From Candidatus Hydrogenedentota bacterium (GTDB taxonomy: Bacteria > Hydrogenedentota > Hydrogenedentia > Hydrogenedentales > SLHB01): a stretch of 64,000 bases of DNA. The position numbers and the translations under genes are program-made. The notes under the pieces are model-generated. The model did no database searches. It had not been told where the DNA came from and worked only from the letters and a program-made list of their open reading frames with translations. Within the stretch, counting starts at the first letter, position 1. Each line of letters begins with the position of its first letter. Positions 1 to 64,000 of the stretch are shown piece after piece. The stretch is taken from positions 224,001 to 288,000 of the forward strand of contig CAVUWV010000031.1 of assembly GCA_963745075.1 (NCBI GenBank), in the 5' to 3' direction.

Positions 1-1
1 G

Positions 2-661
2 ATCGCCGCTCTCGAGGACCAGAAGCCGGAATATGATGTTTTGGTCATCGATGACGGATCGACGGATCGAACGGCCCAAACGGTGCGTTCGGCGGGGCAT
101 GCGCGTCTGGTTCGGCTGCCGTACAATCTTGGCATCGGCGGCGCCATGCAGACCGGGTTCAAGTACGCAAAGCGGTACGGTTACAACGTCGCCGTGCAAT
201 GTGATGCCGACGGTCAGCATCCGGTGGAACAGATTCCCTCGCTTGTGGAACGGTTGTCGAAAGGCGATGCCGATCTCGTAATCGGTTCGCGGTACGTGGC
301 GGACAGCAACTACGCACCGTCTTTCAGCCGCCGCGTAGGCAAATCGATCCTTTCGAGGCTGGTTGACGCGCTCATCGGTGGCGGCATTACGGATACGACC
401 AGTGGATTTCGGGCGGCAAACCGAAAGGCCCTCGGCGTATTCGCAGAGCGCTATCCCGACGACTATCCCGAGGCGGAAGCCCTGGTGATTCTGCATATGT
501 CGGGGTTGAAAGCGGTGGAGGTGCCCGCGGGCATGCATCCCCGAAAGGGGGGTGTTACGTCGATCAAGCCTCCGCATGCCGTGTATTACATGGTTAAAGT
601 CGGATTGGCGATCTTCGTCGATCTGTTTCGAAAGCATTCGCAAGCGACGGGAGAACCCTGA
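2..661 (+). CDS. Glycosyltransferase family 2 (DPM synthase-like), 5'-truncated by window edge
   Basis: Frame open from base 2; motifs VIDDGSTD, NLGIGGA, QCDADGQH, DLVIGSRY, TDTTSGFRA. Confidence 0.9.
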   Translation: MAALEDQKPEYDVLVIDDGSTDRTAQTVRSAGHARLVRLPYNLGIGGAMQTGFKYAKRYGYNVAVQCDADGQHPVEQIPSLVERLSKGDADLVIGSRYVADSNYAPSFSRRVGKSILSRLVDALIGGGITDTTSGFRAANRKALGVFAERYPDDYPEAEALVILHMSGLKAVEVPAGMHPRKGGVTSIKPPHAVYYMVKVGLAIFVDLFRKHSQATGEP

Positions 662-663
662 TT

Positions 664-1044
664 ATGGACGGCTACGTACAAACCGGGATACAAACGGCGC
701 ACCGGGTGGGCATTCTGGCACTCAGCTTTGCTTTGTTGCTCGTTGTGCTCGAACTGGTGCGGCGCGGCTACCTGAAGGAGCGATATGCTTTGCTGTGGTT
801 GGCGACAGCGGGGCTGAGCCTGGTGATCGGCTTATTCCCGAGTATCATCACGGAACTCGCACATCTATTTAATTTCCAGTACCTTACCGTGCTGTTCGCC
901 ATGTATTTCGCCTTCACGCTCGCGCTCGTACTCTGTTTTACGATCGTCATATCCCGGCTGGCCGAGCGAAACCGCGAGCTGACCCAAGAAGTTGCCCTGT
1001 TGGCGTATGAGGTGGATCGGTTGAAAACGGGGGTGGGTCAATAA
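664..1044 (+). CDS. DUF2304-family membrane protein
   Basis: 3 TM segments, LKERYALLW motif, C-terminal 'NRELTQEVALL' coil; usual partner of the preceding GT2. Confidence 0.8.
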   Translation: MDGYVQTGIQTAHRVGILALSFALLLVVLELVRRGYLKERYALLWLATAGLSLVIGLFPSIITELAHLFNFQYLTVLFAMYFAFTLALVLCFTIVISRLAERNRELTQEVALLAYEVDRLKTGVGQ

Positions 1045-1290
1045 GGACGTCGTTGCCACTTTGGCTTCGTATTGACGTCCGGTCGCATAACTCGCCGACA
1101 ACGCGTTGCGTGCGCGGAGTTTACGGTTGCGAATATTCAGAATTTGTGCGATATTTGTAGAGATCGATCGGATGGAGTTCAGGCTTTACCAGCACCAAAT
1201 GGCCATGGGCACGCGTCTCACGTGACCGATTTCAGGCACGACGCATTCGCGGAATAGGATCACTACCGGCCGAGGGGTTTCGTTGTTATT

Positions 1291-1926
1291 ATGAAGTGGA
1301 TTGATGTAAGCATCCCCATGCGCGAAGGGATGACGGTGTGGCCGGGCGACACCGCGTTTTCCTTTCGGGCCGCATCGAGGATTGCTGAGGGAGCGGGATG
1401 CAATGTGTCCACGCTCACGCTCAGCACGCACACGGGGACGCACGTCGACGCCCCTTGGCATTTTGAGAATGGGGGCAAGCGTCTCCATCAAGTGGACACG
1501 GACCTCTTCTTTGGCGATGCACTGCTAATCGACCTGCCGGAGGTCGACTCGATTCGAGCGCAGGATCTGGGGCGCTCCCCCCTCCCGCCGCGTGTCATTT
1601 TGAAGACGAGCAACTCCGAGTATCCGGCCGAAGACCCGTTTTTGACGAATTACGTCGCGATCGAACCCGACGCAGCGCAGCGCCTGGTCGATGAAGGCGT
1701 GCGGTTGATTGGCGTAGACTATCTTTCCGTAGCCCCGTTTAAGCAGCCGGGACAGGATACGCACCATATTCTGTTGCAGTCCGACGTGCTCATTGTTGAG
1801 GGGTTGCGGTTGGCAGGGATAGTAGCGGGACTGCACCGGTTCGTTGTTTTGCCGCTTCCGTTGGAAGGCGCCGACGGTGCTCCGTGCCGTGCCTTTCTCG
1901 GTGTAGAAGAGGAGTGCCATGCCTAA
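1291..1926 (+). CDS. Cyclase family / kynurenine formamidase-like metal hydrolase
   Basis: HTGTHVDAPWH, IGVDYLS, IVEGLRL, LPLPLEGADGAPCRA motifs. Confidence 0.88.
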   Translation: MKWIDVSIPMREGMTVWPGDTAFSFRAASRIAEGAGCNVSTLTLSTHTGTHVDAPWHFENGGKRLHQVDTDLFFGDALLIDLPEVDSIRAQDLGRSPLPPRVILKTSNSEYPAEDPFLTNYVAIEPDAAQRLVDEGVRLIGVDYLSVAPFKQPGQDTHHILLQSDVLIVEGLRLAGIVAGLHRFVVLPLPLEGADGAPCRAFLGVEEECHA

Positions 1927-3190
1927 TATTCGTGACACGCGCGACGTTCTCGCGGTCGTTCTGGCCGGGGGAGTCGGCGAACGCCTGTACCCTTTGACCA
2001 AGGACCGGGCCAAGCCTGCCGTCCATTTCGGGGGCATCTACCGGCTCATTGATTTCACGCTATCCAATTGCATCAATTCCCAGTGCCGAAGAATCATGGT
2101 GCTGGTGCAGTACAAGTCCCTGTCTCTTTCGCGGCACATCCGAACGGGATGGAACATCCTGAGTCCCGAACTCAATGAGTACGTCGAGATTATCCCCGCG
2201 CAGAAACGGGTGGGCGAGGACTGGTATCAGGGCACCGCCGACGCCATTTATCAGAATCTTTATTCCATCGAGCGGATCGATCCCCGGGACGTGATGGTCC
2301 TTTCCGGGGACCATATTTACAAGATGGATTATGGCCCCATGATTGCGTTCCACCGCAGGAACAACGCAGATATGACGGTAGCGGCCATTGAGATGCCCCT
2401 GTCCCAGGCCACTCGATTCGGCGTGTTGGCGGTGGACTACGACGCCCGGGTTGTTGGGTTTGAGGAAAAACCTGCCAATCCGAGTTCCTTACCGGACCGG
2501 CCCAGCACGGCGCTGGCCTCCATGGGCGTGTATATCTTCACAGCGGATGCGTTGAAACGGGCCTGCCTGGACGACGCCAAGCAGGTGTCCTCGCACGATT
2601 TCGGCAAGGACGTGATCCCCAAGATGATCGGCACCGATCGGGTTTTCGCGTATATGTTCCAGGACGAGAATAAGAAAGAGGCCCAATACTGGCGGGACGT
2701 GGGCACGCTGGATTCCTATTGGGAAGCGAACATGGACCTGGTCGCGGTCGACCCGATATTCAACCTCTACGACCAAGGCTGGCCGATTCGGACGCGCAGT
2801 TCCAATTCACCACCCGCGAAGTTTGTGTTCGCGACGGAAGGGGTCCGGTTTGGCGCGGCAGTCGACTCCATTGTGAGCCCGGGATGCATTGTCAGCGGCG
2901 GTCTGGTCAAGCGCAGTGTCCTTTCATCGGACGTGCGCATCAACAGCTATTCCCACGTGGAAGAGAGCATCTTATTGCCGGGCTGCGATATCGGCCGGAA
3001 CTCACGAATCCGCCGGGCCATCATCGAAAAAAACGTAGAGATTCCGGAAAATACGGTAATCGGCTATGATAGCCGCGAGGACGCAAAACGCTTTCACGTA
3101 ACCGCAAACGGTATTGTCGTGGTCGATGCGATGGAACAGGCGCCCCGGCCCTTTGCGGTGGAACCGCGGACCCCGTCACCCGTCGGGTGA
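1919..3190 (+). CDS. glgC: Glucose-1-phosphate adenylyltransferase
   Basis: LAGGVGERLYPLTKDRAKPAV, WYQGTADA, LSGDHIYKMDY, FEEKP, ASMGVYIF, YWRDVGT. Confidence 0.97.
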   Translation: MPNIRDTRDVLAVVLAGGVGERLYPLTKDRAKPAVHFGGIYRLIDFTLSNCINSQCRRIMVLVQYKSLSLSRHIRTGWNILSPELNEYVEIIPAQKRVGEDWYQGTADAIYQNLYSIERIDPRDVMVLSGDHIYKMDYGPMIAFHRRNNADMTVAAIEMPLSQATRFGVLAVDYDARVVGFEEKPANPSSLPDRPSTALASMGVYIFTADALKRACLDDAKQVSSHDFGKDVIPKMIGTDRVFAYMFQDENKKEAQYWRDVGTLDSYWEANMDLVAVDPIFNLYDQGWPIRTRSSNSPPAKFVFATEGVRFGAAVDSIVSPGCIVSGGLVKRSVLSSDVRINSYSHVEESILLPGCDIGRNSRIRRAIIEKNVEIPENTVIGYDSREDAKRFHVTANGIVVVDAMEQAPRPFAVEPRTPSPVG

Positions 3191-3215
3191 TTACGGGCGA
3201 TGCAGGAGGTGTGTC

Positions 3216-4274
3216 ATGATTATGCTGGCCGCGATTCTGGTATTGGCCGCGCCGGTGGACGGCAGCGTACGTGAACACGCGGACGCCATTCTCGCCGCAC
3301 AACTTCCGGACGGCGCAATCGTTCACGCGACGGACGGCGATGAAATCGCGATCGTGCCTTACCTTGGAAACCAGGCGGCCGCGGGCCTGTATGAAGCATA
3401 CCGGGTGACGGATGACGCAACGTATCTCGACGCCGCGAATGCCTGGGTGGATTGGTACCTCGATCGCATGGACCTCGACGGCCGGGTCGTCGAGTACCGC
3501 GGGACGAAGGATAACTATCGCCCTGTGAATACCGGCGGGGTTGACGTGCCGGGTGCGGCGACGTTCCTGGAATGCGCGAATATGCGGCGCGTTCTCACCA
3601 AGGACCGGTACTTCCTGCTTCGGGAACAAGCGAAACTGTGGAGGGTGTACGAGACGGTGGTGAATGCGGCGGAGCCGGACGGACTGCTGTACGCCTACGA
3701 AGACGCGCCATACAAGTCAACGTTCCACAATATCGAGGCCTATGAAGGGTTGTGGCATGCCCGGCAAATTGCGCGGAGTTTGCGCGATTACCACTGGAAT
3801 TCGAGCATCTACTACGCCCGCCGAGGAATTGAATCGGCTCTGGATCGAATGCGTGACGAGAATGGGCTGTATGCGTGGGCCAAGGCGCGGGACAACACGA
3901 TCGAGTGGGCGGAGGATGCATCAACCTTCAACACCGTGGGGCTGGCAAATCTGGCCGCCGCCGCGTACGGGCCGACCAGCGAACACGAAGCGAAGGAGAC
4001 CCTGCGTGGCGTTCGCGAGCGTTTCCCCGATCTTGGCGCATGCACGCCGGCGCAACTCTACTGGTGGTCGGCTGCGGCGTGCCGGGTGGATGACGATTCC
4101 GTGGCAAAACATGCCGCGCAACTCGTGGAAAACTTGGCGCCGGGGGATGCGTCCCCGGCGGACCATGCGTACTGCATCCGGATCCTTGTTCTCGCAGACA
4201 AAGGCGAACCGCGTCGCTTCGGCGTGCCAATGGGATCGACGTACATCCCCTATCAACGGCCCATCTTTCGTTAA
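3216..4274 (+). CDS. Secreted hypothetical protein, probable alpha/alpha-toroid (glycosidase-like) fold
   Basis: AGGAGGT RBS at 3204-3210, ATG 3216, signal peptide; ILAAQLPDGA and LYEAYRVTDDATYLDAA helical motifs. Confidence 0.6.
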   Translation: MIMLAAILVLAAPVDGSVREHADAILAAQLPDGAIVHATDGDEIAIVPYLGNQAAAGLYEAYRVTDDATYLDAANAWVDWYLDRMDLDGRVVEYRGTKDNYRPVNTGGVDVPGAATFLECANMRRVLTKDRYFLLREQAKLWRVYETVVNAAEPDGLLYAYEDAPYKSTFHNIEAYEGLWHARQIARSLRDYHWNSSIYYARRGIESALDRMRDENGLYAWAKARDNTIEWAEDASTFNTVGLANLAAAAYGPTSEHEAKETLRGVRERFPDLGACTPAQLYWWSAAACRVDDDSVAKHAAQLVENLAPGDASPADHAYCIRILVLADKGEPRRFGVPMGSTYIPYQRPIFR

Positions 4275-4356
4275 GACGAGCCCGGTCTTTTGACTTTCGC
4301 ACTCACGGCCCCTAGCATACCCGTTTGATTGAAAGTCTGCTGATGGAGTATGTGCC

Positions 4357-5281
4357 GTGAGAACTTGGGTAAGAATTCTTCTTGCAATCCTCCTGCTCGT
4401 CATTGTCGGCGGTGTCGCCGTGTTGTTCATCGCGGACAGCAAGTACCAGTTCCTACGGGACGCGCCGAGGATTTCGCATGAAACCCTGGCCCAACCCGAC
4501 ACGAGCATTCGGATCGTCGCGCAGCCGCCCTTGGCCAAGGACATCATCAAAACGGTCCTGGGGGACCAGGCCCCGAGCGACTGGGTCCTGGAAAAGGCGC
4601 TTCCCTACGAAGTTGCTCTGCTGATTACGCCGCACCTGGATACCGGCAAAATCGACATCGACCTTTTCTGCAATGACCGGCGGCTGGGGCCGCTCATCGC
4701 GGCACAGTCGTCGCAGTTAGCGCTCGACAGCGCATACCCTTTCATCCACTGGGACAGCGGTCGATTCAGCGAAACGAGCCGGGGCAGCCTGGTGTGGCAT
4801 GGCACGGCCGATATCAAGTCGTCGGTGGTCGATAACGTGCGCACCCATTGGGGAGACGTTCCGGCAATTGAGCCGGGCGCGCGCGAAAGGCGGCCACTTG
4901 GTGGAGGCCGTCGTCGACAATCGGGACGGTTCCTTGTTCACCCTGATCGCCACCCTCCAGGCGGACGGCGAAATCGTGCTGCCCATTTCGCTCGAAGACG
5001 TTGCCAAGAGCCTGTTAACCGTCGCGGACGTCCACATTACCGCCGACATGGACGGTCCCGACAACCTTTCCATAGACATGGTCGTGGACTGCGTTCCCCA
5101 AGCGGAACCCGGCGAAATTACGGCGACGAGTTTTCTGATTGGCGGGATACTGAATCAAATCTCGCTGATACTGGAACAGAACTACAAGGTGACTTTTGAA
5201 GGCACCAAAAAGACCGAAGGCACCGCCATTCTGAGCACGTACACCCTCACACCCTTGTCTCGATTAGTGCACGCCAGATAA
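4357..5281 (+). CDS. Membrane-anchored hypothetical protein, frameshifted near 4880
   Basis: ORF 4357 (N-terminal TM) turns into Arg-rich junk after ~4880, where ORF 4799..5281 becomes protein-like (HLVEAVVDNRDG...). Confidence 0.6.
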
Positions 5282-5283
5282 CG

Positions 5284-5375
5284 CTACATCCGCTCCAGGG
5301 CATCGATTCCGAGGAGTTCGAGCGCGTTCTGGATCACTCGCCGGGTTGCGGCACAAATCTGGGCGCGTGCCACCC
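5284..5375 (-). pseudogene. Duplicated 3' end of argS (last 29 aa + stop), att-like fragment
   Basis: Aligns with 6438-6529; 8 differences in the first 90 bp, 7 synonymous; encodes VARAQICAATRRVIQNALELLGIDALERM*. Confidence 0.9.
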
Positions 5376-5806
5376 CCGGACTTCCTGGGTTCATCTCCAA
5401 ACAGCGCGGCTCTTCGACGCCCCGCCCAAAACGTCATCCCCGGCTCCGAAAGCGGGGACCCATCTTCAACCAACGCCCCAGGCTCATCCTTCACACACCA
5501 TCCGTGAACGTCCGTGTAGGTCCGTGGCGCCTTGCGCGCCGTCAGACCGGAAGTGTGTTTCGGTCATTGGTTATTCGGTCATTAGAATTTGTTTCGGATT
5601 TCGTGCTTCGGATTTCGGATTTGGCTGCGGCTATGCCGCGCCGGGCTACACTCAAATCGCCCCGTCCGGCGCAAATACGGTCTTTCCCCACGACAGTGTT
5701 CTTCCTGCCAATTCATCGGTGTAATCGGTGCAATCGGTGGATGAAACTCTTGGTTTCGTTCCGGCTTCGTCCCGCTGTGGAATCCCAACGTACCGCTCAA
5801 CGGAGA

Positions 5807-5918
5807 ACGGGCGTCTCGCCCGTTCGTCTTCACCGCTCCCCACCGTGATCCCATCACACAACCCGTCTCCACCCGCCGTGCGACGCCACCCCCTCCACGG
5901 GCGAGACGCCCGTGCCCC
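5807..5918. repeat. REP-like inverted pair (ACGGGCGTCTCGCCCGT / CACGGGCGAGACGCCCGTGCCCC)
   Basis: Palindromic units at 5807-5823 and 5896-5918; same sequence family as 44250-44361. Confidence 0.8.
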
Positions 5919-6148
5919 CTTACCCCCTCGCCCCGATCGCAACGCACGTATCTTCGGCCTCCCGCCATCTTCCCGATCCTCTGACCGTGTCCTCCCCAAC
6001 AAAAGATTCGCGCCAATCCGAACCATCCGCCAAATCCGCGTTCCATTGATTTGTCGTTCATCAGTTCCCTATCTCCACTGCAACACCCCGCGCTATAGTG
6101 ATAAGGACAACTCCACCCATGACAATCGCCCCAAAACGCGCTGCACAC

Positions 6149-6382
6149 CTCCAGCCTCCGGACGCCGGACCCGCACCCCCCTTGTTTCGTCAAAAAGCAG
6201 GGAGGTGTACACCCCCCAGTCCTCCAGGCTCCCTTCTCCCGCTTCTCCCGCGTCATTCCAGTGCAAGTCCCAGACGTCCATGATGATTAGGAGAACGCCG
6301 TCCCCATCGCTCCGGACTCCAGCCTCCGGACGCCGGACTTGCACCCCCCCTTGTATCGTCAAAAACAGAGGGGGGTGCTCAC
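6149..6382. repeat. ~65-bp imperfect direct repeat with internal hairpin
   Basis: 6149-6212 and 6317-6382: CTCCAGCCTCCGGACGCCGGAC..GCACCCCCC TTGT.TCGTCAAAAA..AG.G..GGTG. Confidence 0.85.
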
Positions 6383-6437
6383 GCGGGACAATCGCCGGAC
6401 GAATCACAGGGGACGGGCTTTTGAGGAGAAATGCGGA

Positions 6438-8135
6438 CTACATCCGCTCCAGGGCATCGATCCCGAGGAGTTGGAGTGCGTTCTGAATCACCCGCCGGGT
6501 TGCGGCGCAAATTTGGGCGCGCGCCACCCGGTGCGCATCGGTGGGGGCATCGATTACCGGGCATTCGTGGTAGAAGGCCGTAAACGAACGGGCGGCATCG
6601 AGGGCAAACTGAGCGACCGGCGCCACACTTCGCTGGCCGATCCCGAGTGCGACCACATCGGGAAATGACGCAAGTTTGGTTAATAGAGCCCACTCGGCAT
6701 CGTTTTCGAGAGGAAATGCATCGCCTGGAGCATCCGGAACCGCAGTCCCAAGCTTGCGTAAGATGGATGAAATCCGCGCGCATGAGTATTGGACGTAGGG
6801 CCCCGTGTCACCGGTAAACGACAGGCTCGCATCCCAATCGAAGATTACGTTCTTATTTGCCCCGACGCGCAGGATGGCGAATCGGATCGCCGCGACCGCG
6901 ACTTTGGCGGCAATGGCTTGGCGTTCTTTCTCGGGAAGATCTTTACATTGCTCTTCGACTTTCTCCGCAGCCCGCGCCGACGCCTCGTTGAGAAATTCGG
7001 AGAGGAGCACGACTTTGCCTTGGCGGGTCGACATCTTGCCTTCCTTCAGCAGGATGTACGAGTAATAGATAGGTTCGGGGGACGCGATCTCCGCGGCAGC
7101 GAGTATCAAGGCAATCTGCTGCATATACAGCCGGTGATCTTCACCGAGGACGATCAGATTGAGATCGGCGCCCTTCTCCATCTTGTCGATGGTGTACGCG
7201 ATATCGCGGTACCCGTACATGGAGCTGCCGTTTGACCGCAGGAGCGCAACGTACCGGCCTTCTTCGTAGGTGTGACCGATCTTGCTGAGGTCGACGGAGA
7301 GCCGGCCCTCTTCATCGGTAAACACCGCGTCTTTCGTGCGCAGCACTTCCAGAATCCGTTCCAACCGGGGATCCTGGACAAAATCGGACTCGCGATCGAA
7401 ACGATCGTAGGCGATCCCCAACCGTTCAAGTACCGCGAGCTGCCCTTGTAAACACAATTCCGTGATGGCGCGAAACCGCTCGCGTGCCTCCGGGTCGCCT
7501 TGCTCGATGCGAGCCAGCAACTCGAATCCCCGTGCCGCGAATTCGGGCTCGGCTTCGGCACGCGCATTGGCGTCCGCATACACTTGAAGCATGCTGTCGA
7601 ACGTCAACGTCTCGGGACGATCGCACGACAGTACAAGCAGCGCGATTTGACGCCCGATGTCGTTGACGTAGTAGTGGGTTTCCACGTCGTATTGCTCGAA
7701 TCGGAGCAACCGTACCAGGCTGTCGCCGATCATGGCGTTCCGGGCGCGGCCCACGTGCGGACTCGCGTTGGGGTTGATGCTGGTGTGCTCGACCAGAGCC
7801 CGCAACCCGACGCCGCTGGAATTGCTTCCGTATCGAGGCCCGCGCGCGAGAATGGCGCCGACGATCCGCTTGCCGAAGTCATCGCGGTTCAACCGGAAGT
7901 TGACGTAGGGGCCCGCCGTAAACGCTTCGGCCACGTCATCGCCAAAAGTGACCTCTTTGGCAATTCGGGCAGCCAGTTGCGGGGGAGGGAGTTGAAGTTT
8001 TCGCGCCGCTTCAAAGGTGCGGAGCGCCACGTCGCCCATCTCCAACTTGGGCGGCGGAGCAAAGGCCAGGTCTTCCGGCGCAAGTTCCGGAAAGGCGTCG
8101 AGAATGGGGCTGGCCAACGTTTGATACAGGTTCAC
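6438..8135 (-). CDS. argS: Arginine--tRNA ligase
   Basis: EHTSINPNASPHVGRARN (HIGH region), KMSTRQG (KMSKS), GDTGPYVQYSCARISSILRK, DALERM end; probable GTG start 8135 with GGAG upstream. Confidence 0.96.
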   Translation of the reverse strand: MNLYQTLASPILDAFPELAPEDLAFAPPPKLEMGDVALRTFEAARKLQLPPPQLAARIAKEVTFGDDVAEAFTAGPYVNFRLNRDDFGKRIVGAILARGPRYGSNSSGVGLRALVEHTSINPNASPHVGRARNAMIGDSLVRLLRFEQYDVETHYYVNDIGRQIALLVLSCDRPETLTFDSMLQVYADANARAEAEPEFAARGFELLARIEQGDPEARERFRAITELCLQGQLAVLERLGIAYDRFDRESDFVQDPRLERILEVLRTKDAVFTDEEGRLSVDLSKIGHTYEEGRYVALLRSNGSSMYGYRDIAYTIDKMEKGADLNLIVLGEDHRLYMQQIALILAAAEIASPEPIYYSYILLKEGKMSTRQGKVVLLSEFLNEASARAAEKVEEQCKDLPEKERQAIAAKVAVAAIRFAILRVGANKNVIFDWDASLSFTGDTGPYVQYSCARISSILRKLGTAVPDAPGDAFPLENDAEWALLTKLASFPDVVALGIGQRSVAPVAQFALDAARSFTAFYHECPVIDAPTDAHRVARAQICAATRRVIQNALQLLGIDALERM

Positions 8136-8203
8136 AGAAAACTCCACTCGTTTTGGACGGAGATGTCCCCGACGATCGTGCAAAGATCCGTTTGGACGAT
8201 CGA

Positions 8204-8770
8204 TTACTGATTGGCGGTGCCGGCGGATGGTTCGGCAGCATCACCGGAATCGGCGCCGGTCTCGTTGCCTCGGCTGATTCGTTGGTTCCATTCGCGGTCT
8301 TTTTGCATTTTCAGGCGATCCACGTCGGAAAGCTGCCGATCCGTTACAATCACGAGATGGTAGCCCAAACCCGACTTCAAGACGGGACTCAGTTTGCCGA
8401 TCGGGGCCGTCCACGCGTATACCTCAATCGCCGGGTCGAGCGTTCCCATCGGGACGTATCCGATATCGCCGCCGCGCGCAGCGCTCTGGGGATCGTTGGA
8501 GTACTCTTCCGCCATGTCGCCGAAGTCGGCTCCATTCACAATGCGTTCGCGCAAGTCGCGTATGAGATCGCGCGCGCGGGCGTCGTCCGCCGGGTCGCCC
8601 GCTTTAACTGCGATGAGAATGTGTTTCAGCCGGACCATAGACGTGTTCGGATTCGTCTTACCCGACCACCAGATCGCGACGGACATCATGGCGACCAGGA
8701 CGAACACGGCGCCCCAGATCAGTTTCGTACGGTCTTTTGGTTCCGGCAAATCGTCTAACTCAGATCCCAT
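8204..8770 (-). CDS. Membrane-anchored parvulin (PpiC-type) peptidyl-prolyl isomerase
   Basis: N-terminal TM; KHILI, FGDMAEEYSNDPQSAARGGDIG, LSPVLKSGLGYHLV. Confidence 0.9.
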   Translation of the reverse strand: MGSELDDLPEPKDRTKLIWGAVFVLVAMMSVAIWWSGKTNPNTSMVRLKHILIAVKAGDPADDARARDLIRDLRERIVNGADFGDMAEEYSNDPQSAARGGDIGYVPMGTLDPAIEVYAWTAPIGKLSPVLKSGLGYHLVIVTDRQLSDVDRLKMQKDREWNQRISRGNETGADSGDAAEPSAGTANQ

Positions 8771-9809
8771 CCAGAATGTCTCCCATCATGCCGAAGTACA
8801 TCAAATAAAACGAGATAATAATATACCCAATCAGCCCGGCCACGGCCAGGAGGATCAGCACGCCCATGACACGCGTGGCGATGGCCACCGCATGCTGCGC
8901 TTCTTCGAGATGGTATTCGGAGACCTTACGCAGGGCCTGTTCCATCTGACCGGACTGCTCGCCGATGGCGATCATTTCCCGCGCGGTGGGGGTCAGCATC
9001 CGGGAAGCGCCGAATGATTCGACGAGCGTATATCCTTCCCGCACCAGCGGCACGGCTTTCAGCAGATCCTTCTCCATATATGGATTTGCGGTGATGGCGG
9101 CGGAATTCACGATGCAGTGGTCCACCCGCACCCCCGCTCCGATCAGCAAGGACATGCTGCGGAAAAACCGGGCGAGCCCGAAACGTCTCGTGACCGGCGC
9201 CATGGGCCAGATGTGCGTCGCAAACAAGCCCCACACATAGCCGAAGAGACCGAGCCGGGACAACACGACGCAGGCGGCAAAAATCGCGGCAAACACCAGG
9301 GTCGCTTCGGCCTGGAAAATTATGTAATCGTGAACGAACTTCATGAGATCGAAACTCTGACCCGACGCGCTCGGTTTGAAGATTCCGCTGATTCGCCGAA
9401 TGAGCATGATCGCGAACATCCCCACGTACCAGGCGGCGGCAAGTTGAAGGCCCGGGTAAATGAGGGACCGGACGATCTGGCGCTGCATATCGAGGCGGTC
9501 CTCGTAATACTGGGCCAAGTCGCGCAGCATGATGTCGAGTTTTCCGCCCGTTTCGCCGGTGGCAAGGAGTTCCACGAAGAACTGGGGCAGGTACCGGCGC
9601 TGGGTCCGGGCGGCATCGCCGAGGGTGCCCCCGTTCTTGATGGTATCCCCCATCTCTTCCATGACTTGGCGAATGCGCTTGTCGCCATTTTGCCGGCCCA
9701 CGATCTCGAGTCCGCGCAAAATGGGAATGCCCGCGTCGTAGGACGTGGCGAGTTGACGGCAGAGGGGAACCACTTTTTTGAGCGATATTTGCGGAGAAAA
9801 AAGGCCCAT
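8760..9809 (-). CDS. pilC: Type II secretion F / PilC family inner-membrane platform protein
   Basis: RQLATSYDAGIPILRGL, GETGGKLD, FFRSMSLLIGAGV, IGEQSGQME; ATG 9809 (MGLFSPQIS). Confidence 0.85.
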   Translation of the reverse strand: MGLFSPQISLKKVVPLCRQLATSYDAGIPILRGLEIVGRQNGDKRIRQVMEEMGDTIKNGGTLGDAARTQRRYLPQFFVELLATGETGGKLDIMLRDLAQYYEDRLDMQRQIVRSLIYPGLQLAAAWYVGMFAIMLIRRISGIFKPSASGQSFDLMKFVHDYIIFQAEATLVFAAIFAACVVLSRLGLFGYVWGLFATHIWPMAPVTRRFGLARFFRSMSLLIGAGVRVDHCIVNSAAITANPYMEKDLLKAVPLVREGYTLVESFGASRMLTPTAREMIAIGEQSGQMEQALRKVSEYHLEEAQHAVAIATRVMGVLILLAVAGLIGYIIISFYLMYFGMMGDILDGI

Positions 9810-9922
9810 AACGTCGGATGTTCCTTGTTGCAGCCGGATTGAACTCGAGGACGAACTTCTCTTCTCGTGCCCGAATCCACCGCAGTTTAGCAAAGGGGAA
9901 CGTGCAAACGCTAATCGAGTAT

Positions 9923-10936
9923 TCAAAAAACGGTGTGCCAAAGCGCGTTGAGCGACTCGACAAGCATACCGAGAACCCATGACGCCAGGAACAACACAAC
10001 GCCCACCACGACCATCGCGAGAATCATGTATCCCGTCAGTCCAATCGCAATGACATGAACGGGATAGGCTGCCTCCGCATAGAGATAGTCCGCGCACTTG
10101 TAGAGCAGCTCCTCGTCCCGGCCGGACAGTTCTCCAACGTTGACCATTTCCTGCACCATTTCGGGAAGCACCCCGGTCCGGCTGAGCGCCTCATGCAACG
10201 ACTCCCCTTGCTGCACCAGGGGTACCGCTTGGCACAGTGCTCGCTTGAGCCGGGGATGGGTTGTCACCGCGGCGGAACGTTCGATGCTCTGACGGATCGT
10301 CAGTCCCGCTCCCAACATGACCCCCATGCAGCGGCAGAACCGTGCCAACGCAAAACGGCGCCAAAGCCCGGCGATCGGCCGGATTCGCGAGAAAATGGGA
10401 TCGGTAATCTTCCTCAAAATCCCAAGGCGGGCAAGTATCACGATGGCAAGGAACATAGGACCGTACGCCCGTAGCATATACCACATGAATTGTAAGATGT
10501 ACGCCTCCGGGCTGAGAGATGTCAGTATGAAGCCTGACACGAAAGGGATAATGAACCACCAGGTAATCAGGAGACAGATCGGGTACATAGCCCCACGCCA
10601 ATACAGACGTATCAACCGCAGCATTTGCTCGTAGTGTTTGGTCAGGTCTTCGAGGACGACATCCTGGCGGCCGGCCACCTCACCGGCAATCATGGTCTCT
10701 ACGAACATGTCCGGCAAGTATTTCGACTCCTTGCGGAGTGCGTCGCCAAGGGTACCTCCCCGCCGAAGGACGTCGATCATGGAGGGCAGAATCTTATGAA
10801 ACGGTTTGCCGTGGGGACTCTCTCGAAGAAGGCTGAGGGCACGTACGATGGGAATACCCCCGTTCGTCATTGATGACAACTGGTAGCTCAATTGAGCCAT
10901 GCGTTTGGTCGAGAACTTGGACGAGAAAAGCCCCAC
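9923..10936 (-). CDS. Second PilC/GspF family protein
   Basis: QLSSMTNGGIPIVRAL, GEVAGRQD, FCRCMGVMLGAGL, VGELSGR; GTG 10936 with GGAGGT RBS; N-terminus (VGLFSSK) parallels the neighbour. Confidence 0.85.
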   Translation of the reverse strand: MGLFSSKFSTKRMAQLSYQLSSMTNGGIPIVRALSLLRESPHGKPFHKILPSMIDVLRRGGTLGDALRKESKYLPDMFVETMIAGEVAGRQDVVLEDLTKHYEQMLRLIRLYWRGAMYPICLLITWWFIIPFVSGFILTSLSPEAYILQFMWYMLRAYGPMFLAIVILARLGILRKITDPIFSRIRPIAGLWRRFALARFCRCMGVMLGAGLTIRQSIERSAAVTTHPRLKRALCQAVPLVQQGESLHEALSRTGVLPEMVQEMVNVGELSGRDEELLYKCADYLYAEAAYPVHVIAIGLTGYMILAMVVVGVVLFLASWVLGMLVESLNALWHTVF

Positions 10937-11088
10937 GTACACCTCCAGGCGAGGTAACGGCATTGCACGCCGTCTGTGCTACGATACGCTCTGCCGTTGC
11001 CAGACGGGTTGAGTGTAGCAAAACGATTGGACGTGCCTCATACGCGCACATCGCGTGTGCAAACAAGTGCAGGCCAGGAGATTGCGTA

Positions 11089-11610
11089 TTGGCTTTGGAA
11101 CCGCATTATCGGATGGTGCCCTCCTCCGATCTACCCCCGATACCAAGAAACCCGGTCCATGTTGTTCTGGACAACATCCGTAGCGCGTTCAACGTGGGCT
11201 CGATGTTCCGCACGGCGGACGCGGGAGCGGTCGAGCATATGCATCTCTGTGGGATGACGGCATTTCCACCGAATCTGAAGCTCAAGAAGACCGCGTTGGG
11301 CGCAACGGATTATGTGCCTTGGACCCACCGGCGGCGTACGGAGGAAGCGCTCGACTGGCTTCAGGCGGAAGGAATCCCCTGCTATGCCGTGGAAACGGCG
11401 GACGATGCCGTATCCCATACGCGTCTGGAATGGCCGCGGCCCACGGCAATCGTTTTGGGAAACGAGGTTACGGGCATCTCGCCGGATATCTTGGGGCGCT
11501 GCACCAAAACCGTCCAAATCCCGATGGGAGGTTATAAGAACACGATAAATGTGGCGACGGCTTTCGGGGTTGTGCTATTCGAGATTTTACGACAATGGGA
11601 AGCGAATTGA
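11089..11610 (+). CDS. TrmH/SpoU family RNA 2'-O-methyltransferase
   Basis: VVLDNIRSAFNVGSMFRTADA, VLGNEVTGI, IPMGGYKNTINVATA; start uncertain (TTG 11089 after AGGAG). Confidence 0.88.
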   Translation: MALEPHYRMVPSSDLPPIPRNPVHVVLDNIRSAFNVGSMFRTADAGAVEHMHLCGMTAFPPNLKLKKTALGATDYVPWTHRRRTEEALDWLQAEGIPCYAVETADDAVSHTRLEWPRPTAIVLGNEVTGISPDILGRCTKTVQIPMGGYKNTINVATAFGVVLFEILRQWEAN

Positions 11611-11792
11611 ACTAAAACGGGACCGGGCACGAATACAGGGACATGCGCCCGACGTTTGCGTAAGGGATGCGTGTAAACACGGGCTGGAAGACGCAGGCTA
11701 CGTCAGCGTATAGTGTTGGAACTGCAAGGTGTTGTTTTTTGTACGGATACTCAGGCAGGGAAACCCTGCCAACTCCTGGAGGATGGTGCACA

Positions 11793-12422
11793 ATGAGAAT
11801 CAAAGGTGTTGGTCTAATGGCATTGGCGCTGGCATTTACGCTGGCATCCGGTGCGGCATTCGCGGCGGACGAGGTCAAGGGTGACCCGTACCCCCTGGAT
11901 CACTGTTTCATGTCGGGTAAACCGCTGCCGGAAGGCGGGGACGCCGTGTCGACGGTTTACGAGGGCCGGCAAGTCAAGTTCTGCTGCAACGGGTGCAAGA
12001 GCAAGTTCGAGGCGGACCCGACGGCGGCGCTTTCCAAATTGGACACTGAGATCGTCGAACAGCAGAAATCTCGCTATCCGCTGAAGACCTGTGTGGTCAG
12101 CGGCGAGGCGATCAAGGACGGCGAAGGCGTCGATTTTGTATACAACAACCGGTACATGCACCTGTGCTGTGCGGGTTGCGAGAAGAAGATTAAGGCGGAT
12201 CCCGCCAGGTACATTGGCGACGTAGACGCGGCCGTGATCAAGTCTCAAGAAGGGTCGTACGCAGTGAAGACGTGTCCGGTTTCCGGTGAGGAGATTGGGA
12301 GCATGGGCGAGCCGGTCAAGATGGTGGTTGCCAACCAGTTGATCGAACTGTGCTGCAAGGGCTGCAAGAAGAAAGTCGACGCGGACCCGGCCAAGTATCT
12401 CTCGAAGGTGGAACCGAAGTAA
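11793..12422 (+). CDS. Exported protein with three YHS/TRASH-like Cys-rich metal-binding repeats
   Basis: Signal peptide; three C-x-x-SG...CCxGC...DP repeats. Confidence 0.8.
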   Translation: MRIKGVGLMALALAFTLASGAAFAADEVKGDPYPLDHCFMSGKPLPEGGDAVSTVYEGRQVKFCCNGCKSKFEADPTAALSKLDTEIVEQQKSRYPLKTCVVSGEAIKDGEGVDFVYNNRYMHLCCAGCEKKIKADPARYIGDVDAAVIKSQEGSYAVKTCPVSGEEIGSMGEPVKMVVANQLIELCCKGCKKKVDADPAKYLSKVEPK

Positions 12423-12455
12423 CGCAGCAAATCGACGCCGCAAGACGATGAAATT

Positions 12456-12499
12456 CGCGGGAACCGGGCACGTGCCCCGGTTCCCGCGTTTGGTTTTTT
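12456..12499 (+). terminator. Probable intrinsic terminator hairpin
   Basis: CGCGGGAACCGGG / CCCGGTTCCCGCG stem followed by TTTGGTTTTTT. Confidence 0.6.
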
Positions 12500-12529
12500 G
12501 GTGCCGGGTCGATGTGTACACTGGGTAGG

Positions 12530-12997
12530 ATGACGGAATCACGAGACAATCGCGACGAGAAATTTCCGCATGGCGCGCCGGCACAATCCGCGCCGGACGA
12601 GGAGTCCCTGATTCGAGCGGTCCAGGAGACGCGGGCGGTGGCCAAGCGGGTCGTCGCCAATCCCACCAAAGCGGAACGGCTCGCCAATGCCGCCGATCGG
12701 AAAGCGAGTCGTAATGAAGGGGCAATTCGCCGGGTTCTCAACTATATTCGCGCGCTGACACGGCTTCTGCGCGCCTACGCGCGGAACGAGTACACGGTTA
12801 TCCCGTGGGGGTCGATCGTGTTGGTGGGGATTGCCCTTGTCTATTTCGTGTCGCCCGTGGACTTGATCCCCGACTTTTTCCCGGGCGGACTGATCGACGA
12901 CGTGGCCTTGGTCGCCACGATCGTTCAGCAAATTAAATCCGACTTGGACGCATTCTTGTCGTGGGAGCTGCGCGACCTATCCGAGGAGGACGCTTGA
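12530..12997 (+). CDS. YkvA/DUF1232 family protein
   Basis: ALVYFVSPVDLIPDFFPGGLIDD motif. Confidence 0.9.
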   Translation: MTESRDNRDEKFPHGAPAQSAPDEESLIRAVQETRAVAKRVVANPTKAERLANAADRKASRNEGAIRRVLNYIRALTRLLRAYARNEYTVIPWGSIVLVGIALVYFVSPVDLIPDFFPGGLIDDVALVATIVQQIKSDLDAFLSWELRDLSEEDA

Positions 12998-13000
12998 CGC

Positions 13001-15655
13001 TCAGTCGTCGTCATCTTCTGCCTCCTTCGTGACGCCCGGCCAGGCTTCATGGCCGACGTGTACACGTTTTGCGAGTACCGGATAGGGCGTGTCGTACCCC
13101 TTGACGGAGTGCCAGATTATTCGGTTGAGGGTATCCTCATCCGCCATGTCCACTTCATCGAGCGGTTGTTGGATTGACATCTCCGCATAGTGGCGTTGTT
13201 TACCTGACAGGGCGGTCTTCTCGGGGTTGAGTTCGTCGAGGGGGATGTTGTTGGGAAGATGGACGTAGGGTGTCGTGTCGGGCGCGTCCATGAAGCACTC
13301 CACCATGGGCGTCGCAGCCATGTCGAGTTGATTCATGGGGGGCAGTCCAAGAATCAGCTCGATGGTGCGCAGCATGCTGCTCTGATTGTAATGGGCGCCG
13401 ATCACTTCGCCGCGCTTCGTGTACGGGCTGACGCAGAGTGCAACGGTACGGTGGCCGTCTACGTGGTCCAGGCCGGCCTGGGGGTCGTCTTCAACCACAA
13501 AGATCGCCGTCTCGGGCCAGAACCGGCTGTGGCTGACCGCTTCGACGATGCGGCCGAGGGCCACGTCGTTGTCGGCAACCGCGGCCTGCGGCGTGGGATA
13601 CCCCGGCCGCGTGCCCACGGTATGGTCGTTGGGAAGCAGCATGATCATGAAGTTTGGCAGGTCGCCGTTGGCTTCGAATTGCTTGAGTTCGTTGATGAAC
13701 TCCTGGGCGCGGTAGACGTCCTGAACTTTTCCCGGAAACCCGATGAACGAAGGACACAGGTACGGCTCGAGCGTGTGCAGTTCCGTTGTCGCCTGAATAC
13801 TCACGTTGCGCGTGCCGTTGTTGTAATCGGCGTAGATGTCTTGCCACGTGGCGTTGCCGGGTTCGATCTTGGCTTTCACAAACTCGCCGTAGTCGCGGAA
13901 GGTCAGGCCCGCGCGCAGGGCGTAATCCCAGATGAATCCCGAGGAGGCATAGGCCAACGCGTCATCGCCGTCGTAGGGGTAGCTGCGGGAGAAATCGCCG
14001 AAACTTTTCTCGAGGTAATCGGTCACGTAGCCTTCATCGGTCCATTGGTGCCCATCCGCACTGAGGACCCCGTTGCAGTAGAAATTGTCGAGCAGAACGA
14101 AGGTTTCGGCAAGCGCGTGGTGATTGGGGGTAACGTCGCGCCCGAACTGGCAGAGGGTTGGATCGCCGTTGCCCTGGGGCATATCGCCGAACACCTGGTC
14201 GTAGGTGCGGTTTTCCTTGATGATGTACAGGACATGTTTGATGGGCGACACCTCGCCGGGGCGTGTGGGTAGGGGGGTGGTTCGCGGTTGGACGCGCTTG
14301 AGGTTCATGACCTCGTACATACGGGGCAACTGCATATTGGTGGCGACCCGAATCGTGTAGTTTTCGAGCGTGTCCACGTCGGGCACGTCCACGAACGCGA
14401 TCGAACCCAGGTGATCGTGCGAGTTGAAGCCGGTCCAGCCGCTGCCGAACATGTCGGCTTTCATCCCCGCGTTGGTTTTTTGATAGCGGCTACCAACGCC
14501 TTTCGTGTTGGCAATGCAGAGGGTGTTGCCGGTCAACAGAACGGCCCCGGGATACCATCCTGTGGGGATCAGACCGGTTACCCGCCTGGCAACCAGATCG
14601 ATTACGGCGATGGCGTTGTTGGCGCCATTCGCCACATAGAGGGATTTGCCGTCCCGGGAAATCGCCAGCGCGTTCGGCGCGCTGCCAAACGGCAAGTCGT
14701 CCATCGGCTTGACGCCCAAGGTGTCAATGCGGGTATCGGTTGCCGTATCGATTACGGAGACCGTGTCGCTGTTGGCATTGGCGACGTAGAGACGCGATCC
14801 GTCCGGAGACATTGCCATCTCGCTGGGGTGCAGATCGACGTCAATTTCCTTGATCGTTGTCCGCAGGGATAGGTCGACGACCGAAATGGTGCCGGTCGAG
14901 ACGATCCCCGTCTTCGGATCGACGACGGTGCGGCTTCCGGAGGTCGGCCCGGTGGTATCGGCATCGGTAGGCCGCCGCCCCGCCCAGTTGCTGACGTAGG
15001 CCTTGGCACCGGCAAGAAGGACGGTGTACGGCGCGATGCCTACGGGGATCTCGGATTCGACCTGACCCGACGCGAGATTCACGACGCCGAGCGTGTTGTT
15101 ACGGCTGAGGGTCACGTAGGCGATGCCGTTATCTTCGTCGAGCGCCAACCCGCCGGGACTGGAGTTTTTGTCGCCGTTGGGACCCGGCAGTACAAATTCG
15201 GCGGTCCACGCAAAGGTGCCGTCCGGCTGCACGGTGGCGCCCCGCAGAAACTGTTCAGTGGCAGTGTTCCAAAGGGTACGGCCGTCGCGGCTCCAGGCGA
15301 TGCCGCAGAAACTGTTGCCGTTGCTGGGGAGCTTCAGCGTCTGTTGGATTTCGCGGGTCGCCATATTGACGAAAGTCACGTCATTCCTATTCTTGACGGC
15401 AAGGATCGCGCCGTCGGGACTGAGCGCGAGGTCCACGGGGCGGCCGGGAAAGAGAATGGTCTTGCCTGCGGGGTCGATCCGCTGGGCCGTCGCAACGATG
15501 TAGGTACCATCGTTTTGAGGGCCCACGACGACTTTATCGAGGAACGCCTCGGGGCCGCGGTTCAGGGCTCGATCGATCCCCGGTGGATGCTGCATGGAGG
15601 TGACGCATCCGGTGGCCGCGGTTACGACGGCTAACACAAGCAGAATCCGGCGCAT
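13001..15655 (-). CDS. Lipoprotein: YVTN/YncE beta-propeller fused to alkaline phosphatase-like phosphoesterase
   Basis: Lipobox TAATGC; LYVANANSDTVSVID repeats; IIKENRTYDQVFGD, SADGHQW, EDDPQAGLDHVDGHR. Confidence 0.9.
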   Translation of the reverse strand: MRRILLVLAVVTAATGCVTSMQHPPGIDRALNRGPEAFLDKVVVGPQNDGTYIVATAQRIDPAGKTILFPGRPVDLALSPDGAILAVKNRNDVTFVNMATREIQQTLKLPSNGNSFCGIAWSRDGRTLWNTATEQFLRGATVQPDGTFAWTAEFVLPGPNGDKNSSPGGLALDEDNGIAYVTLSRNNTLGVVNLASGQVESEIPVGIAPYTVLLAGAKAYVSNWAGRRPTDADTTGPTSGSRTVVDPKTGIVSTGTISVVDLSLRTTIKEIDVDLHPSEMAMSPDGSRLYVANANSDTVSVIDTATDTRIDTLGVKPMDDLPFGSAPNALAISRDGKSLYVANGANNAIAVIDLVARRVTGLIPTGWYPGAVLLTGNTLCIANTKGVGSRYQKTNAGMKADMFGSGWTGFNSHDHLGSIAFVDVPDVDTLENYTIRVATNMQLPRMYEVMNLKRVQPRTTPLPTRPGEVSPIKHVLYIIKENRTYDQVFGDMPQGNGDPTLCQFGRDVTPNHHALAETFVLLDNFYCNGVLSADGHQWTDEGYVTDYLEKSFGDFSRSYPYDGDDALAYASSGFIWDYALRAGLTFRDYGEFVKAKIEPGNATWQDIYADYNNGTRNVSIQATTELHTLEPYLCPSFIGFPGKVQDVYRAQEFINELKQFEANGDLPNFMIMLLPNDHTVGTRPGYPTPQAAVADNDVALGRIVEAVSHSRFWPETAIFVVEDDPQAGLDHVDGHRTVALCVSPYTKRGEVIGAHYNQSSMLRTIELILGLPPMNQLDMAATPMVECFMDAPDTTPYVHLPNNIPLDELNPEKTALSGKQRHYAEMSIQQPLDEVDMADEDTLNRIIWHSVKGYDTPYPVLAKRVHVGHEAWPGVTKEAEDDDD

Positions 15656-15796
15656 GGGCAATCCTTTCTCCGACGACTGCGGGTGTTCGAAAGACTCCCG
15701 CAGTGTAGCCCAGACCGGGAGACCCTTCAACCGGGGCTTGAACGAATTCGGCCCATTGTGCTAGCGTCTGGGCAGATATCAACAGGAGATCTCCAC

Positions 15797-15919
15797 ATGT
15801 CGAACCATTTGCGTTGCTTGTCCCGGAAGCCCAAGTCCGCCGTGATCGGACCTGAACTCACCGCTCTTCAACAGTTCTTCGCATTTTTGACAAAAGGCAA
15901 GTTTATTCCGACCGCATAG
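15797..15919 (+). CDS. 40-aa small protein/peptide of unknown function
   Basis: AGGAG at 15784-15788, ATG 15797, own terminator at 15941-15977. Confidence 0.6.
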   Translation: MSNHLRCLSRKPKSAVIGPELTALQQFFAFLTKGKFIPTA

Positions 15920-15940
15920 GAAGGACTGGTCCGCAGTGTC

Positions 15941-15983
15941 CAGGCTGGTCCGGGCGTAGGCGCGGGCCAGCCTGTTTGTATTT
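15941..15983 (+). terminator. Intrinsic terminator after small ORF
   Basis: CAGGCTGGTCCG / CGGGCCAGCCTG stem then TTTGTATTT. Confidence 0.7.
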
Positions 15984-16071
15984 CAGACGGTTCGGCAATT
16001 TTCAAACCCCGCTTTCATACGCGATTGGCATCCGGTCGATCGGCTGCGGCTACGTGGAAAGGACAAAGACT

Positions 16072-16584
16072 ATGATCAACAGCAGCCTGGAAAAAGCGCT
16101 GAATAAGCAACTGAATATGGAACTCTACTCGGCGTATGCCTACGCGTCGATGGCGGCGTATTTCGAGCACAAGAATTACAATGGATTCTCGACCTGGATG
16201 AAGACGCAGGCGGCCGAGGAGATGGGCCACGCGCGAAAGTTCTACGAATACATCCTGAATGTGGGCGGCCGAGTGCAGCTCGACGCCATCGACAAGCCGC
16301 CGGCGGAATTCAAATCGCCGGTGTCGGTGTTCGAAGGGGCGCTCGAACACGAACGCAAGGTGACGAAGGCGATCTACAAGCTCGTGGACCTGGCCACTAA
16401 AGAGTCGCACCATGCGACGACAACGTTTCTGCAATGGTTCGTAACGGAACAGGTCGAAGAAGAAGCCGTCGCCGACAATATCGTGCAGCGCTTGACGATG
16501 GTGGGCGATTCGCCCGAGGGGCTGTTCATGATGGATCGGGAACTGGGTGCGCGCCAGTCGGAGCCTCCGGCCACGACCGGCTAA
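16072..16584 (+). CDS. ftnA: Non-heme ferritin
   Basis: LNKQLNMELYS, EEMGHA, LEHERKVT, FLQWFVTEQVEEE ferroxidase motifs; AAGGA RBS. Confidence 0.93.
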   Translation: MINSSLEKALNKQLNMELYSAYAYASMAAYFEHKNYNGFSTWMKTQAAEEMGHARKFYEYILNVGGRVQLDAIDKPPAEFKSPVSVFEGALEHERKVTKAIYKLVDLATKESHHATTTFLQWFVTEQVEEEAVADNIVQRLTMVGDSPEGLFMMDRELGARQSEPPATTG

Positions 16585-16604
16585 ACATAAAGCTACGACG
16601 TCGT

Positions 16605-16637
16605 GACGGGCCGTCTTTCCTGGCGGCCCGTTTTCTT
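16605..16637 (+). terminator. Intrinsic terminator after ftnA
   Basis: GACGGGCCGTC / GGCGGCCCGTT stem then TTCTT. Confidence 0.7.
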
Positions 16638-16711
16638 ATGCGCCGGTTTTGTTCCTGCGATTCACCTGCTATGATGACCGGGAACGGAGGGAAGACGGCA
16701 GGAGCCGGCCA

Positions 16712-17746
16712 ATGGCGGACCACAATCTGGACCAACTGGCAAGGGATTATGAATCCCTGTACCTGAGTTACATCGCCCTCAACCGGGAGGTCGATCACCT
16801 CTCGACACTCCGTGAAATCGGACTCGCCATCAACTCCTCACTCGATCTCAACGAGACGTTTACGATCATCGCAAACGTGGTTCACGGCGCCCTCGACATC
16901 GGCCGGTTGACCATCTTTCAAATCGAAAAGGACGGGAAAACGGTTCAGCCCGTGATTGCGAAGTATGGTGAGGACCTGATCGATCGGGAACGGCTGAAAG
17001 AAGAGGCGATGCCGCTCGCAGGCAATCCGATCGGCGAGGTGTTGCAGTACCGAAAGGTTGTTCTGATCAATACCCAGTGGCAGACGGCGGCGTACGTGCC
17101 GCTCATCGCGCAACATACTGCGGTAGGGGTTATGCGGCTGGAAGACCCCCGGAATGGCGGAGATTTTTCGGAAGACGATGCGACCCTGTTCCAGTCGTTG
17201 GGACTGCAGATCGCCATCGCCATTCGCAACGCGCAATTGTACGCCATGGCGGTGACGGACGGGCTGACGGGGCTGTACGTGCGCCGGTATTTCGACTTGC
17301 GGTTGGACGAGGAATTCGACCAGGCGAAGCGATACGGCCGTAAATTCGCGATCCTGCTGTTCGATATCGATCATTTCAAGCAGTTCAACGATACGCACGG
17401 TCATCAAACCGGCGACATGGTATTGCGGGAGTTCGCCGAGTTGATTGGAAACAACACGCGGCGCTCGGACATCTGCTGCCGCTACGGCGGAGAGGAAATG
17501 GTGGTGATTCTCCCGGAAACCGGGTTGAACGAGGCCTCACTGCTGGCGAGCAAATTGTGCGCGCGGATCCGGTCGCATCCATTTACGGGGACCGGCGGTG
17601 AGGAGCTATCGGTGACGGCAAGCATCGGCGTGGCCGCGTACGCGACGGAGTTTGGGAGTCCGTCGGCCTTGGTGGAAGCGGCGGACGAGGCGCTCTATGA
17701 GGCGAAACGGCTGGGACGCAACCGGGTGGAGCTAGCTGGCATTTAA
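16712..17746 (+). CDS. GAF-GGDEF diguanylate cyclase
   Basis: GAF region, TDGLTGL, DIDHFKQFNDTHGH, RRSD I-site, RYGGEEM active site. Confidence 0.93.
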   Translation: MADHNLDQLARDYESLYLSYIALNREVDHLSTLREIGLAINSSLDLNETFTIIANVVHGALDIGRLTIFQIEKDGKTVQPVIAKYGEDLIDRERLKEEAMPLAGNPIGEVLQYRKVVLINTQWQTAAYVPLIAQHTAVGVMRLEDPRNGGDFSEDDATLFQSLGLQIAIAIRNAQLYAMAVTDGLTGLYVRRYFDLRLDEEFDQAKRYGRKFAILLFDIDHFKQFNDTHGHQTGDMVLREFAELIGNNTRRSDICCRYGGEEMVVILPETGLNEASLLASKLCARIRSHPFTGTGGEELSVTASIGVAAYATEFGSPSALVEAADEALYEAKRLGRNRVELAGI

Positions 17747-17775
17747 GAACTTCTAATAAGAACCAAGTCGTCAGA

Positions 17776-17843
17776 TTGTGGTGCGGCCATCTTGGCTGCT
17801 TTTGGACCGATGGCGCCGACAGGCAGGGATGCCCGCACCACAA
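17776..17843. repeat. REP-like imperfect inverted pair between convergent genes
   Basis: TTGTGGTGCGGCCATCTTGGCT vs AGGCAGGGATGCCCGCACCACAA. Confidence 0.65.
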
Positions 17844-17884
17844 CGGCCGGAATCGATATGGTTTTTGTTAGAAGTTGTAAATTG

Positions 17885-18541
17885 TCACCGGGTTGCGTAG
17901 CACATGGGGAGGTCGATTCGGCGGTCGGCGACGGCAATGGCTTCTCCAGGGTCGTGCGTGGCAATCATGATCGTGATCCCGTCCGATTCCTTGCGCCGGT
18001 TTAGTTCGTCGGTCAAGAGTCCCCGGGAATCGGGATCCAGGTTTGAAAAGGGTTCATCGAGCAGGAGGACCCGAGGGTTGGTGGCAATGGCACGGGCGAA
18101 GGCGAGACGCTGTTGTTCGCCACCCGACAATTCTCCGGGATAGGCACGCGCAAGATCCTCCAACCCCACGGAGGCGAGCAGGTGGCCGGCGCGTTCGCGG
18201 CGTTCCTGTTGGGTCATTTCGGTGTTTTTGAGGACGAATTCGATATGGCGCGAGGCGCGCATATGCGGCCACAAGCCGAAGTCCTGGAACACCATACCAA
18301 CGATGCCGTCCGGCAAGTCCTGCGTCGTTCTCCCGTTGTGAAGCCCGTTCTCTTGAAAGGAAATGGTCCCGCCGTCCGGAACATCAAGTCCGGCAATCAG
18401 GCGAAGTAACGTAGTCTTGCCGCAGCCGGAAGGTCCGCACAAGGCAATGCACTCCCCATCGGCAACGGCGCACGAAAACGCGTCAAGGACCGTTCTCGCG
18501 CCAAAGCGTTTTACCACTGCTTGCACTTCAATCGCGTACAT
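17885..18541 (-). CDS. ABC importer ATP-binding subunit (Fe3+/polyamine type)
   Basis: GPSGCGKT, LSGGEQQR, LLLDEPFSNLD, ATHD. Confidence 0.92.
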   Translation of the reverse strand: MYAIEVQAVVKRFGARTVLDAFSCAVADGECIALCGPSGCGKTTLLRLIAGLDVPDGGTISFQENGLHNGRTTQDLPDGIVGMVFQDFGLWPHMRASRHIEFVLKNTEMTQQERRERAGHLLASVGLEDLARAYPGELSGGEQQRLAFARAIATNPRVLLLDEPFSNLDPDSRGLLTDELNRRKESDGITIMIATHDPGEAIAVADRRIDLPMCYATR

Positions 18542-20138
18542 TGTAAGCAGTCCTCAGTACGGTGTAACCGACTGCAGTCAGCGCGCTGACAAGTACGATG
18601 ATGGCCGTCGTCAACAGGCTTAATGTCGCGACGTAGGCATCCGGACCATAATGCATCAGGGTGAACATGCGAATGGCAAGCGTGGTGTCCCCCGGAGGGC
18701 ACACGAGCACAGTCGAATCGAGTTCACCGACACACAACACAAAAGCGCATCCCCAACAGACTACCATGTACGGCAGTTGAAGTGGAAGTACAACGCTCAC
18801 AACGGTATGCCACCAGGATAGACCCGCAATATGTGCGGCTTCCTCGAGGCGGCGATCCAGCCGCTGATACCCCATAATCATCGCGGTATTCGCGAAGAAC
18901 AAGAACCGCGCAGATAGTGCCAGAACGACAATTGCCAGACTGTCGTACACCATGCCGGCCACGCCGGGGTGGTTCCAGAGTGCGATCAGGCTGAGCCCCA
19001 GGAGGGGTCCGGCGAGACCGAAGGGGAGCAGGGAAACCCCTTGGACGAGAAGACGGCTGCGGCGGGACCGCATCAGAATCGAGACGGAGGATGCCAGCGC
19101 TGTGAGGATGGTGGCGGAAACGGTTGCTACAAGAAGCGTCACGCCGAATTCCCCGCGTGTCGTGCGCCAGACTTCGGCGTAGGTGCTCAACGGAAGCGAC
19201 CGAAGGGCGAGCACGGTTACCGGCAACGCGACGCACAGGGCGACCAACAGCCAGCAGTAGGCCGATGCCGCGAAACGTAACGTCGCGTTTCGAGGCAACC
19301 GCGTGTTTCGTTGGCGACCGCTCAGCCACGCCGTGCGGCGACGCAAGAACAGGCTCCAGATTCCAAGCGCAGCCAGACACAAGGCGACCAGCGGCACCGA
19401 TTGCATCGCGGCGGCGGCGTAGTCGAGTGTTGCGCAGCTCGCGTAGATCTCGACGGGATAGGTGTTCACCTGGAACAAAGACGGCACGGCGTAGTTCAAT
19501 AGTGCGAGCACGAATACGAAGAGCACGCCCGTACAAAACGCCGGCGCAATCAGCGGAAGCACGATACTGATGAAGACCTGCCTGCCTTGCCCCGACAACG
19601 TCCCGGCTTCCTCGAGACGGCTGTCGAATCGGTGAAAGGCAGCCAGTACGAAGAACGTCACAATCGGGAAGTATGCGAGCGTCAATACAACGCATACGCC
19701 GAAGATGTTGTAGGGACCCGGCCAGCCGACCGCTCCGCCGCTGAGACGCTGTACCGCGTGCGCGACCGGGCCGTTCAAGCCCAGGATATCGATCCAGGCA
19801 ATGGCGAGCACGTAGGGGGGTGTCACGACCGGAAAAGCCAGTAGGCCGCACAGCGTCCGCGTGGCCGGTACACGCACGTATCCCAGGGCGCATCCTGCCG
19901 GCCCGCCCAGGAGCGCCGCTCCCACGGACGCGCCGACCGCCAGCAGGAAGCTCTTCCACAACAGACCCCAAGACCGAAAATCACCGGGCGCGGAACTCCA
20001 TGCCGCGAAGTCTTCCTGCCCGAGGTCGCGGACCAGATAGCAGGCAAATGCCAGAATGGGCAAGACGGCAATGACAAAGACGCACACCCACAACCCAGCG
20101 GTGGCCCATGTACGCGAGGCGGGGAAACGCACCGGCAT
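18528..20138 (-). CDS. Fe3+-type ABC importer permease (FbpB/AfuB-like, two TM halves)
   Basis: PPYVLAIAW, two RLEEA motifs, ~12 TM; start uncertain. Confidence 0.88.
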   Translation of the reverse strand: MPVRFPASRTWATAGLWVCVFVIAVLPILAFACYLVRDLGQEDFAAWSSAPGDFRSWGLLWKSFLLAVGASVGAALLGGPAGCALGYVRVPATRTLCGLLAFPVVTPPYVLAIAWIDILGLNGPVAHAVQRLSGGAVGWPGPYNIFGVCVVLTLAYFPIVTFFVLAAFHRFDSRLEEAGTLSGQGRQVFISIVLPLIAPAFCTGVLFVFVLALLNYAVPSLFQVNTYPVEIYASCATLDYAAAAMQSVPLVALCLAALGIWSLFLRRRTAWLSGRQRNTRLPRNATLRFAASAYCWLLVALCVALPVTVLALRSLPLSTYAEVWRTTRGEFGVTLLVATVSATILTALASSVSILMRSRRSRLLVQGVSLLPFGLAGPLLGLSLIALWNHPGVAGMVYDSLAIVVLALSARFLFFANTAMIMGYQRLDRRLEEAAHIAGLSWWHTVVSVVLPLQLPYMVVCWGCAFVLCVGELDSTVLVCPPGDTTLAIRMFTLMHYGPDAYVATLSLLTTAIIVLVSALTAVGYTVLRTAYNVRD

Positions 20139-20184
20139 CAGCCGCAACCGGGCTGCCCAAGTGGGGAACTGACCTCAAGACTCG

Positions 20185-21232
20185 TCATCGCAGGAATTCC
20201 TCCTTCAAGAACGCTGCCGAGGATGGCATGGCTCGGGCAATCGCGGCGAACGAAACGTCGAGCGTCTTGATCGTATCCAGCTTGGGCACGGTTGCGGGCG
20301 CGCTTACCGACGGGTTCAGGGGTATTTGAATGGACCGCATACGCGACAACGCGGCCTCCACGTCCGGGCTCAGCAGGTAGTCGATGAGTTTCCGGGCGGC
20401 TTCCGGGTGCGGTGCGCCCTTCACGAGCGCGACGGTATTGGGGACGATCAGGGTCCCCATCTCCCCCGCTCCCTGGTCGGGGAAAATCCACTTGGCCGGC
20501 CGGCCGTCCTCGACCGCGCCGTTGGCGTCGTCCGTGTCGGTCAATCCCCATGCGTATTCGCCGGACGCGACCAGGTCACGCACGTTCGCATTGCCGGAGA
20601 GGATTGCGATGTCATTCTTCCGGACACCTTGGAAGAACTCTTTGGCCCGGTCTTCGCCCCACAACGCGAACAAGGCCGCTGCGTGGGTCGCGGTCGTGCC
20701 GAAGAGAGGATTTGCGATGGCAGCGCGCCTCTCCCACCGTTCATCGAGCAAGTCCATGACGGAAGACGGCGGTTCGTTGACGAGATCGGTGTTGTAGATG
20801 ATCACCCGGCCCCGCGCGGCGAATCCGGTCCAATAGCCGTCGGGATCTTTGAACGCCGCAGGGATGGGGTCTGCGGACGGCGACCGGTAGGGTTCGAGCA
20901 GGCCGCGTTCCTTGAGCACGATGGTTTGGGCGACTTCGTTATTCCAGAACACGTCCGCCCGGGGCCGGTCGCGTTCGGCAATGAGCCGGCTCACGAGACC
21001 GGTGGTCTTCGAGGCTTCCGTGTCGTATACGGTCAGACACGTCAATCCCGGTTCGCGCCGTGAATGTGTCGAAGATGGGCTGGGAGTACATTTCATCGAG
21101 GGCCGTGTAGACCACGACGGAGTTTGAGTCGTTTCCACATCCCTGCGTCAGAATGGCGAAACCGATGCACAGCGCAGCCAGTACCGAGATGGCGATCCAA
21201 CGGTCGTAAACAAGACACTTCCTCAGCGGCAT
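20185..21232 (-). CDS. Fe3+-type ABC substrate-binding lipoprotein, frameshifted near 21038
   Basis: N-part 20939..21232 (lipobox LTQGC, VVVYTALD) joins 20185..21138 (YDTEASKT, ADVFWNNE, TDTDD). Confidence 0.85.
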
Positions 21233-21250
21233 TGGGGAACTCCGTGACGG

Positions 21251-22993
21251 TTATCGATCGTGCATGCGGTTCACGCGAAAGGCGCGCGTACATATGAGCA
21301 ATAGAGCGATGCCAAATGCAAGGTGAAACAGCACATTGACAACCCAGTAGTTCGTAATCAAGTCCGGACCCAGGAGCGAATTTGCGCGCTCGGGAAAACC
21401 GATTGCGTACAGGTGATACACGCACCCCGCCATGGGGGAGCAAAAGGCCACCGCCGCGTAGTAGGCATCGGTGTAGTGCTGATTCCAGGTCATGTCGGCG
21501 AGCCATGCCAGCCAGAAGAAGCCAAACATGACCATCCATCCAAGGGCATAACTGAGCAGGATGGCAGCGGGTGTACGTCGCGTAAGCATGGATGCGAACA
21601 GGCTCAACCCTACGATGAGAATCGCACTGACGATTAACGACACGTCGACGACTATTACGAGTTTCCAGGGCCAAATTCTGCTTTCCGTCAAGACGACGAC
21701 GAGAATACCGCCCAGAACGGTGGCCGCGAGAAATGGTACCGCCGCCCGAAAACCACTCCGGGCTTTGCCGAAGATAATCTGGGACGGACGTAGCAGGGTC
21801 ATGCGAAGCGCATCAACATTCTCGCGCTCGTATTCCTTCGTCAGTGTGTTCGCCAAGAGCGCGGGAGTCACGAGCGCGACGACAGCCATGCTCATTATCA
21901 TCCAGTAGAACGACAATATGGCGTCACGTTCCGAGACGTGCTCAGAGATCAGAATCAACCAGAGCGGCACCATCATTGCCGTTTCTAAGCCCGCAACGCC
22001 CAGGAAAGCGAATAGCCAGAGTTTGCGCCGCGCGTGCCAACCCCAAAGGCGCTCTTTGGCAAACATGGGATTAACATAGTCAGGAATCGGACCACGCAAG
22101 GGCCGATGTTTCACCGGCAACCGGAAAAGACTTCGGACTCCGTCGCGGACACGGGAGTAACGTGGTTCGCCGGGCAAGCGACTTTCCCGGGGGCGGCGGA
22201 CCGCGAGCCATGCTACGAATAGCGCGAACAGGCCGTATGCCGTCTGCACCAACAGAAACATGATATACCCGACAACCGAGAATTCGCCGTCGAGCGTATA
22301 AACAAGTGAGACGGGAGAGGCGAGCACCGGCGCAACCGTCTCCAACGCATCCTCGAGTCCATACATATTGAACACTTCCGCCAAGAATACGATGGGGATC
22401 ATGTAAATCCCCAGCAGGGCGACGACGCACAGATAACTCACAAGTACCGCCGCCACTGTGCTGCGTAATCGCGCGGAGCACATCACGCCGACGGCCGCAG
22501 CCCAAAACGCCGTGAGAGCGATGATCGGGCACAAGGTTAGCAGCAGCAGCCAATCAACGCCCACGAGAAAAAACGCCGTGGCGAGGAGTGGAAGAACGGC
22601 GATAGCGAGAAGCGCAAACATGCCGAGCGTATTAAAGAGTTTCCCCATCACCACACCCGCGGGACGTATCAGACTGAGCGTAAGCAGGTCGTAGGTGTGC
22701 TGTTCCCGCTCGACGACGAGGCTGGTCGCGCCGTATGCGGGCATGAGCAGCAGTCCGGCGATGTAGAGCGTAATGGCCAATCCGCCCACGATACTTTCCG
22801 AACTCCACGCCACCGTATACGGCATGGCGTTTTCTCCCGGCCATTGTTCGATCAGCACCCAGCTCGCAATCACCACCAAGGTTGCAATGAGGAAGATCGC
22901 GCGTATTTTGCGCAACGTCCGCAGCAATTCCCGTTGGACCAGCGCAAGAAACGGGGGCATCACGGAAGTTTTCGGCCGGGGAGTGTCAGACAT
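21251..22993 (-). CDS. ABC-2-type exporter permease, internally duplicated
   Basis: EREQHTYDLLTLSLIRPAGVVMGK and EYERENVDALRMTLLRPSQIIFGK; NPMFAKE linker. Confidence 0.85.
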   Translation of the reverse strand: MSDTPRPKTSVMPPFLALVQRELLRTLRKIRAIFLIATLVVIASWVLIEQWPGENAMPYTVAWSSESIVGGLAITLYIAGLLLMPAYGATSLVVEREQHTYDLLTLSLIRPAGVVMGKLFNTLGMFALLAIAVLPLLATAFFLVGVDWLLLLTLCPIIALTAFWAAAVGVMCSARLRSTVAAVLVSYLCVVALLGIYMIPIVFLAEVFNMYGLEDALETVAPVLASPVSLVYTLDGEFSVVGYIMFLLVQTAYGLFALFVAWLAVRRPRESRLPGEPRYSRVRDGVRSLFRLPVKHRPLRGPIPDYVNPMFAKERLWGWHARRKLWLFAFLGVAGLETAMMVPLWLILISEHVSERDAILSFYWMIMSMAVVALVTPALLANTLTKEYERENVDALRMTLLRPSQIIFGKARSGFRAAVPFLAATVLGGILVVVLTESRIWPWKLVIVVDVSLIVSAILIVGLSLFASMLTRRTPAAILLSYALGWMVMFGFFWLAWLADMTWNQHYTDAYYAAVAFCSPMAGCVYHLYAIGFPERANSLLGPDLITNYWVVNVLFHLAFGIALLLICTRAFRVNRMHDR

Positions 22994-24756
22994 CGCGCGT
23001 CACCATGCGTGCGATTCGGCGTTCCGCCAGGTAGTAGATCATACCGATACCGGCGAGATGGAGCATGGAACACAGGAACCACACCAGGAGATAGACTTCG
23101 GGCTCCGAATTGTGGGTGAACTCGCGCAAGTTCGCGGCGTAGCTTGTGATGGGGTTCAAGAGCAGCATTTCATAGCCATATATATTGGGAAATTGCAGGC
23201 GACGCGTCCACTCACGGGCCATTGCATGCAGAAAGAGCGGGCTCAGCGTAACAAGCGCGACCAGACCGTAAGCACTGACCAGCGCCATCCCCGCGCTTTT
23301 GGCACGGACGGAAACCCAAACGCCGATTGTCGTGCACAGGAGCACCATGATTGCAACCGATATCACGCCCGTGAGCAGGAGAATAGCCGTATCCAAATTC
23401 GTGAAGATCTGACCGCTCAAGATAACGAGCGCTATGGCCCCAATGAGCAAAGGCCGTCCGGAAAAGCGTATGGCGGCGGTGGCTTTCCCCCGCAGGATGG
23501 TTGACGGTCTGAGCCCGGACATGAGTAAACCATCCAGAGTGTCAGCATCGACTTCCGCGGTAATCGACACTGCGGCGACACCCGTTGCGATCAGGCTTCC
23601 CGCGATCATCCAGATAGTCGCCAACGCCACAATGATGACCTGCGCGTCGTCCCCTCCAATTCCGCCCGCCGAGTTTGACGGGGCCAGGGACCCGAGTGTG
23701 AGAAAAAAAATAAAAAGGAGCACGGTCGCTGCCAAACCAATAATCGCCAGCCCCCGGTCACCGCCGATGACCGAACCCCAACGGAGTTCGCGGACGCAAA
23801 CGGGATTGGCACTGTCATTGATGGGTTCCCGCGTAAGGCGGGCGGATAGCGCCGCCGCTTCTGTTCTCCTTCGACGCCGGAAGCTCATCCAGTTCGACCG
23901 GCTGCGGCGGCTCGTCCGGTTTGCGTAGGCGTCGCGTGGCGATGCGGACCGCGATGCCCCAGACGAGTCCCTGTCCGATGACCGTGGCGAGGATGCCCCA
24001 GCCGGGCACGTTTTGGGCCAATATCATGGCAAGGGCCGCAACCGGCGAAGTCATCATGACGCCAATCGCAACCGGCTCCAACCAACTCGAGGGGCCAATA
24101 TTCAGGTCCATGGCCATGGGTACGAAGATGACGGCGAGCACAATCAGATAGCCGCCGATGACAACAAACGTGGTGAAGTACCCGAGAATCACCGCGGCGA
24201 CGGGACCCCGGCAATGCGCCGAGGCGAGCACGCCGACGATCGCGCAGGTCAGCGCTGCGATGAGGATGACGATCCCGGATTGAATGATGGTCTGCCAGTC
24301 GACGCCCACGAGGAAGAAGGAAACGCCCAGGAAGGGCAGCACGGCGACGACCAGCAGGCAGAAGTACCCGAGCGTACTGATGACCTTCGCAAAGACGATA
24401 CCTGAGGGACGGATCAGCGAAAGGGTCAGGAGGTCGTAGGTATTGCGGGCGCGCTCGGACTGGATCGAGGCGGCGCCATAGGCCGGCAAGAGCACCAGGG
24501 CCGCGATAAAGAGCGCGACGACCAGCGAACTGACCATGCTTTCGTTGTACGAACCCATTACGAACGGCGTCGCCCGAAGCGGTGGGTAATTCGCCGCCAC
24601 GAGTAGGCCGGCGATGCACGCGAGCAACAACAAGAACACGAAGGGACGCGTGCGCCGGAGCATGCGGACGAATTCCCGGCGCACGAGGGTCAGGAAGGGA
24701 GCGGCCGCGACGGCGCGTTCGAGCAATGGCCTTGTATGTGTCCGATCCTCGCTCAT
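22986..24756 (-). CDS. ABC-2-type permease paralog 2, frameshifted near 23890
   Basis: MSEDRTH...LVRREFVRMLRR, ERARNTYDLLTLSLIRPSGIVFAK; second half in ORF 22986..23888 (NPVCVRELRW, DTLDGLLMSGLRPSTILRGK). Confidence 0.75.
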
Positions 24757-26410
24757 TGGTCCTGCATCCGCCGGTATCGGAACAGGTAGATCTGCGTAAG
24801 CCAGTATCGCAAACGCCAGCGTTGTGTGAAAAAACAGACTCTGGCGCCAGATATGATAGTCGGGGTGCGAGTCGGACAGATTCGCCCGGAATCCAAAAAT
24901 GAGCGAATACCGGAGGGGTACTTCGGTGTGGACAAACTCGGACATGACGACCGGTCCGACAAAGAGCAAAAAACACGCTGCCAAACCGGCAACGAGGGCG
25001 ACGTTTGTCTTTCTCGCCATGAGTGAGATAGCCATTCCCATCGTGGTGCAAAGAAAAACGCACACGCACAGCGTCATCAATGCGGAACCGATGACCGGCC
25101 AGGCGCGCGGGTGCCAGTATAGAATCGGAAGGCTGGCCAGGAACACAGCCAGCATGGCGGGGCCGAGGGAAAGCATTCCGGCCAGACTCTTGCCGCGCAC
25201 CGACCGATCCTGCGTTCAGGAGGGTCATGCGCAGCATGTCGATATTGCCCAGTTCGTATTCTCGCGCAAAGGAGTTCGATACTAAGACGGTCGCGATGAC
25301 CGCGACGATCCCCATCAACACCGCATACCAGCCGGCTGCTGCTTCATTGACGTCCTGAATGCGAGCCGTAACGACCATCATGGCGCCGAAGCCCGCAAGC
25401 GCAAAGACACAATAGAAGATGCGGACCAGGACACTGCCTCGATTGAACAAGCCCCAGCGCATCTCGCGAACGAACATGGGGTTTCGACCGTCATCGATGA
25501 GCGGCTTTCGACGCAGCGGATCGATGAGATAGTAGGGAAACTGCGTGCGCCGCGCTCTCAATACGCGCGGGTCGTCAATCGAATGTTCGGTTGATATCGC
25601 CCGGGGTTCGGTCTGCCGGCGAAGGAGTTTCACGGCGACGAGGAAGCAGAGGATGCAAAAGGCGCCTTGCGCGACAATGGCGAACGGTAGGTATAGCAAA
25701 GCGCCACGTTGAATCGCCGCAAGCGTCTCCAAGGTGCAAACGAAGACGACCAGCTCGGCACCAAGAAAGGATTCCGGGAAATGGACAAGTAATAGAAACT
25801 GCCCGTCACGAGAGCACGGAGAAATCGCAAGATGTACGTTGGCCCGCCCACCATGAGGAGGACCGTGACGACGTAAGAAGCGGTCACGGCAAGAAATGTC
25901 CGCCGAAAGATCGTCGAACACACGATCCCGATCATTGCGCACGTCAAGGCAGTCACCGTGAGGAAGCCGAATATGAAGACCAATTGCTGCCAATCGGTAC
26001 CGACGCCGAACATGACGGTGGCAAAGATCGGGAGCGTCGCAAGCATGAGCAGCAGGTAAATGCCGGCCGTATTCAGGGCTTTGGCCGCGATGACACCGCT
26101 TGGACGCACGAGGGTCAGGTACAATTGATCGAGGGTATCCTGTTCGCGTTCACTTACGATCGCGGCCGCTGCCAACCCGGGCACGCAGAGGATGCAGCCG
26201 AGAAACAGCAGGTACGTCAGACGAGGCGACCAAGGTCTGCGTTACTTCCGCGACCGCGGACGTTGGGAGGTTGTGCGTAGGCCACGACAGAAGCAGTGCA
26301 ATCGCTTCCACGCCGAACAGTCCGATCACGAGCATCACGGTTCGGACGCGGCGAAGGCTGGTGATCAGCTCCCGCTTGACGATGATGATCGCTGGCAGCA
26401 GCCGAATCAC
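24753..26410 (-). CDS. ABC-2-type permease paralog 3, several frameshifts
   Basis: Pieces: IVKRELITSLRR (26150..26410), EREQDTLDQLYLTLVRPSGVIAAK (25630..26184), NPMFVREMRW/EYELGNIDMLRMTLL (23885..25993 frame), RGKSLAG... (23815..25200 frame); stop overlaps next ATG. Confidence 0.7.
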
Positions 26411-26412
26411 GC

Positions 26413-27342
26413 TTACAGGCCCCCTTTGGTAACATGGAGAAACACGTCCTCCAGATCGCCTTCGTCCTGGGCGAAACTGACGACTTTGACGCCGGCCTGA
26501 ACGAGTTTCGTATTCAGTTCGGCAAACTGGAACCGGTCGAGCTTGGCGTCCATGCGGAATTCGTTTCCGGATCGTTCGAGGTTGGTTACACCCGGCGTCA
26601 TCCGGAGCACTTCCTCCGCCCGGTCTCCGCCGTCCACGACTTCGAGCAAGACTTCAAGCTCCTGACGCAGGCTATGGAGTATGTCGCGATAGTTGCCGGA
26701 CGCCAGGAGCTTGCCATGTTCGAGAATTCCGATCTTGTTGCACATGTCGCCCAACTCCGAGAGGATATGGGAAGAGATGAGGATGGTTTTCCCCATGTCG
26801 CGCAAGGTCTTCAACAGTTCGCGCATTTCGATGCGGGCGCGGGGGTCAAGGCCGCTGGCGGGTTCATCGAGCAGCAGCACTTTCGGATCGTGCAGGAGCG
26901 TTTTGGCGAGGCAGCAGCGCTGTTTCATGCCTCGCGAGAAGGCGCTGACGAAGTCGTCGGCTTTGCTGGTGAGGTCGGTCAGTTGCAGCACGTCGTCGAT
27001 GATGGCGCTCCGTTTCTTGCGCGGGATCTTGTACGCGGCACCGAAGAAATCCAGATATTCGCGCAGCCGCATGCCGTCGTACACGCCGAACGAATCGGGC
27101 ATGTAGCCCAGAATCTTCTTGATTTCGTAGGGCTGTTTGCTCACGTCGATGCCATCGACAAACGCGAGGCCGGAGGTGGGCGCAAGCAGTGTCGACAGGA
27201 TGCGTATGGTCGTCGTCTTTCCCGCGCCGTTGGGACCGATGAATCCGTAGATGTCGCCGGATTCGATAACGAGATTGAGTTCCGTCAACGCTTCGAATTT
27301 ATTGTATCGCTTCGTGAGATTCTTCGTTTCGACTATTGCCAT
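26413..27342 (-). CDS. ABC exporter ATP-binding subunit
   Basis: GPNGAGKTT, FSRGMKQR, LLLDEPASGLDP, ISSHILSE, DLEDVFL. Confidence 0.95.
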   Translation of the reverse strand: MAIVETKNLTKRYNKFEALTELNLVIESGDIYGFIGPNGAGKTTTIRILSTLLAPTSGLAFVDGIDVSKQPYEIKKILGYMPDSFGVYDGMRLREYLDFFGAAYKIPRKKRSAIIDDVLQLTDLTSKADDFVSAFSRGMKQRCCLAKTLLHDPKVLLLDEPASGLDPRARIEMRELLKTLRDMGKTILISSHILSELGDMCNKIGILEHGKLLASGNYRDILHSLRQELEVLLEVVDGGDRAEEVLRMTPGVTNLERSGNEFRMDAKLDRFQFAELNTKLVQAGVKVVSFAQDEGDLEDVFLHVTKGGL

Positions 27343-29876
27343 GGGTGCCAGTCTCCAGTGGTCGAGGCTTGCCGGGGAACGGTCAAATACGCGAGGGGTA
27401 GAAAGCTGCCATACACTTGCTGGTTATTGTTTTCCGAAGACGTGAATCGAATGTTTGCCTTAAACCAATTGTTTTGGGGGTCGGCAAAGGTCTTCCAATT
27501 ACTGAAACGAAACGTTGCAACAGAAGCGGTGCCGTCCGGCGTGTCGACGCGCTGCCACTCCGATGCTTTCGCCTGCTGGAACCCGGGCGATCCCGGTGGG
27601 GTTTCGTTGCCGGACGCATCCACCGGCGCGAACTGGATCGTCGCCTTGGCGTCGGTGTAGATCCAGATCTCGAACTGAAGTTCCGTCGCATGGCTGTTCT
27701 GCCAGCCGTGAGGGAGTTGCGCCTCAACAGAATTGGATGCGGATGGCTGGAAGTCGATCATTCGTTGCCGTAACCCCATACGGTATGGAGCCGGCGATCC
27801 GCTCGGCATCTCATTCACAAGTATGTCTAAGGGGACTTGCGCGGGCAGCGTTGCCTGGGCCTGATTCAATTGAATGTCCGCCACGAGAAGGGAACGGACG
27901 ATTTGCCGTTGCATGGGTTCTTCCGTCCGTATGACGTCCGGCGTGGTCCCCACGATCCAGGCGCACAGAAACGGGCCGAGCCGTGGATCGACGGTGTCTT
28001 CGAAGCCCGGCCGGGCAATCAGATCCTGGAAGAACTGCCCCTGGAGCGTTTGCTGATCGATTTGCGAGTAGCCGTAGTAATAGTTGGGGCGGTTTGCGTC
28101 GAACAGAAAGTCTCGTTGTTCAAGCCGATCGACTGAAACGTTGACCTCCAGCGCATGACCGGTTTGGGGCAATGCGATTCTTCTGCCTTCGAGGATCAGA
28201 AACGGATCTTCAATCGCGTACCCGGTGTTGTTGGTCAGGGTGCCATGGATGCCGTCACGGTCCCAAACGAGGTCGCCATCGATGCCGCCTTCGGGTTCAA
28301 AGTCGGAGGCGACTTCAAAGACGCGCATGACACTGGCGCCGACGCGCAGGTTTTCGATACGAGGCGGCGTGTCGTAGGTGAAGGTGAACGCATCGGACTG
28401 ACTGAACAGGCCGCGACGCGCGCGCGTGAATGGCTGGAACGACTGGCTCCACGAATCGGACACCATCCCGTATTCGTGGGTAAGGTCCAGATCGTAGCGG
28501 GCGGTTCGGGCTGAAAGTAGACCGACGATGCTATGCTTTTCGCCGACACCGCCATCTTGGGGTACGTGGAGCACTTCGAGTTCGGCGATCTCGGTCGCTT
28601 TGGCGCGGCCGGCGGTTCCGTATATGAGGGCGTAGGCGGTGAACCCCAGGGAGAAAAAGACAAGACAAACCCACGCCATCTCGCGGCGCTTCATCCAGTT
28701 CCAAAACAGCCAGTTTCCGACGATCCCGATGAAGAAGTAGGCGAGGAGATAGATCAACACCGACGACCAGGGATAAACTCGAACACCCGTGGCGGACGGC
28801 AACGTCTGCGACGCCGTGTTCGCGGCTTTGGCATAGTTCAGACTGGCGCCGCCACCCTCCCGCGCCGCGAGATCGCTCCAAAGCCGGAGAAAGCCGGAAC
28901 ATTGTTGAAGGGCTTTGCCATGTGCGTCCACGGCGACCGTCACGACGTATCCGCTGCCGAGTGGGCGGCGTGTTGCGAGCACGCGATCGCGTCCCAAACG
29001 CTCCGTATCGGCTGAGCCTCGGGTGAGTTCGGTGATCAAAATATCGCGGCCCGCGCGTCCTCCGGTCCGGTCAACGTTGTCGAAAACCTCTGCGGCGAGA
29101 GTTTGTTCGTCGACGGTAAGCTGTGCACCCATACTTACGCCCGAGAGATCCTCGACCCAGGTACCCCGGAATCGGCTCGCGTTCTCTCCCGTGCAGATTA
29201 CAAGGACGCCGCCCTTGCGCACGTAACGCTCCATCAACTCTCGTTGGCGCAATCCGATTTGGCCGGGATCGATTTGGCCGAACACGATGAGGCTATAGGC
29301 ATCGTAGCATTGGGGGCGGTCGGGCAGTTGCGGCAGCTCCTCGGTACGGAGTTCGTGGCGGTGGAGCCCGGCCTCGCGATCCGCGCGCTGGACGGCTGTA
29401 TAGAGAAAGCCGTAGTCGGCGGGTTCGTCATCCAGAATCAGACCGATGCGATCGCGCTCGTCCAGAGGAAGCAATCGAACGGCTATCGGAAGGTCCAGGG
29501 CCGGGCGGCCTTTCTCGTAGACCATGGCACTAATGCGCTGCGCGTCCGTCAGGTTGCTGTAAACCCGAAACCGCTTTCGCGATCCTTTGGGCGACTCGAC
29601 CGGCACCCGGTAAATGGGACTTGTCGTACCGCTCGATCCCACGACGGTGACTTCCAGGTATCCGGAAATGTCCTCCTTGTTGTTATGGAGTACGACGTCA
29701 ATCGGCACCCAGTTCCCCGGCTTGTAGGCCGTGATGAAGGTTGTGGAAACGTCGGCGACGATGTCGCCTTCACGCACGACTTGCGGCTCCTGGGCGGAGA
29801 GCATCATCGCGATCCAGAATAGCGACCACCACACGCTCCATGCCGGCCGAACGCCCGTCCCGATGTATGCCTTCAA
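27333..29876 (-). CDS. Large exported/membrane protein with GATase1-like domain (MoxR-operon accessory)
   Basis: Signal peptide, YKPGNWVPI, YVRKGGVLVI, RPLGSGYV, central TM pair 'NWLFWNWMKRREMAW'. Confidence 0.7.
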   Translation of the reverse strand: MKAYIGTGVRPAWSVWWSLFWIAMMLSAQEPQVVREGDIVADVSTTFITAYKPGNWVPIDVVLHNNKEDISGYLEVTVVGSSGTTSPIYRVPVESPKGSRKRFRVYSNLTDAQRISAMVYEKGRPALDLPIAVRLLPLDERDRIGLILDDEPADYGFLYTAVQRADREAGLHRHELRTEELPQLPDRPQCYDAYSLIVFGQIDPGQIGLRQRELMERYVRKGGVLVICTGENASRFRGTWVEDLSGVSMGAQLTVDEQTLAAEVFDNVDRTGGRAGRDILITELTRGSADTERLGRDRVLATRRPLGSGYVVTVAVDAHGKALQQCSGFLRLWSDLAAREGGGASLNYAKAANTASQTLPSATGVRVYPWSSVLIYLLAYFFIGIVGNWLFWNWMKRREMAWVCLVFFSLGFTAYALIYGTAGRAKATEIAELEVLHVPQDGGVGEKHSIVGLLSARTARYDLDLTHEYGMVSDSWSQSFQPFTRARRGLFSQSDAFTFTYDTPPRIENLRVGASVMRVFEVASDFEPEGGIDGDLVWDRDGIHGTLTNNTGYAIEDPFLILEGRRIALPQTGHALEVNVSVDRLEQRDFLFDANRPNYYYGYSQIDQQTLQGQFFQDLIARPGFEDTVDPRLGPFLCAWIVGTTPDVIRTEEPMQRQIVRSLLVADIQLNQAQATLPAQVPLDILVNEMPSGSPAPYRMGLRQRMIDFQPSASNSVEAQLPHGWQNSHATELQFEIWIYTDAKATIQFAPVDASGNETPPGSPGFQQAKASEWQRVDTPDGTASVATFRFSNWKTFADPQNNWFKANIRFTSSENNNQQVYGSFLPLAYLTVPRQASTTGDWHPWQ

Positions 29877-31831
29877 ATCCAGGCCCTCCTGCTATACACC
29901 CACCATTCCAAGGCCAACACGGCAATCGCTCCGGCCACCAGCCACCGCCACAATTCGCGCGTCTGGCGAACCCGGCCCCGCTCCGCTTCAAAGTCACCGC
30001 CGCCGATGGAAAGGGCGTCGGCCGGCGTTACGGCAGACTCGGTGCGGTCGAGGAGATTTACGGCGTACTCCTCCTTCTCGTCCCCATAGTTAACGGTGTA
30101 GAGGCCCGTGCGTTCCGTTCCGCTGAAGTACGTTCTCCGTAACGGATCCAATGCCACTGTTTCGAGTTCTCCGTCGGGCCGGGTAACCGTCGCGGAATCA
30201 GTATCCGGACGCGAAACAAGGGTAAAGGGCCGTCCTGCGGACACGGAAGTTTCTTCGGCCAGGGCGGTGCGCGGTACCCATGAAAGCAGATTCTGAAAGA
30301 ACAATGGGTACGACAGGTTTAATGGCCAGTCGGAATTCGCGATGTCGAAGGCGATAAGCGCTATGCGTTGCCCGCCTTGCGAGATGTCCGCGATCAGCGG
30401 CGCACCGGCGGTGGAAACGACCGTGCGCGCGCCTTCGGGAAGTGTCACGTTGAGCGCCTGACGAACACCGACGTTGCCGGGATTCAGGTTGAAGCGCATC
30501 AGCGGGTGTTCGGAATCCGTCGCGATGACCGGCGGGTTATCAATCGTTCCGTCCGCGGTCAGTCCCTCCATCTCGGGGAGTGCGTTAATGAAGACCAAGG
30601 TCCCGCCCGGCATCGACTTGGGCGCAAATCCGTAGAAGATGGAGAGGTCGTAGTCGTTGCTTGCGGCGTACTGTTCCGGGGCGATCGTGCTGAGTTCCAC
30701 GCGCGGGTCGGGCGTGAGGACGCGCTGCAAAAAGTACGTACCGGGCGCGTCGGCGTCTGCGACAAGTAACACGCGTATCATGGCGGTAGGCCGCAGGGTC
30801 AGCCAGGCCGAATTGTCTACGGCCAATGCGTCGTCGTGGTCGACTACCGCTTTCAATACGCCGGTGCCCAGCTCGGGGTGGCTAAAGACCAGTTCCCGAT
30901 CCGATTTTGCCGGAATTTCGAGTTCTTCCACTGCCAATACGGCATCGTTGAACGTGAGGGTAACGGTCGTCGCCAACGGCTCGGGCGATTCGTTGTGGAC
31001 CAACACAAAACTCTGCTTCTCGCCGGGCTGCCCTTGTTCCGGCTCCCGAACGCTGAAGGCCACGATGCCCGCGTTGTTCGAGGCCGATCCGACTTCGAGA
31101 TACGTGAGATCGTAGCCGCGCGCGCGGGCCTCGGTGGAGGTGTCGGCGACTTCGCGGACTTCGCCGAAGTTTCGAGGTCCGATTTCATCGAGATCGCCGA
31201 TGCCGCCGTCGCTGATGACGACGGCATGTAGATCGGAAACGGTCAAGCGCAACGAATGGGCGACGAGATACGCGTCGCGCAAGCGCGTACGCGTATCCGA
31301 CGGATCGATGCCGTCAATGGCATTGCGAAGTCGGGCGCGGTCGTCGGTCAGTTCGCAGCGAACATCCGAGTTCTCCGCAAAAGTGATGACCATCATCTTG
31401 TCACCCTTCTGCATTTCGTCCACCATGCGGAGGGCCTCGTCTTTGGCCATGTCGAGCCGGGTGCGGTCGCCTTCGCGCGTTTGCATGCTGGCGGAGCGAT
31501 CGATGAGCAGACACAGGTTGCGCCCGGCCGCGCCTTCTGCGCGGAAGAAGGGCCTCGCCAGCGCCAGGACCGTTAGGAGCAGGATGAGTATCTGAAGCAA
31601 GAGCAACAGGTTTCGGCGCAGTCGCTGAAACGGCGCGTTGGCCGTCAGATCCTGGAGGCTCTTCATCCAAAGCAAGGTGCTGGCGATGACCACGCGCGTG
31701 CGGCGCAGTTTTAAGAGGTACAGGAGAATCACGACCGGGATCAGCCACAGAAAATACAGGAAGGCCGGGGCAAGGAACGCCTGTTGCAGCGTGTTGGCGA
31801 TGTTCTGTGTGAAGCCACCGGTCGGATTCAT
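29873..31831 (-). CDS. BatA-like N-terminus + vWA domain protein
   Basis: PVVILLYLLKLRR..STLLW, LALARP, MIDAS LIDRSASM, VISDG, NLLDRTES, C-terminal LALEWW TM. Confidence 0.88.
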   Translation of the reverse strand: MNPTGGFTQNIANTLQQAFLAPAFLYFLWLIPVVILLYLLKLRRTRVVIASTLLWMKSLQDLTANAPFQRLRRNLLLLLQILILLLTVLALARPFFRAEGAAGRNLCLLIDRSASMQTREGDRTRLDMAKDEALRMVDEMQKGDKMMVITFAENSDVRCELTDDRARLRNAIDGIDPSDTRTRLRDAYLVAHSLRLTVSDLHAVVISDGGIGDLDEIGPRNFGEVREVADTSTEARARGYDLTYLEVGSASNNAGIVAFSVREPEQGQPGEKQSFVLVHNESPEPLATTVTLTFNDAVLAVEELEIPAKSDRELVFSHPELGTGVLKAVVDHDDALAVDNSAWLTLRPTAMIRVLLVADADAPGTYFLQRVLTPDPRVELSTIAPEQYAASNDYDLSIFYGFAPKSMPGGTLVFINALPEMEGLTADGTIDNPPVIATDSEHPLMRFNLNPGNVGVRQALNVTLPEGARTVVSTAGAPLIADISQGGQRIALIAFDIANSDWPLNLSYPLFFQNLLSWVPRTALAEETSVSAGRPFTLVSRPDTDSATVTRPDGELETVALDPLRRTYFSGTERTGLYTVNYGDEKEEYAVNLLDRTESAVTPADALSIGGGDFEAERGRVRQTRELWRWLVAGAIAVLALEWWVYSRRAWI

Positions 31832-32727
31832 CGCAACATACCCCCCGAACGCAACACGTCGAGGGTCAACCGCTCGAAAGGCCCGTCGCTGGGCGCGAAA
31901 ATGTATCCAATGTCGCGCGCGAGACAGTAACGACGGATAGCCTCGCAGAAGCCCGTCAGGTTCTCCTTGTACTTCTTGATCAACGCCGGACTTGCGGATA
32001 CTTCCACATGGGTATCGGTTTCGCTATCCAGGAGGCGCAGGTCCCCCGTCACCGCGGGATCGATTTCGGCCCGCGACAAGACGTGAATGGCGTAACAGTC
32101 GGAGCCCGATTGGCGCAACCGGCGCAAGCACCCTTCAAAGCCTTCCGGATCCAGGAAATCGGAGAGTAGTACCGCTACGCCTTTCGCGCGGTTGCGGATC
32201 ACATAGGCTCGCGTCGATTGCTCCAGTTGCGTGCCGCCGTCCGCGGACATAGACGACATGAAATCGAGCAGCTTGTGGGCCGACGCTTTGCCGCGGCAGG
32301 GGAGCAATCGTTGCGTGCCTGCGCCGGAAAAGGCTTCCGCGGAGACACGGTCGTACCCGACCAATCCGATGTACCCGATAGCCGCGGCGAGCTTGGCGGC
32401 AAACTGAATCTTGGGTGGCGCGCCGAATCCCATCGATTTACTCGCGTCAATCAGCAAGTGAACGGTGAGGTCCTCATGTTCCTGAAACAACTTCAAATAC
32501 AATGCGCCGAGGCGTCCGTAGATGTTCCAGTCGACGTGCCGGAGATCGTCGCCCTGGACGTAGTCCCGGTAATCGGCGAACTCGACACTGCTGCCCTTGC
32601 GCTTGCTTTTGCGTTCCCCTTTTGCGACGCCGAGTTGCACCCGGCGGGCGGAAATGGAGAGCCGCTCCAACTTTCGGATGAAGTCGGGCTCCAGCAAGAG
32701 GTCTGACGATGTGTTGTCTGCGGCCAT
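31828..32727 (-). CDS. DUF58 family protein
   Basis: GSSVEFADYRDYVQGDDLRHVDWN, LIDASKSM, LLSDFL, LLDSET. Confidence 0.95.
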   Translation of the reverse strand: MAADNTSSDLLLEPDFIRKLERLSISARRVQLGVAKGERKSKRKGSSVEFADYRDYVQGDDLRHVDWNIYGRLGALYLKLFQEHEDLTVHLLIDASKSMGFGAPPKIQFAAKLAAAIGYIGLVGYDRVSAEAFSGAGTQRLLPCRGKASAHKLLDFMSSMSADGGTQLEQSTRAYVIRNRAKGVAVLLSDFLDPEGFEGCLRRLRQSGSDCYAIHVLSRAEIDPAVTGDLRLLDSETDTHVEVSASPALIKKYKENLTGFCEAIRRYCLARDIGYIFAPSDGPFERLTLDVLRSGGMLR

Positions 32728-32740
32728 CGATATGTCCGTG

Positions 32741-33740
<1,000 letters not shown>

Positions 33741-33778
33741 GTCGTATCTCCCTGGAATCGTCTGGTTCGACCACTATC

Positions 33779-36731
33779 TCACGAGGGGTTCTCGTTGTCG
33801 TCCTTCGGCTTCTTGCGACCTCGCTTTTCCAATGCACGCTCCTTCGCCGCCAGGAGTTGCCGCGTATAGTCGATCTGCATCTCCGGTTTGGGCGCGGGTT
33901 CCGCTTCCGGTTCGGGCTCGTGGACGTCCGCAAGCACGCCTTCCGGCACGGCCGTGTCGCCGGGCATGTCCAGTCCCGACGATGAGTACAGCATACCGCG
34001 CGAGGGCCGTGTGGCGGCGCCATAGGCACCCGTCGCACGGACCCTGCGCTCTTTTGGTTTGGGCATGAACCGGTTCACGCCCGGTATACGGCGAAGCAAG
34101 GCGGCGATCCATACGAAGACCACGCTGAAATCCACCACCACGCGGCGCACGAAGATTTCGACCGGAAACGCGCACGCCGCGAACGCCGCCAAGTACGGCC
34201 ATACCGGCGTGATGGTCGGCGTAATCTCCAGATTATGTTGGAACGGGTTGTCGGTGGGTGCCAGCACCTTGCCGCCGCCGGTCGCTGCGAGTCTGGTCGA
34301 GGAGGGCAAGGTTTGTCGTGTTGTGTTCGTATTCCTTGGAGTAGTTCATCGCCAACCCGGTCGGAATCATGCCCTGTGAACCGTCTGGGCGGGTGTACAC
34401 GATGTTGACCATGTACATGCCAGGATTGTCGAGTGGGAAGGTGCCTTCGTAGATGCCGGGTCCCGTCTGGCTCAATGTCAAATCGGCGCGCGTGAAGTCC
34501 GGGGCGGGACCGGTCACGACACCCTCGGGCCGCAGGAAATTGACGAAATGTCCCTGGTCGTCCACAGCGTCAATGCGCACGTACCCTTTGCCATCGCGAA
34601 CGCGGGTTTCGACGGTGAAGTTGGACGGCGCGGTCTCGCGCAAGGTCCAGCGCACGGCTTGCGACCAGAAGCGGTTGAACCCGTCCCACTGGATCCAGTC
34701 CGCCGCCCACCGGTTGGTGACGTCGGACGTAAAGGCAACGGACTTGCCGAGACCGTAGCGCCATTGGGCCAACACGGGATCGTCCTCGTGCGAGACGAGC
34801 GAGACGATGGAATTCTCTTTCGGGGTGGTCGCGACGTAGCCAAGCAGCGGCGGCAAGTCGTCCGGACGGAGCCCGCGCAGGATTTCGCTGTCGTACTGTG
34901 GGCGTGGCGTGAAAGGCTCCTCGATCAGCATGGCACGCTTCACCACGGCGGCTTCTTTAGTGAAAATCTGGGGCAGCTTCGCGGGGTTATTTACGAAGTA
35001 GTAGTTCCCGCCGGTGTTGTACGCAATCCATTTCAGCATATCCTGGTCGTTGCTACGATGCGGGTTGATGCAAACCGTACTCACGGCTATAGACGCTGCG
35101 GCCAACTTTTTGAGCAGTCCCATAGTCGGCGGACCGGGGTCTCCGTCTGAAATGATGATTATACGTTTCACCGATGCGGTGCATTCCGGGGCGGCCAATG
35201 CGTCGTAGGCCATTTGCAGCGTGCCTTCCACACCGGGCATGTCGCCGATCTGGGTCGTGTTAAGGGCCGCCCGCATCATGGTCTTGTCGCCGACGAGTTG
35301 CAGTTCGTACAGCCAGGACTCGCCGGCCTGCCAGTCGTAGGCAAGGGCTCCCATCAAGTCCTGGCTGGACAGTACGTCCAGCGCGGCCAAGGCGATCTTG
35401 CGTGCCCAGGCGTTGCCGTCGGGGAATTCGCAGGTGTGCAGGATTAGAACAAGCGCGCCCTGCGGCATGACCTTCCGTTGTTTCAAATCCATGCTGACGG
35501 GCAGCGCTCGCTCCACGGGCGAATTGAAGTACCCGCCGGGGCCGAAGGAATCCGGGCCGCCGATCATGACCAGCCCCACGCCGAGGTCGCGCACCATGGC
35601 TTCCAACGCGTTGAGCTGATCGGTGGAAAGGTCGGTCGCACTGACATCCGACAGGACGACCGAGTCGTAATTCTGGAGTTGGGCCAAGGTGCCGGGCATG
35701 GAACCGACGTCGGTCCGGACGACGTTGACGCCCTCCTCTTCTAACGCCGGTTGCAGGAAGCGGCTGTGCTCGGGGTCGGCGTCGACGTACAGGACGGTCG
35801 GTTCTCCTTGAATGATCGTGAATGCGCGGCCCTCGTTGTTGGCGGCGATCGTGTCGGAATCCGCTTCAACGATCGCTTCGTATTCGTAAAATCCAGATGT
35901 GCCGAGTTCCTGGGGCATCAGAAACGCGTTATCACCCCTCTGTAGTGTCACCTTTGCCGACTGCAGGAGACGCGCGCCCTCGCGCACGCGTTGATAGAGG
36001 CGCAGCGTAGCATCGGTGTCGTGATCGGATTCCACGACCACCTGCAACTTGAAGGGTTCGTCGGTGTTGACGTGACTGGGGGCCGTGACTTCGCGCACCC
36101 GCACTTCTCCGCTGCCGCCGGTGCGGACGGGAATCACGTCGACGGCCGCACCGCTGGCTCGCGCAAGTTTCGTCTCCTCCAATGACGAGCCGCGCGTCTC
36201 GTTACCGTCGGACAACAGAACGATACGGCGCATGTACCCCTGCGGGAAAGCAGCCAAGGCGAGCCGAATCGCCGCCGCCATATCGGTCTGCTCGCCGCCG
36301 ACAAAGGATTGGACTTGGTTCAATTCCAGGGTCTTGCCGACGGTCAACTCGATGCTGGGTTCCTCGCCAAATGCGATGACTCCCGCTTCGTCCTTTTCGG
36401 TCATAAACGCATCACTCAAGCGCTTGACGGTAGCTTCGGACGCAATGCGCTGTTCCTCGGGGATGCTGTTGGACCGGTCGAGCAGAAAGAAGACAGCCAG
36501 CCGGTCGTTGACCTTGACCAACTCCGCGCCTGCGAGGGCGGCGATCAGACTGAGAAGGATCGCAACGCGGAGTATGATAGCAGTCCATTTCCGGCCGCGG
36601 GCGAGCGAACGGATTTGCATGCCCGCCCAGATGGACCACGGAATCAGAACCAGCAATACCAGGCCCCAGGGATGCGCGAACCGTAAGGATACCACGTTCG
36701 CGAGCCACCCTCCCTGGAGGAAATCGCTCAT
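33779..36731 (-). CDS. vWA / GATase1-like multidomain membrane protein, frameshifted near 34305
   Basis: N-terminal TMs, LLDRSNSI, LLSDGNET, GLVMIGGPDSFGPGGY, second vWA (IISDG), WRYGLGKSVAFTSD; C-terminus LAATGG..PVEIFVRR in ORF 33779..34309. Confidence 0.85.
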
Positions 36732-37651
36732 GCGAGATCCTCCAAACGAAACCGTTGAATCCGGTCGTTATCCGTATCCGCGACAAAGAAGTATCCGTTG
36801 GGACTAATCGTCACACCACGCGGCGCCGCGAATTCACCGGGGCCTCGACCGGCACGGCCGAACGTGGAAAGGAAGTCGCCGGTGGTGGTGAACCGGGACA
36901 GACGGTTGTTGCCATATTCGCAGATCAGCAACGTCTCGTTTGGACCGACAGCGATATCGTGGGGGAACTTGAGCTGTCCGTCCTCGGTACCCGGTCCGCC
37001 GATGACGCGGATGAAGTCGCCTTCCAAGGTGAAACACTGGACGCGGTGGTTGGCCGTGTCGCATACGAAGACCTTGCCACCGCAGAGCGTGAGAGACATG
37101 GCGCGCGAGAACTCACCGGGCTGGTCCCCATGCTGCCCCCATTGCCGGAGGAAATGACGATCCGCGTCGAACATGTGCATCCGTTCCGCACCTTGGCCGT
37201 ACTCGGAAATAATATAGCCACCGTCGGCGGCCTGCACGATATCAGTGGGGTAGATGAACTGGTCTTCGCCGGTGCCGTATTCGCCCCACTGCTGCAGGAT
37301 TTCACCCTGGGGCGTGTACTCCAAGATGCGGCTGTAATGCGTATCGGGGATCAGCAAATGGCCATCCGATGCAAATGCGATGCCCGTGGGCGTGCCGTTT
37401 TCGTACTCGGGCATAATCCAACCGCGAAGATACTTGCCGTCGTGCGAGAAGATCTGCATGCGCCCGGAGGTGTCAATGACGTAAACTTCGTCGTTCGCGG
37501 CCGCGATGGCACGGGGACGCCGGAACTCGCCGTCCCGCGTGCCGGAATGGCCCCAGGCAATCCAATCGCCGGGACCGGACGATCGGACACCGCACGCCGA
37601 AAGAAAAGACGCACCGGACAGGACCAGGAACTCTCGTCGCGAACACCGCAT
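36728..37651 (-). CDS. NHL-repeat beta-propeller, probable Tat lipoprotein
   Basis: MRCSRREFL...FLSAC; repeats GEFRRPRAI, DTANHRVQ, GQLKFPHDI, DTDNDRIQ. Confidence 0.88.
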   Translation of the reverse strand: MRCSRREFLVLSGASFLSACGVRSSGPGDWIAWGHSGTRDGEFRRPRAIAAANDEVYVIDTSGRMQIFSHDGKYLRGWIMPEYENGTPTGIAFASDGHLLIPDTHYSRILEYTPQGEILQQWGEYGTGEDQFIYPTDIVQAADGGYIISEYGQGAERMHMFDADRHFLRQWGQHGDQPGEFSRAMSLTLCGGKVFVCDTANHRVQCFTLEGDFIRVIGGPGTEDGQLKFPHDIAVGPNETLLICEYGNNRLSRFTTTGDFLSTFGRAGRGPGEFAAPRGVTISPNGYFFVADTDNDRIQRFRLEDLA

Positions 37652-37706
37652 CCGGACACGCCATTTCGTCGCCCGACCCCTGCGCGATGCTTCCCCCATG
37701 GGCCGC

Positions 37707-39230
37707 CTATTCTCCCGATGCCGGGTCTGTTCTCTGTTCTGTGGCCGACTCCGGCTCGAGCGAACCAAAGTATTGGCGGACGAACTCTCGTGAACCGGGA
37801 GGGATCTCTTCGCGCGTCAGGGCCTCTTCCGCCTGCTGTTTCACTTGAACCAACGCCTGCTCGGAATACTCGACCGTCGAGTCTGCACCTTCCGATGGTG
37901 CTGCGCGCTGCATAATGGAGGCGAGAATCTTGCCTTTGGTCATGTCGCCGGGGAGCATCTTCGGATCGTACGAGGCGTTCACGTCGGGCAGTTCACCAAT
38001 CTGATTCCCCCGGCCCCGGCCGGGACCGCGCAGTCCGTAGGGTCCGACGGCAAATTTACTTCCGCTGCAGGTCCCTTTGCAGATCCCCTGGCATTCGGCA
38101 CAGTACAGTTTCTTTTCGCACTCGGAGCATTTCAGTTGCGCGAGCCGGAGTTTTTCCATTTGCGCCATGAGCGACTTCAAATCATCGAGGGAAAGGTCCA
38201 GCTTTTCGAGCGCCGCCTGAAGCGCGGCTTTGTCATCCATCTTGAGACCGGCCGCGATGTCGGCCAGGGCTTCGCCCAACATCGAGTCTTTGCCACCGAG
38301 CATCTTGGCGAGTTCGTTCAGATCGCTTTCGAGTTGATCCTGGGATTCCTGGCTGAGTTCGCCCGCCTTCAGCTTTTGCATGAGTTCCTGAAGTTTTTCG
38401 CCGGCCTTTCCGAAGTCACCATTCTGAATGTTGTTGGCGACGTCCTTTGCCATCGACAGTTTGGCCGTATCACCGTTGAGTTTCGGTATGGGCGTTTCCG
38501 CCGCCAGTTTCTCCCGTTCCTGTTCCAGGAGCTTAGCCAGATTGGCGAGCCGCGCCACCGCCTGCTTCTCCGTAACTTGGCCGGCTTCCAATCCTTCGGC
38601 GATACGCTCAACGCCTTCGGCGATTCCCTCAAACTTGCCGTCCACCGGCGCGGGCAGTTCGCGCAGCGGTTGGACCGCGGCCAGTAATCGCTCCGCCTCG
38701 ACGCGGACGGCAGTATCCCGGGCTTTGGCTTCGGCCTGGCGTTCGCGGAAATTGAAGAGGTCGAACTCAGGCAGCAGCACGTAACCGAGCAAGAACAAAA
38801 CAAGCGGAATGGCCAGCCACCGGATAGCCCGCGGGGTTGCGAAAGGGAATTCGCGGCGCACATCCAGCCGCGCCAATTGGGTACGGGCGTCGGCGTGCAA
38901 CTCGCGCACCATGGGCGCATCGGAATCCGCCAGTTCCAACGAACTGGTGATGCGTTCCTTGAGCCCCAATCGCCGGTCGGCCTCCAGCGCCGTATTCAGC
39001 AGCGAGGGCCGTTTCCAGGCCGTCCAGATCGTCGCACCTACGACAGCCGCAACGGCGAATGTCGCCGCAACAAGCTCACTACCGCCCAACGCAGGGAACA
39101 GGCGCGTGAGCAGGAGCCAAACGAGGGAGGCGATCGATGCGGCGATCAATGCGTTGACGGTGAAACGGGTCCAGCGCGTGATCAGCAGCCGTCGGCGAAT
39201 GGTATGCAGTGCGGTCACCAAGGGATCCAT
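37707..39230 (-). CDS. Membrane-anchored coiled-coil protein (MoxR-operon accessory)
   Basis: TM pair, ADRRLGLKERITSSLE, long coiled coil, Cys cluster, IPPGSREFVRQYF C-terminal motif. Confidence 0.78.
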   Translation of the reverse strand: MDPLVTALHTIRRRLLITRWTRFTVNALIAASIASLVWLLLTRLFPALGGSELVAATFAVAAVVGATIWTAWKRPSLLNTALEADRRLGLKERITSSLELADSDAPMVRELHADARTQLARLDVRREFPFATPRAIRWLAIPLVLFLLGYVLLPEFDLFNFRERQAEAKARDTAVRVEAERLLAAVQPLRELPAPVDGKFEGIAEGVERIAEGLEAGQVTEKQAVARLANLAKLLEQEREKLAAETPIPKLNGDTAKLSMAKDVANNIQNGDFGKAGEKLQELMQKLKAGELSQESQDQLESDLNELAKMLGGKDSMLGEALADIAAGLKMDDKAALQAALEKLDLSLDDLKSLMAQMEKLRLAQLKCSECEKKLYCAECQGICKGTCSGSKFAVGPYGLRGPGRGRGNQIGELPDVNASYDPKMLPGDMTKGKILASIMQRAAPSEGADSTVEYSEQALVQVKQQAEEALTREEIPPGSREFVRQYFGSLEPESATEQRTDPASGE

Positions 39231-39409
39231 TTCGGCACCTTCCGGGTAAGTGGAAATTGCGCGCTCGCGGCGGCCTGTATCCGCGTTACCAGTATAGGGT
39301 ACGACTACGGGTTGTGACAACCAAGGCTTTTCAGAACCGGATGACCGAATCCTTGCACAGCGATCATTCAGCCATGCCGGTGGGACCTAAGATCTTGAAA
39401 TGGAGCGGC

Positions 39410-40363
39410 TTATGAGTTTTGTTGGCGATACCATTCCGCGAATTTGGCCAAGCCGTCGCGCATGCTGGTGGTGGGGTTGTATCCTAACATTTCCCGGGCC
39501 TTGCTGATGTCTGCAAAGGTCGCCTTCATGTCGGACGCTGGAAACGGTAACTCTCTGATAATCAGAGGCTTATCAAAGATTTCCGTGAGCAGATCGATGA
39601 GATCTTTCAAGCTGGTGGTATGACTCTCGCCCAGATTAAAGATCTCATACTCGAAAGGCGTGTCCACCGATTTCAGGATGCCATCGAGGATATCGTCGAT
39701 ATACGTGTAATCCCGGCGGGACGACCCGTCGCCGAACATGGGAAGGGGTTTGCCCTCGTGCAAGAGGCGGGTGAACATGTGGATGGCCATCTCCGGGCGT
39801 TGCCGGGGTCCGTACACGGTGAAGAATCGCAGCAGCGTCACTTTGAGTCCGTAAACGTGGTGGCACACGTGAGCCATGAGTTCGTTCATGCGTTTCGTGG
39901 CCGCGTAGGGGCTGACGGGCCGGTCACAGGTCATAGTTTCCCGGAATGGCGTTTCCGTGATGCCGCCGTAAACAGACGAACTGGACGCAAAGACGAGGTG
40001 GGATACGGGGTACGCGCGGCAGGCATCCAGAATGTGCTGCGAGCCGATGATGTTCACGCGATGATAGAGATTCGGATCTTCCAAGGACGGTCGTACCCCC
40101 GCCCGCGCCGCGAGGTGGACGACCACGTCAGGCCGCTCCTTTTCGAAAATCGCGTTCAACGCAGCCTCGTCCGTGATGTCGATTTCGTGCAACGAGAAGA
40201 GATGGCTTTCGGAGGCACCGGCAATATTGCGGCGTTTCACAGCCGGATCGTAGAACGAATCAAAGCAATCGATCCCGATGACCTGGTCGCCACGCGCCAG
40301 CAATGCATCGCACAGATTGGATCCGATGAATCCGGCCGCGCCGGTCACCAACACTTTTTTCAT
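39410..40363 (-). CDS. NAD-dependent nucleotide-sugar epimerase (UDP-glucuronate 4-epimerase-like)
   Basis: VTGAAGFIG, HLAARAGVRPS, ASSSSVYG, YAATK, RFFTVYGPRQRPEMA. Confidence 0.92.
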   Translation of the reverse strand: MKKVLVTGAAGFIGSNLCDALLARGDQVIGIDCFDSFYDPAVKRRNIAGASESHLFSLHEIDITDEAALNAIFEKERPDVVVHLAARAGVRPSLEDPNLYHRVNIIGSQHILDACRAYPVSHLVFASSSSVYGGITETPFRETMTCDRPVSPYAATKRMNELMAHVCHHVYGLKVTLLRFFTVYGPRQRPEMAIHMFTRLLHEGKPLPMFGDGSSRRDYTYIDDILDGILKSVDTPFEYEIFNLGESHTTSLKDLIDLLTEIFDKPLIIRELPFPASDMKATFADISKAREMLGYNPTTSMRDGLAKFAEWYRQQNS

Positions 40364-40371
40364 GAAACTTC

Positions 40372-42984
40372 CTAATCCGGTTTCTGTGAGACGAACAGAC
40401 TCACGTAGCCGTCGTTGGTCGGGACGATGATATCGCTCAGCCCGTCCGCGTTCACGTCGGCGGCGATTGGGGCGCCCGCTCCGGCGGTGAGCGTCTTCTG
40501 CCAGACGACGACCGGATGATCGCCCCCATCGCGAACGGCGTAGAGCGTGCCGTGACTCGTCCCGAAGATGAACTCCTGTTGGCCGTCGCCGTCGATGTCG
40601 CAAGTGGCGACGTCGGTGCAAGATGCTTCAACGGGCAGTTCCCAGCGCACGGACCCGTCGGAAACGTTCAGGCATGCAAAGTTTCCGTTCTGACGACCAA
40701 ATCCGATGAGCCAGGTATCGTCGGGTAAACGCATGAACCCTTCTTCCGCACACCGTGCCTCGCCCGCGGGGGGCAATTTGTACCACATGGGCTTGGCGTG
40801 AAGCGACATGGCGGCCTGGAAGTAGTGGCCCGCCACAAGACAGACGATTGGATCTCCCTCCGGTCGATCGAGAATCGCGGGCAGCGTGTACAGACCCTGG
40901 CTGGGCTGATCGAAGATTTGGGGGGGGAACAGCGGACCTAGAAGCGGTTCGCCCGTCGGTCCATCGGCAATGCAGTAATAGTCCGGGTTCGTGAAAACGA
41001 GGTCCTCTTTGCCGTCGCCATTGAAATCGTAGACGGATGCCTGATTCACGCTGGGACCCCAATACCGTTCCAAGTTGGGCGTTTCGCCTTTGTCCCAAAC
41101 CATCTTGCCGGTCTTGCCCACCAACACCGTGCTCCGTACGAGCGGCGTGCCCGCCCAGAGATACAAGTCAGGATTCTTACCACCGGTGAAGCGCCCCGTC
41201 CTTACGTACGCTGCGCGCGTGGTGGCGGGCAGACCGGTCCGATCCGGAGGCGGCAATTCGGTGTGCCAAATCGTTTTCGATTCTCCGGCCAACGATCGTG
41301 CTTCGATGATGGGACAGTGACCGGGGGCAACGTCGGTCTCCACAATCTCATTGACGCCATCGCCATCGAGATCAGCGACCACGGGAACGGAGGTAGATTT
41401 GGACTCGAACTGCGCCTTGAATGCATTCCCATCGAGCGATAGCACGCGGACGGTGGGTTCCTGATACAAGACCACTTCGTAGGCCTCGTCACCGGTTAAA
41501 TCGGCGGCGAGCAGCTTCGGCATCGCGGGGCCAACGATGGCCGGTATATTGTGGAATTCCGGCCGTTCGGGCGGGGGTGGCGGAGTCCACGGGGCGAGCG
41601 TAACGCCGCCGTCCTTGCTGTAGGCGAGAGCATAGGTTGTGCCGTCTTTGGTCACGCGCGGTGTGCCGTCCCCGGCAAGGCTGATGGCCGTAGCATCCGC
41701 GTCTTCCCACAGCGTCTTCACGCCGTCGGCACAGGAGATAAGCCGGGCGCCTTCGAGTGCGGCTTGGGTCGGATCTTTGCACACGTTCGCGAGGATATCC
41801 CACGCGCCGTCGCCGTTGACATCCGCCGTCGCCACCGCGACGACATCGGGAATTCTGTACTTCATCTTACCGGTCACCGCGTCGTAGATGCGGGTGAGCC
41901 AGGCGTTGTCGTTTTCCGAGTTGTACATGGACACGACGATTTCCAATCCGCCGTCACCGTCCACGTCCACATCGGGTGGTTCCGCCCAGGTTGTCACCAC
42001 CTTGCCGGTGGTGACGCTTTCCGGCCAGCCGTAGCTCCAGGCCTTTTCCATGGTCCCGTTCTTATTCAGCAGTACCTCGTGGTGTTGCGAAAAATTGGCG
42101 ATGCAGAGAAAGTCTTCGCGGCCGTCGTGGTTGAGGTCGACGAACTTGACGAGCCCGTAGCTGCGAACATTGCCAGGCGACACGTCCCACTTGACGAACT
42201 GTTTCAGTTTTCCGGTAACGGCATCGAGAAACCACATGCGGCTGTGGGTTTCGACCACCAGTTCCTTCACACCGTCGCCGTCGAGATCGGTTCGAAGCAG
42301 ACTGGGAAAGCAGGTATATTCGCTGAAGTCGTAGCGCCACTGTTGTTGCGGGACGCGCGACGTGCCATCAAAGGCGAAGAGCGCGATGTACCCGTTGTCG
42401 TTATCCGGAGGATAGCCGTGCATAATGACGACGATCTGCTTGTCGGATCGGTCGGGAAGGTAGTGGTCCGTATACAGATACCACGCGTAGGACATGGGAT
42501 CGACGTCGTACCGCCAGATCAGGCTCCCGTCGTCGAGGGAGACCAGCGCGGCGGCACCATAGGGCTCGGCGGGCCGTCCCGCCTGGAGCAGAATCTCGAC
42601 GCTCCCGTCTCCGTTCAAATCTTCCGTGGCCGTGATCGCGCTGTAATTCAGCCCCGGGGGATGCGACTCCCACCGCAAGGCGCCGGATTGGTCAAAGCAC
42701 AACAGACGCCCCGAAACAAGCGATAGGCCGAGAATGGTGCCGTCGGCACGCGTGACCGGGGCCACACTGGGCTGGCTTCGGCCCAAATCGAACCGCGCGA
42801 ACGCCTCCGGGGCGAACGTCATCGCGCCGGGAAGGGGCTGGATGCCGGTGAGGTGCGGGTTTTGTCGCAGCTCCGGCCAGTCGCCGGGTGCGGCAAACAC
42901 CGCGCCGGTCACCATAAAGGCAACCACACACACAACGGCCACGCTTCGGAATCCCACGGTGACGGTTTGTGACAATCGTATCAT
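40372..42984 (-). CDS. Secreted FG-GAP/PQQ-like beta-propeller protein
   Basis: Signal peptide, GDWPELRQNPHLTG start, many D-x-[DN]-GDG loops; start uncertain. Confidence 0.8.
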   Translation of the reverse strand: MIRLSQTVTVGFRSVAVVCVVAFMVTGAVFAAPGDWPELRQNPHLTGIQPLPGAMTFAPEAFARFDLGRSQPSVAPVTRADGTILGLSLVSGRLLCFDQSGALRWESHPPGLNYSAITATEDLNGDGSVEILLQAGRPAEPYGAAALVSLDDGSLIWRYDVDPMSYAWYLYTDHYLPDRSDKQIVVIMHGYPPDNDNGYIALFAFDGTSRVPQQQWRYDFSEYTCFPSLLRTDLDGDGVKELVVETHSRMWFLDAVTGKLKQFVKWDVSPGNVRSYGLVKFVDLNHDGREDFLCIANFSQHHEVLLNKNGTMEKAWSYGWPESVTTGKVVTTWAEPPDVDVDGDGGLEIVVSMYNSENDNAWLTRIYDAVTGKMKYRIPDVVAVATADVNGDGAWDILANVCKDPTQAALEGARLISCADGVKTLWEDADATAISLAGDGTPRVTKDGTTYALAYSKDGGVTLAPWTPPPPPERPEFHNIPAIVGPAMPKLLAADLTGDEAYEVVLYQEPTVRVLSLDGNAFKAQFESKSTSVPVVADLDGDGVNEIVETDVAPGHCPIIEARSLAGESKTIWHTELPPPDRTGLPATTRAAYVRTGRFTGGKNPDLYLWAGTPLVRSTVLVGKTGKMVWDKGETPNLERYWGPSVNQASVYDFNGDGKEDLVFTNPDYYCIADGPTGEPLLGPLFPPQIFDQPSQGLYTLPAILDRPEGDPIVCLVAGHYFQAAMSLHAKPMWYKLPPAGEARCAEEGFMRLPDDTWLIGFGRQNGNFACLNVSDGSVRWELPVEASCTDVATCDIDGDGQQEFIFGTSHGTLYAVRDGGDHPVVVWQKTLTAGAGAPIAADVNADGLSDIIVPTNDGYVSLFVSQKPD

Positions 42985-43187
42985 GATCGAATGAATCCCG
43001 ATGGGTTTGAAGGTGAATGCGTGTATCCTACGCATTGGGCGCCGTCCATTGCCAGTTTGGCCGGGAGCGTTGGACCGTTCCAGCACCGGCGAGACAGGTC
43101 GCTACGGAGAAGAGTTGCACCGTGCGGTCGATGCAGATTAGGCTCAGACCGTATCTCTTTAAGGAATTAACCTATCACGGATATCCC

Positions 43188-43838
43188 ATGAAACGCTTCA
43201 TCTTGCCAATCGTAATCGTCGTCCTGTTGATTTTGACGCTGGTGTCGTTGACGGCCAATATCCACCTTGCGCAGTCGAAAACCACTACCGGCACTCAGTT
43301 TAGTCGCAGCAGTTCGAGTCAATCGGGTGTTGACCACACGATCGACGTGAACCGGGTCTTTCTCCACGTGGAGAACCGGGTCGGGATCGGGAGTGCTTTG
43401 GGCTGGGCAATCTGCGAGGATCTGGAGCAGCAGGGTGGTTTTGACGTCGTGTTGCTCAACAACGATCCCGGTGCCGACGACTATCCCCTGCTCCTGGTGG
43501 GAATTCGAAACAAGAAATCGTTCTGGACACCGTTCTACGCACACGCCTCGTTGCAGATCGTGGCGAAATATGCGTCATACACAACCGATATTTCATTGGA
43601 CGAAAGTCCTCCGATAAACTTCGATGGCAGCGAGGAGCAGGGAAATTTACCCATTCGCATGACCATGACGGTGGACGTAACGAATACGACCACCGGTCTC
43701 GTCACACTGCCGGCTCATCGACGCATGCTGGTGCAGGGACCCGCCTCTGAGATTACGCAGTATGTGCGAAAAGGAATCGACGAAGCCCTCGAAAAATCGC
43801 GCGGGGCCGCGGCCGCCAATCAGAACAAGCCTCAGTAA
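43188..43838 (+). CDS. Membrane-anchored/secreted hypothetical protein
   Basis: MKRFILPIVIVVLLILTLVSL hydrophobic N-terminus; no recognised domain. Confidence 0.6.
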   Translation: MKRFILPIVIVVLLILTLVSLTANIHLAQSKTTTGTQFSRSSSSQSGVDHTIDVNRVFLHVENRVGIGSALGWAICEDLEQQGGFDVVLLNNDPGADDYPLLLVGIRNKKSFWTPFYAHASLQIVAKYASYTTDISLDESPPINFDGSEEQGNLPIRMTMTVDVTNTTTGLVTLPAHRRMLVQGPASEITQYVRKGIDEALEKSRGAAAANQNKPQ

Positions 43839-43857
43839 GGGAAAGGATGCTGTCACC

Positions 43858-44238
43858 ATGAGCAAGACCATCGCCATCATTGGCGCATCGACCGATCGCA
43901 AGAAGTACGGCAACAAGGCTGTCCGGGCGTTTCGTGACGGGGGATGGACGGTCTACCCGATCAGTGCGAACGCCGACGAGGTGGAGGGGATTAAAGCGTA
44001 CAAGTCCATCACCGATGTGCCCACGCCAATCGACCGGGTCTCCATGTATGTGCCGGCGACGGTCGGGAAAACGCTGCTGGACGACATCCAAGCAAAGAAT
44101 CCCAGCGAGTTGTTCTTCAATCCGGGTTCGGAAGACGCGGAAATCCTGGAGGAAGCCAAGGCGCGCGGTCTGAACGCCATCAACGCGTGCAGCATCGTGA
44201 ATATCGGGTTGCGTCCGGAAATGTATCCCGACGAGTGA
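43858..44238 (+). CDS. CoA-binding protein (YccU-like)
   Basis: IAIIGASTDRKKYGNK, FFNPGSE; AAGGA RBS. Confidence 0.9.
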   Translation: MSKTIAIIGASTDRKKYGNKAVRAFRDGGWTVYPISANADEVEGIKAYKSITDVPTPIDRVSMYVPATVGKTLLDDIQAKNPSELFFNPGSEDAEILEEAKARGLNAINACSIVNIGLRPEMYPDE

Positions 44239-44249
44239 AGGGGATAGAA

Positions 44250-44361
44250 AGGGGCACGGGCGTCTCGCCCGTGGGCCTTGTTCGCGTGTTACGGGTGACG
44301 GCGGCTCGCGCGAGCCCTTGGATCGGATCCGAGATTTCACGGGCGAGACGCCCGTGCCCCT
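44250..44361. repeat. REP-like perfect 24-bp inverted pair between convergent genes
   Basis: AGGGGCACGGGCGTCTCGCCCGTG (44250-44273) / CACGGGCGAGACGCCCGTGCCCCT (44338-44361). Confidence 0.85.
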
Positions 44362-44384
44362 CTGCGCGGATTCTAAGTTGCCGG

Positions 44385-45614
44385 CTAAGCCTTTGTCAGC
44401 TCGATGATGCCGACTTCGGGCGGAACGCCGAGGCGGACCGGCAACATGGCGACGCCGACGCCCCGGGACACGAGCACCGGGCAATGCGGTCCCTGGCACA
44501 ATCCGCCGGCGTATTTCTGCCCGTACCGGCTGGGAACGACCGGCGTCCCCATGAACGGGATGCGCACTTGACCGCCATGGGTATGACCCGCGCACATGAG
44601 GTCGACGCGAATTCCGGCGGGCATTTCTTCGGCCACGTCCGGGTTGTGAGACATGAGAATGCGGGGAACGTGAGCGGGCACACCGTCCAGGGCTTTCGCC
44701 ACCGAGGGATTTCCATCCCACAAATCGTCTACGCCCGCGATGCACAGCGATGGGGCTGTGGGATAATCCTTCGCGAGACCGGTGGGCGTAAGGTACCGCC
44801 TGGCGTTCGTCAGCACGGGAATCCCGATTCGTTCGAGTTCCGCCACGGTTGTCTCCACACCGTCCCAGTAGTCGTGGTTTCCGAGGACCGCCACCGATCC
44901 GAAGCGTGAACGCAGCTTTCGCAGCACCCGAATTCCCGGCTCGATCGCGTTCTCACTTTTGTGGGAGAAATCGCCGGTCAGGATAACGAAGTCGGGTTTA
45001 AGATCCGACACGACTTGAACGGCATGTTCCAGATAGGGCAGCGCGATAAAGGGGCCGTAATGCAGGTCGGACATGTGGGCGATCCGCAGTCCTTCGAACT
45101 CGCTGGGCAGATCCTGGATTGGGAACCGGTAGGACACGACGTGCAACCGTTGCGGCGCAACCACGACCCCATAGGTCCCGGTGACGCCCGGGATCACGGC
45201 CCCAGCGCCGGCGGTAGCGAACCCCAGGAATTTGCGGCGTGTGAGCGCGCGGGCATCGTCCAGGCTCCTGTGTTCCTGCGTCACCGGCTGATTCCTATGC
45301 CGAATCCGCCGCAATGTGGACCGCATGAGCAGCCAGAGCGCGTACCAGAACCATGGCGCCACGAGGCACGAGAACATGGTCAAGCTGTTCGACCAATGGT
45401 GGTATTTGATGGGGAAGAAAATGGTCCCGACCGCGGCCGCCGGAAACTTCAGAATGAACGCCAACCGGTACAGGCTTCGGCCGAATTCGTTGTCCGTCCA
45501 CGAGTAGAGCGCTTCGGTCTGCAGGGTGATAAACAGCAGGATGACGCCAGCCGCAACGAGCGTCGCGACCACCTGGAGCGTCTTAACTATACGAGAGCGG
45601 TACATCCGCTTCAT
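44385..45614 (-). CDS. Membrane-bound metallophosphoesterase (YkuE/YaeI-like)
   Basis: SDLHYG, LTGDF, LGNHD, MSHNPD, AGHTHGGQV, VSRGVG. Confidence 0.9.
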   Translation of the reverse strand: MKRMYRSRIVKTLQVVATLVAAGVILLFITLQTEALYSWTDNEFGRSLYRLAFILKFPAAAVGTIFFPIKYHHWSNSLTMFSCLVAPWFWYALWLLMRSTLRRIRHRNQPVTQEHRSLDDARALTRRKFLGFATAGAGAVIPGVTGTYGVVVAPQRLHVVSYRFPIQDLPSEFEGLRIAHMSDLHYGPFIALPYLEHAVQVVSDLKPDFVILTGDFSHKSENAIEPGIRVLRKLRSRFGSVAVLGNHDYWDGVETTVAELERIGIPVLTNARRYLTPTGLAKDYPTAPSLCIAGVDDLWDGNPSVAKALDGVPAHVPRILMSHNPDVAEEMPAGIRVDLMCAGHTHGGQVRIPFMGTPVVPSRYGQKYAGGLCQGPHCPVLVSRGVGVAMLPVRLGVPPEVGIIELTKA

Positions 45615-45785
45615 TGTACCCGATAGTCGCGCTTTTGCGCGACCTGAATCGCCGGTCGAGACTTGGTCAGTAGCCTTAGTTCCAATTTGTTCCAATTTGG
45701 GGTGGCCAAAAGTTGGTCCGATTGGTATGCTGTTCTCTATCGAATTGCATGAAACTTCCAAGTCTACCGGCGAAGGGCGGTCTAA

Positions 45786-45980
45786 ATGATTGGTGCCGAT
45801 AAACTTCTGCATTTTTGGGTAAGTTTGCTCATCACCCAGGTCAGCCCCGGGCTGGCTTGGCTGGCGGGGGTCGGCAAAGAAACCTACGACGCCTTTTCCG
45901 GCGGTGTGGCCAGTGCCGGTGACTTAATTGCGGACGGTTTGGGAATACTATTTGGTGTGTGGGTGTCGCCTTTCTTTTAA
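45786..45980 (+). CDS. Small membrane protein, YfiM/DUF2279/VanZ-like
   Basis: DKLLHF...GKETYD...DLIADGLG pattern. Confidence 0.6.
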   Translation: MIGADKLLHFWVSLLITQVSPGLAWLAGVGKETYDAFSGGVASAGDLIADGLGILFGVWVSPFF

Positions 45981-46159
45981 GGCGGACTCGTGTTAAGCTG
46001 AAGTCCTGTTGCAAGGCATGTATTGAGTTCCGGTCCGGGTGGTTGCTGCCATGTCATCGAAGGAATGGATCGCATCCGGCCGGGTGTTTTCAAACGGCGA
46101 ATATGATAACCAATGGGGACACCCCGGTGCTTCCCAAACATCGAGAAGGAGCAGGGATT

Positions 46160-47002
46160 ATGAGCAAGAAACTCCTCCGGATTCTTAAACCTATTACGTT
46201 TATTGCAATCGCGGTTGTGGCAGCGGGAAGTTTTATCGCAGTAGCCGGTGACGGCACCTGTCCGTTGTCCGGGAAGACGGCCAAAGCTGAGGGCTCGTCG
46301 TGTAAAGACGGCACCTGTCCGCTGGCCGCCAAGGCGGCGAAAGCCGAAGGCGCGGAATGCGAAGGCGGTACGTGTCCGCTGGCAGCGAAGGCGGAATGTG
46401 AAGACGGCGTCTGTCCCATTACGGGCAAAAAGATGGCCGCGAAAGACGGCGAATGTGAAGGCGGGACCTGTCCCCTCGCGGCCAAGGCGGCCAAGGCCGA
46501 AGGTGCCGCGTGTGAAGGCGGTGTCTGCCCGAGCAATAGCAAGGACATCGTGAACACGGCGCTCGAAGACGGTTCCTTCTCGACGCTGCTGCTGGCGGCG
46601 CAAGCGGCGGGCATTATGGACAAGCTGAACTGCCCGCAGCCGAAGACGGTTCTGGCTCCGACCAACGAAGCGTTCCAGAAGATTCCGGCGGCCCAGTGGG
46701 CGGCGCTGTTGCAGGACAACGAAAAGTTGAAGGCCGTCCTGAGCCGTCACATCATTGACGGCGCCATTCCGGCCGCCGATTTGGCCACGGACAAGGCTGT
46801 GTGCCCGACCCTCGGCGCGAAGCGTTGCCCCGTGAGCGGCAAGACCACCATCGGATCCGCGAACATCGTGCATGCGGACATCGCCGCGAGCAACGGGTAC
46901 ATCCACGCCATTGACAAGGTCCTCCTTCCGGAAGCCCCGGCAGTGGCCAAGGCCGACGCCACGGCCCAGCCCGAAGCGGTCAAGGTCGCCTCGGCGGAAT
47001 AA
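46160..47002 (+). CDS. Secreted fasciclin (FAS1) domain protein with Cys-rich N-terminal repeats
   Basis: AAGGAG RBS; signal peptide; KDIVNTA..FSTLL, TVLAPTNEAFQK, DIAASNGYIHAIDKVLLP. Confidence 0.88.
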   Translation: MSKKLLRILKPITFIAIAVVAAGSFIAVAGDGTCPLSGKTAKAEGSSCKDGTCPLAAKAAKAEGAECEGGTCPLAAKAECEDGVCPITGKKMAAKDGECEGGTCPLAAKAAKAEGAACEGGVCPSNSKDIVNTALEDGSFSTLLLAAQAAGIMDKLNCPQPKTVLAPTNEAFQKIPAAQWAALLQDNEKLKAVLSRHIIDGAIPAADLATDKAVCPTLGAKRCPVSGKTTIGSANIVHADIAASNGYIHAIDKVLLPEAPAVAKADATAQPEAVKVASAE

Positions 47003-47020
47003 GTAACTCGAGATATGCAT

Positions 47021-47059
47021 CGCGGCCCGCGGAATCTGTTGCGCGGGCCGCGTTTGTTT
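47021..47059 (+). terminator. Intrinsic terminator
   Basis: CGCGGCCCGCG / CGCGGGCCGCG stem then TTTGTTT. Confidence 0.7.
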
Positions 47060-47076
47060 CAAGCGAAGGTTCTCGG

Positions 47077-48395
47077 TTAACGTTCGCGAATTGCAAACAG
47101 CTTAGCCTGTTTCATTCGGAACCGAAGGATACAATCATCCGGTAAGGCCTTGCGCGGCCACGGCAATGGGAGCCGGGGTCCGCCGATGCCTTCGAGGCGA
47201 CGCGGCTCGATACCATCTACCGCCTTTCCGGAACCCCCGTCGAAGAGTTGCACCTCGATCCACCCGTTGGTCGCGTCCGCGTTCAGAGCCAGGTCGTTCC
47301 TCGGACGCTCGAAGGGTTGGGTCTTGAACGTCCCTTCCGCATCACCTGCGATGGCGGCGACCAGCCGGTCTTCGGGATAGGCGACGGTCACCATGCCGCC
47401 GTCTTTCCAGATGGCGAAGTGCATCTTGCCATTCAAGATGAAGGGGTCGGCGTAACTCCAGAAGCCGAGGTCCGTATCGCGATAGGGACGTTCCCAGGTG
47501 CGCGTATCCGGGCTGACGACAAGCTCGTACTTCAACTTGGCGCTGTGCTGTTTGGGCATCTCGGGGTCAGCGTAGTATTTCATAAGAAGCCCGGCGAAAC
47601 CGCTGCCGTATCGGAATACTTTCATGAGGTAAAACTCGGTTTCGGGTGGATCCTGGTCGTCGGGGCGCAGGAAGATATCCTGCGGCGTCCAGGTCTCGAG
47701 GTCATCCGACGTGCGGATGGACTGGACGCGTTTGAATTTGTCGAGATTATCGGAGTACGGCTTGTCTGGCCAGGGCTCCAGAGCGGTCTGGTAGACGATG
47801 TACTCGCCCTTCTCGTAAATCAGACTGAATGCGTCGTTGTGTTCTGTGAACACGGTGCCGGGCAGCTTTTCCCATTCCCGGCCGTCTTGGGAAACGGCCC
47901 GCATGGCGCCGGCTCTGGCCCGATTCGGGAGGGCTGATCCCAGTACAGCATCTGCAAGGCGCCTTCGGCCTCGACAATCTGAAACACGTTGAAGCCGCCC
48001 CAGGTTGGTTTGTACGGCGAGCGGCGCATGCACACGTTGTTCGGCCCGCCCCATGCCGGGGGATCGGGGTGGAGCTTCGGCAACGTCCATTTGCCGTCCC
48101 GGATTTCTCCCAGGCACAAGGTCCGCTGGTCCGAATAATCTTCAGCACTTTTTTCGACTCGCTGGTACCAGAACTGCACGGTGCCGTCATCCTGTGTGCG
48201 GGAAGCGACCGGGGCATACCAGAGGGAGGGACGATCGGGATTCTTCTCGAAGAGGACCATTCCCGGCTCAGGCTCAGGCGTTTGGGCCTCGAGTCGAATG
48301 CCTTGGGCGTCTACGAGATCTTCGGGTAGAAGCACCGGCATCGAGAATTCAGGACCGGCGCCGGCGAGTAACGTTACAGCGAGCCATACAATCAT
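47077..48395 (-). CDS. Secreted glycoside-hydrolase-like beta-propeller protein, frameshifted near 47925
   Basis: GAGGAG RBS, signal peptide (47820..48395); Asp-box-like SQDGREW, SDDLETW, SPDTRTW; C-terminal GTFKT..LALNADA domain (47077..48117). Confidence 0.65.
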
Positions 48396-48420
48396 GCGTT
48401 TGTCTCCTCAATCCGAAGGC

Positions 48421-48626
48421 GGAGTCCCGGTTTGGATAAGCGGCACGATCCGCTGCGTCAACCAGACGTGAACGACCGGACCCCAAGCGTGTGCCGCAGG
48501 TGCGGCAGGAACGAGAACCATGCGCGGCCTCGCGACGTTCGAACGCCCGCGAATCCCCTCCCCTTTCCTGGAATTGTGCTCCCGCGATAATCCACAACGA
48601 CACGCCTGGATTCAAACCGGTTTCGC
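48421..48626 (-). ncRNA. Rod-like structured RNA, 6S RNA (SsrS)-like candidate
   Basis: Nested helices by eye (48427-34/48613-20; 48450-57/48593-600; 48478-82/48589-93; 48507-11/48565-69; 48513-19/48552-58) with G-U pairs mostly on the minus strand; ~200 nt. Confidence 0.45.
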
Positions 48627-48733
48627 GCGGGCACAAGAAAACGCGCCACCTTGCGGCAGCGCGTGACGTAAACACGTAACGACGACGGCGGTCGCCGGAA
48701 ATGGTCCGGGATGCCACCGTCTTCGTACCGGGA

Positions 48734-49411
48734 TTATCCGCTACCCTCGGCCGGTTTTTCGGGCGAGGGTTTCGGCTTGGGCGGATCTTCCGGGTGGTCG
48801 CGCTCGCGGTCTCCGTCACGCGGGCCGCGAGGAGGAGTGCCGTCGCCATTCACGACGGCGTCGTGCCAGCGCTTGACCCGGTCGCCGCCAATTTCACGGG
48901 CCTTCATGATGAGGCGGCGCATGTGCCACTCGAAGTCTTGCGTGAATATATAGAGTTTCGCCCGCTGCGAAACGGTGAGGTCGGCGCCGGCTTTCTCGAA
49001 CGCTTCGCGCCGGGCGGCCTCGCGCCGATCGTCGATGGACATGAGTTGGTCGAGCAAGGGTTCGATTTCCGAATCCGAGGCGTGGTTATCCACTTTGTCG
49101 CGCAGCGTGTCGATCAACTCTCCGCGCTTCTCTCCCAAATCGGTCAGTTTATCGCGCAGTTCGCTGAAGTTGCGGACCATGAGGACGGTCTGCTCGTCGG
49201 AGAGGTCCAATTCGCGGGACATACGCACCATCATGACGGTCGTCACCATTTCGCGGATTTCTTTGTCTTTCCACGCATCCGAACCGTCGCTTTCGCGGCG
49301 GCTGCTTCCGGTCTCCGCATTGGTATCGCATGCTGCGTCCTCGGCCAAGGCATACGAGATACCCGCGCCACATACCAACGCGCAGCAAATCAACGATCTC
49401 AGCAGTTTCAT
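48734..49411 (-). CDS. Periplasmic Spy/CpxP-like helical protein
   Basis: Signal peptide, ELDLSDEQ and LTVSQRAK motifs; third gene of ECF operon. Confidence 0.7.
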   Translation of the reverse strand: MKLLRSLICCALVCGAGISYALAEDAACDTNAETGSSRRESDGSDAWKDKEIREMVTTVMMVRMSRELDLSDEQTVLMVRNFSELRDKLTDLGEKRGELIDTLRDKVDNHASDSEIEPLLDQLMSIDDRREAARREAFEKAGADLTVSQRAKLYIFTQDFEWHMRRLIMKAREIGGDRVKRWHDAVVNGDGTPPRGPRDGDRERDHPEDPPKPKPSPEKPAEGSG

Positions 49412-50064
49412 ATCGTACTGTCCTCCGTCGCGTACTCGACAAGCAAATCTTTGAGCACGGCAATTTCGGTATCGTCCAGCGAGCCAATCATCGCGTCGAC
49501 GTCCTGGGTGTCCACCCCGGACGGTTCCGCCGACGCCAACCAGTCGATGCTTTCGATTACCGTGTCCACGGAATCATCATAGTCTGCGGTTCCAGCCTCT
49601 TCCCACAACGCGGAATCGTCCGGCATCGCTTCCGCCGGCTTGGAATACAAGTCATCCTCGAAGAGCGTCGCCAACGGACCGAGTGGTTCGTTGCTATGAC
49701 GGAGTTCGAGGACCGCCGCCACTTCGGGATCCCGGTCGCGACTCACCGGCACCCGGTGCGTTGCGATCCAGCCCGCGACAGCCACCAATAGCAGAACTGC
49801 GCCTCCCACGGACAACCGGCGTGCCACGCGGGGCCACTTCGACGCCCTCGGCGCTTCGCGAACTTCGGCCAATACGCGCGTTGAAAAGGCGGGATGGACG
49901 TCGGGCTCGGGCAAGGCCTGCAGATGCGTCGAGAGCTTGGACAGCTCCATGTACCGTCGCGCAGCCGCTTCGTCCTTCTGTAACAGCCGGGCGATGCGCC
50001 GGGGGTCCTTGGACTCGTCGTCCAGATAGGCTGACAATTCTTCGTTCAATCGTTTCTCGTTCAT
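49408..50064 (-). CDS. Putative anti-sigma factor
   Basis: ELSAYLDDE N-terminus, single TM, acidic periplasmic tail; ATGA overlap with sigma gene. Confidence 0.75.
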   Translation of the reverse strand: MNEKRLNEELSAYLDDESKDPRRIARLLQKDEAAARRYMELSKLSTHLQALPEPDVHPAFSTRVLAEVREAPRASKWPRVARRLSVGGAVLLLVAVAGWIATHRVPVSRDRDPEVAAVLELRHSNEPLGPLATLFEDDLYSKPAEAMPDDSALWEEAGTADYDDSVDTVIESIDWLASAEPSGVDTQDVDAMIGSLDDTEIAVLKDLLVEYATEDSTI

Positions 50065-50639
50065 AGCAGGTCGCCCCCGAGTTCGCTCAGTCGTGTGCGA
50101 AGCTGTTCGCGTGCCCGGGCCAGACGGCTTTTCACAGTTCCTTTCCGGCAGCGGACAATAGCCGCGATCGCGTCATAGTCCAGACCTTGAATTTCTCGCA
50201 GGATGAGCACCTCCCGATGTTCCGGGCTCAGTGAACTCAATGCTTCTTCCAACACTTGCTCGATTTCCCGAAGGCGGGCCTCGCGATCGGGGCGGTGCGA
50301 TTCGTCCGCCAAGGAACGGACCTCGTCGATGTTCTCATGCAGCGACCAATGTTTTCCCCGGCCACGCCGCGCGGAATCCCGAAGGAAATTCAGCGTGAGG
50401 TTGCGCGCCATTCCGAACAACGCGGTGGAGAATTTCGCCTCCGGCTGCAACCGGTCGAGGTACCGGTACACCCGCACAAAACTTTCTTGCGCAAGATCCT
50501 GCGCGTCTTGGTGAGAGCCCACCATGCGATAGCAGAAGTGGATTAGCGGTCCCTCGTAACGATGGACCAGCCGGGCAAAGGACTCCATATCGCCCGTGCG
50601 CGCCCGCGCCACGAGGTCCCAGTCCGGGATTCCACTCAT
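50061..50639 (-). CDS. ECF (RpoE/SigW-like) RNA polymerase sigma factor
   Basis: DAQDLAQESFVRVY, FSTALFGMARN, LREIQGLDYDAIA, GTVKSRLARAR. Confidence 0.93.
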   Translation of the reverse strand: MSGIPDWDLVARARTGDMESFARLVHRYEGPLIHFCYRMVGSHQDAQDLAQESFVRVYRYLDRLQPEAKFSTALFGMARNLTLNFLRDSARRGRGKHWSLHENIDEVRSLADESHRPDREARLREIEQVLEEALSSLSPEHREVLILREIQGLDYDAIAAIVRCRKGTVKSRLARAREQLRTRLSELGGDLL

Positions 50640-50665
50640 CGTCTGGGCTGCCTCAACCACATTGA

Positions 50666-50694
50666 CTTGAACACCTTTTGCGCTGTGAAGTTCC
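50666..50694 (-). promoter_or_regulatory. Putative autoregulatory ECF promoter GGAACTT-N17-TCAAG
   Basis: -35 at 50688-50694 and -10 at 50666-50670, upstream of ATG 50639. Confidence 0.45.
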
Positions 50695-50795
50695 GCAGGA
50701 ACGTGTCACGCGGCGTCTGCCCGCAAACGAGCAGTTTTGCGTTAACCTGCTACCACTAAATGTCTTACGCCGCCGCAAGATCCGATCTGTCGGGC

Positions 50796-52193
50796 CTACG
50801 TCCGTTTTACGCGGGGGCCGTCGGCGGTATCTTCGACGACCCAGCCGTCGGCCGCCAGTTCGTCGCGGATGGCGTCAGCACGAGCGAAATCCTTGGAACG
50901 ACGTGCTTCCTGCCGTTCCATGACGAGATCGAGAACGGCCTGGGGCGCTTCCGGTGCGGCGGGCGGCGCAAACAATCCCGTGACCGCATGCAAACGGTCC
51001 AACAGGTCGAGCGCGCGCTGCGCACCGGCCTGGCTCAATTCGTCCTGGTCCATCAACCGGTTGCTTTCGCGAAGAAATTCAAAGACACTCGCCAAGGCGC
51101 CGGAGATGTTGAGGTCGTCGTCCATGGCTTTTCCAAACTCGCGCTCGCACGAATCCGTGGGCCCACTTAGATCATCCCCGTCCCCTCGGACTTCGCCCAA
51201 CCGGATGCGAAAGTCGCGAATGCGATGGATGGATTCCTGCGCGGAATCGAGTCCGGCGAAGGTGAAGTTGCTGGGTTGACGGTAGTGGGTCGAGATTAGC
51301 GCCCATCGGATCGCGAGGGGGTCGTGGCCTTTCTCGACGAGGTCGCGGAGCGTGTAGATGTTGCCGAGAGACTTGGACATCTTCCGGTTTTCGACGAACA
51401 AGTGGGCGCTGTGCAGCCAGTACCGTACAAACGGTTTTCCCGTGGCGGCTTCCGATTGGGCGATTTCGTTCTCGTGGTGCGGAAACATGTTGTCGATGCC
51501 TCCGCAATGGATGTCGAAAGACTCGCCCAGGTACTTCATGCTCATGCAGGAGCATTCGATATGCCAGCCGGGACGGCCCTTGCCCAGTTCCGTTTCCCAG
51601 AAGACTTCGCCGTCTTCATCGTCATAGGCTTTCCACAGGGCAAAATCACGGGCGTCGTCGCGGGCGTATTCGTCGGAGTCAACGCGACCGCTGGCACCCG
51701 TGCGAAGCTGGTCCATGTCGAAATGACTCAAGCGGCCGTACTCTGGGAAGGTACTGAGTTTGAAGTAGATGCTGCCGTCGGCTTCGTAGGTATGGCCCCG
51801 GTCGCGGAGCGCCTTGATGAGGGCGACCATGTCGTCGATGTGATCCGTCGCGGCTGGATATTCTTCGGCCCGCTCGATGCCGAGGGAATCGAGGTCTTCG
51901 AAGAACGCCTGCGCGTAACGGGCGGTAAGCGATTTCAACGACTCGCCGGTTTCGCGGCACGCCCGGATGATCTTGTCTTCCACGTCGGTTAGGTTCATGA
52001 CGTGGTGCACGGCGAACCCGCGGTACTTCAGGTGCCGGCGCAGCAAGTCCTCGAACATGAACGTTCGCAAATTCCCGATGTGGGCGTAGTTATACACGGT
52101 GGGACCGCAGGTATACATGCGCACCTTGCCGGTCTCCAATGGCTCAAAATCTTCCTTGGTACGGGTCAACGTGTTGTAAAAGCGAATGGGCAT
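50796..52193 (-). CDS. cysS: Cysteine--tRNA ligase
   Basis: YTCGPTVYNYAHIGN, GRPGWHIECS, FPHHENE, KMSKSLGN. Confidence 0.98.
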   Translation of the reverse strand: MPIRFYNTLTRTKEDFEPLETGKVRMYTCGPTVYNYAHIGNLRTFMFEDLLRRHLKYRGFAVHHVMNLTDVEDKIIRACRETGESLKSLTARYAQAFFEDLDSLGIERAEEYPAATDHIDDMVALIKALRDRGHTYEADGSIYFKLSTFPEYGRLSHFDMDQLRTGASGRVDSDEYARDDARDFALWKAYDDEDGEVFWETELGKGRPGWHIECSCMSMKYLGESFDIHCGGIDNMFPHHENEIAQSEAATGKPFVRYWLHSAHLFVENRKMSKSLGNIYTLRDLVEKGHDPLAIRWALISTHYRQPSNFTFAGLDSAQESIHRIRDFRIRLGEVRGDGDDLSGPTDSCEREFGKAMDDDLNISGALASVFEFLRESNRLMDQDELSQAGAQRALDLLDRLHAVTGLFAPPAAPEAPQAVLDLVMERQEARRSKDFARADAIRDELAADGWVVEDTADGPRVKRT

Positions 52194-52352
52194 TCCGAAC
52201 TCCCGAACATGTGCCACACTGGGTTGAAACGGAGGGGCAAATCCATGCGAATTCTAGCGGTCTGTAGATAGTAGTTCAACGCGGCGAGGATAAACCGGCG
52301 AGGGCGCCGGTCGCACTCCGGTTTGGAGCGCGGGCTTCCAGCGATTGCGGAA

Positions 52353-53282
52353 CTACGAAAAGATAGCCTCGACGAATTCGCGAGCGTTAAAAGGTTGGAG
52401 ATCGTCCACCGTTTCCCCAACACCGATCAGCTTGATGGGAATTCCCAATTGCCGTTGAATCGCTACGGTGATTCCGCCTTTGGCGGTTCCGTCGAGCTTA
52501 GTCAAAACGATTCCCGTCACGTGCAACGCTTCCGTGAAAACTTTGGCCTGCTGAAGCCCATTCTGACCCGTCGTGGCATCCAGTACCAAGAGTACCTCAT
52601 GGGGTGCGCCGGGGATGCGTTTCCCGACCACGCGCTGAATCTTCTTTAGTTCTTCCATGAGGTTGACTTTGGTGTGGAGCCGGCCCGCCGTGTCGATCAG
52701 GAGACAATCGATCGACCGCGAGACGGCAGCGTCTGCGGCGTCGTACGCCACAGCGGCCGGGTCGGCGCCGTCCGCGTGTTTGATGATGGGCACACCGGTG
52801 CGTTCGCTCCAGATGGTCAACTGCTCGACCGCCGCCGCGCGGAATGTGTCGGCAGCGCCCAACATGACGGACTTGCCCTCCTTCTTCAGGTGGGAGGCGA
52901 GCTTGCCGGCGGTAGTGGTCTTCCCCGATCCGTTGACGCCGGCGATCAGGGTGACGTGGGGACCGTCGGCGGCCTTCCATGACAGCACATGGTCGCCGGG
53001 TTCGAGGGCTGCGGTAAGTTCGCTCTTCAGCATTTCAAAGAAGGCGTCGGGGCCGGTGATTCGCTGCTCTTTTGCGCGAGCCCGCATGTCTTCGATAATG
53101 GACATGGTAGCCTCGACCCCCAAATCGGCACTGATAAAAATCTCTTCGAGTTCCTCCAACAGTTCGTCATCGACAACCGAGCGGCCCGAAAACACCTTCC
53201 GGACACTGCCGGAGAAACTCTCGCGGGTCTTGGACAGGCGGTCGCGTAAGCGGCCGAAGAAGCCCCGTTTTTCCTCTGCCAT
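52353..53282 (-). CDS. ftsY: Signal recognition particle receptor FtsY (short, NG domain only)
   Basis: GVNGSGKTTT, AADTFRAAA, DTAGRLH, DATTGQN, TKLDGTAKGG. Confidence 0.97.
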   Translation of the reverse strand: MAEEKRGFFGRLRDRLSKTRESFSGSVRKVFSGRSVVDDELLEELEEIFISADLGVEATMSIIEDMRARAKEQRITGPDAFFEMLKSELTAALEPGDHVLSWKAADGPHVTLIAGVNGSGKTTTAGKLASHLKKEGKSVMLGAADTFRAAAVEQLTIWSERTGVPIIKHADGADPAAVAYDAADAAVSRSIDCLLIDTAGRLHTKVNLMEELKKIQRVVGKRIPGAPHEVLLVLDATTGQNGLQQAKVFTEALHVTGIVLTKLDGTAKGGITVAIQRQLGIPIKLIGVGETVDDLQPFNAREFVEAIFS

Positions 53283-53457
53283 GTATTCTACTCCTAAGTC
53301 CTTTTTCGGACGCCGCCGGATCGTAGCACCTGGGCGTATTGGTGAACAAACTCGGGAATTTGAAGTTTGTCGGGTGGTATTCGGCCACGAAAAGCGCGTA
53401 TGCTATATCGTATTGGCGACTCATCGGCAGACTTCATCGGCAGGGACGCTGTACAAC

Positions 53458-54249
53458 GTGGACTATGTCAAACACTTACTGATTCGAACGCCCTTCTACC
53501 GTCCGCTTTCCAAACTCCGCTATCTCGTTACGTATTGGAAACGCCGAAGGCACCCCGAACTCACGGCAATCTATGAGGAGCCCGTCGCTATCGAGGAAAT
53601 GATGCGTAAGGTGATGGGCGAATCGTGGAATTGCGTCGATGTGGGGTGTCACTTGGGTTCCGTGCTTAATGAGTTTGTCACGCTGGCGCCGCAAGGAAAG
53701 CATTATGCCTTTGAAGCGGTTCCGCAGAAGGCGGCTTGGTTACGGCGGAAGTTCCCGGAAGTGGCGATCATGAACGTCGCGCTCAGCGACACCTCGGGTA
53801 AGACGACGTTCTATGAAAACACCGAACGCTCCGGATTCAGCGGACTCCAGCCCCACTCCTACGAACCCGACGAAGGATTCAAGGAACATACCGTCGAGTG
53901 CAAACGGTTAGATGATGTCTTGCCGGCGGACTACGCCGTCAACTTTTTGAAAGTCGACGTGGAAGGCGCCGAACTGAAAGTGCTGCAAGGCGCATTGAAA
54001 GTGATCGAGCGGTGCCGCCCCTTCATTTTGTTCGAATGCACGCGATCGGGCCTCTCGCAGTACGTAATCCCTCCCGGCGACTTGTATCTTTTCTTTAGCA
54101 AAACGTTGGGGTACGACGTTTTTGTGGTCAAGGATTGGTTGATTGGCGGTAAGCCACTGACCCGCGGAGCGTTTGTGGAGGCAATAACCTACCCCTTCGC
54201 GGCATTCAATTTCCTGGCCGTGCCACGAAGTATGGGTAGCGACGGCTGA
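53458..54249 (+). CDS. FkbM family methyltransferase
   Basis: VDVGCHLG, YAFEA, FLKVDVEGAELKVLQG; start uncertain. Confidence 0.87.
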   Translation: MDYVKHLLIRTPFYRPLSKLRYLVTYWKRRRHPELTAIYEEPVAIEEMMRKVMGESWNCVDVGCHLGSVLNEFVTLAPQGKHYAFEAVPQKAAWLRRKFPEVAIMNVALSDTSGKTTFYENTERSGFSGLQPHSYEPDEGFKEHTVECKRLDDVLPADYAVNFLKVDVEGAELKVLQGALKVIERCRPFILFECTRSGLSQYVIPPGDLYLFFSKTLGYDVFVVKDWLIGGKPLTRGAFVEAITYPFAAFNFLAVPRSMGSDG

Positions 54250-54264
54250 CCGTTGTTTCGATGT

Positions 54265-55518
54265 CTATTGCGCGGCGGTCATCTTGGCCACTGACGTCGT
54301 TTCGTCGAGGACCTCGCCGTCGATTCCGACGGCTTTGTACGATGCGCGATCGGCCGTGACATCCACCACCCACACATGGTTGACGCCCATAGCAACGGCC
54401 TCGTACCAGCGCCGCTGCCGGTCGACGTTCCGGGGATCGACGCCCCAGGATCCGTCCCCCAGATAGATCACCCCGCCTTCGGCGACCTGGCCGTTCGTGA
54501 TGGGCTTGGTTCGTTTCATGGTGTGATCGTGGTTCTCGAAAGCCGCCGTCAATCCATATTCGTCAAAAACGGGTTCCCAATAGGTTTGGCCCCGCTCGGA
54601 CGACGTTCCATCAAAGTCGCGATGACTTGGATACAGCGGCACGTGGTACACGGCGAAGGTAAACGGGACGTTTTGCAGTTCGGAAAGCGCGCCGTCGAGC
54701 CATGCGGCCTGTTCCCCGTCATGGCTCGCAATGTGACCGGAATCGAGGACCAGGAAGGCCATATTGGCGCCGAAGATGCGGTCAAAATAGGTCTGGCCCG
54801 CCTGGGAACCGAAATAGGCGAAGTAGAATGGCGCCCGCACAGCGGGGTCCGTCGACGCGCTATCGTTGACTTCGTGATTGCCAATGGCCGCGAGCACCGG
54901 GATCATGCGTCCGTCGGAGGTTCGCATCAGTTCGTCCCAATTCTCGAACCAGCGATCCCAGTCTCGGTACTCCTTGAGATTACCGTTGGCGTAGGCGATG
55001 TCGCCACCGACGACGGCAAAGTCCGGATCCTGTTCCGCCGCCACGCGGAGCATCCGGCGCGTCCGCCGGGTCGTGTCCATGTCGCCGCCGGCGACAAAGC
55101 GGATGGGCCCGTCGCCGTCGGCAATGGTGCGAAACGAACGCTCGTCGGTGTAGCCCCCGCCAACGTCGCCGGCCACGAAATAGTACGTGGTTCCGGGTTC
55201 CAGTCCGGTCAGGGACACCTGATGAATCGTGCGAGTGACCGGAAGCCCCGGAATGCGCGTCTGCGTTCCTTCGGCTGCAAAAGCGTAGGTATCGGCCATG
55301 CCGTTTCGGGAGACGGTGTCGTAGCGGACGGTCGTCGTGTCCGACAGGTCCTGCGTCTGGTAGCCGATCGTAATGGAGGTGCTGGGATCGCCGGGGTACG
55401 TGAGGTACACGTACTCCGGGCGTGAGCAGGCCGAGGGCGCAGCGCCCAGGACGCCCGCGGCCAGAATAACCGCTAGTAGAAGATTGCGAACGGTCGGACG
55501 TGACGGTTTGGTTACCAT
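54265..55518 (-). CDS. Purple acid phosphatase-like (FN3 + metallophosphoesterase), exported
   Basis: LTGLEPGTTYY, GGDM, GGDIAY, IGNHE, YHVPLYPS, FENHDH. Confidence 0.9.
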   Translation of the reverse strand: MVTKPSRPTVRNLLLAVILAAGVLGAAPSACSRPEYVYLTYPGDPSTSITIGYQTQDLSDTTTVRYDTVSRNGMADTYAFAAEGTQTRIPGLPVTRTIHQVSLTGLEPGTTYYFVAGDVGGGYTDERSFRTIADGDGPIRFVAGGDMDTTRRTRRMLRVAAEQDPDFAVVGGDIAYANGNLKEYRDWDRWFENWDELMRTSDGRMIPVLAAIGNHEVNDSASTDPAVRAPFYFAYFGSQAGQTYFDRIFGANMAFLVLDSGHIASHDGEQAAWLDGALSELQNVPFTFAVYHVPLYPSHRDFDGTSSERGQTYWEPVFDEYGLTAAFENHDHTMKRTKPITNGQVAEGGVIYLGDGSWGVDPRNVDRQRRWYEAVAMGVNHVWVVDVTADRASYKAVGIDGEVLDETTSVAKMTAAQ

Positions 55519-55723
55519 GCGAATGACTCCTGGCGCCCTCGCTAAGGGCGTGCGACCTTGAAAACGCGGTTAGCGCCGAATATTTGATGCGGGAACGAAC
55601 TCATGTCTACCACAGGCGCGTTCCCGGTTCCAAACGAAATCCAACACAAGGTTTGAGCGCTTCGGCGCGAGTTGTTATGCTCACCGCGCTTCCATCACCC
55701 AGAATTACCGGAAACATTCCCGC

Positions 55724-57013
55724 ATGGACGAACAAGAGACGGCATCCGATCGCGACTCGAACGCGAGTGAGACTCCAGTCGATGCTACGCCCGCAGCGGG
55801 CCGTAGGCGTCGCGGAGCCTTGTCTTTCGTCGTTGTGTTTCTGGTCGTCACGGTTATACTCTTGGCGCTCGGGCGCTACGCCGTCAATACGCGGTTCATG
55901 AACTGGTATCTGTATCAGGTGGCCCATAACACGTCGGCTATTCTGAATATCATCGGATACTCGAGCCATCTCGAAGACCTCACGATGTATCAGGACCGGT
56001 CGGCGGACGTGCGGGCGGAACTCGATGCGTGGCGAAACGGTGATGACGCATCCGAGCAACCAAATCGGCCTCACGATTCCGGACCGTTGACGTCATACGA
56101 GATCTGGCAATACCGCTCAATGCTGCTGGCGCGCCAAGCCGCGTACACCGACGCCATGATCGAACTGCTCGAGTCGCAAACGAAGCCCGTGGCCGCTTCG
56201 GACCAGGAACGCATCACGCAGTTGCGCGCAGCACTCGATCGGTTGAAGGAGTCCACGCGGTACGAGGGGCCGAATGGAACCATGCAGGCCATGCCGCCAG
56301 AGATGGGCGCGCTAGTCCAGTCGTGCGAGGAAACGCTTCGGGCGTTGGAACAAGGGCAACGACCGGACAACGTGCCGCTCTCGGACGTGTTGGACCAGTT
56401 GGATAAGCAGATTGCGGCAGGCGTCGAACGGCAACGAGCCTATCTCAAGAACCGCGCGGTGCAACTTTCGATTCAGATTCACGATCGGCATGGACCGACG
56501 GTGGATTTCATCGCCAAGGCGGGTTTGACGACGCAACTTCGCGAGTCGGAGGAAGAACTTAATCGGGTGGAGCAGAATACGGCATTGAGCGCGTCAGAAC
56601 GAAAAGCCCAGGCCCAGAAACTGCAACAACAGGTCAAGAACTTGAAGACCGCCCGCGAGCGGGCAGACAAACAACGCGACACGGAAGCGGACATGGACAA
56701 GCGGTTCCGATTCAACGTCGTGCCGGATTGCGGGGCGTTACCGAGCATGTCCATCTTTTTTGCGGCGATGCTGGCCTTTCCCACGGACTTCCGGAAACGA
56801 CTCCTCGGATTGGCAATCGGGCTGCCGTTGCTGTACGGAATCAATATTGCGCGCCTGACCTGCCTGGCTTTGATCGGCGCGTACACGGGTAATGGGCGGA
56901 TCTTTGAGTTCGCGCACGAGTACGTATGGCAGGCGGTGTATATTGTGTTTGTGGTGATCATCTGGTTGATGTGGGTCGAGTTCATCGTGCGACCGGGGAG
57001 AAACAACCAATGA
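55724..57013 (+). CDS. Exosortase (XrtH-like) with large coiled-coil insertion
   Basis: VVPDCGA (Cys336), INIARL (Arg377), FAHEYVWQ (His398). Confidence 0.85.
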   Translation: MDEQETASDRDSNASETPVDATPAAGRRRRGALSFVVVFLVVTVILLALGRYAVNTRFMNWYLYQVAHNTSAILNIIGYSSHLEDLTMYQDRSADVRAELDAWRNGDDASEQPNRPHDSGPLTSYEIWQYRSMLLARQAAYTDAMIELLESQTKPVAASDQERITQLRAALDRLKESTRYEGPNGTMQAMPPEMGALVQSCEETLRALEQGQRPDNVPLSDVLDQLDKQIAAGVERQRAYLKNRAVQLSIQIHDRHGPTVDFIAKAGLTTQLRESEEELNRVEQNTALSASERKAQAQKLQQQVKNLKTARERADKQRDTEADMDKRFRFNVVPDCGALPSMSIFFAAMLAFPTDFRKRLLGLAIGLPLLYGINIARLTCLALIGAYTGNGRIFEFAHEYVWQAVYIVFVVIIWLMWVEFIVRPGRNNQ

Positions 57014-57015
57014 AG

Positions 57016-57176
57016 AACATCCCCCTTGATCCCCCTTCAAAGGGGGAAATCTACGCGACGCTTTGCGTCGCGCCAAGTCCACTTGGCGACTCACAACGTG
57101 ATCTTTCAAAGTGCGATATAACCTCACTAAGCGGTGCACGTAATTCCTCCTTTGAAGGGGGCTCAAGGGGGATGTT
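57016..57176. repeat. 33-bp inverted repeat pair (CCCCCTTCAAAGGGGG family)
   Basis: 57016-57048 vs 57144-57176, 2 mismatches. Confidence 0.85.
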
Positions 57177-57292
57177 TCATTTTCGCACCTGGCGATGATG
57201 AACGGTCGATTACGATAATGATTACGAGCACGATTACGATCGAGATCACACGAGGGGTTACGGACAAGTCCTCGGTAGTCGGATAAAGGACC

Positions 57293-57835
57293 ATGCCACG
57301 CGATAATCGCATACGACGTTTTCTCTGGTTCGCCGTCAAGGTGTTGCTGGCGATCCCCGTCTGCCTGGCGCTGTGGTGGTGGATGCTGCCGGTGTACGCA
57401 TGGTTCATCGGGGAAATCGCGGCGGTGTTTCTGCGTTTCCCGTGCGGCTACGCGATCGACGGCGTGACGGTCGCTCCTTCGGGGATTCTCAACACCGGCA
57501 CGATGCTGGGGTTCAAACTGGGGGACCACAACCCGTCGCTTCCCATCGCACAGCTCGTCAGCAATATCGCGACCTACGCCGCCCTCGTCATCGCCACGTC
57601 GGGTATTACGCTGAAACGCCGCGCCGCCATCGGTGCCATTGGATTCGCCATCCTTGCCGCCGGCCACGTCACATATCTGGTCCTTGCCTTCGCATTCTCC
57701 AATGCCATGGCCCAGAACCCCGTCCTGCCCACCGCCATCGCCCAGGCCTTCATCACCCTCCCCTTCGTCCTCTGGATCGCCCTCGCCTACTGGGCGCAAG
57801 CGGACTGGTTGCGGGGCGGGGAGGGGAAGCAATAA
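57293..57835 (+). CDS. Exosortase-associated membrane protein
   Basis: 4 TMs, downstream of the exosortase; AAGGA RBS; no catalytic Cys motif. Confidence 0.65.
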   Translation: MPRDNRIRRFLWFAVKVLLAIPVCLALWWWMLPVYAWFIGEIAAVFLRFPCGYAIDGVTVAPSGILNTGTMLGFKLGDHNPSLPIAQLVSNIATYAALVIATSGITLKRRAAIGAIGFAILAAGHVTYLVLAFAFSNAMAQNPVLPTAIAQAFITLPFVLWIALAYWAQADWLRGGEGKQ

Positions 57836-57916
57836 AAGGCGAGAGAAGACTAAGAACCTCTATCGACAATTGATAACCAATTGTCGCGCAACCATGTCGG
57901 AGGTCGAATCCGAATT

Positions 57917-57987
57917 TAGCGCAGGCGTCTCGCCTGCAGAATCGCTGGGTCAAGCTATGCCAGATGCAGGCGAGACGCCTGCGCTAC
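57917..57987. repeat. GTAG-type REP inverted pair
   Basis: TAGCGCAGGCGTCTCGCCTGCA (57917-57938) / TGCAGGCGAGACGCCTGCGCTAC (57965-57987), perfect 22-bp match. Confidence 0.85.
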
Positions 57988-58227
57988 ATTTCGCATGTCA
58001 TTCGTATAGGGATCTTGTTGGAGATTCTAGTTGGAAACGAGGCATATTGGACCAAACGGCCACGCAATGCGAACCGACGATCGGGATTACTCCGATTCCG
58101 CCTCACGCGTCATTTCCGAAGCTCGATATCACCGGCCGAGAACGGCGCATCCTCCCACTAAGAAATGTGCTCCATCAAGCTATACACGTATTTATATATT
58201 ATGAATACACCAGACATTCATCCAATA

Positions 58228-58593
58228 TCACATCTTGAAGGCGCCATAGGCCCCGAAAGCACTAACGATGGACAACGCGCACACGCCAACGACGCCGACC
58301 CAGAAAAACACCGGCAGCTTCCGGCTGAGAAGGTAGAGGGCAGCGGCGACCACTCCCGTGACGAGCCAGAGTGACCACATCATCAGAGTATCGTGCGGGT
58401 GGGTCACGATGGCGAAGGGGATGAAGACGGGCAGGCCCGGCAGGAGTTTCAGCCACGAGCGCCAGTAATCGTTCCATGGGTAGTCCATGAGGAAGAACCA
58501 GGACTGAGGCAGGTAGAGCGCGATCAGAATGCACGCCACGGCCAAACCGCGGTGGACGCGGCGTGGCTTTGAATCGCTGTCCGTCAGACTCAT
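58228..58593 (-). CDS. Small hypothetical membrane protein
   Basis: GGAGG RBS, 3-4 hydrophobic segments. Confidence 0.6.
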   Translation of the reverse strand: MSLTDSDSKPRRVHRGLAVACILIALYLPQSWFFLMDYPWNDYWRSWLKLLPGLPVFIPFAIVTHPHDTLMMWSLWLVTGVVAAALYLLSRKLPVFFWVGVVGVCALSIVSAFGAYGAFKM

Positions 58594-58727
58594 GCAGCGT
58601 TCCTCCGTGTCAAAATCCGCCTTGCGCGGCGGGATCGCTTTCCCGGCGTTGTGCGTGCGGGCCATGGGATTGCCGCAAGCTGGTGCCGAGGTGCTTTCCC
58701 GGTTCAGCGCGGTCCCGCAAGAACGCG

Positions 58728-61057
58728 TTACCCTTCAACCGCTTTTTCTTCGCCGCTGAAGTATTCCTGCAACCAGCGGCAGTCGATCACCTTCTCCACG
58801 AGATCCAGAGGCAAGTAGAAATACTGGCAGGAAGGTTCAAACCCGATTCGCGAATCCTGTTGCACGAGCGAGAAGAGTTCGCGGGCCAAGGCAATCTCGG
58901 ATTCGAGCGTTTGGTCGATTTGGTCGAGCAGTTCCTGGCGCTGTTCGGGCGACAGGGTCGGTTGCGGGATCGGCGAGGGCGTCGCGGGCTTGGACGAAGC
59001 GGGCCTGGTTGGCGACGGATTGGAAATGGATCGCGGCGGCACGGGCCAGACGCAGGTCGCCTTCGGCGTCAGGACGGCGGTCCGGCGGCGCATTGTCAAC
59101 GGCCAATTGCAGTTCTTCGATGCCCGGTCGCCAGCCCCGGGCAATCTTCTCGAATTGCGCCGCGAAGACCTCGGGAGGATAGGGACCGCGCCAACCGTCC
59201 AGATCGTCATAGGGGATTCCCCACATGGTGGCGCTGTAGCCGGTCTTCTCCGCGATAAAGCGGATTGGCCGCGCCCCATTGCACGGGTGAAGTGTAGACC
59301 ACGCTGATGTGGAAAGGATATTCGCGGAAGGCCTCGCTCATTAGCGTCCACGCCTTGCGCGCGTGGGTTGCGCCTTCGGGACCAAACCGCTCCAGCGCCA
59401 AGTCATCCAACGCGGTGTCCATACTCAGCGCCGGCGTGCGGCTCATACGCGCGGCCAATTGAAAGTTCGGGGATGGGTACCCGCCCATGGTCCAGCCGAT
59501 GAGCATTGCGTCCAGCTTAACGGGCTGGAGATTGCGGCAATGCTCCGCGATGAGGTCAAGCACGGGAAGATAGGGAATGCTGGCGATTTCGCAGGTATTG
59601 TTGAACTGAATCTCCGTGCCAACCTTTAGACCACGATCGCGCGCGGCCTTCCAGTGGGCCTGCGACCGCGGGCCCGGGCCCACGGCGGAGATCGAGTACT
59701 CCCCTACCGTGGATTTGATGCCGCCGCGCTCGATGGGCAGATGCCATTCGCTGACCGACATGAGCCAGACCGATTCCGGGAGCCGCGCGATGATGTCCGG
59801 AGCATCGCCGTGGCCCCGCCACCCCCAATCTGATATGAGGACGTTGGCCTCGGGGTTGCCGCGATGGACGCCTTCTTCCAGCACGGACACGACCTCGGTA
59901 AGGATATCGGCGTCGCTCCGGTCTTTGCAGTGCGCACAGGAGCGCCAGCCGCCGTGAGACGCGCAATTGGTCAGGTTTTCCGACGCCGTGATTGCATAGA
60001 TCCCGCCCAGGTCCGGAACTTCGTGAAAGATGTGCGCGAGCGCATCGCTCATCCACCGACGCACCGCTGGATGGGAAGTACACATCGCCGTGAGTTCAGC
60101 TTCCTGGACACCGGCCATTTCAGGACGGCCATCGAAAAACGCCTTCGGCATCGCCCGGGGTTCGTTGACGTAGAGATACACGTTGATGCCGAACTTGGCC
60201 GCGCGCTCGACCAATGCACGAAGGTTGCCCAGGCGCTCCTCGTGGCCGGCGCCAAACTCGGGGAACGCGGCTCCACCCGGCGCCAAATCCCGCAACACGG
60301 CCTGTAGCCAAACGCCATTGATACCGGAAGCCGAAAGCCGCTGAAGCAAACCGTCCGGGTAGGGGTCCAGGTGGGGATTCAGCAAGGGGTCGCCGTACAC
60401 GGCAACATAGGAATAGACGAGGCGCTGCACGGGAGCCCGAGCGTTCTCCCGCTGCGGCGGCGTGTAGTTCGGAATGGGCGCGCTCAGTTGCCGGACGAAA
60501 TCGAAACGTGGTTCCCCGGGCCGGCGAATCGCGTCTCCAAACTCCGCTTCGACCACGTGACGAATCTCGGCGGCGCGTCGCTGTGCGGCTTCATCAGGCG
60601 CTTGAAAGCGGAGCGGTTCGCACGCCGGCTTCAACCGGCCCAGCTTGATCCACAAAAAGTCCTCTTCCCGCAGCATGTGGTCCAGGCGCTCGGGCGTCAT
60701 ATCCAATAATTCCAGCAACTGGTTGTATGGCAGTAGATGCCAGTTGCGCCGGATGAGCGTGAGGTATCCCCGTTCCATCATTTCGGTTGGAATCGTTGGA
60801 GCGGGGGGCAATCCCATCGACTCGGCCAGTGCGGTGACGTCCAACTCGGAAGCGCCGAGTATCATTGCGAGCTTGGCGGGTTCGACGGCGTTCCAGTTGC
60901 GCCAAACGAACTCGTGGACGCGGTCGGGGAAATAACGGCTCGTGATAGGTGCGGGCGCACTACCGATTGGGAGAATCGGTTCCTCTGCCAAGATCTGCAA
61001 CGGCAACATGAGAAGGTAGACACACGACAGTGCGATGTAAAATAAGGGTTTTACCAT
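58728..61057 (-). CDS. Large exported hypothetical protein (glycoside hydrolase-like TIM barrel?), frameshifted near 59255 and 58965
   Basis: Signal peptide; GINGVWLQ, YLYVNEPR, ITASENLTNC; C-terminus continues in 58837..59226 (GIPYDDLDGWRG) and 58728..59351 (DSRIGFEPSCQYFY). Confidence 0.7.
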
Positions 61058-61109
61058 ATCGATTTGTCCTGCCTGCCAACCCGTCACTATTGACTGCGCG
61101 AAACGCAAA

Positions 61110-62748
61110 TTAGAATTCGTTCCGGCCGGTGAAAATGGATCCGGTGGCATCATCGAGACTCACCACGTCGTCTTCGCGCGCATCGACGCGGTAGTGGGTC
61201 CCCATGGACCGGCGATTGCGCCATGCGGAATGGGCGACGATTCGCGCTGTCTGGGCGATGTTCCGCAGTCCAATCAGTTCGTCCGTGAGGCGGTTAGCGC
61301 GATAGAATTCATCGATGTCGTCGAGCAGATGGTTGAGTTCGCGCAAGGCGCGCGCCAGGCGGGATGTGCTGCGCGCCAGACCGACGTAGAGCCACATGAT
61401 GTCCTGAACGGTCTGGACGTCGCGAATCATCAACACCGGGTCGGGGACGGAGTTGTGTTCGGCGCTCACCCAGGGGGGCACTTCGTAGCGCGCGTTTTCC
61501 GGTCGCCTATGGGTTTTGGCGATGTGTTCGGCGGACCGGTATCCCCACACCAACCCTTCCAACAGCGACGTACTCGCGAGCCGGTTGGCGCCGTGCAGGC
61601 CGGTGCAACTGACTTCGCCGACCGCGTAGAGGTCTTCGATGCTGGTTCTCCCCCACTCGTCGACAAGCACCCCGCCGCAGGCGTAGTGCGCGGCCGGCAC
61701 CACGGGAATGGGCTCCTTCGTAATGTCGAGACCGGCTTCGAGACATTTGGCGTAAATGGTGGGAAATCGCTCGCGGATGAAGTCGGGGCGCATGGTACTC
61801 GTGAGGTCCAGCAAGACATGAGGGTAGCCGTGGGTCACCATCTCCTGATGGATGGCACGGGCGACGATATCGCGTGGCGCGAGGTCTCCCCACTTAGGAG
61901 CGTATTCGGTCATGAAATGTCGACCGTCCGGGGTGAAAAGTTGCGCACCTTCTCCGCGAACGGCTTCGGAAATCAGGAAATTGTGCGCGCCCGTCAACGC
62001 CAGCGTCGTGGGATGAAACTGGATGTACTCCGCGTTTTCGATCCGGGCACCGGCCCGATTGGCCATGGCGAGTCCGTCGCCGCGTGCCCCGGGAGGGTTG
62101 GTCGTATTGCGGTAAATACGGCCGAGGCCGCCGGTGGCGAGAATGGTGGCCCCGGCGAGAATGGTTTCGACGCGGCCATCGGCCTGGTTCAACACGTAGG
62201 CCCCCAGACAGCGCGTCGGCTCGTACCGTGACTGGGGGTCGCGAACGTGGTGGGACGTTCGTGATGAGATCCACCGTCGTCGCGCCGGTTCGCATGGTCA
62301 CGTTCGGGAATTCCGCGAGACGGGCCAGCAGCGCTTCCTCGATGGCACGACCCGTCGCATCGCCCACGTGGAGAATTCGTCGGGCGGAATGGCCGCCTTC
62401 TTTCGTATACGACAGGCTGCCGTCGTCTTCGCAATCGAAGGCTACGCCCGCATCTTTGATAAGGATCTCATCGACGAGGCGGCTTCCTTCTTCGGCGAGA
62501 ATGCGTGCGGCGCGGTCGAGGCCGGCGCCGGCACCCGCCGCGACAATGTCTTGAACGAGCTTTTCGGCCGTGTCCTTCGGGCCGAGCGTCACAATTCCAC
62601 CCTGGGCGTAGCGCGTATTGCACTCACCTGGTGTTCCCGCGCGGGTGACCAGAAGAATCTGGCGTTCGCGATCCTTTGCGAGTTGGAGCGCGGCAGTCGC
62701 GCCGCCAATCCCGCAACCGGCTATCAGCACATCGATGTTCGTGTTCAT
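61110..62748 (-). CDS. nadB: L-aspartate oxidase, frameshifted near 62255
   Basis: IAGCGIGG, NTRYAQGGI, EGGHSARRILH, LATGG, QFHPT, LISEAVRGEG, PAAHYACGG, GLHGANRLASTSLLEG. Confidence 0.92.
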
Positions 62749-62876
62749 GGTGTGGTACTTGACCTCAAAAGGAACCCTCCCGATCATTGCGACAGGAAGG
62801 CTACATGCTGACAGAACCCGCCCCCTGACTCAAGAACTGATTTGGCCGAAACTGCGCTGGGCTGATTCCTGTCGAG

Positions 62877-63362
62877 TCACGATTCCCGCAAGAGTACCGC
62901 GAATTCCAGCCCATCGGATGGGCGATGGAATCGCTGCGCCGCGCGCAAGCCGGCGCGTTCGCAAACACGAAGCGCCCGTTGGTTGAACGTCGCGACGGTC
63001 ACGCGAAACGCAGTGGGATGGAATTGCTCGACGCCGAAGGAAAGGCCCGCCTGCAAGACGGACAACCCGAGCCCTCGTCCGGTCAGGTCTGGACGCAGCC
63101 CGCCGCCCGTGTCCAGGGCGTCTTCCGTATAGTCGCCGCCTGGCACCCGCGCCTTCATCCCGAAACAGCGAAAGGCAACCGATTCTCCCAATCCGTCCGT
63201 AACGGCGAAGTAGCCCTTCGATGGATCGGCACGTGCGCGAATTGCCTCGTCTGCGCCGACGGAATCCGCGGCGAGGTTGTAGAGCGCGTAGGGCGGGGCA
63301 TAGCGCCAGCGGGCAATCTCGTGCGCGAGCGCTTCACTCATTGGTTGGAAATGCAGTTGCAT
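62877..63362 (-). CDS. GNAT family N-acetyltransferase
   Basis: WRYAPPYALYN, GLRPDLTGRGLG, VATFNQRALRVCERAG. Confidence 0.85.
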   Translation of the reverse strand: MQLHFQPMSEALAHEIARWRYAPPYALYNLAADSVGADEAIRARADPSKGYFAVTDGLGESVAFRCFGMKARVPGGDYTEDALDTGGGLRPDLTGRGLGLSVLQAGLSFGVEQFHPTAFRVTVATFNQRALRVCERAGLRAAQRFHRPSDGLEFAVLLRES

Positions 63363-63374
63363 TGGACATCCCGT

Positions 63375-64000
63375 TCAATCCGCCAAATCCCGAATCTTCT
63401 CCGCAACGAAGATCATTTCGGGGGATTCGTCGGAGAAGAGTGAACGATCGAAGTTCCCATACAGATTGACGACCCTGAACCCGCAGCGGTCGAGGAGATG
63501 TTCGACTTCGTAACGGAAAAAGTACCGGAACGGGAATGCGTGTACGACGCGTTCTTCGCTTCCATCCGGATCGGTTACGTCATAGATGAGTTCGAACGTC
63601 CATGACTTGTTGAACCCGATGCAGCGCGACGATGCGCTGCGCCTGACGCAAGGTTCTACCGTGTGGAAGTGGAACCGTCGATCGATCCTCCTTTTCCTTG
63701 TAGGACTCGGGATCGCAAAGGTACTGCAGATTCGGATGAAAGATATCGAGGATTAGGATCCGGCCCGCTTCGAGGTGACGGTTCACGCATCGTAAGCAGG
63801 CAATTTGATCTTCGACGGCCACCAAGTGTTGAAAAGACCGAAACGGGGTCGTAACGAGGGCGAAATTCTCCTCGAGATCGAAGTTGGTCATGTCGCCCTG
63901 GACGGTGCGGGCGCGGCTTTGGACCTCTTGTGGTGCGCGCTTCAGTCTTCCGCGGCACTTTTTGAGCATGGGTTCAGAGAGATCGAGTCCGACAATCCGG
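63375..64000 (-). CDS. Class I SAM-dependent methyltransferase, 5'-truncated, frameshift near 63595
   Basis: GLDLSEPML, QGDMTNFDL, PFRSFQHL; continuation ELIYDV..RYFFRYEVEHLL..YGNFD to TGA at 63375. Confidence 0.85.

Follow-up and report, generated by a model that had tools for sequence, protein, structure and literature searches.

A duplicated argS gene end around a patchwork of dispersed repeats in a Hydrogenedentota genome, and its possible origin by a single crossover

How does a housekeeping gene come to have its last codons a second time, behind its own stop codon? The question is raised by argS in the window, i.e. the whole stretch of 64,000 nucleotides which we have analysed. Scars of this kind are commonly taken for the att sites of islands since lost, or for copies of a target. 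For argS there are alleles of the empty site which would put the point of exchange in mid-repeat; this separates the models and points to a donor gene end which entered by a single crossover.

The two argS ends and the DNA between them

The repeat is a gapless alignment of 92 bp with 91% identity (E 3e-30). Its two copies are 1,154 bp apart and there is no third one in the genome. The last 90 bp of each copy are 30 argS codons, 29 residues and the stop codon TAG. There are 8 differences: 7 of them are found in synonymous third positions and the other one is a Q/E change. An earlier note on this DNA had described the same 30 doubled codons and the same differences, and the alignment confirms it. 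The note also reported 24 identical bp at the stop end, and these are present (6438–6461 and 5284–5307); they are the longest perfect match of the repeat. It had the similarity ending 2 bp further on (5375/6529), but these two extra bases belong to the upstream edge: beyond the stop codon the similarity between the copies stops at once. An identical tail of 24 bp has a chance probability of about 0.09 and taken alone it is not remarkable; it is a possible pairing seed. At the 5' edge there are 7 identical bases, an unremarkable number, which by our own estimate is about chance level under 9% divergence.

The distribution of the differences is informative. Under neutrality the probability of 7 or more synonymous changes out of 8 is 0.0007–0.002. 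For a duplicate which was identical at first and then diverged, the live copy alone being constrained, it is 0.011. The synonymous divergence between the copies is dS ~0.38. Such a bias beyond chance suggests that both copies descend from two working alleles. The earlier note had drawn from it that both were once under selection as protein, and the probabilities, about 0.001 to 0.01, agree.

The argS protein has the Pfam domains tRNA-synt_1d and DALR_1. Its ORF is drawn from the first possible start, while in 39 of 40 relatives the alignment with the orthologue begins near residue 15; the true start is probably some 15 codons downstream. The stop codon of the orphan end lies 2 bp from that of the convergent neighbour gene, which is a single frame in congeners and two frames in this genome. 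The position of all features is given in Table 1.

Table 1. Features of the argS region, in window coordinates
Feature	Position	Strand	Basis or remarks
Convergent neighbour gene, family unassigned	4357..5281	+	ORF list, Pfam, congeners
Distal 92-bp copy, orphan argS end	5284..5375	-	Putative hybrid: incoming allele above 5322, resident below 5320
Insert, 1,062 bp, no credible gene, dispersed-repeat patchwork	5376..6437	.	Pfam, codon usage, Rfam, plasmid and phage searches
Repeat module B, hairpin	5417..5469	.	18 other loci; multi-copy in congeners too
Repeat module C, short-period unit	5490..5530	.	24 other loci
Repeat module D, single arm; family elsewhere often inverted pairs	5546..5654	.	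59 other loci
Repeat module F, short-period unit	5712..5784	.	8 other loci
Repeat module G, complete inverted palindrome pair (REPIN-like)	5795..5926	.	26 other loci; best copy 86% identical
Repeat module I, short-period unit	5975..6071	.	7 other loci
Repeat of ~310 bp, hairpin-bearing sub-copies 6149–6221 and 6317–6388	6072..6388	.	28 other loci; long copies 66–70% identical
argS, intact arginyl-tRNA synthetase	6438..8183	-	ORF list; Pfam PF00750, PF05746, PF03485
Proximal 92-bp copy, working argS end	6438..6529	-	Putative hybrid: resident allele above 6476, incoming below 6474
Imperfect dyad centred on 6474; arms 6459–6466 and 6482–6489, 7/8 pairs	6459..6489	.	Control windows
Putative crossover interval, 3 bp, flanked by variant sites 6473 and 6477	6474..6476	.	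X5 and X6 contigs mapped to 8 variant sites; equivalent to 5320–5322

The insert has no credible gene. Pfam gives nothing credible for its ORFs or for six read-through frames, and no integrase in any of them, as the earlier note had stated. On the codon usage of this genome 10 of its 11 ORFs are negative. There is no Rfam match in positions 4000–9000 and no match of the insert in collections of plasmids and phages; tblastx against the genome finds only repeats and low-complexity sequence. We found in it no remnant of the neighbour gene and, at the threshold of the scan, no sigma-70-type promoter.

What the insert does have is seven dispersed repeat families, each of which is also present at 7 to 59 further loci of the genome. 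The other repeat clusters which we found contain at most four of the seven. The longer matches with the genome's own families are 66–90% identical, so that the modules are related to the resident repeats without being recent copies of them. The inverted pair of module G spans 5799–5921. Whether these families lie beside four-helix-bundle, GxxExxY or GIY-YIG genes was tested on four such genes: one of them has a family of the insert within 1 kb, and the idea was abandoned.

Empty sites and the point of exchange

Four of the five congeners hold the locus, and all four have a single argS end which faces the same neighbour gene, with a gap of about 25 to 280 bp. In three of them the gap contains unrelated REP-like DNA, without duplication. 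Gaps with REP-like DNA and no duplication, or with almost no DNA, were counted in favour of a single crossover.

In the rest of the phylum the argS C-terminus is matched in 119 of 134 other genomes (one genome per species, many of them fragmented assemblies), and a tandem second end is found in none of the 119. In three genomes there is a second match on another contig. At the DNA level the gene's own end is repeated downstream in 0 of 68 testable loci (70 were examined), which partly overlap the 119 genomes. With these counts argS does not seem to be a recurrent target in what was searched. The earlier note had thought of a system targeting argS, which the counts do not support, and of longer integrase-bearing versions in relatives, none of which was found at argS. 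It had also thought of empty sites in relatives: they are present in the four congeners and in two sequencing runs, X5 and X6.

Congeners say little about which copy is resident. By eye, three of the eight variant sites favour the proximal copy, two the distal one and three neither. The exact 32-base pattern on the junction side, used to search for a donor, has no match in the genome contigs; the congeners are distant, with 83% amino-acid identity at best.

The same species offers more. Small parts of the region, always in short contigs, are present in six sequencing runs. Three of them (X1, X2 and X4) come from one study, possibly related to the source of the window, and amount to one count at most. 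The X2 contig (5282–5432) bridges the distal junction 5375/5376 with 94 and 57 bases; the X1 contig (5145–5405) contains the neighbour gene, the distal copy and 30 bases of the insert; the X4 contig covers 5438–5614. All have 0 differences from the window. No contig among the runs bridges the proximal junction or both copies together.

X5 and X6 have study codes other than those of X1, X2 and X4 and represent near-identical strains with an empty site: their other contigs are 0–2% different from the window. Both are soil runs of 2017, possibly from one campaign or one lineage. The X5 contig aligns with 6438–6594 with 2 differences, and its loose end of 19 bases is exactly window 5265–5283, so that argS joins the neighbour directly; these 19 bases are below our bridging rule of 31. 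At all six 5' variant sites it has the proximal bases, and at 6473 the distal one. The other of its two differences is unlisted and may be at 6462, a site which was not read out. The X6 contig covers 5178–5375, from the neighbour gene through the argS end, and stops one base past the repeat. It has the proximal bases at 5323, 5332 and 5338 and the distal bases at 5308 and 5319. Its 3 unlisted differences equal the number of variant sites which remain near the contig end, where it would also carry the proximal bases.

The empty sites therefore have proximal bases on the 5' side and distal bases on the 3' side. If X5 and X6 represent the resident allele, both present copies would be hybrids, with the exchange at 6474–6476 and only the last ~40 bp swapped. 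This phasing comes from two short contigs with depths of 2.5 and 3.1. On the same two low-depth contigs there are about 53 bp of homology upstream of the exchange and 36–39 bp downstream. The six differences upstream are all synonymous (P 0.0005–0.0008), which suggests that this part was also derived from a working gene. For an integrative element it is enough to carry what lies downstream of its crossover. The earlier note had proposed that an element inserted into argS, supplied a whole new end and displaced the old one. The insertion stands, with the scar and the intact argS, but not the replacement of the whole end, since the X5 and X6 alleles switch in the middle of the repeat; a homology-driven insertion, another of its options, fits the hybrid flanks.

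The exchange interval is at the centre of an imperfect dyad. One of its pairs, 6486/6462, is a Watson-Crick pair in each of the two phased parents, but in neither of the present copies. The dyad was found post hoc, and 32 of 538 argS control windows (6%) also reach 7 pairs out of 8; its position hints at a site preference.

Origin of the insertion

The explanation which we favour, with moderate confidence, is the single crossover of a circle of 1,154 bp which carried the argS end of a sister species and the repeats downstream of it. The incoming piece would have been the last 92 bp of the donor argS with 1,062 bp of repeat-laden DNA behind. Chromosomal DNA of a close relative would have entered the cell, and DNA uptake is plausible given that comEC and dprA are encoded in the genome. 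This DNA would have been trimmed and its ends joined, which would give the sharp junction 5375/5376. Host recombination would then pair the two argS ends, 91% identical, and resolve them at 6474–6476. As a result argS would survive with a hybrid end and one conservative residue changed. A donor from a sister species fits the dS value, and the identity of the insert repeats with the genome's own families is consistent with it. Since no gene was added and one residue of ArgRS was changed, the event was probably neutral.

Homology on both sides of the crossover and hybrid sequence in both flanks, as they appear in the two low-depth contigs, are what a single crossover of a circle leaves. A laboratory case in E. 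coli is described in the experiments of PMC3240628 considered here: trimmed and recircularised DNA gave partial lacZ duplications of 109–950 bp in 56 of 60 Lac- clones, and in the same assay single crossover depended on RecA. In that case and in argS a partial gene duplication brackets foreign DNA, there is no integrase and the junction is arbitrary. The experiments of PMC3240628 used a laboratory plasmid with identical homology of 109–950 bp, whereas argS is a natural event with 92 bp at 91%, for which a circle and RecA dependence would be supposed. A literature search on homeologous or Campbell-type circle integration found no paper. Several points speak against the single crossover. A gap of 3 bp between mismatches is an unlikely spot for a RecA crossover; 92 bp at 91% make a poor substrate, and all the E. 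coli duplications are longer; the same hybrid would also arise if an older insert had looped out; the search for a donor found none; no contig bridges the proximal junction; and the dyad at the exchange hints at a preferred site.

A decayed integrase element similar to e14 could have entered at the 5' edge of the repeat, bringing a complete argS end with it. X5 and X6 would then be later loop-outs, and a single loop-out lineage could account for both contigs. We consider this unlikely. The e14 element at icd is said to have been treated by Hill et al. in 1989. In elements of this type the crossover is at the 5' edge of the repeat and the whole working end is supplied by the element; at argS the empty-site contigs switch at 6474–6476, provided that they are not later loop-outs. 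Tyrosine recombinases have an identical overlap of 6–8 bp at the crossover; between 6473 and 6477 there are 3 identical bases. There is no trace of an integrase in the insert or beside it: the genome has four PF00589 matches and one PF07508 match, none within 70 kb of the insert, the nearest tyrosine recombinase being 72 kb away. Repeated use of the target and complete versions in relatives are also absent at argS, in the 119 genomes and the 68 loci. The insert resembles the ordinary intergenic repeat DNA of the genus and matches no plasmid or phage. A weak argument in the same direction is that pair 6486/6462 is complementary in the phased alleles only. The 7 identical bases at the 5' edge and the end of similarity exactly at the stop would suit an att element, but so many edge bases are about what chance gives. 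It is also favoured by the tandem comM ends, which recur in the family and in one set have a serine recombinase at a distance of about 7 kb. In the parts of the literature on e14 and on att remnants without an integrase considered here (PMC13626634, PMC6379469) there is a true likeness: behind a working gene stands an orphan duplicate of its 3' end, most of the differences being synonymous, and loss of e14 leaves chimeras of icd and icdC (PMC13626634). However, e14 is described there as a 15-kb prophage with site-specific insertion, while the argS scar has no integrase and no recurrent target, and its exchange is in the middle of the repeat. The argS scar does not show the tested features of e14-type elements.

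A trans-acting recombinase, or a nuclease which cuts hairpins, could have recognised the dyad at 6474 and joined a non-autonomous circle site-specifically. The exchange within 3 bp at the centre of a dyad with 7 of 8 pairs, one of them compensatory between the phased parents, agrees with such an enzyme. A 2-bp overlap would be in keeping with a serine recombinase. Besides the PF07508 match, there are 16 Y1_Tnp matches in the genome. Nevertheless we hold this origin to be improbable: an equal dyad is present in 6% of the argS control windows and was noticed post hoc, argS is not a recurrent target in the genomes searched, the other scars of the genome are in unrelated genes with no common junction motif by eye, and the homology upstream of the exchange, 53 bp under protein constraint, would be left unexplained.

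In a one-sided integration, homology in argS would be combined with illegitimate rejoining inside the resident gene, and the distal copy would be purely resident, as it would be in a plain copy of the target. Such integration is known for competent bacteria, according to the parts of PMC3240628 considered here, and the dnaE2 scar described below has about 155 identical bases in its 5' part, as one-sided integration predicts. The distal argS copy, on the contrary, differs from the empty-site allele at six 5' sites, and if X5 and X6 show the resident allele this already contradicts it; plain duplication followed by drift is rejected by the value of 0.011 given above. For argS this origin seems very improbable. 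An assembly chimera of two strains has hardly any credit, for while neither the proximal junction nor the two copies together are spanned by any record and several genes of the assembly look frameshifted, the X1, X2 and X4 contigs, all of one study, reproduce the distal junction, its neighbour and parts of the insert exactly.

Known insertions and other gene ends of the genome

As an event, the insertion at argS is of a known kind, insertion with long target duplication; what we add is the phasing of alleles. A further source on this kind of insertion is reportedly Nobusato et al., in 2000. Such insertions are described by Furuta, Abe and Kobayashi 2010 (PMC2853133), and in the parts of that paper considered here the argS scar has the structural characters of the group, without restriction-modification cargo. 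In both, a small insert without mobility genes is flanked by a direct repeat of more than 30 bp, with inserts below 20 kb (92 bp and 1,062 bp in argS); the repeat reaches the stop codon and the target stays intact; close relatives have an empty site with a single copy, and the host has competence genes. The hybrid pattern is also shared by one case in H. influenzae (Table 2 of PMC2853133), in which each of the two flanks departs from the empty target at a base of its own (45/46, 45/46, 44/46). Unlike the cases of Furuta et al., argS has no restriction-modification genes, which were their search criterion, and no genes at all in the insert. Its repeat is also different, two alleles 9% apart with an exchange point which can be mapped, not a copy of the target. 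The discussion in PMC2853133 invokes double-strand breaks and notes that experiments have given no evidence for release and reinfection; in the parts considered here the mechanism is left open. As a test of little cost, the flanks of many such scars can be phased against empty sites of the same species.

The content of the insert recalls the REP/REPIN sequences and their RAYT proteins, as far as the sources considered here describe them: there are dispersed palindromic or short-period intergenic repeats, one full inverted pair and the 16 Y1_Tnp matches. It differs in that seven families are packed in 1 kb, several of them as single arms. One of the 16 Y1_Tnp loci has any repeat family of the insert within 1 kb (modules D and F). 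We know of no REPIN movement which duplicates 92 bp of a gene.

The genome contains seven further copies of gene 3' ends without an integrase between the copies, 24–248 bp long, and these were counted in favour of a single crossover; the earlier note had proposed a scan for other duplicated ends. They come from two scans of crudely called ORFs and from the inspection of 20 chosen regions, in which 96 of the 119 predicted ORFs were scanned. Four of them are in genes which we take, from their Pfam domains, to be comM, gpsA, hpnH and dnaE2. The comM scar has 184 bp and its insert holds an IS1595 transposase. The gpsA scar has 161 bp, that of hpnH about 89 bp with a frameshifted copy, and that of dnaE2 248 bp with an identical 5' run of 155 bp. 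The others are found in an aldo-keto reductase gene (24 bp, identical), in a hypothetical gene (35 bp) and in a gene with a pectate-lyase domain (93 bp, three extra copies). Neither PF00589 nor PF07508 is found between the copies of any of the seven. In five loci pooled, leaving out gpsA, hpnH with its frameshifted copy and the identical 24-bp case, 33 of 42 differences are synonymous (P 1e-6).

These scars need not share one mechanism, given the identical run in dnaE2 and the recurrence of comM in relatives: tandem matches of the comM end are found in three other genomes (G003, G021 and G114). A tandem gpsA end is found in another one (G005). A wider possibility, which we find doubtful, is that this lineage routinely gains DNA of sister species through small circles, with one crossover in 25–250 bp of imperfect gene-end homology, perhaps guided by hairpins; this would make most long target duplications and would spread REP-like families without gene cargo.

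Some candidates were removed from the list after inspection: the C36 gene, in which the match is a paralogous domain in the next gene, as well as two Rhs loci, a transposase pair and whole-gene paralogues. The gpsA scar has no synonymous bias, with 11 synonymous differences and 14 which are not, and this was counted against a single crossover. Further candidate copies of gene ends, in clpP, nifU and a sulfatase gene, were assigned neither to the seven scars nor to the removed cases.

Gene-end duplications at other loci

We will start with the comM-like gene (here, as for gpsA and dnaE2, the gene is named after its Pfam domains). At four loci, spread over the congener G003 and two other genomes of the phylum, a full copy of the gene has one or two comM-end matches behind it. 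A gene with multiple HTH domains directly precedes three of these four, and G003 has a PF07508 serine recombinase about 7 kb upstream. The cargo between gpsA ends differs between two congeners: in G005 it is a GMT-wHTH gene with DUF5131, while in the genome under study it consists of two HEAT-repeat genes.

The genome under study also has a duplication of about 130 bp, which comprises the start of a nifU-like gene (its 5' end) with the DNA upstream of it and flanks a norB-like nitric oxide reductase gene. It is the mirror image of the scar, the two copies of the argS end which bracket the insert: a 5'-end version instead of a 3'-end one. Elsewhere in this genome a short GIY-YIG gene adjoins a tandem array with units of about 75 bp, which by eye resemble tRNA 5' halves.

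Coordinates of the features described
Feature	Location	Strand
comM-like loci (L181–L184)	G003:C4:48569-81998; G021:C38:21406-30018; G114:C692:988-4089	
gpsA-end loci	G005:C432:1-2169 (L185); G000:C12:20083-24214 (L060)	
nifU-like 5'-end duplication (L073)	G000:C4:46693-49580	
tRNA-like array	G000:C8:264300-265200	
Modules C, D, F, I	window 5490-6071	
Module I + 310-bp repeat	window 5975-6388; L160:3364-3955; L163:3276-3898	
Micro-ORF	window 5284-5394	-
Neighbour gene	window 4357-5281 (break near 4860-4900)	+
Span of the run X2 argS contig	window 6982-7058	

Repeats of the insert and the distal argS end

The short-period repeat modules C, D, F and I of the insert are single arms with one common orientation, whereas family D elsewhere in the genome often forms inverted pairs. 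Module I and the 310-bp repeat keep their order elsewhere, as at L160 and L163. Several copies of the 310-bp family, which has 28 loci, retain a hexamer similar to TATAAT close to the start, and the family has strong hairpins at its end; it may represent a MITE or small RNA gene that has not been described.

The orphan argS end lies in a micro-ORF of 36 codons, which starts at an in-frame ATG seven codons 5' of this copy and terminates in the ArgRS C-terminal peptide. It is probably a chance product, since no ribosome site with good spacing is seen for it.

Co-occurring argS and frame quality

Sequencing run X2 contains, together with the insert-bearing strain, a contig with 87% identity to argS. 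A sister species at about donor-like distance thus co-occurs, but it cannot be called the donor.

The neighbour gene is in two frames in the window, but in one in the congeners G003 and G005. As dnaE2, a TauE gene, an oxidoreductase and a sulfatase also appear split in the same assembly, indel errors are possible.
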